Below, in pieces: positions 1 to 27,733 of a DNA stretch of 27,733 bases. The first letter of the stretch is position 1. Every line of letters begins with the position of its first letter. The stretch covers positions 1-27,733 of the forward strand of contig JANWZU010000162.1 in NCBI GenBank assembly GCA_025054795.1, in the 5' to 3' direction. The DNA comes from Candidatus Caldarchaeum sp. GTDB lineage: Archaea > Thermoproteota > Nitrososphaeria_A > Caldarchaeales > Caldarchaeaceae. The notes under the pieces were generated by a model that did no database searches, was not told where the DNA came from, and worked only from the letters and a program-made list of their open reading frames with translations. The position numbers were made by a program, and so were the translations under genes.

Positions 1-5
1 AGCTT

Positions 6-1031
6 GTGATGTTTACAGCTTTGAGGATAGCTGTGGTGGGTCTCGGAGTAGCTGGCTCATACCTACTAAGAAGGCTATCAGACCTTGGCCATGAGGTTAG
101 GGGATTCGAGAGACAGCCTCTTGAAAAATTCAAAGCTATATGTGCATGGGGCACCAGCAGAAACGAGATTAAAAAAATTCTGCAAAAGGTTGACTTCGAC
201 TTCGACGACTACCTCCTCCACCTCGGCGGCAGCTTGACCCTAGACAACGGCTTCAGGTCATCTAGGATTCCACTCAAAGGTCTGTGCACATACGACAAGG
301 CTAGGCTCCAGCTTGAGCTGGTTAAAGGCTTGGACACAGCCTACGGCAACCCTCCAGACCTCGACTATCTGGTGAGTAAGTTCGACCTTGTGGTTGATGC
401 CACGGGAGTCACCAGAGCTCTTCTCCCAAGGCCCTACAAAGACGAGGTTGTCCCGTGCTTCGAATATAAGGTCAAGTATGTCAACGGCAGGCCTTACGAC
501 GATTTCTATGTCAAGATTTTCAAGAGCTGGACGGGCTATCTCTGGTATTTTCCTCTCGAGGGAGACACGGCCTACGTTGGAGCAGGCGACATGCTGAGCA
601 ACCAGGTCAGAGAAGTCAACCAATTCAACTCAATACACGGCGGCGAGATAGTCGTCAAGCAGGGAAAGGCCGTCCGGATAACTCCTCCAGAGCTCAGCCA
701 GCCGATTGTTGCTGGAAAAGTCGTCGGCGTCGGGGAATCTGTCGGCACGGTTTTCCCGATGCTTGGCGAAGGCATCGTCCCAAGCCTAGAATGCGCTGAG
801 CTGTTCGTGCAGAACATCGAAGACCTAGACTCGTATGTGAACCAAGTTCTCGAAGTCTACAAGCCCTTCGCAGACGTCTACAGAATGGTCAAGCTGAGGC
901 AGGCCGGTGAGCTCAGCCTCGTCAAGCACATGCCTTTAGTCGTGCGGTGCTACAGGTTCATGAAGGAGAGGGAGGAGAGGTTCGGAATGACGATAAGGTA
1001 CAGCGACCTTCAGCTGATACTTCAAGCCTGA
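6..1031 (+). CDS. Geranylgeranyl reductase-family FAD-dependent oxidoreductase
   Basis: N-terminal Rossmann motif VVGLGVAG; YLWYFP-x8-GAG matches the archaeal GGR YxWxFP-x7/8-GxG motif; C-terminal GESVG..VFPMLGEGI FAD motif. Start is GTG 6 or ATG 9. Confidence 0.8.
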   Translation: MMFTALRIAVVGLGVAGSYLLRRLSDLGHEVRGFERQPLEKFKAICAWGTSRNEIKKILQKVDFDFDDYLLHLGGSLTLDNGFRSSRIPLKGLCTYDKARLQLELVKGLDTAYGNPPDLDYLVSKFDLVVDATGVTRALLPRPYKDEVVPCFEYKVKYVNGRPYDDFYVKIFKSWTGYLWYFPLEGDTAYVGAGDMLSNQVREVNQFNSIHGGEIVVKQGKAVRITPPELSQPIVAGKVVGVGESVGTVFPMLGEGIVPSLECAELFVQNIEDLDSYVNQVLEVYKPFADVYRMVKLRQAGELSLVKHMPLVVRCYRFMKEREERFGMTIRYSDLQLILQA

Positions 1032-1039
1032 CGAATATG

Positions 1040-1047
1040 TTTATAAA
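1040..1047 (+). promoter_or_regulatory. TATA box for thrC
   Basis: TTTATAAA about 25 nt upstream of GTG 1072. Confidence 0.6.
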
Positions 1048-1087
1048 CAGCGGTTAACGCTGAAAAACAAGGTGGTCGGAGCTAAAA

Positions 1088-2308
1088 CTGGTTTGCCGGA
1101 ACTGTAAAGCCGAGTTTCCACCCGAGCTCAGGAATGTATGCGACAGATGTCTCGGCGCTCTTGACGTCGTCTACGACGGCTTGCATGATGGATGGAGAGA
1201 TAGGGTTTCGTCAAGCGGGGTCAGAGGAGTTTGGCGGTACGCAGAGCTTCTACCTGTCCAGAAACAGCACAGGGTTGACATCGGAGCGGGAGGGACGCCT
1301 CTAGTCAGGTCGACAGAGCTGGGCAAAGCCGTTGGGATAAGAAACCTCTACGTTAAAAACGACACCGTAAACCCAACCTACTCCTTCAAAGACAGGCCGT
1401 CCTCTGTAGCTGTGTCGAAGGCTAGGGAATTCGGAATAAACATAGTTGGATGCGCCTCGACGGGAAACCTCGCTTCAGCCACTCTAGCCCACGCAGCTGC
1501 AGCAGGCTTGGTTGGCTTCGTGCTAATGCCCGACACAGTCGAGCTTCCCAAAGTGAAACAGGCCTCTATCTACGGAGGCAACGTAATACTGGTCGACGGA
1601 ACATACGACGACGTAAACCGCCTCGCATACCTCTTGGTCGACAGAAGCGACGTAGGAATAGTGAACGTTAACTTGAGGCCTTACTATGTGGAAGGCTCCA
1701 AGACCATGATGTACGAAGTTGTCGAGCATCTGGGCTGGCGTGCTCCTCAGCACATCGTCGTACCCATGGCGAGCGGAGCCTTGTTCGGAGCTCTGCACAA
1801 GGGCTTGAGGGAGTTGGAGCAGTTCGGTGTTCTGGAATCCGCTGAAACAGTTTTCCACGGCGTTCAACCTGAAGGATGCTCACCCATATCAACAGCCTAC
1901 GCAGCCGGAACCGATGAAATCAGGCCCGTCAAAAAACCAGAGACGCTGGTGAAAAGCCTAGCCATAGGAACACCCGGAGACGGAGCCTATGCGTTGACGG
2001 TGGCAAGAACAACAGGCGGAACATGCCAAGCTGTTTCAGACGAGGAGACGGTCGAAGCCATCAAGCTGCTGAGCAAACACGCCGGAATATTCGCAGAACC
2101 CGGAGGAGCTGTGACCGTGGCAGCTGTCAAGAAGATGCGGGACGAGGGAGTTCTTGACACAGGCGACGAGGTTGTCTGCTGCGTCACGGGAGCGGGGTTC
2201 AAGGTTGACGAAGTCGTTGACAGGATAGTTGGGCCTACTCACGTTGTGCCGGCGAAGCTTCAAAGCATCCTCGACGTTCTGAAGGACAGGCCGGTCATAA
2301 CAGAGTAG
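1088..2308 (+). CDS. thrC: Threonine synthase (PLP fold II) with N-terminal Zn ribbon; start codon anomalous
   Basis: PLP lysine motif NPTYSFKDR, ASTGN, PMASG, IFAEPGGA, TGAGFK. The frame is open upstream of TTG 1181 and encodes CRNC-x11-CDRC. Start placed provisionally at CTG 1088. Confidence 0.85.
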   Translation: MVCRNCKAEFPPELRNVCDRCLGALDVVYDGLHDGWRDRVSSSGVRGVWRYAELLPVQKQHRVDIGAGGTPLVRSTELGKAVGIRNLYVKNDTVNPTYSFKDRPSSVAVSKAREFGINIVGCASTGNLASATLAHAAAAGLVGFVLMPDTVELPKVKQASIYGGNVILVDGTYDDVNRLAYLLVDRSDVGIVNVNLRPYYVEGSKTMMYEVVEHLGWRAPQHIVVPMASGALFGALHKGLRELEQFGVLESAETVFHGVQPEGCSPISTAYAAGTDEIRPVKKPETLVKSLAIGTPGDGAYALTVARTTGGTCQAVSDEETVEAIKLLSKHAGIFAEPGGAVTVAAVKKMRDEGVLDTGDEVVCCVTGAGFKVDEVVDRIVGPTHVVPAKLQSILDVLKDRPVITE

Positions 2309-2788
2309 CTAGGATTTGAAATACCTCTCCATGGGCTTCGTCGAGTAGACGATAACAACGCTGTCTCGGAACTTTCTGTTGGGAACCAGTATGAGGCATT
2401 CGTCTCCCGAAACAATCGTCCTAGTGAGAGTGATGTCGACTATCTTACCCCTCTTACCGTCAACTTCTACTTCGCTGCCGATGTTCACTCTAGGGTCCAA
2501 GACTATCGAAATGCCTGAGAAAAGATCGGTAAGCCATGGCACGAGAGAAAGTGCTATGAGTAGGCCGAGGGCCCCGGCTGTGGCTAGGAAGCCTACGACG
2601 AACTCGAAAAACCTCCACACGTAGGCGACGTATCCTACGTAAACCGCTAACAGAAGAAGCAGAGCTAAGTACAGAACCTTGCCGTGCTCCTCTCGAAAGC
2701 TACGTTTGAGGAAAAACCTCAAAACAAAAGCAACGGCGAGAAAGAAGGCGGAAGCGACAGCCGTAGCCAACAACTGCTCAACAATCAT
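2309..2788 (-). CDS. mscS: Small-conductance mechanosensitive channel (MscS family), short form
   Basis: Three hydrophobic segments, then DLFSGISIVLD..IGSEVEVDGKRGKIVDITLTRT..ILVPN, typical of the MscS TM3 and beta domain. Confidence 0.8.
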   Translation of the reverse strand: MIVEQLLATAVASAFFLAVAFVLRFFLKRSFREEHGKVLYLALLLLLAVYVGYVAYVWRFFEFVVGFLATAGALGLLIALSLVPWLTDLFSGISIVLDPRVNIGSEVEVDGKRGKIVDITLTRTIVSGDECLILVPNRKFRDSVVIVYSTKPMERYFKS

Positions 2789-2823
2789 GAACTAAGCAAG
2801 CATGCTCCGCTCTATTACCTTTA

Positions 2824-2880
2824 TGCTCAGAGCTCAAGATCTCAGTCACCCGGTCAGACTGGTCAGACTCATCATCGCAA
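2824..2880 (-). ncRNA. Box C/D methylation-guide sRNA
   Basis: Minus strand reads TGC-G-ATGATGA (box C, 2875-2869), 11-nt guide GTCTGACCAGT, CTGA (D', 2857-2854), GGTGACTGA (C'-like), 11-nt guide GATCTTGAGCT, CTGA (D, 2830-2827), GCA. The TGC/GCA stem gives kink-turn geometry. Confidence 0.8.
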
Positions 2881-2901
2881 GTCATTTAGCTTGATACGAT
2901 T

Positions 2902-2909
2902 TTTTATAG
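2902..2909 (-). promoter_or_regulatory. TATA box for the C/D sRNA
   Basis: CTATAAAA on the minus strand about 22-29 nt upstream of the predicted sRNA 5' end (about 2880). Confidence 0.55.
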
Positions 2910-3153
2910 TTTGATGGGTGGTTTATTGCTTTGTCTTTATCGGACGTTTTCTATAAGTTTCTGCTCATCGTGCTTTAGGTTTCTTGCTCGGCTGATTCTC
3001 ATCGACAGACGCTTTCAAAAAAGCAATTCCCAACAACCGCTAGTGTTTAGACAAAGCATATGGATACGCCGCATGACGTCGGACTGTTTTAGTTGTGTGG
3101 TTATTGCCTTGATGCAGCCGTATAGTCGCCGTGAACAACGTGTTTTTGATAAG

Positions 3154-3161
3154 TTTTTATT
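3154..3161 (+). promoter_or_regulatory. TATA box for metalloprotease A (probably leaderless)
   Basis: TTTTTATT 23-30 nt upstream of ATG 3184. Confidence 0.5.
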
Positions 3162-3183
3162 TTGGGGGCGTCAACACGGGCTA

Positions 3184-5322
3184 ATGAGAAGTCTAGTCTG
3201 CTTAATGGTTGTGTTTTTCCTCGCATCCACGATTCCTCAGTCCGCCGTGGGTCAGGAAGATTACAGAGTATTACCCATCAAGTCGCAGCTGGATGTTTCG
3301 CTGGTGTTCATCGACGTGGACCCGACGTTGTTCGGGGCGAGGACCGTGGACGAGATACTAAGGCTGGTTTCGAACAACGTTAGGAAAACAGCCAAGGCTG
3401 TGCTTCACAGGAGTGAGCCTTACGAGTATGCGCCTTTTGAGTTTGAGGTGCGGTTGTCGGGGAGGGAGTTTAGGCTAGTTCCGTTAGAGGAGTTTAGGCT
3501 TTTGCTGAGAAGCCTCAACAATCCTACACCCAGAGAATTACTGGAGAAAGAAGGGGTGAGCGGAAGCTTATCTTCCATACACGCGCCCTCAGCTTTAAAG
3601 ATGCTTGTTGACCTAACCCGAAAACACGCCCCAGATATACTCAAAAACCATGTGATATTCTTCATCTGCGGCGCTAGGGCTCTAGGCTCGACACCCATAT
3701 ACCACACGTTCGGACAAATACCTGAGACACGCAAATACGGCGGCGAACTTCTGATAAACATGTACGGAGGACCTTGGTGGGGAAGGTACGTTTTCGTAGA
3801 CCTCTGCGCCCCAACAGGCTACCGAGAATACAGGCCCATACAAAACCTTAACACAGCGAGCGAGCGGTTGGCTATGCTCGTAAACTATGTCGACGAATTA
3901 ATAGACCTGCAGTTCGTCAAATCAACCCTCTACTATCCAAGGTACAGGCTTCAGCTCTTCGTGGACATAGTCGTCGTCGACGCAACCAAGTTGGGGCTGA
4001 ACTTCAACCAGCTCGTCCAGAGCTTCGACATCGAAACTGTAGAGCAAGCTCTCATAACTCTAACGCCCTACAACCTCTACACATTCAAGGTAAGGCTTTT
4101 CAAAGCGAACGAAATCCCCGGCTTCACAGGAATAATAAGAATAGACCAGGGAAAGAACTTGGCCCTCTTTGAAGCCTACAAGGCCTACGACCTGTTGAAG
4201 AGGTCTGGGAAACTGTTCGAGGAAAGCGCAGACTATGTCTATGTGCCGGCCATAGTGGTAGTCACTGATTATAACACAAGGGTTTATCTTGAAAGCGACC
4301 CTGACGGTGATGGATTCCTGGGAATCGCTCTGCCTAATCCCGAGAACCCTAGGTTGGGGGAGGTAGCCGTTGCAGGAGCTTCATACTACTCTCTGTTTTA
4401 TGAGGGGTTGGCTGCGACGGTAGTGCATGAAATCGCCCATGTTCTAGGCTTGTCTCACCCCCACGACGACTTTGACGAAGAAGCTGGGGACGAAGTATAC
4501 GGGCGTATGATTTACACAGACGGTATCGAAACTTTCATGAGTTATTCAACAACCTGGGTTGAAGCGATTAAACGCAGAACGATCCGGGAGAACTTCTACC
4601 CCATGAAGACATACTGGAGCGTCTTCGACTTGGACGCCATAGACCGGGCAGTCATCTCATTACTGTTATCCGCCTACGAGGAAAACTACCAACAAATAAT
4701 AAATAGGCTCGGTCAAGTGGGGCTGAGGCTGGCTGATTTACAAAACTTGAACAACGCCCTTACCCTCGCAAAACAATACGCAAAGACCTCTGTCCAACTC
4801 TTCAAAAACCATACCTACCTCAACCGGCTTGACTATAAGGGCCTAGGTGCTCAGCTGGAATCCTCCTTTGATTACGCTTTCATGGCTATGGCTTTGACAG
4901 AGCTGGCGAAAACCTATGTCGAGGGGTTGATTGCGCAGAACGAGAGGCTTCGTCCACAGCTAGAAGCCCTACGCATAGACATAGAGCGTTTGACGCAAAC
5001 TCTGAACAGCATTAGGCAGGAAACTGAGAGAACAGCCGCTGACCTCAGAAACGTTGAGGAGGCAGTCAAGAGGGCGTCTGACACTAACGAAGCTTTGAAG
5101 AAGAGGCTGAGGGAGCTGTCTGAGGATGCGGCCCAGCTTGAGCAGCTTCAGTCGAAGAAAGAGGAGCTTGAAAGGAGACTGTCTGAGGGTAGAAGAAGCC
5201 TTGATGCCCTGGAGGGAGAGGCCGGTGTGCTGAGGAATGCGGGAACGTTGCTTATGGTTGTGATTTTTGCAATAGCAGCTGTGGCCGCTGTTATCGTGAA
5301 CCGCTTTAGGAGAGGTATGTAG
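3184..5322 (+). CDS. Secreted, membrane-anchored metzincin-type zinc metalloprotease with coiled-coil stalk (paralog A)
   Basis: Signal peptide MRSLVCLMVVFFLAS; HEIAHVLGLSH (HExxHxxGxxH, 4426-4458); Met-turn TFMSY; about 100-aa heptad-rich region; C-terminal TM followed by RFRR. Start moved from 2911 to ATG 3184 on signal peptide and TATA evidence. Confidence 0.8.
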   Translation: MRSLVCLMVVFFLASTIPQSAVGQEDYRVLPIKSQLDVSLVFIDVDPTLFGARTVDEILRLVSNNVRKTAKAVLHRSEPYEYAPFEFEVRLSGREFRLVPLEEFRLLLRSLNNPTPRELLEKEGVSGSLSSIHAPSALKMLVDLTRKHAPDILKNHVIFFICGARALGSTPIYHTFGQIPETRKYGGELLINMYGGPWWGRYVFVDLCAPTGYREYRPIQNLNTASERLAMLVNYVDELIDLQFVKSTLYYPRYRLQLFVDIVVVDATKLGLNFNQLVQSFDIETVEQALITLTPYNLYTFKVRLFKANEIPGFTGIIRIDQGKNLALFEAYKAYDLLKRSGKLFEESADYVYVPAIVVVTDYNTRVYLESDPDGDGFLGIALPNPENPRLGEVAVAGASYYSLFYEGLAATVVHEIAHVLGLSHPHDDFDEEAGDEVYGRMIYTDGIETFMSYSTTWVEAIKRRTIRENFYPMKTYWSVFDLDAIDRAVISLLLSAYEENYQQIINRLGQVGLRLADLQNLNNALTLAKQYAKTSVQLFKNHTYLNRLDYKGLGAQLESSFDYAFMAMALTELAKTYVEGLIAQNERLRPQLEALRIDIERLTQTLNSIRQETERTAADLRNVEEAVKRASDTNEALKKRLRELSEDAAQLEQLQSKKEELERRLSEGRRSLDALEGEAGVLRNAGTLLMVVIFAIAAVAAVIVNRFRRGM

Positions 5323-7564
5323 ATGGTGGGGGCGGGGGCGGTGGAGGCGGTGGTGGAAGCCTCCTCTTTGACATCCTCCTCAGCCACATAACTGCCGCAG
5401 CTACTGCTACGGCTTCAACAGCCAGCACACCTGACAGCAACGTTGTCTGCCCCCTCAAGGACGATAGCTCACTTTCAGAGCGTTGAATAGAGTCGCCCAG
5501 CTGCTTCAACTCAGACTCCCTTCGTGAAATATCCTCCCTTATTCTCCTAACTTCGGCAACTCTCTGCTCAGCTCTCCGAACATCTGCACTAAGCGAGTCG
5601 CCCTCCCTCTCCAGCGCATCACGCTCAGCCCTTTTCTGCTGAAGAGTTCGCTGAGAGTCTTCCAAAGCTCTTCTAGACCTCTCGACCTCCTCTTGAAGAG
5701 AAGAGAGGCTCTGCCTCAGGTTGGCGGCTTGAGCGCCTAGGCGGTTTGACTCGTAGATTACAGCCGGCAGGTAGTAGTTTTTGATGTTGCCCGTCAAAAG
5801 AGACGCTGCAAACGCATAGTCTAGGGCTGAGACAAGCTGAGCACCTAACCCCTTGAACTCGACTCTGTCGAAGTAGTTGTGGTCTCTAAACTCTTCGACG
5901 GCCTTCCATGCGAACTGTCTGGCCAGATCCAAGAGCTGCATAATTTCGGGAACATCGTCGGACTTTAAGCCGTTGCTGCTTAACTGAGAAAGAATTTCTT
6001 CATAGTTCGCTTCATACTCTTGAAGCATAATCGCAACAACAGCCCTGTCGAGAGCGTCTAGGTCGAATATACTCCAGAAGGTTCTAAGAGGGTACAGGTC
6101 GTCGAAGATCTGTTCGCGTTGAAGCGCTCCGACCCAAGACTTGCTGTAGCTCATTATCGTTTCCGTGAAGTAGGTCATGGCCATAGAGCTTACACTTCTA
6201 CCTTGCCGCTCATCGAAGTCGTCGTGCGGGTGTCTAAGCCCTAAAGTGTGCCCCACTTCATGGATCACAGTAGGTGTAAGGCCTTCGGTGATTACTACTT
6301 CGTGGTATGTTGCTCCTGTTGCAACCAAGGGAAGAGCTGGGTTGTCGCTCCTAGGTATGGCTATTCCGAGGGTTCCGGGACTCGCCACCCACGAGGTTGT
6401 GGTTGTGTACAGTATGATGGCTGGAATGTAGTCAAGAGATTGCCGAATAGATTCGTCGATGAATCCTCGTTTCTTCAGAATATCGTAAGCTTTGTCCGGC
6501 ATAAGCAGAATTCCACCTGGATCATACACGATTGCCTGACTGAGCTCAGGCACTGTTCTAAAGTCTACTTCACGAAGCCGGACCGAGAAGAAGTTGTAGG
6601 GCATCAGGGTTCTCATGGCTTTAGCAAGCATTTCAGGGTCAAAATACCTCACCATCATGTCGTACCCGACGCCAGCAACCGTTGCGTCGATGACTATTAC
6701 GTCGAGGAATGTTTGGATGTTGTACCTCGGTTTGTAGACGAGCGATTTGACAAACTCCATGTCGATTATCAAGTCTATTACACTGGCGATGTGGTATATC
6801 CTCTCCGTTGCCGTGCCAAATTCGAAAATCGGTTTGAACTCCCTGTAGAACCTTGGAGGCGGGTAAGAGCAAAGGTCGACGTAGTAGTACCTACCCCACC
6901 ACGGTCCTCCGAAGATTTTTATCCCAAAATCCGTTAAATATCTCCCTGAGTCAGACGACTGTCCGAAAGTGTAGTACACGGCCGGCCTGTTTCCCCCCAT
7001 CGCCGGTATTCCGCAAAAGATGAATATAGCGTGCTTTCCCGCCACCTCCGGATAATATTTGTCGGTGAGCAGCGAGAAGACAGCTAAAGCGTCCCGGGCC
7101 CTGATTGTCTGGTCAACCCATGCAAGAGGCATGTTGTAGGCGGTTGCATGTTCGATAGCCTGCTGAGCTATTTGGAAAGGCGTGCGGGACTGGGCTGACC
7201 TAAGCAGCTCACGGAACTCCTGCTGCACCCTAGTCGAAGGTATGATGAGCCTAAGCTTGACTTCGAACTCAAACGGCACAAACTCTTGCTCCCGTCCTAT
7301 AGAGTACAGCTGAGACTTCGCAACAGGCCTGATCAAATTAGTCTCTACTAAGAGGTCTAGCAGGTGTCTGAGGTCTCTTGCTTCGAACCATCTGAGGTCA
7401 ACGTCGTAAAAGAAAACGTTTACGAAGAGTTCTCCGTCAATGGGTAGAACTCTGTAATCCTCCGACTGCTGGAGTTGATTAAGAGAGCTGACTGGTTGTG
7501 GGGTCAGACAGCAGGCTATCAGTAATGTTACGGTTAGAGATAGGGTTTCGGCGTGCTTAGGCAT
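5306..7564 (-). CDS. Secreted, membrane-anchored metzincin-type zinc metalloprotease with coiled-coil stalk and poly-Pro tail (paralog B)
   Basis: Signal peptide; HEVGHTLGLRH (6262-6230); Met-turn TIMSY; coiled coil; C-terminal TM, then RRMSKRRL-P11-STYLS. Colinear similarity to 3184-5322. Confidence 0.82.
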   Translation of the reverse strand: MPKHAETLSLTVTLLIACCLTPQPVSSLNQLQQSEDYRVLPIDGELFVNVFFYDVDLRWFEARDLRHLLDLLVETNLIRPVAKSQLYSIGREQEFVPFEFEVKLRLIIPSTRVQQEFRELLRSAQSRTPFQIAQQAIEHATAYNMPLAWVDQTIRARDALAVFSLLTDKYYPEVAGKHAIFIFCGIPAMGGNRPAVYYTFGQSSDSGRYLTDFGIKIFGGPWWGRYYYVDLCSYPPPRFYREFKPIFEFGTATERIYHIASVIDLIIDMEFVKSLVYKPRYNIQTFLDVIVIDATVAGVGYDMMVRYFDPEMLAKAMRTLMPYNFFSVRLREVDFRTVPELSQAIVYDPGGILLMPDKAYDILKKRGFIDESIRQSLDYIPAIILYTTTTSWVASPGTLGIAIPRSDNPALPLVATGATYHEVVITEGLTPTVIHEVGHTLGLRHPHDDFDERQGRSVSSMAMTYFTETIMSYSKSWVGALQREQIFDDLYPLRTFWSIFDLDALDRAVVAIMLQEYEANYEEILSQLSSNGLKSDDVPEIMQLLDLARQFAWKAVEEFRDHNYFDRVEFKGLGAQLVSALDYAFAASLLTGNIKNYYLPAVIYESNRLGAQAANLRQSLSSLQEEVERSRRALEDSQRTLQQKRAERDALEREGDSLSADVRRAEQRVAEVRRIREDISRRESELKQLGDSIQRSESELSSLRGQTTLLSGVLAVEAVAVAAAVMWLRRMSKRRLPPPPPPPPPPPSTYLS
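5324..5356 (-). repeat. Eleven CCN codons encoding poly-proline (G-rich tract on the + strand)
   Basis: CCA CCA CCG CCT CCA CCG CCC CCG CCC CCA CCA on the minus strand. Confidence 0.95.
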
Positions 7565-7586
7565 GAATTTTTCCCCCTACCAGCGT

Positions 7587-7594
7587 CTATAAAA
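7587..7594 (-). promoter_or_regulatory. TATA box for metalloprotease B (probably leaderless)
   Basis: TTTTATAG 23-30 nt upstream of ATG 7564. Confidence 0.55.
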
Positions 7595-7602
7595 CGTTGC
7601 GT

Positions 7603-8577
7603 TTAAAGCCGCTCTTGGAACCTGTCTTCTGAAAGTTTTCGCAGCTCCTCCTCAACCCTAACCCAACAGCTTTCATCGTTAATGCTGTAGACCATTCCAG
7701 GTTTCTGCACCAGATGTCCTGTTTCGACGAGGAAGTCGAGGTGGGAGAGTGTTTCGAGGAAGGCCAGCCATTTGTCGAAGGGCGTGAGTTGTGAGAAGTT
7801 TCCCTTAGACCATTTTATCTCTTGAGCGATTTCCAGAGCTGTTTCTAGCCCGTTTTCAACAGCCCTCGAAACCTCCCTAAGCCTTTGGCGGTGATGGGCG
7901 TAGATTTCAGCCACTCTCTGTCGACAGTCCTTGAGCAGAGGACCGTGCGACGTGGCCAGTAAGCTCAGCTTCATCTTAGTTAGCCTCGTGAGGTTCTTCA
8001 AGTACTCCGTTAATGGGTGGTAGTTGTCGAATGGTATGTATGCGACATTTGAAGTGTCTTCTTGGAGAATCAGGTCGCCCGTGATGCCGACCTCCTCACC
8101 CACGACTATCATGTGGCCTGCTGTGTGGCCGGGCGTGTGAATGAGCCGCCATTCTCCGAAACGCAGGCCGTCGACGGCGAATTCGTCGGGGCTCGGAATG
8201 CTGCGTGCATACTCGAGGAACTTCTCCAAGACCTGTAGACCAGACTCTTTGAAGACTTTAGTAAACCACGGCTTTGCCCCGAGCAGCTTGCTAATTGTCT
8301 GAAATTCTCTCTCGTGATAAATTAGCGTCGTTGATTTTGCTGTTTTTACTGCTTGAGCTCCTCCTGAGTGGTCTATGTGGAGGTGTGTTAGCAGAATGGA
8401 TTGTATCCGGTGTTTGTCGAGGGCTTTCAGCAGATGTTTGGCCGTCTGAGGGTATCCAGCGTCTACGAGGATGTAGCTGTCTCCGTGAGGAAGAAGGAAG
8501 CATCGCACAGGCTTCTCCACATCCCTGTCCAGCTCTATCGCCTCAACTCCCTCCTTTATCTCCCAGATTTCAGCCAA
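7603..8577 (-). CDS. MBL-fold metallo-hydrolase with probable C-terminal winged-helix-like domain
   Basis: VDAG, THLHIDHSGG (HxHxDH), TPGHTAGH, TGDLI, SHG motifs. Confidence 0.85.
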   Translation of the reverse strand: MAEIWEIKEGVEAIELDRDVEKPVRCFLLPHGDSYILVDAGYPQTAKHLLKALDKHRIQSILLTHLHIDHSGGAQAVKTAKSTTLIYHEREFQTISKLLGAKPWFTKVFKESGLQVLEKFLEYARSIPSPDEFAVDGLRFGEWRLIHTPGHTAGHMIVVGEEVGITGDLILQEDTSNVAYIPFDNYHPLTEYLKNLTRLTKMKLSLLATSHGPLLKDCRQRVAEIYAHHRQRLREVSRAVENGLETALEIAQEIKWSKGNFSQLTPFDKWLAFLETLSHLDFLVETGHLVQKPGMVYSINDESCWVRVEEELRKLSEDRFQERL

Positions 8578-8672
8578 CCCGGCTCTACTACCCGAGCCAT
8601 CATTTAAGCCTCAGCCCATTTTCAGCCAACTCTCAATCTTTAATGCCGCCGCTAGACGTATGACGACGGGGT

Positions 8673-9824
8673 ATGCCGGTCTTCAAGAGCGAGGAAAAAC
8701 TCTCCCCCGAGTACGTGCCTGAGAAGCTGCTTTACCGGGAGAACGAGCTCAAGCTTCTCAAGTCGTTTTTCTCCTCCCTTTTGAATGAGGCTAATCCTTT
8801 CCAAGTTAGGGTGTTTATAACGGGCGCAGTGGGAACCGGTAAGACGAGTCTGGCGAAGCTTTTTGGAACCGGCTTCGAGCGTGAATCTAGATCTTTGGGC
8901 AGAAAGGTCAGGTTCGCCTACGTCAACTGCAGGATCAACAAATCGCTCTACACGGTTTTGAGAAGGACGGTTGAGCAGCTGGGCTTAGACCTTCCGAGAA
9001 GAGGATACTCCGACGAAGAGGTTTTCGAGGTTCTCGCCAAGTTTCTCCGCTCAAGCGGCCTTCGTCTAATCCTCTGCCTCGACGAGGTTGAGGCCCTGAT
9101 CTCTGAAGAGGGAGGCGAGGCGGTTTATTTCCTGACTAGGATGGGGGAGGGCGTTGAGGAGGCGGGGTTGGTTTCGTTGATGTTGATTTTCCGTGAGCCT
9201 GACTTCCTCGAAAGGCTCGACACCCCTACCCTCAGCGGCATGGGTGGGAACAACATACACCTGAGCGAGTACGACTACACGCAGCTTCTTGAGATTCTGC
9301 GGTACAGGGCTGAGGAGGCTTTCAACAGAAACGCCTTGGGCGATGAGGTGCTGGAATTCATAGCGCAGGCAGCCGCCGAGAGGAAAGACGCAAGATACGC
9401 CATAGACATCCTCTGGCGTTCAGGAAAGTATGCAGAGGCCGACGGAAGCTCAACAGTCGAAGCTGAGCATGTTAGGAAAGCTCTGGCCAGCGTATACCCG
9501 ACTATAAGGAGAGAGAACCTTGCTTATCTTTCGAAAGACGAGAGAATTGTTCTGCTCGCATCGGCTCGAGGCTTAGCGGGCAACAGGACGGCCATCACAG
9601 CATCCGACCTTTTCCAGTACTACAAAGTTGTCTGCGAAGAGCTTAAGACGGAGGCCAAGGGCTACACAACTTTCTGGGAGACTCTTCAACAGCTTCAAGA
9701 CCTAGGTTTTCTCAGGCTCAGCATACGGAGCGAAGGAGCTAGGGGGAGGAAAACATACATCTATCTTCCGGGAATACCTGTCCAGCTTCTCGAGAAAGAG
9801 CTGATGAAAGACGTCAACTTCTAG
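8673..9824 (+). CDS. cdc6: Orc1/Cdc6 replication initiator
   Basis: LSPEYVPEKLLYRE start, Walker A GAVGTGKT, VNCR, Walker B LDEVE, DARYAIDIL, C-terminal winged helix ending GRKT. Confidence 0.93.
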   Translation: MPVFKSEEKLSPEYVPEKLLYRENELKLLKSFFSSLLNEANPFQVRVFITGAVGTGKTSLAKLFGTGFERESRSLGRKVRFAYVNCRINKSLYTVLRRTVEQLGLDLPRRGYSDEEVFEVLAKFLRSSGLRLILCLDEVEALISEEGGEAVYFLTRMGEGVEEAGLVSLMLIFREPDFLERLDTPTLSGMGGNNIHLSEYDYTQLLEILRYRAEEAFNRNALGDEVLEFIAQAAAERKDARYAIDILWRSGKYAEADGSSTVEAEHVRKALASVYPTIRRENLAYLSKDERIVLLASARGLAGNRTAITASDLFQYYKVVCEELKTEAKGYTTFWETLQQLQDLGFLRLSIRSEGARGRKTYIYLPGIPVQLLEKELMKDVNF

Positions 9825-11055
9825 GCCTTTTGCGCCTGCTTACAACCTCGCCGCCTCTGAGATATTCAGCCTCGTCGTCTGTGAGGTTGAAAAACTTCAC
9901 AAGCTCCTCGCCGTCTGAGCTTATCAGTATCTTTAGATACGGCAGCATCTCAGTGCGGGCTTTTCTTCTAGACATGTGAAGAGCAGCGCCAATCTTGGCG
10001 CAAATCCTGTCCAGCTTCTCCCTCTCCGCCCTAACACGGCCAAAATATCTTATTCTGCTGGGAAAGCTAAACTTCACGTATTTGGCTGGGGGCTTTCTCC
10101 GAGATAAGGCCACTCCGGCGGTCATGAACGGGATGACGTAGCGTAGGAGACTCCATTTTTGCTTGACGTTTATTCTCTGTAGGAAGAGGTCGGCTTTGGA
10201 CAGATACTCCATCGAGTCCGCAAGCTCCTGCGGCGTGAGCTGGTCAGGAGCGTTGTCCAACACCCATGTTAAAAAGTCGGCGGGCTCCATCTCAAGGTTG
10301 TTGAAGGATTCCACGGCTTCCTCGAAGTTTTTTGAATGGAACACGTTAGCCAAAGCGTTGAATATCTCGCCTTTTCTGTAGCGCTCCGCCAGCCCCAAGC
10401 CCGAGCTTCCGGCAGAGGCCAGCATCTGGAGGTCGTTTATCGCAGAGCGGAGGTCGCCGTCGGAGTTCTCCGACACCTCCTTAACAACCTGCTCGGAAAG
10501 CTTGAGCTTCTCGGCTTGAGCTATCCTCCTTAGATGGGCCGTGATGCTGGGCTTTGGAATCCGTCTGAACTGTATCAGTAGTGCCTTCTCCCTCAGCGGC
10601 CCCAGCTTGGGGTCCCACGGGTCGTTGGCCACGAGCACTATAGGGGCCCTCGTCTCCTCTATTATCTGGATGAGTGCGGCCACGGCTCCCGAGTCGGAAC
10701 GAGCGTCTATTCCATCAACCTCGTCGACGAGAATTATTTTGTTCCGTGCCCCGGTTATCGAGGCTTGCGAGGATGCGGCGCCTACAATCCGCTCGATGTT
10801 CTCTCTTGTTCTGAAGTCGCTGGCGTTCATCTCGATCACCTCCCAACCGTTTTCGTTGGCGTAGGCGTGGACCAGCGAGGTCTTACCTACTCCTGCTGGG
10901 CCGTAGAGCATGGCAGCTTTCTTGACAGGTTTCTTTTTCAGCCATCCCTCAACCCAGCCGAGAAACTCGGTTATGGCATCCTTGTTGCCTACGACTTCGG
11001 AAACCTTGGACGGCCTGTACTTCTCCGTCCATGGGACGGTTGACTGTTGCGACAT
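9814..11055 (-). CDS. rfcL: Replication factor C large subunit
   Basis: WTEKYRP, GPAGVGKT, EMNASD, DEVDG, GDLRSAINDLQ. Confidence 0.93.
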   Translation of the reverse strand: MSQQSTVPWTEKYRPSKVSEVVGNKDAITEFLGWVEGWLKKKPVKKAAMLYGPAGVGKTSLVHAYANENGWEVIEMNASDFRTRENIERIVGAASSQASITGARNKIILVDEVDGIDARSDSGAVAALIQIIEETRAPIVLVANDPWDPKLGPLREKALLIQFRRIPKPSITAHLRRIAQAEKLKLSEQVVKEVSENSDGDLRSAINDLQMLASAGSSGLGLAERYRKGEIFNALANVFHSKNFEEAVESFNNLEMEPADFLTWVLDNAPDQLTPQELADSMEYLSKADLFLQRINVKQKWSLLRYVIPFMTAGVALSRRKPPAKYVKFSFPSRIRYFGRVRAEREKLDRICAKIGAALHMSRRKARTEMLPYLKILISSDGEELVKFFNLTDDEAEYLRGGEVVSRRKRPRS

Positions 11056-11058
11056 GTT

Positions 11059-12057
11059 TCAAACTCGTTTCATCAGGCTCAGCTTAGCTAGAAAAGCAAG
11101 CAGCTGAACCTCAGGTGTTCCACCCTCAGCTATGCGGTAGTCGGTCTCCCCCAAGAAGTCAATCAGCTTCATCTTATCCTCGTCCGAGACGTTTAGAGCT
11201 GTAATCTCCCTCGACATCGATGAAACTATGTCTTGAGGCTGGTGGCCGTCCAAGTAGATGAGGTTGCGCAGGAGTTCACGGGCTTCCGCAAACTTGCCGT
11301 CTAACGCCAGCTCGAGCATGCGTCTTACCTCTCCCCGGCTTACGAGCCCCATCACTTGGTAGACGGTTTTCTCATCGACCTTGCTAGAAAGAGCCGCCGC
11401 AGACTGGAGAATGTTGATAGCCTTTCTCATGTCGCCGACTGAGAAGTCGTAAACGGCTTTGACAGCCTCTTCGTCGAGGCTGAACCGCTCGGCCTCCGCT
11501 ATCTTTCTGAGCATTCGTCCCACGCTATCCAGAGTCAGGGGCTTGAACCTCAGCACAGCACATCTCGACTGTATGGGCTCGATTATTCGGTTGCTGTAGT
11601 TTGCGGCCAGAATAAACCTGCAAGTCGCCGAAAACTGCTCCATCGTCCTTCTGAAAGCATGCTGGGCGGCGTCGGTAAGCTGGTCGCTTTCGTCCAGCAG
11701 AAGAACCCTAAAACCCACGCCGCTGAAAGGCACCGTCCTAGCGAAGGTCTTTACCCTCTCACGGATAGTCTCGATGCCTCTTTCGTCCGATGCGTTGATC
11801 TCGACGAACAGACCGTCTTCTAGGTATCTCGGGCCGTACAGCTCTTGGGCGAATGCGTGGGCTGTTGCTGTCTTTCCCGTTCCGGGCGGGCCCGTGAAAA
11901 GCATGTGAGGCACGTTCTTTGAGGCCACAACGTTCTTTAGCGTGGCTACGACTTCGTCTTGGTTCACCACTTCATCCAGAGTCCGTGGCCTGTATTTCTC
12001 AACCCATGGAAGATGCGTGATGCTTGTCAAGAATTTTCCACCTTCATCAGTGCTCAA
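11059..12057 (-). CDS. rfcS: Replication factor C small subunit
   Basis: WVEKYRP, GPPGTGKT, EINASDERGI, LLDESD, IIEPIQSRC, GDMRKAINILQ. Confidence 0.95.
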   Translation of the reverse strand: MSTDEGGKFLTSITHLPWVEKYRPRTLDEVVNQDEVVATLKNVVASKNVPHMLFTGPPGTGKTATAHAFAQELYGPRYLEDGLFVEINASDERGIETIRERVKTFARTVPFSGVGFRVLLLDESDQLTDAAQHAFRRTMEQFSATCRFILAANYSNRIIEPIQSRCAVLRFKPLTLDSVGRMLRKIAEAERFSLDEEAVKAVYDFSVGDMRKAINILQSAAALSSKVDEKTVYQVMGLVSRGEVRRMLELALDGKFAEARELLRNLIYLDGHQPQDIVSSMSREITALNVSDEDKMKLIDFLGETDYRIAEGGTPEVQLLAFLAKLSLMKRV

Positions 12058-12788
12058 ATGTTAAAAATGTTTTTGGCGTTCTCCGTGGTCTTCTCCACAA
12101 CATTCTCGAAGGGAATTTTCTTGAGGCGGGCTATTGTCTCGGCTGATATCCTGATGTTCGACGGTGTGTTGACCACGCCTCGTTCGGGGCCTAGGACCGG
12201 GGCGTCGCTTTCTAGAAGCATGTTCTCAAGACCCACCCTCTTGACCAGCTTCTGCTTCTGCTCGGAACGTACGACAGAAGGGGGTATGGAGAAGAAAAAA
12301 CCTCTCTCAGCTCCTCTGACGGCTTCTCCGGCGGACCCGTCGAAGGCATGCATCACAACCCTCTCAGCCCCAGATTCGATCAGAACGTCCAGCGCATACC
12401 GGCCTGCACTCCGACTGTGGACGACGATGGGTAGGTCGAGCGTCTTTGCCAGCTCTATGAACTCTCTGAAAACTCTAACCTGAGTTTCACGGGTCTCCCT
12501 GCCTCCCCAGTAGTAGTCGAGCCCTACCTCGCCTACTGCAACTATCCTGTCTCTGCTGCGCATGATGAGTTCCATAACTTTCTCATAGTTTTCGAGGGCG
12601 TATGGCTCGATCCCCAGCGAGGCAAAAACATACTTTCTGTCGGCAACCTCCAACGCTTTCAAGCAATCCTCAAAACCAATACCCGAGGTAATCAAAGACG
12701 CTACTCCAGAAACCTTCGCCTCCTCAAGTATTCTGGAAAGGCTTCCGTAGAGAGGCTCCTCGGTCAAGTGGCAGTGTACGTCTATCAT
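12054..12788 (-). CDS. tatD: TatD family metal-dependent nuclease
   Basis: DVHCH, GEVGLDY, VHSR, MHAF, LESDAP; stop overlaps the rfcS start (TTGA). Confidence 0.9.
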   Translation of the reverse strand: MIDVHCHLTEEPLYGSLSRILEEAKVSGVASLITSGIGFEDCLKALEVADRKYVFASLGIEPYALENYEKVMELIMRSRDRIVAVGEVGLDYYWGGRETRETQVRVFREFIELAKTLDLPIVVHSRSAGRYALDVLIESGAERVVMHAFDGSAGEAVRGAERGFFFSIPPSVVRSEQKQKLVKRVGLENMLLESDAPVLGPERGVVNTPSNIRISAETIARLKKIPFENVVEKTTENAKNIFNI

Positions 12789-12826
12789 GCAGGTAAAATA
12801 CCGGCATTATCATTTATGTTTGAACT

Positions 12827-13132
12827 TTGCTGAGATGTGTTTGCGGTGTTGAGGTGTCAGGAGCGGGGGACCTGCTTTTCGTCAAAGACGTTGGAGGAGG
12901 TTTGAGGGCTAGGTGTAAAAACAGCTTCTGCAGGCTTGAGGAGTTGTTCGCCGTAGTTTTGTCGGACAAGATGGCGGAGGTCAGGTTTTCACCGATGTTC
13001 AGCAGCTTCAACCTGCTTTTCATGGGAAGCGATGCGTTGGAGGAGAGGCTGGAGAAACTGGTAGAGCAGGTTGTTGGATTTCTTTCAGGCGGAAAAACTT
13101 TAAAGACACGCATCACCTCCAAATGGAGATGA
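12827..13132 (+). CDS. Hypothetical protein with four Cys (CxC...Cx4C), possible Zn binding
   Basis: Fills the gap between tatD and the MBL gene and overlaps the next start; LRCVCG and RCKNSFC. Confidence 0.6.
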   Translation: MLRCVCGVEVSGAGDLLFVKDVGGGLRARCKNSFCRLEELFAVVLSDKMAEVRFSPMFSSFNLLFMGSDALEERLEKLVEQVVGFLSGGKTLKTRITSKWR

Positions 13133-13785
13133 CATACAGGTACAAAGATGTTGAAATCACGTGGCTAGGCCACGACGCCTACCTCATAAAAAAAGACAAA
13201 ACAATCTACATCGACCCCTACAAAATATCATCCGGCCCTCCAGCCGACATAGTTCTGATAACCCACGACCACTTCGACCACCTAAGCCTAGACGACCTGA
13301 AGAAGATTACGACCGACAAGACGACGATAGTTGCGGCTAAAAACTGCGAGCACGAGCTGAAGAAACTCGGTAAAGGAAATGTCAAATACGTTTCTCCGGG
13401 CGATTCTCTGCAGGTCGAAGGCGTTCAAGTCAAGGCGGTTCACGCCTACAACGTCAACAAGTTCCGTGAGCCCGGTAAAGTTTTCCATCCACGGGAGTAC
13501 GGCGGGGTAGGATACGTCGTGACCGTCGGAGGCGTTTCAATCTACCATGCAGGCGACACAGACTTCATCCCAGAGATGAAGGATGTCAAGGCGGACGTAG
13601 CGCTGCTGCCGGTCAGCGGCACATACGTCATGACGGCCTCGGAGGCTGTTGAGGCGGCCAACGTTCTGAAGCCAGCTGTAGCAATACCGATGCACTACGG
13701 AGCCATCGTCGGCTCGGAGAGGGACGCCGAACAGTTCAAAAGCCTTTACAAGGGCGAGACAGTCATCCTGAGGAAGCAGGGCTAG
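13123..13785 (+). CDS. MBL-fold metal-dependent hydrolase (UlaG/UPF0173-like)
   Basis: WLGHD, IDPY, THDHFDH, YHAGDT, PMHYG. Start is ATG 13123 or 13129. Confidence 0.88.
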   Translation: MEMTYRYKDVEITWLGHDAYLIKKDKTIYIDPYKISSGPPADIVLITHDHFDHLSLDDLKKITTDKTTIVAAKNCEHELKKLGKGNVKYVSPGDSLQVEGVQVKAVHAYNVNKFREPGKVFHPREYGGVGYVVTVGGVSIYHAGDTDFIPEMKDVKADVALLPVSGTYVMTASEAVEAANVLKPAVAIPMHYGAIVGSERDAEQFKSLYKGETVILRKQG

Positions 13786-13788
13786 GGC

Positions 13789-14235
13789 TTGGACTGCTCA
13801 GAGGGCCACGACTACGTCTACCACGGCGCATTAAACATATACATGAAGAATGAGCTTCTGAAAGTTGTTGAAGCCTGGCGTTGCAGACGCTGTGGAATTA
13901 TGCGTGTAGGCCTACGCGGTCCTGAAGTGTTGGGCAGCACGGAGGGCATGCTGCCCGAGCCAGAGCCTTCGAAGCACTGGGTTGTTCTTGTGTGCAAGGC
14001 GGGCGAGGAGCCTGTTTTTGATGTTCTGCAGGTCGGCGACTCCCAGCAGCTGGACCATAGATGCCCGGCTTTGAAGAGAGACATCGCCTTATACTATGTT
14101 AGGGCGAAGGGGGTTTTCGACGGCCTGGACGGGGCTCCTGCTGAAATGCACTTTGTCTACGAGCTCGGAAAAACCCTTCGAGGATATCTGGAGTTGGCCA
14201 AGACGCCGCCGGAAGTCGTTTCTCTAATCAGGTGA
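13789..14235 (+). CDS. Hypothetical Cys/His-containing protein, possible Zn finger
   Basis: Starts 3 nt after the previous stop; CSEGH...CRRC pattern. Confidence 0.6.
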   Translation: MDCSEGHDYVYHGALNIYMKNELLKVVEAWRCRRCGIMRVGLRGPEVLGSTEGMLPEPEPSKHWVVLVCKAGEEPVFDVLQVGDSQQLDHRCPALKRDIALYYVRAKGVFDGLDGAPAEMHFVYELGKTLRGYLELAKTPPEVVSLIR

Positions 14236-14637
14236 AAAACCTTCGGGAACTCGTGAAACATGCTCGTGGACTATCTTCCACCGGCCGTCCACCTTCTTCA
14301 GAACCATGCTGCATCTCACAGTCGAGTCAACCATACGGCCCTCGAAGGCGTAGTTGTTGACAGCCATGCCCCTGTACCTCATGACAAACGCAGCAACTGC
14401 AACGTCTCCCAAAACTGAGACCGAAGGCTCCGTCATCCTGTAGTCGAAGTCGATTAACTCGGTCATCAAGCTGAGCTTCAGCTTGACCGCTTCCTCCCTG
14501 CTCTGAAGCCTGAACGGCGGTAAGTCGCTGAACCTCGTGTAGCTGAGGTCATGTAGGTCGAGGAGCTCGTCGGCTAAGCCGTTTTTCGAAAGCTCGAACG
14601 ATTGTTTTATAGTTTTGACTACTTTATCAGCCTCCAT
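14224..14637 (-). CDS. SnoaL-like / NTF2-fold protein
   Basis: GDVAVAAF..RCSMVLKKVDGRWKIVHEHVS is typical of SnoaL/DUF4440/YybH proteins. ATG 14637 chosen (TTG 14640 possible). Confidence 0.8.
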   Translation of the reverse strand: MEADKVVKTIKQSFELSKNGLADELLDLHDLSYTRFSDLPPFRLQSREEAVKLKLSLMTELIDFDYRMTEPSVSVLGDVAVAAFVMRYRGMAVNNYAFEGRMVDSTVRCSMVLKKVDGRWKIVHEHVSRVPEGFSPD

Positions 14638-14893
14638 CAATCTTTACCTCGCCGTTGAGTATTTTCTGCTGAAGCTCCAGCTGGAGCGAAGCAAGCTCCT
14701 CTTTTGAAACTCCCTGTTTGACGAGGGCATCGAGGTCTTCTTCAACAACCGAAGCACTGACGTTGGGCCCTCCAACGCTTTGGTAGACCACTCCTTCAAA
14801 CCTAGCAGCTATACCTCTCCAGACAACCCTACCTCTGAAAACCTTGAAAGGATACTCTCCCTCAACGTTTTCAACAACCACTTCCTGAATCAA
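14627..14893 (-). CDS. Hypothetical protein
   Basis: Overlaps both neighbours (TTGA coupling with the upstream gene); globular composition. Confidence 0.6.
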   Translation of the reverse strand: MIQEVVVENVEGEYPFKVFRGRVVWRGIAARFEGVVYQSVGGPNVSASVVEEDLDALVKQGVSKEELASLQLELQQKILNGEVKIDGG

Positions 14894-15303
14894 GATATAC
14901 CAGACTCCTTCAGCTTCTTGATGAACGCTTCGACCAGGCTTTTTCTCTCGTTGTTCAAGGGCATTCGGGAAGCCCAGTCCTGCAGGTGAGTTGTTATTCT
15001 TTGAACGAAGTTTTCTACGTCCCGTATGTTTTTCAGAGCTGCCGAGGGGATGGATGAAAGAGGTATTTCGGCGACCGATGTCTGCATGAAGGGTCCGAAC
15101 TCGTCTCTGGAAAGCTTGACGGCCACCACTTTTCCGTCCTCAAGCATGTACGTGACTCCAGCTAGGCTCGAAACCTCCAAACCCCATTCAATTCCAGCGG
15201 GCGAGAAAGGAAGAAGGGATTCAAGCAGCTTGTAGAGGTTGTCATCCGTAGGCGAGCGCCTAGCTTCCTCGTAGGTTTTGCAGAACCGCTCGACCGGGTC
15301 CAT
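14890..15303 (-). CDS. Hypothetical protein
   Basis: Open frame. Start set at ATG 15303 (MDPVERF) because ATG 15384 collides with the divergent gene start and a TATTTAGA box lies about 25-32 nt upstream of 15303. Confidence 0.6.
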   Translation of the reverse strand: MDPVERFCKTYEEARRSPTDDNLYKLLESLLPFSPAGIEWGLEVSSLAGVTYMLEDGKVVAVKLSRDEFGPFMQTSVAEIPLSSIPSAALKNIRDVENFVQRITTHLQDWASRMPLNNERKSLVEAFIKKLKESGIS

Positions 15304-15382
15304 AACAAGCTCTGGGGCCTTGGCCGTCTCTAAATACCTTTTGCCTGCAAAAACACTTAGCGGAGTAGGTTGATGCAAAACC

Positions 15383-15829
15383 ATGCGAGCGGCTGAGAGA
15401 GTTGCAAAGAGGTTTTTTCCTCAGGGTTTCACCGACAGGGAGAGGGCTGTTTTTGAGGCGGGCATAGCACTAGGAGCGATAGTCCACACGGTTGCTGGTT
15501 TTCCAGTGTCGGGCGAAGTGAAGCATTTCATAGAGAGAGCTGTTGAGAGAAGCTTCCTCCTCCAGCCCTACAGAAGAAAAGTGAAGCTGAGGATAAAACC
15601 ACGGGTACGAAAAGCAGGCCTATACAGGTACGGCACAGTAGACCCAGAGGACTTGGATGTTGAGGTGGAGGTTGCATACGGCGAATACGTCGTCGCCGCT
15701 AGGATGAGCTACGTAAACAGCTTGAAGTATCCTTTGATGTACGTTTCTAAAATCACTCAGAGAAGAGGCGGCTCCTCTCCTCATCCATATACTGGGATTC
15801 GACGGGCAAAAGCTCGCCGTAGAGCCTGA
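15383..15829 (+). CDS. mptD: Archaeal dihydroneopterin aldolase (MptD/DUF381 family)
   Basis: [26 protein letters not shown] and YPLMYV match my recollection of the DUF381 consensus. Confidence 0.78.
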
Positions 15830-16865
15830 GCTGCTGGTGGCTGAGACTCTTAGGAAGCACCAGCTTAATCCTAACTTCGAGGTCTCCTCGTCGGCCGTTC
15901 CTCATAGGCAGACCCCTCCCCCTGAAGACCACCGGCGTCTCGAGGTTCTCCCTCCTCAGCTTAATCTTTAGAGGACCGTCGAAGGACTTGACCGACACCT
16001 CTCTGCCCGCCGCAACCTCGCTTGGAGAAACGGGCAGGTGCATTACCAGCGTGTCGCCGTCTAGGCTGAACTGCTTGCCCAGATTTATCCTAAACCGGAC
16101 AACCAAGTCTCCCCTTCTTCCAACCTCATGGTCGTAGAGCCCCTTCTCCCTTATGACGACAGAGTCTCCGTCAGCAACGCCTGCGGGCACTTCGACTACT
16201 ACTTTCTCAGTTTTCTCAACGGCCCCCAGCCCTCTGCAAGCCGAACACGCCTTCCTCACGACTTTGCCAGTTCCCCTGCATCTGCTACATGTAGTGACCG
16301 AGGTGAAGTACATGAATCCAGTCTGAACACGTTCGACCTTCTGTCCTGTGCCGTTGCAAGCGCTGCATCTGTCAACGTGTCCGGGCTCTCCGCCTGTGCC
16401 GCCGCATCTGCCGCATGTTTGAGCCGTTGTTATGGGAACCTCCTTCCTAGCGCCCGTCAGAACCTCTTTCAAACTTAACTCGGCCTCGACGTATGTTGGG
16501 GAAGGCTGCTGAGGCCTTCTGCGGAAACCGAAGAACCGCTCGAAAATCGAGTCGAACCCTCCGAGGCCGAGGTCTCTGAACAACTCGTCGAAGTCGAACC
16601 AAGTGGACCGGAACAGGTCCTCCGTGCTGTATGTCCTTGAAACACCGGCCTGCCCGTACATGTCGTAGAGCTTCCTCTTTTCATCGTCCACCAGCACGGC
16701 GTAGGCTTCGCTTATCTCTTTGAACTTCTCCTCGGCCTCGGGTGATTTGTTTCTGTCGGGATGGTACTGGAGAGCCAGCTTTCTGTAGGCTCTCTTTATC
16801 TCCTCCTTGGTTGCGTTGCGGGGAACGCCGAGAATCTCATAATAGTCTTTTCCGTCAGCAGGCAT
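15753..16865 (-). CDS. dnaJ: Chaperone DnaJ
   Basis: J domain with HPD, G/F region, four CxxCxGxG repeats, GDLVV/GDLEV C-terminal domains. Confidence 0.96.
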
Positions 16866-16867
16866 GG

Positions 16868-18655
16868 CTAGCTCTTAGGTTCCTTACCCGAGCCGGGACC
16901 GCCTTCGCCGTATACTGCGCCGCCGATTTTCTGAGCGGCCTTCTTCAGACGCTCCAGTGAGTCCTTGATGGCTGACACGTCTTTTCCAGCCAGAGCCTCC
17001 TTCAGCTTCCTAACCTGCTCCTCAACCTCTTTCCTTGTTTCGCCGGGAACCTTGTCTCCAAGCTCGTTCAAAGCCTTCTCTACGGTGTAGATGACGGAGT
17101 CGGCCTCGTTCCTCAGCTCAGCCTCCTGCTTCTTCCGCCTGTCCTGTTCAGCGAACTGCTCCGCCTCCCGTATCATCCGGTCTATCTCCTCCTTCGAGAG
17201 CCTGTGGGGGGCGGTTATCTTGATGCTCATGTCTCTGCCTGTGCCCAAGTCCTTAGCCGTGACTGTAAGTATGCCGTCGGCGTTGATGTCGAAAGTCACC
17301 TCGATCTTGGGAACACCTTTAGGAGCCGGCGGGATTCCTGAAAGCGTGAACCTTCCGAGAGAGACGTTGTCAGCAGCCATAGGCCTCTCACCCTGAAGCA
17401 CGTGGATCTCGACGCTTGTCTGAAAATCGGCGGCGGTGGTGAAGACCTCGCTGCGTCTGATTGGGATCGTGGTGTTTCTGTCTATAATCTTCGTGAATAT
17501 TCCTCCGAGCGTCTCGACGCCCAGAGATATGGGCACCACGTCCAGCAGCACTATGTCCTTGTCCTTCATCTCGCCGGCCAGTATGGCTCCTTGTATTGCA
17601 GCGCCCATCGCAACGCACTCCATAGGGTCTACTCCACGCTCAGGCTCCTTTCCCAAAACCTCCTTGATGAACTCTTGAACTATCGGCATCCTCGTGGGGC
17701 CTCCGACCAGTATGATTTTGTCGATGTCCTCCGGCTGAAGCTTTGCGTCTTGAAGGGCTTGGTTCACGGGTGTACGGCATCGCTCGATTATCGGCCTGAC
17801 TAGGTTTTCTAGCGTTGCCCGGTTGATCCTCATGTACAGGTTTTTAGGACCGGAGGAGTCGTAGGCTATGTAGGGTAGGTTTATCTCTGTCTCGGTCATC
17901 GACGAAAGCTCTATCTTGGCCCTCTCAGCAGCTTCCCTAACACGGTTCATGGCTGAAGCGTCTTTCCGCAGGTCGATGCCTGTATCCTTCCGATAGCTGT
18001 CCACTATGTAGTCGACCAGAGCTTTGTCCATGTCTGTTCCGCCAAGCTGAGTGTCGCCGGATGTGGCCTTAACTTCGAAAACACCCTGCCCAAACTCCAT
18101 TATAGTTACGTCTAAGGTTCCGCCTCCGAGGTCGAAGACGAGTATCTTCATCTCTTGGTCCAGCTTGTTGAGACCGTATGCCAAGGCGGCTGCAGTAGGC
18201 TCGTTGATTATCCTCACAACCTCAAGACCTGCTATGGCTCCGGCGTCTTTCGTCGCCTGCCTCTGGTTGTCGTTGAAATATGCTGGGACCGTGATTACGG
18301 CTTTTTTGACGGGTTCGCCGAGGAAGGCTTCAGCATCACGTTTGATCTTCTGGAGAAGGAAGGCTGAAAGCTGCTGAGGTGTGTACTCTTTGCCGTGGAG
18401 GACGTATTTGTGGTCGGACCCCATTTTCCGCTTCCAAGCGGTGACCGTGCCTTCTGGGTTCAGAACAGCCTGTCTACGAGCTGGTTCGCCTACTATCAGC
18501 TCATTCTCCTTTGTTATCGCTACGTATGACGGGAAGGCTTTGCCGTACAAAGTCACCCCTTCGACCGAGGGAATTATCGTCGGCCGTCCACCTATCACTA
18601 CCGCTGCAGCCGAGTTGCTTGTACCCAAGTCTATTCCGATAATTTTCTCAACCAT
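16868..18655 (-). CDS. dnaK: Chaperone DnaK (Hsp70)
   Basis: [44 protein letters not shown]; short subdomain IB as in archaeal and Gram-positive DnaK. Confidence 0.98.
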
Positions 18656-18663
18656 ATCCCACT

Positions 18664-18712
18664 ACCTCTTCCGAACACTACCAACCCATCACATTTACAA
18701 CCGAAATTAAAA
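18664..18712 (-). promoter_or_regulatory. dnaK promoter and RBS: TATA TTTTAATT (18712-18705), SD GAGGT (18668-18664)
   Basis: TATA about 50 nt upstream of ATG and an SD-like GAGGT 8 nt upstream of ATG in an 82-nt intergenic gap. Confidence 0.5.
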
Positions 18713-18737
18713 GCTATACCCCTCTACTTTTCTCGCA

Positions 18738-19664
18738 TCAGGCTGCCAGAAGAAGGAAGAACAGATAAAGAACCAGCAGAATGACCCCGCTCACCCTAGT
18801 TATTGTTCCTCGGGAGACGAAGAACCAGAAGGTCGATGTTGCTAGAAGTAGAAACAAAACCGTGAAAGTGTGTTGTTGAAAAACTAGGGTTGTCCGTGAT
18901 ACCAGCAGCAGCGACCCGAGAATCAGTGTGATGTTTGTTAGGTTTGAGCCTATGGCGTTGCCCAGAGCCATTTCATACTCCCGTCTCCTCATCGAAGCCA
19001 GCACTGTGACGAGCTCGGGAGCCGACGTCGACACAGCGACCATCTTAGCGCCAACCTCCAGCTCGGAAAGACCAGTATACTCAACCACGCTTCTAGCCGC
19101 CGAAACAAGCACCATAGCTGAAACAATAACACCCAACCCGCCTATGACAACTGCAGACAGTATCGCTGGATAACCATAGCCTGGTATGTGCGGTTTTGTG
19201 TTTAGGGTTTTAGATGTCCTGTATGTGATGTAAGCGTAAGATACGAATACCAGTATAAGTAGAACGCCTGTCTCGATGAAGACTTGAGGAACGAAAACAA
19301 GTAGAATCGGTATGAGAGAGGAGAAGTAAAGCACGGCAGCAAGGTCTTTGAGCAAGTTCATTCCGACGCTTATTATCCTAGTTATGAACAGGGATGAGAG
19401 ACCTACGACTAGACAGATGTTCACGATGTTTGAGCCGAGTATGTCGCCTACCGAGAGCTCGACAACTCCTTGAACCGCTGAGAAGACAGCGACTGTCATC
19501 TCCGGCATCGAGGTAAGAACAGAAAGAAGGACGAAGCCTATCAGAAAACGGCCCAAACCCAACTTGTCCGAAAGAGCCTCGGCTCCCCTTACGAGCAGGT
19601 ATCCGAACGAAGAAACCCCCGCCGCAGCGACGACAAAAACGGCCAAAGCCTCATACAAACTCAT
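18738..19664 (-). CDS. Na+/Ca2+ exchanger family (CaCA, YrbG/NCX_Mj-like) antiporter
   Basis: About 10 TM segments with two alpha repeats: TSMPE...GSNIVN and TSAPE...GSNLTN. Confidence 0.9.
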   Translation of the reverse strand: MSLYEALAVFVVAAAGVSSFGYLLVRGAEALSDKLGLGRFLIGFVLLSVLTSMPEMTVAVFSAVQGVVELSVGDILGSNIVNICLVVGLSSLFITRIISVGMNLLKDLAAVLYFSSLIPILLVFVPQVFIETGVLLILVFVSYAYITYRTSKTLNTKPHIPGYGYPAILSAVVIGGLGVIVSAMVLVSAARSVVEYTGLSELEVGAKMVAVSTSAPELVTVLASMRRREYEMALGNAIGSNLTNITLILGSLLLVSRTTLVFQQHTFTVLFLLLATSTFWFFVSRGTITRVSGVILLVLYLFFLLLAA

Positions 19665-19697
19665 CCAAACACCGCACCGATGACCAAGGTTGTTCTA

Positions 19698-20168
19698 CTA
19701 GGGTGGTTTGTAAGGTTTTGCCACCTTTACCTTCGGAGGCTTTAGAATTCTGTTATGCAGTTTATAGCCGGGCGAGACAACCTCCACCACCGTCTCTACT
19801 GATACATCGCTGCTTTCGATAAACTCTACTGCTTCGTGGTCGAATGGGTTAAACTCTTTACCCATGACGTCCATTTTCTCCAACCCTTCGGACTGGAGCA
19901 GGTTTTCCAACTCCTTGAAAAGCATTATCACAGCTTCATAGACCGTGGGGTTGACGGACTCGGCGCTCAATCCTCTAACGACTCTTTCAAAATCCTCGTA
20001 AAACGGCAGAAGCTTTCTCATGATTCTCTCCACAGCGGCCGACTCGCTTCTTCGCACCTCGTTCTCCATCACTCTTCTAAGGTTGGCCAGCTCGGCCTTC
20101 GCATACAACAGGCTTTCCATCAGCTCCTTCTTCTCAGCCTCCAAAGCCTTGACAGTATCGTCAGACAT
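19698..20168 (-). CDS. grpE: Nucleotide exchange factor GrpE
   Basis: AELANLRR, LLPFYEDFER, FNPFDHEAV, GYKLHNRILKPPKVKV. Confidence 0.93.
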   Translation of the reverse strand: MSDDTVKALEAEKKELMESLLYAKAELANLRRVMENEVRRSESAAVERIMRKLLPFYEDFERVVRGLSAESVNPTVYEAVIMLFKELENLLQSEGLEKMDVMGKEFNPFDHEAVEFIESSDVSVETVVEVVSPGYKLHNRILKPPKVKVAKPYKPP

Positions 20169-20191
20169 TCTAGGAATAGAAACAGCGTGGC

Positions 20192-20223
20192 CCTATTTGT
20201 GTTTCTGAAAATAGGTTTAAACC
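20192..20223. promoter_or_regulatory. Bidirectional promoter: palindromic TATA GGTTTAAACC plus inverted repeat CCTATTT-N10-AAATAGG
   Basis: Read directly in the 81-nt gap between divergent grpE and rpl31e. Confidence 0.55.
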
Positions 20224-20249
20224 ATGCCCGTTTGAAGTCGGAGATAGGT

Positions 20250-20537
20250 TTGAGCGAAGAGGCTGAGAAGGTTTTCACGATTCCGCTGGGCGATGCATGG
20301 AAAGGCTCGAGGCTAAGAAGAGCCGACGCAGCAGTCCGAATCGTCAAGGAATATGTTAAACGCCACTCCAAGGCCGAGAACGTGAAGATTTCCCCGAAGG
20401 TCGTTGAAAAGATATGGGAGAACGGCCGGCAGAACCCCCCTAGAAGAATTAGGGTTGTTCTGGACGAGGAGGATGAGGAAACCGTAACTGTTAGGTTGGA
20501 GGGAGAGAAAAAGGAAGAAGAGGAAGAGGAGGAGTAG
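20250..20537 (+). CDS. rpl31e: Ribosomal protein L31e
   Basis: FTIPL..RRADAAVRIVKEYVKRH..VKIS..IWENG..PPRRIRV; TTG 20250 with GGAG upstream; lies inside the longer ORF 19836-20537; acidic tail. Confidence 0.92.
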   Translation: MSEEAEKVFTIPLGDAWKGSRLRRADAAVRIVKEYVKRHSKAENVKISPKVVEKIWENGRQNPPRRIRVVLDEEDEETVTVRLEGEKKEEEEEEE

Positions 20538-20547
20538 GTAAAACCTC

Positions 20548-21216
20548 ATGGAGATACGTCTGGAGACTGTCTTGGGCTCGGCTGAAGTTGGGCTCTTCGC
20601 CTTATCAACAGACAAGTACCTACTGGTTTCCAAGCAGGTCAATCCTTCGAAGAGACGACTTTTCGAAGAGGTTTTGAAGACTGAGGCTGTGGCCATCTCG
20701 CTGTCCGACAGCATTCTTCTTTCACCCTTCGCGGCAGGGAACTCAAACGGGCTGATACTTACGGGCCTCACCCTAGTCGATGAGTTTGAGGCTGTTAGGA
20801 GGACATTAAAAGAAATCAACGTAATCAAACTTGCCTCTAAACACACCGCAGTCGGCAACTTGATCCTCTGCAACGATAAAGGTGCTTTAGTGAGTCCTGT
20901 TCTCGGGAGGGCGGCGGTCAAGACTGTTGGTGAAGTTCTTGGAGTTGAAGCGGCCCCCGGAACTTTGGCTGGAAGAACCTACATAGGTTCTCTAGCGGTT
21001 GCCACAAACAGCGGAGCCATGGTTCACATAGAGGCTTCGGAGGAGGAGATCGAGCTTGTTGAGAGTGTTCTGAAGGTTGAGGCCGAGCCGGGCACAGTTA
21101 ACGGTGGGCTGCGTTTCCTGAGAAGCAGCATCGTAGCCAACTCTTGGGGGGTTGTGGCTGGAGCTAGGACAACGGGCCCGGAGCTGATGACGATTTCTAG
21201 AGTTTTTCAGCGATGA
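20548..21216 (+). CDS. eif6: Translation initiation factor 6 (aIF6)
   Basis: GSAEVGLF, GNSNG, VGNLILCNDKGALV, GTVNGG, VANSWG..GARTTGPEL. Confidence 0.93.
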   Translation: MEIRLETVLGSAEVGLFALSTDKYLLVSKQVNPSKRRLFEEVLKTEAVAISLSDSILLSPFAAGNSNGLILTGLTLVDEFEAVRRTLKEINVIKLASKHTAVGNLILCNDKGALVSPVLGRAAVKTVGEVLGVEAAPGTLAGRTYIGSLAVATNSGAMVHIEASEEEIELVESVLKVEAEPGTVNGGLRFLRSSIVANSWGVVAGARTTGPELMTISRVFQR

Positions 21217-21248
21217 CGTTATTAACAGCTGTTCGGTTTTGATGTACG

Positions 21249-21674
21249 ATGTCCGAGGCTGAGATAACGCAGGCTTTGGAGGAGCTTCAGGTGATTGAAA
21301 GGGTCGTTGCTGAGCTCCAAGCAAGGATACTGACTGTGCAGCGTTCCATCATCGAGCATGAAGAGGCTGTTAAGCTGCTTGAGGAGATGAAAAAGTCAGG
21401 CGAAAAGATGCGGGTGATGGTTCCTCTGGGGGCGGGGGCTTTCGCTGAGGCTAGCCTCGAGTCGCTGGATAGAATAACGGTAAACATCGGCGCAGGAGTC
21501 TACGCCGTTAAAGCTTTAGACGACACACAGCAGCTTTTAACCCGAAGAAGCCAAAGCCTCCAAGCAGCTCTCGAAAACCTCACAAAAAGAGCCGGCGAAT
21601 ACTCTGTCAGAGCTGAGGAGCTGCGAAGGTTCGTCGGAGCGGCTTTAACAACTCAGCGCAAACAAGGCAGCTGA
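21249..21674 (+). CDS. pfdA: Prefoldin alpha subunit
   Basis: Coiled coil, VMVPLGAGAFAEA..ITVNIGAGVY, coiled coil; conserved gene context. Confidence 0.92.
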   Translation: MSEAEITQALEELQVIERVVAELQARILTVQRSIIEHEEAVKLLEEMKKSGEKMRVMVPLGAGAFAEASLESLDRITVNIGAGVYAVKALDDTQQLLTRRSQSLQAALENLTKRAGEYSVRAEELRRFVGAALTTQRKQGS

Positions 21675-21675
21675 A

Positions 21676-22584
21676 ATGTTGAAGGGGATTTCAAAGGCTT
21701 TCGCAGGAGTTGTGGACAGAATCGCATCAACTCAGCTCTCCGCCGACGAGTCTGAGAGAATTCTGTCCGACTTCTACTACCAGCTTGTTGCATCCGACGT
21801 GGCGGTTGAGACGGCCGAGGTTGTTGTCGCAAACCTTAGGGAAGGCCTGCAGTCCGTCAAAGTTCCAAGGTTCTCCAGCAACCGTGAAGCCGTGAAAGAT
21901 TTTCTGAAGAAAGCTCTTGAGCAGTTGATAAAGACAGCGGACGTGGAGCAAATCGTTAAACGGGCTGAGGAGAAGAAGAAACAGGGGAGACCTGTTGTAA
22001 TTCTGTTCGTGGGCCCGAACGGTTCCGGCAAAACCACTACGGTCGTCAAAATCGCAAGCTACCTTAGAAGGCGTGGATACACGGTTATTCTTGCTTCATC
22101 GGACACGTTCAGAGCCGGAGCGATAGAACAGCTGGAGATTCTGGGTAGCAAAGCAGGGTTTCTGGTCGTTAGCCAGCACTACGGAGCCGACCCAGCGTCA
22201 GTCGCCTTCGACGCAGTGAACAAAGCCGTAGCCATGCGTGTGAACTTCGTTTTGATAGACACGGCCGGCAGAACCGAGGTTGACAGGGGGCTGCTTGAGG
22301 AGATGCGCAAAATCAAAAGGGTTGTCAACCCCGACTATGTGATATACACGGGAGATGCGTTGGCCGGGAACGTAGCTGTCAACCAAGCCCGTATGTTCCA
22401 CGAGGTTGTTGGGCTGGATTTCGTTGTGCTGGCCAAGTTCGACGCTGACGCAAAAGGAGGTTCGACGATATCCATATCTCACGCAACCAACGTTCCTCTT
22501 CTCTTTCTTGGAACAGGCCAGTCTCTTGAAGACTTGGACGACAACCCTCGAAGAAGAATTCTGGAAACCCTTTCCCTAGGCTGA
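21676..22584 (+). CDS. ftsY: Signal recognition particle receptor FtsY
   Basis: GPNGSGKTTT, DTFRAGAIEQL, DTAGR, AKFDADAKGG, GTGQ. Confidence 0.95.
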   Translation: MLKGISKAFAGVVDRIASTQLSADESERILSDFYYQLVASDVAVETAEVVVANLREGLQSVKVPRFSSNREAVKDFLKKALEQLIKTADVEQIVKRAEEKKKQGRPVVILFVGPNGSGKTTTVVKIASYLRRRGYTVILASSDTFRAGAIEQLEILGSKAGFLVVSQHYGADPASVAFDAVNKAVAMRVNFVLIDTAGRTEVDRGLLEEMRKIKRVVNPDYVIYTGDALAGNVAVNQARMFHEVVGLDFVVLAKFDADAKGGSTISISHATNVPLLFLGTGQSLEDLDDNPRRRILETLSLG

Positions 22585-22630
22585 GGACGCATCTATAGAT
22601 TTATGTTAAGGCTACATCCTTTCAACATGG

Positions 22631-23251
22631 ATGGAGACTCTTAAGCAGCTGAGCCGGGCGAGAGAGTTTAAAGGCCCTTCGCCGGCTTTCACAGCCATCC
22701 AGCTAATCTACGCAGTAATCCTGATAGGCTCTTCAGCGGTTATGGGGAGGAAGAGGCTTACCAGCCAGCTTGGTTTGGGAGAGGGAACTGTAAGGACTAT
22801 GCTTGCTCGTCTGGTTAGCTGGGAGCTGGCTTTCTCAACCAGAGAAGGGTTGAGGCTGACGCAGAAAGGCGTCGACTTGTATCAATTTCTTACAAAGACT
22901 ATCACGGAGTTGAAGAGGGTTGAGTTTGAAATGCCGTGGACTGCCCCGCACAACTACGGTGTGGTGGTCAAGGACGCTGCCGACAGAGTTTCGACGGGTG
23001 TGGAGGAGCGTGATGAAGCAGTCAGGAACGGCGCCTCGGCTGCGATGGTTCTAACCTACCTCGCCGATGGTCTGCACATGCCACGAGTTTCCAACCTTTC
23101 CGTCGAGAGGCCCGACTTCGCCGAGAAAGTGATAAAATTCTTCACCCCGTCGGAAAACGACGTAATCCTGATAACCGGCGCTGACGACGAGGCTAAGGCC
23201 AGATACTCCGCTCTGGCTGCGGCGGTCAAGCTCGTCGTCGGAAAAGCTTAA
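22631..23251 (+). CDS. Winged-HTH protein with GAD-like C-terminal domain (PH0730/DUF4443-like), putative regulator
   Basis: MGRKRLTSQLGLGEGTVRTMLARL HTH; GVEERDEAVRNGASAA resembles this family's C-terminal domain. Confidence 0.7.
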   Translation: METLKQLSRAREFKGPSPAFTAIQLIYAVILIGSSAVMGRKRLTSQLGLGEGTVRTMLARLVSWELAFSTREGLRLTQKGVDLYQFLTKTITELKRVEFEMPWTAPHNYGVVVKDAADRVSTGVEERDEAVRNGASAAMVLTYLADGLHMPRVSNLSVERPDFAEKVIKFFTPSENDVILITGADDEAKARYSALAAAVKLVVGKA

Positions 23252-23275
23252 AAAACAAGCAGAGAAAGCAACGCC

Positions 23276-24550
23276 ATGCCCCGAACTTCTAGAATAGCAG
23301 GTTTCTATCATCTAAGCCCAGACGAGCGTCTGAAGAAAGTTGCGGAGTTCGCTTCACTCACGAATGAGGAAGCTCAAACAATCCGGTCTGGAGGGCTCGA
23401 CATAACGACGGCCAGCAGAATGATTGAGAACGTCGTCGGCCTCTTCCCTCTACCCTTAGGTATAGCAGCAAACTTCTTGATAAACGGCGTCGACTACCTA
23501 GTTCCGATGGCGATTGAGGAGCCGTCGGTTGTGGCTGCTGCCTCCAACGCTGCCAAGATGGCTCGAGACGGCGGCGGCGTTCATTCTTTTCAGGGCCAGC
23601 AGCTTATGATGGGGCAGGTCCAGCTGGTGAATGTGCCCAACCCCTACGCCGCCAAGATGGAGATACTCAGAAGCAAGGACGAGATCATATCAGCGGCCAA
23701 CGAGAGAGACCCCGTCCTAGTCAACCTAGGCGGAGGAGCCAAGGATGTCGAAGTGAGGGTTGTTCAGACCGAGCTTGGCCCGATGGTCATAGTCCACCTA
23801 GTCGTGGACGTCAAGGACGCTATGGGAGCTAACGCCGTCAACACGATGTGCGAAGCCGTCGCACCCATGCTAGCTAGAATCTCAGGCGGCAGCTTCAGGC
23901 TTAGGATAATTTCGAACCTCGCAGACAAAAGGCTGGTAAGGGCCTACGCCCTTGTTCCAGCTAAGTCGGTCGGAGGGGAGGAGGTGGCTCGAGGGATAGT
24001 TGAAGCCTACCACTTCGCAAAAGCAGACCCTTACAGGGCTGCAACCCACAACAAGGGCATAATGAACGGGATAGACGCAGTCGCAATAGCCACGGGCAAC
24101 GACTGGAGAGCTTTGGAAGCAGGGGCTCATGCGTATGCATCTCGGACAGGCAGATACGAGCCTCTGACGGTGTGGGAGCAGATGCCCAACGGCGACCTCC
24201 ACGGCAGCATAGAGGTCCCGCTGGCTGTGGGTATAGTGGGCGGAGCAACTAGGACCAACCCCGTCGCAAAGCTTTCTCTAAAAATTCTCGGCGTGAAGAC
24301 CGCTAGAGAGTTGGCTGAGGTTATGGCTGCCGTTGGATTGGTCCAGAACCTCGCTGCTTTGAGGGCTTTGGCAGCCGAGGGGATTCAGGCGGGCCACATG
24401 TCGCTTCACGCCAAAAACATAGCTGTGATGGCTGGAGCGGTTGGAGACGAGATAGACATGGTCGCAGAGTCCATGGTTAGGGAGAAGACTATAAGAGTGG
24501 ACAGGGCTGAGGAGATTCTTTCGGAGATCAGGGCGCGCCGCCGGACCTGA
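23276..24550 (+). CDS. mvaA: Hydroxymethylglutaryl-CoA reductase, class II
   Basis: ENVVG, EEPSVVAA, DAMGAN, THNKGIMNG, GIQAGHMSLHAKN. Confidence 0.93.
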   Translation: MPRTSRIAGFYHLSPDERLKKVAEFASLTNEEAQTIRSGGLDITTASRMIENVVGLFPLPLGIAANFLINGVDYLVPMAIEEPSVVAAASNAAKMARDGGGVHSFQGQQLMMGQVQLVNVPNPYAAKMEILRSKDEIISAANERDPVLVNLGGGAKDVEVRVVQTELGPMVIVHLVVDVKDAMGANAVNTMCEAVAPMLARISGGSFRLRIISNLADKRLVRAYALVPAKSVGGEEVARGIVEAYHFAKADPYRAATHNKGIMNGIDAVAIATGNDWRALEAGAHAYASRTGRYEPLTVWEQMPNGDLHGSIEVPLAVGIVGGATRTNPVAKLSLKILGVKTARELAEVMAAVGLVQNLAALRALAAEGIQAGHMSLHAKNIAVMAGAVGDEIDMVAESMVREKTIRVDRAEEILSEIRARRRT

Positions 24551-24872
24551 GGGTCCGCCTCCATTCGTCGGGGCTGAAACGTCTCTCCATCCTCCTCAAC
24601 TCATCCTCCAAAGCCTTCTCCAAGTCGACGCCGAACCTGTTCGCAAGCTGAACAAGCAGCGTAAGCGTCTGCGCAAACTCGCTGCCAACATCCTCGCCGG
24701 GATGAGAGTGGCCTAGGTCTTGACGCTTGTATCCCTCCTTGGCGAGTATAAACCTGCCTATCTCCGTGAGCTCCTCTATTAGATGGGCGTATATCAGCGA
24801 CTCACGGAAAACCTCCCAGCCCCTCGCTTTCTCAAAATCTTCAACAACCTTCTGAAGCTCGGAGAGCCTCAT
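24528..24872 (-). CDS. MazG-like nucleotide pyrophosphohydrolase
   Basis: HLIEELTE..EFAQ..LANRFGVDLE all-alpha NTP-PPase pattern; start set at ATG 24872 (MRLSELQ). Confidence 0.75.
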   Translation of the reverse strand: MRLSELQKVVEDFEKARGWEVFRESLIYAHLIEELTEIGRFILAKEGYKRQDLGHSHPGEDVGSEFAQTLTLLVQLANRFGVDLEKALEDELRRMERRFSPDEWRRTLRSGGAP

Positions 24873-24882
24873 GCCGGCACCT

Positions 24883-25224
24883 TCACAGAAAAAGTTGCAG
24901 ATGAGGAACGTTGTCGACGTAGACAACCGACTCTCTTTTGGCGTAGCCGTTTTTGACAGCCGTTGAAACAGCTTTTTCTCCCAGCAGGTTTATTATCGTA
25001 CCCATCTTGATGTAGTCGGCTAGCTCCCTCTCGACGACAAGCACGCCCTTGTAGAAAGACTCGGCTACCTCGACCATCACACCTGTCGGAAGCTTTAGCC
25101 TCCTGCCTATCAGCTCTTCGTCGCAGACAGCGACGACAACCTCCCCACTCCTAGAGTAATGTGTCTTCACCCACAGACGTGCTGGGTTAAATTCTTCTGA
25201 CAGGGTTCTTCGCCCCGCATGCAT
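24883..25224 (-). CDS. DUF424 family protein
   Basis: VVAVCDEELIG, FYKG, IINLLGEKAV..A, PHLQ. True start is probably downstream of 25224. Confidence 0.8.
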   Translation of the reverse strand: MHAGRRTLSEEFNPARLWVKTHYSRSGEVVVAVCDEELIGRRLKLPTGVMVEVAESFYKGVLVVERELADYIKMGTIINLLGEKAVSTAVKNGYAKRESVVYVDNVPHLQLFL

Positions 25225-25627
25225 CGCAGACGAGAAACCTGAACCTTTTCTCGCTGACTATCCTAGTGTCTATGCCGTTGCAGACAGGGCAGCGGACAAA
25301 CTCCTTCATGTAAAGGTCTATCAGCTTTCTCAACTCGTCGACGCCCATCTTGCCTTGAATAACGAGCCTGTCTCCTGAGATAGAGCCGGCACGCCCTGTC
25401 TCTTTGAGCAGGAATCGGGCGAAATGAGCCGGTTCTCTGTTGAGCGTTTTGGCTATCTGCCCTAGGTTCGTCAGAGCTGTGTTTTTCGTGTCTGAGACAA
25501 GGTTGGGCCTCAATTCCAAAACTCTGTCGCCTGCAACAGACCCTCTCTTCGAAACCTTCGAGATGACCTCGTCTAACAGCTTGACGTAAACATCCTCGCC
25601 GACCAGCGTGGAGCTCACTCCAGCCAA
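25187..25627 (-). CDS. eif2b: Translation initiation factor 2 beta subunit (aIF2-beta)
   Basis: NLGQIAKTLNREPAH..FLLKE, LVIQG, C-terminal CPVC...CDACGA Zn ribbon. Start is TTG 25627 or GTG 25618; TATA spacing favours the latter. Confidence 0.93.
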   Translation of the reverse strand: MAGVSSTLVGEDVYVKLLDEVISKVSKRGSVAGDRVLELRPNLVSDTKNTALTNLGQIAKTLNREPAHFARFLLKETGRAGSISGDRLVIQGKMGVDELRKLIDLYMKEFVRCPVCNGIDTRIVSEKRFRFLVCDACGAKNPVRRI

Positions 25628-25709
25628 AATATTCCGCAGCCTCTATTTAAGAGGATTTGAAGCCTACGGTGATGCTTAAAACCAGCCGCCCACCTGATGT
25701 TCATCCGGA

Positions 25710-27014
25710 TTGGTGGAGAAATACTTGGTCAAGGACGTTAGTCTTGCTGACCAAGGTTTCAAGAAGGTTGTTCTTGCAGAGGCTGCGATGCCTGTCCTCG
25801 GCTTGCTGAAGAAAAGATACGAAAGAGAACGGCCTTTCGAAGGTTTAAAAGTTTCAGCATGTCTGCACATCACGAAGGCGACGGCTGTTTTAGTGCGGGT
25901 GCTCAGAGACGGAGGAGCAGAAGTAGCTTTGTGCGCATCCAACCCCTTGAGCACCCAAGACGACGTAGCGGCTTTCCTAGCCAAAGAAGGGTTTAGCGTA
26001 TACGGCTTCAGGGGAATGACTACCAAGGACTACTACAAGGCCATCGGCCTAGCTCTCTCACACAAGCCCGACCTTACTGTAGACGACGGAGCCGACTTGG
26101 TTGTTTCTCTGCATAAAGTCGCTATGGCTATAGAGGATGAATACACAGGTATGCTTCCACCAGACCTAAGACACGGCATAGACAAGGTGATGGGCGGGAC
26201 TGAGGAGACGACGAGCGGGGTTAACAGGCTAAAGGCGATGGAACGTCAGAATTTACTGAGATATCCGGTTATAGCCGTGAACGACGCTTCCTCGAAAAGC
26301 TTGTTCGACAACCCTCTGGGAACAGGCCAGTCAGCCCTAGACGGAATAATGAGGGCTATGAACGTGCTGTTCGCAGGGAAGAACGTGGTTGTCTGCGGTT
26401 TTGGACGTGTGGGGTCTGGAATTGCTGAAAGGGCCCGCGGAATGGGGGCCAGAGTTATGGTTGTAGAGCCGCAGCCCATCAAAGCTCTTCAAGCCCACAT
26501 GGCAGGCTTCACGGTCGCCTCGATGGAGAAGGCCGCAGAAGTTGGAGACATATTCATCACAGCAACAGGAAACATAGACGTGATAAGAGGCGAGCATTTC
26601 AGAAGGATGAAGGACGGTGCAATACTGGCTAACGCGGGACACATGGACGTCGAGATAAACAAGGAGGACTTGAGGCGCGAGGCGGTTTCGGTTGAAAGGA
26701 TTAAGGAGAACGTAGATCTCTACAGACTCAGAGACGGACGCAGGATCTTCCTGCTCGCCGAAGGCAGGCTGGTTAACCTTGTTTGCGCAGAAGGCCATCC
26801 CTCAGAGGTCATGGACCTCTCCTTCGCCCTACAGGCCGAGGCTTTGAGATACTTGGTCGAAAACCGTGGAAGGCTTGAGAACAAAGTTTACGAAGTCCCG
26901 CATGAGATAGACAGCGGTGTAGCTATGATGAAGCTCGAAGCGCTCGGCGTCGCTCTGGAGAAGTTAACCGATAAGCAGCAAAGCTACATCAGGTCATGGC
27001 AGGCCGGGACTTGA
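25710..27014 (+). CDS. ahcY: Adenosylhomocysteinase
   Basis: ASNPLSTQD, DDGAD, EETTSG, FDN, GFGRVG, TATGN, NAGH, GHPSEVMD. Confidence 0.95.
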   Translation: MVEKYLVKDVSLADQGFKKVVLAEAAMPVLGLLKKRYERERPFEGLKVSACLHITKATAVLVRVLRDGGAEVALCASNPLSTQDDVAAFLAKEGFSVYGFRGMTTKDYYKAIGLALSHKPDLTVDDGADLVVSLHKVAMAIEDEYTGMLPPDLRHGIDKVMGGTEETTSGVNRLKAMERQNLLRYPVIAVNDASSKSLFDNPLGTGQSALDGIMRAMNVLFAGKNVVVCGFGRVGSGIAERARGMGARVMVVEPQPIKALQAHMAGFTVASMEKAAEVGDIFITATGNIDVIRGEHFRRMKDGAILANAGHMDVEINKEDLRREAVSVERIKENVDLYRLRDGRRIFLLAEGRLVNLVCAEGHPSEVMDLSFALQAEALRYLVENRGRLENKVYEVPHEIDSGVAMMKLEALGVALEKLTDKQQSYIRSWQAGT

Positions 27015-27472
27015 GAAAAAGCCCAGACATAGGCCCAAGAATCGTTTTCCTGTCCGTAGAAGGCACCCACGGTTCGTTGAAAGAGATTGCGGTCAGAAGG
27101 GTTGATGTTGTTGACGAAAGAAAAGTCAGAGAAGTTTTAACGAAAGTCTCGAAGAGAGAAATTGAAAATCTTATGAAACTTCTAGACCGGTACGACATAG
27201 TTGCTACGTGGGGTGGAAGCCGGCTGGAATTGCCTCTGCTCACAGCTCAAGCTCTTAAATTCGGCGTCGACCCCTCTCCCCTTTATGCCTTGACTCATGT
27301 TGACTTGGAGGCTTTCGTCAGGGATAAGCTGAGGATCCTAGATACGGACTTGAAAGACATCGCCACGTTTCTCGGAGTCGGTGTTGGGAGGACGAAAGCC
27401 GACACCGTGGCTCGAGTGTTTAAAAGGCTGAGGAGCTTCATCAGAAACACACAACCTGAGCTGGCTCTCTAG
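27011..27472 (+). CDS. Degenerate RNase H-like / DEDD 3'-5' exonuclease-fold protein (YprB/RNase_H_2-like)
   Basis: VFLSVEGT, YDIVATWGGSRLELPLL, HVDL and LKDIATFLGV align by eye to FLDIET, TFNGKRFDIP, HLDL and LKSVEKFLG. TTG 27011 overlaps the ahcY TGA. Confidence 0.6.
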   Translation: MRKSPDIGPRIVFLSVEGTHGSLKEIAVRRVDVVDERKVREVLTKVSKREIENLMKLLDRYDIVATWGGSRLELPLLTAQALKFGVDPSPLYALTHVDLEAFVRDKLRILDTDLKDIATFLGVGVGRTKADTVARVFKRLRSFIRNTQPELAL

Positions 27473-27733
27473 TACCATCTGTCTTTCAGCTTAAGCAGGT
27501 ATGCCGCTGCGTTAGTCCCGACATGCATAAAAACCGTGAACAACGACAGAGCCAGCAAAGTAAGGCTGTCCATCCAGCTAGGCAGCCCTTTGAAGAGATG
27601 AACCAGGGCAAGCGCAGCGAGCAGAAACCCCAGCTGGTCGAGCAGAGGCGCGGGGCTTCCGCTGGGCAGACCAGCCCTCCTCTTGACGAAAGCACCGAGT
27701 ATGTCTCCAGCCATCGCACCTACGGACAGGAGG
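27469..27733 (-). CDS. carS: CDP-archaeol synthase (CarS/DUF46), C-terminal part; 5' end beyond the window
   Basis: GDILGAFVKRR..G..P.LDQL..H..TN..AYLLKLK..W; the frame stays open to the window edge. Confidence 0.87.
   Translation of the reverse strand, partial: LLSVGAMAGDILGAFVKRRAGLPSGSPAPLLDQLGFLLAALALVHLFKGLPSWMDSLTLLALSLFTVFMHVGTNAAAYLLKLKDRWY

Follow-up and report, generated by a model that had tools for sequence, protein, structure and literature searches.

Box C/D RNAs have been connected with the wobble position of tRNAs in several systems. [quoted passage not shown] Cm34 of the haloarchaeal elongator tRNA-Met is attributed to the C/D guide RNA sR-tMet (PMC4033218), and in Euryarchaeota a box C/D RNA is embedded in the intron of pre-tRNA-Trp, the intron itself being the guide (PMC11408192, PMC4090602). 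Box C/D guides for tRNA Cm34 are also found in human, namely SNORD97 and SCARNA97 (PMC6601510). C/D guide RNAs are largely unannotated beyond a few model archaea, and a 2021 review of archaeal C/D sRNAs makes no mention of Thaumarchaeota, Aigarchaeota or Nitrosopumilus (PMC7994747). An sRNA from the order Caldarchaeales is analyzed here and compared with these systems.

The sequence under study, called the window, is a stretch of 27,733 nucleotides constituting contig C186 of the MAG G000 (79% complete, 1.35 Mb; order Caldarchaeales, ‘Aigarchaeota’). When positions 2824–2880 of the window are read on the minus strand, they form a 57-nt box C/D sRNA with a complete layout, located in the intergenic interval between a minus-strand ORF (2788–2309; 159 aa, MscS-like) and a plus-strand ORF (2911–5322; 803 aa, coiled-coil). 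This sRNA is a real archaeal box C/D guide RNA that had escaped annotation and has a promoter of its own; it is almost certainly functional as a C/D sRNA. An earlier note on this DNA had described a C-guide-D′-C′-guide-D layout absent from the ORF track; all elements of the layout are found on the minus strand, with two corrections to their limits given below. On the sequence and comparative data taken as a whole, the sRNA probably directs Cm34 on unspliced tRNA, with its D′ guide acting as an intron clamp. The features are listed with their coordinates in the window; the comments refer to alignment A1, which comprises 22 distinct sequences, and to covariance model R1, built from A1.

2900..2908, minus strand: TATA-like promoter box TATAAAAAA, 33 nt upstream of the C box.
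2824..2880, minus strand: box C/D sRNA, ~57 nt; sub-threshold full-length Rfam matches, 81 bits with covariance model R1, and the conserved block of relatives stops here exactly.
2877..2879, minus strand: 5′ half of the terminal stem, UGC, pairing with GCA at 2824–2826; the next bases, G-A-U, would make the kink-turn bulge (3 nt).
2869..2875, minus strand: C box AUGAUGA, with a G before it at 2876 (GAUGAUGA = 2876–2869); invariant in the 22 aligned homologues.
2858..2868, minus strand: D′ guide (spacer) GUCUGACCAGU, 11 nt, with the C at 2862 as N+5 base; positions 2–11 are invariant in A1 and position 1 is variable.
2854..2857, minus strand: D′ box CUGA, invariant in A1; UCGA, AUGA or CGGA (degenerate) in more distant members.
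2850..2853, minus strand: D′–C′ loop CCGG, 4 nt; its sequence and length (3–12 nt) vary among homologues.
2843..2849, minus strand: C′ box GUGACUG; homologues keep the [GA]UGA core, while the three bases after it vary freely.
2831..2842, minus strand: D spacer A-GAUCUUGAGCU, 12 nt, with the pairing core GAUCUUGAG at 2833–2841 and the G at 2835 as N+5 base; the core is exact in 74 of 74 members read.
2827..2830, minus strand: D box CUGA, invariant in A1.
2824..2826, minus strand: 3′ half of the terminal stem, GCA, pairing with UGC at 2877–2879.

The anatomy is that of a C/D sRNA: a RUGAUGA C box and a CUGA D box are brought together by a terminal stem with kink-turn potential, internal D′ and C′ boxes surround a short loop (K-loop), and the two spacers (11 and 12 nt, against ~10–12 nt) and the total length (57 nt, against ~50–60 nt) are in the usual range. 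The 3′ half of the C′ box is degenerate, which is common in C/D sRNAs. This box is read as GUGACUG, and the D spacer as 12 nt with a variable first base, because RUGA followed by three variable bases is seen in the 21 other homologues, whereas the earlier note had given UGACUGA and a spacer of 11 nt. Likewise, the 3-bp kink-turn stem of that note does pair (UGC/GCA), but only its inner 2 bp (GC/GC) are conserved, the third pair being peculiar to the host genome. When the entire layout is written as a strict regular expression, it matches twice in the 1.35-Mb genome and in none of 10 shuffled genomes; the layout exceeds chance expectation.

The TATA-like element had been noticed earlier as correctly spaced, and its position is kept in homologues. 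The strict TATA pattern begins −35 to −31 from the C box in 18 of the 26 homologues (mode −33/−32), the remaining eight having, as judged by eye, an A/T-rich element of the ATAAA type at the same place. An A-rich stretch precedes the element in homologues, and the sequence around is otherwise unconserved. Since the element is kept in position, the sRNA gene has its own promoter, from which it would be transcribed.

At gathering thresholds, Rfam gives no match anywhere in the window. Under permissive conditions, about a dozen C/D families, archaeal and eukaryotic, match exactly this interval and strand over its full length, all of them below threshold, the best scores being those of snoPyro_CD (RF00095; 26.7 versus 45 bits) and sR1 (RF01152; 24.8 versus 45 bits). 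Since every score is below gathering, the sRNA is of the C/D type by its architecture and stands outside all curated families. The protein machinery is encoded by the host: fibrillarin (PF01269, 307 bits) adjoins Nop5 (PF01798, 221 bits) on contig C198 of G000, and L7Ae-family genes are present as well (PF01248, 99.9 bits on contig C56).

With a BLAST query of 151 nt around the element, only a core of 55–57 nt aligns in relatives, at 83–93% identity, and the flanks do not. The sRNA was found in this way in 17 of 17 genomes of the host's family, and also in further families of the order. The boxes, positions 2–11 of the D′ guide and the D guide are invariant in A1, in which the variable parts are the D′–C′ loop, the 3′ half of C′, the base beside each D-type box and the outer stem pair; the conservation of boxes in relatives, proposed earlier as a check, is therefore seen for both the C and D boxes across the 22 aligned homologues. 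Covariance model R1 detects the sRNA in 68 of the 76 genomes of the order (the class-level set consists of the same 76 genomes) and in 41 of the 43 high-quality ones; outside the order, it has matches in 17 of 132 sampled genomes of the phylum. A pattern search of public contigs gave matches limited to Caldarchaeales-type MAGs (Candidatus Caldarchaeum, Terraquivivens, Pelearchaeum and ‘Nitrososphaerota archaeon’). All 74 family members that were read (22 + 31 + 20 + the window), 11 genomes outside the order among them, have an unaltered D guide core GAUCUUGAG. These 11 genomes represent five other families of the same phylum, the matches of a sixth family being left unread; in every one of them, the D guide consists of an unchanged GAUCUUGAGU and one variable base, and the D′ guide differs. 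Some single-contig genomes of family f5 carry this D guide. Genus g7 has a second sRNA ~1.5 kb away, a neighboring paralogue with the D guide GGUCUUAAGUU, which would be complementary to the anticodon loop of tRNA-Leu(UAA), with U34 at N+5.

Candidate targets were sought among tRNA genes of G000 and of the complete congeneric genome G009. These genes were listed with the Rfam tRNA model, since ARAGORN overlooked or mislabelled tRNAs with introns, as in the case of pre-tRNA-Ser(CGA), called ‘Leu(cag)’. Among all tRNA genes of the two genomes, the best matches of the D guide are the anticodon loops of tRNA-Ser(CGA) and tRNA-Leu(CAA), with C34 at N+5, the core GAUCUUGAG being complementary to C32–G37 followed by AUC in both tRNAs. 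With the host's pre-tRNA-Ser(CGA) (GCCUCGAG|AUC, i.e. CUCGAG|AUC; gene at 3608–3717 of contig C16 of G000), it forms nine contiguous pairs, with a Watson–Crick pair at N+5 and one G·U at position 35. Nine pairs with C34 at N+5 are likewise formed with GGCUCAAGA of tRNA-Leu(CAA), a gene which the G000 assembly does not contain, and 10 of 11 positions pair with pre-tRNA-Trp(CCA) in G009, with a C·U mismatch at position 35. The N+5 arithmetic of the earlier note, which designated the C in AGCU[C]AAGAUC for the D guide and the second G in CUG[G]UCAGAC for the D′ guide, is correct. A complement of at least 9 nt in a stable RNA, which it had set as a check, exists for the D guide (9 bp with pre-tRNA-Ser(CGA)), and the D′ guide pairs over 10 bp with the intron of this pre-tRNA.

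In the tRNA-Ser(CGA) genes of Caldarchaeales, and in the tRNA-Leu(CAA) genes of several genera, AUC represents the first three bases of the intron. Across the order, 35 of the 36 tRNA-Ser(CGA) genes listed read CUCGAG then AUC, and the exception reads GUC, with which G·U pairing is still possible. Since the exon past the intron begins AGC, two D-guide pairs are supplied by the intron in tRNA-Ser(CGA); in the host's pre-tRNA-Ser(CGA), three of the nine D-guide pairs, as well as all D′ pairs, lie in the intron. The D duplex is computed at −14.0 kcal/mol on the pre-tRNA, versus −10.3 kcal/mol for the best one on the spliced tRNA, which is at an unrelated site. With AUC at the start of the 37/38 intron of tRNA-Ser(CGA), the predicted best substrate in G000 is therefore the unspliced pre-tRNA. 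As to tRNA-Leu(CAA), genes with a 37/38 intron read CUCAAG|AUC with few exceptions, an intron beginning with AUC being present in most genomes of genera g5, g12, g13, g14 and g15, and those without this intron, in family f1, genus g7 and family f3, read CUCAAGACC. In genomes of other families that keep the D guide, CUC[A/G]AGAUC is present in tRNA-Leu(CAA) or tRNA-Ser(CGA) in 10 out of 10 cases. In the full genes from outside the order, AUC is exonic A38-U39-C40 when there is no intron and the start of the intron when there is one; in the tRNA-Leu(CAA) genes of family f5, it begins the intron and exon 2 alike. The nine-base complementarity is kept whether its last three bases belong to exon or intron, as selection for guide pairing predicts. 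Furthermore, position 35 always faces a U of the guide, a base able to pair with A35 (Leu) as well as with G35 (Ser).

There is good reason to believe that the D guide specifies C34 of tRNA-Ser(CGA) and tRNA-Leu(CAA). tRNA-Leu(CAA) is likely a second substrate, and pre-tRNA-Trp(CCA), with its C·U mismatch beside the target base, is a possible third one. CUCRAGA is largely fixed by tRNA identity, so that independent information on the D target comes mainly from the two bases UC.

It also counts against this reading that the G·U of the pairing with tRNA-Ser(CGA) is directly beside the target base.

Within the tRNA genes of G000 and G009, the D′ guide has its best matches in two introns, those of pre-tRNA-Ser(CGA) and pre-tRNA-Trp(CCA), where it pairs over 7–10 bp with a conserved motif, CUGGUCAGA. 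With GCUGGUCAGG in the intron of the host's pre-tRNA-Ser(CGA), 10 bp are formed (eight Watson–Crick and two G·U), the duplex being computed at −17.1 kcal/mol on the pre-tRNA versus −7.0 kcal/mol for the best one on the spliced tRNA, again at an unrelated site. When each genome's own D′ guide is considered, the best ungapped pairing downstream of AUC extends over 6–10 bp in 26 of 26 genomes (shuffle p 0–0.06). This match lies inside the intron in 25 of them (7–10 bp), and in the 3′ exon in a single genome of family f3 (6 bp); perfect 10-mers occur in G043 and G054, and half of family f1 has a pairing of only 7 contiguous bp. The central part of the intron varies freely among genomes. The pattern CUCGAGAUC, a gap of 3–30 bases and CUGGUC has 53 matches in 48 of the 76 genomes, versus seven matches for the reversed control. 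In the Leu and Ser pre-tRNAs of families f5, f6, f19, f27 and f29, which are outside the order, no D′ target was found.

One correlated change of guide and target was observed. The sRNAs of family f2 have the D′ guide GUCUGGCCAG in 16 of 16 read, which corresponds to A-to-G at guide position 6, and 13 of 15 Trp introns of this family read CUGGC, whereas lineages with A in the guide have U at that intron position in 31 of 31 cases. Two Ser introns of family f2 (G043 and G049) also carry the C. In the pre-tRNA-Ser of G043, this U-to-C change would break a predicted intramolecular A–U pair, and yields a G–C pair with the guide. Being limited to one clade, in two intron families, the change of guide and introns counts as about one evolutionary event. 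The co-location of matches of ≥8 bp for both guides within a single genome is uninformative, since there are 25 such chance pairs in G009 and 21 in G000; co-located matches in one genome being this common, the case rests on comparative data. On these data, the balance leans slightly towards a functional pairing of the D′ guide with the intron.

On contig C9 of G000, both guide complements were found 17 nt apart, but this site proved to be a different conserved C/D sRNA read in antisense, the guides of which fit two sites in 16S rRNA, and it was rejected as a target.

When the anticodon arm is folded together with the intron, a helix is predicted between G37|AUC(N) and the (N)GGUC part of the intron motif. 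Since G37|AUC is predicted to pair with GGUC, the two guides are complementary to both strands of one helix beside the 5′ splice site. The splicing motif could thus explain some of the conservation of CUGGUC, which has a predicted pairing partner inside the pre-tRNA. Methylation directed by the D′ guide would have no obvious use, because its N+5 base, a G of the intron, falls inside the intron.

Other targets have to be weighed against these. The earlier note favored tRNA over rRNA as the target class, and this choice is upheld, the best matches being in tRNA genes and none in the rRNA of relatives being convincing; its more precise proposal, a single tRNA D-arm as the site of action of both guides, is extremely unlikely. 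The D-loops of class II Leu tRNAs do contain CCUGGUCAA, which forms 7 contiguous bp with the D′ guide, and 9 of 10 pairs are possible with the D-loop of pre-tRNA-Leu(CAA) of G009 and the start of its D-loop intron, but no D-stem fits the D guide, the best hits of which are anticodon loops, and the Leu D-loops offer only the generic 7-mer CUGGUCA. Moreover, where the D′ guide differs, the D-arms of tRNA-Leu(CAA) and tRNA-Ser(CGA) that were read do not fit the guide of their own genome, while within Caldarchaeales it is the motif in the Ser(CGA) and Trp(CCA) introns that tracks the A-to-G change. The D′ N+5 base in the D-loop would be G19, and not the known Gm18 site. A T-loop target is scarcely conceivable either: in several tRNAs with T-loops reading GGUUCAAGUCC, the D guide could direct Cm56 through eight contiguous pairs (six Watson–Crick and two G·U) with C56 at N+5, and Pyrobaculum reportedly makes Cm56 with a C/D sRNP (Renalier et al. 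2005), but this pairing uses the variable guide positions 1–2 and leaves the invariant positions 9–11 unpaired, and a guide for C56 is unnecessary because the protein enzyme aTrm56 is present (encoded in G000, G008 and G009). Archaeal C/D sRNAs mostly target rRNA, with dual guides usually at nearby rRNA sites (PMC6009581), and neither SSU nor LSU rRNA genes are present in the G000 assembly, so that an rRNA target might have been missed. This is nevertheless very unlikely, since SSU and LSU loci with their introns in three to four congeneric genomes, and the SSU of other families, gave nothing beyond 8–9 bp with G·U pairs, and exact 10-mer complements of the guides in five relatives are as frequent as in the reversed control. 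A single site, UGCUUAAGGUA in the LSU, is conserved from genome to genome, and the G·U pair that it has at N+5 rules it out as a target.

Two further explanations concern the role of the element rather than its target. The sRNP could be mainly an RNA chaperone or splicing timer that binds both strands of the helix at the 5′ splice site, with methylation secondary or absent. The complementarity of the guides to G|AUC and GGUC, strands predicted to pair together in the pre-tRNA, and the intronic location of the D′ N+5 site are in line with such a role, which is all the same improbable given the exact N+5 geometry on C34, the retention of the D guide in lineages whose target tRNAs are intronless and the fact that Cm34 guidance by C/D RNAs is already known (PMC7994747). 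As for a chance motif, or a relic without function in the promoter region of the MscS-like gene that follows, an idea suggested by the location of the sRNA on the strand of this gene, 35 nt before its ATG at 2788, it is practically untenable: the sRNA is conserved across the order while its immediate flanks differ in most genomes, the strict motif is missing from shuffled genomes and the element has its own conserved promoter.

The preferred reading, in which the sRNA directs Cm34 on unspliced tRNA, can be formulated as a series of steps. The sRNA would be transcribed independently and would join L7Ae, Nop5 and fibrillarin in a 2′-O-methyltransferase RNP. Its D guide GAUCUUGAG would pair with C32-U33-C34-R35-A36-G37 and AUC, such that the wobble C34 faces the fifth guide base upstream of box D and would become Cm34. 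The D′ guide GUCUGACCAG would capture the CUGGUCAGA strand in the 3′ half of the intron, a role as clamp being proposed because this motif is predicted to pair with the G37|AUC junction. With the intron clamped, the anticodon–intron junction would be freed for the D guide; fibrillarin at box D would methylate C34, the sRNP would then depart, the splicing motif would re-form and the intron would be removed. On this reading, methylation would have to precede splicing. More tentatively, and with less confidence than in the pairings themselves, the introns of tRNA-Ser(CGA), of tRNA-Trp(CCA) and, in some genera, of tRNA-Leu(CAA) might be kept by selection as sRNP binding sites, AUC replacing the ancestral A38-U39-C40 and the second motif co-evolving with the D′ guide.

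Such an sRNA would link wobble-base methylation to unspliced tRNAs and offers a concrete, testable case for the old question of why archaea retain short tRNA introns. According to a 2014 review, an essential modification made only in the presence of an intron is not known (PMC4090602); selection of introns as sRNP sites, if true, would be a guide-RNA-based reason for their retention. The sRNA is a new family, with no Rfam family at threshold, that would work like the known position-34 guides. Its unusual points are that the intron supplies part of the D site, that the second guide matches the same intron and that conservation of the D guide reaches far outside the order. Being near-universal in the order, with a D guide exact in 11 outside genomes, it is among the more deeply conserved tRNA-targeting guides, with a covariance model ready for annotation.

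The Caldarchaeales sRNA resembles the Pyrococcus and Pyrobaculum guides in kind and in predicted target position, and tRNA-Leu(CAA) is a tRNA in common. A guide of the Leu(UAA) type, predicted in Pyrococcus, has its counterpart in the adjoining paralogue of the Caldarchaeales sRNA in one genus. The Pyrobaculum survey scanned mature tRNAs for targets and so did not cover introns; in that genus, tRNA-targeting sRNAs usually have an orphan as their second guide (PMC6009581). In the Caldarchaeales sRNA, in contrast, the intron is predicted to supply part of the pairing and the second guide matches the same intron, which suggests searching the ‘orphan’ second guides of tRNA-targeting sRNAs against introns. 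Rfam models of the Pyrococcus families remain below threshold on the Caldarchaeales sRNA.

The haloarchaeal sR-tMet and the Caldarchaeales sRNA are alike as trans-acting box C/D RNAs for tRNA Cm34, a function that is predicted in Caldarchaeales. They differ in lineage and in the tRNA concerned, which for sR-tMet is the elongator Met tRNA of haloarchaea. In Haloferax volcanii, sR-tMet is said to act on the intron-containing precursor (Joardar et al. 2011, RNA Biol 8:782), and it is reportedly ~75 nt long with unusual box features; it is not known to have a second guide that pairs inside the intron. SNORD97 and SCARNA97 differ in being eukaryotic, in acting on tRNA-Met(CAT) through two cooperating RNPs and in leaving the intron uninvolved. 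A parallel to an intron-dependent Cm34 formed before splicing, with interplay between guide pairing and splicing motif (features that are predicted in Caldarchaeales), is provided by the C/D RNA in the intron of pre-tRNA-Trp, reportedly described by Clouet d'Orval in 2001 and Singh in 2004. The intron is the guide in that system, with U39 as second site, whereas in Caldarchaeales the guide has a separate gene and an intron of ~22–35 nt is the target.

Besides the window sRNA, a second box C/D sRNA is present in the same genome, and its conservation extends across the order. It carries no annotation in the Rfam search of its copy on contig C9 of the window's own genome (G000), and a copy was located in the complete congeneric genome (G009). 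A further, paralogous C/D sRNA is found in genus g7.

G000 contig C9, ~9670-9728 (~1470-1528 in extracted locus L037), plus strand: second box C/D sRNA
G009, 531055-531115: copy of the second box C/D sRNA
L215:2999-3055 (G029); G035:C10:16072-16128; G026:C29:53924-53980: paralogous C/D sRNA of genus g7

In G009, the two guides of the second sRNA match 16S rRNA at the sites GGUGGACGUUGC and ACUGCCCGUCGC, the latter being located in the decoding-centre region. The second sRNA and the window sRNA (2831-2868, minus strand) have 9- and 10-mers in common on the sense strand, in G000 and G009 alike. The element AUCUUGAGC, which is the D guide in the window sRNA, spans the D' box region in the second sRNA, and AGUCUGACCA, the D' guide of the window sRNA, spans the D box region. 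According to a rough estimate, the length of these shared stretches is beyond chance; they may originate from the rearrangement of an older sRNA gene.

The paralogue of genus g7 lies ~1.5 kb from the member of the window-sRNA family, a distance that reaches 8 kb in G026. Its D guide, read in the G029 copy only, is GGUCUUAAGUU, which we take to be the complement of the anticodon loop of tRNA-Leu(UAA), with U34 at N+5 (the base opposite the fifth guide base upstream of box D). Within G000, the sole further strict full-layout C/D match besides the window sRNA is at C53:9438 on the plus strand.

CUCUAGCCAGA serves as the D' guide in family f3 (L294, G019), where the 37/38 intron of tRNA-Ser(CGA) is devoid of the CUGG motif. 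The best complement of this guide in that tRNA is UCUGGCU, with 7 pairs when guide position 1 is counted and 6 when it is not (G019); it lies where the anticodon stem meets the variable arm, within the 3' exon rather than the intron.

Introns interrupt many tRNA genes of G009 and G000 (e.g. G009:664069-664183, minus strand), some at non-canonical sites: Leu(CAA), Lys and Phe genes have them in the D-loop, and two Arg genes in the T-arm. In G000, ARAGORN mislabels pre-tRNA-Ser(CGA) as Leu(cag) and counts 26 tRNAs, versus 30 with the Rfam model. The rRNA genes of relatives are also rich in introns (SSU up to 3.2 kb, LSU 4.9-5.5 kb), which is probably why the rRNA is unassembled in the G000 MAG.

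G003:C7:41700-44906 and G009:C1:1311688-1317180: example rRNA loci of relatives
Window 2810-2822, minus strand: A/T-rich element UAAAGGUAAUAGA, directly 3' of the window sRNA

The A/T-rich element is situated ~27 nt upstream of an ATG at 2788, and similar elements are found in several congeners; it is probably a separate promoter for a leaderless mRNA encoding the MscS-like protein.
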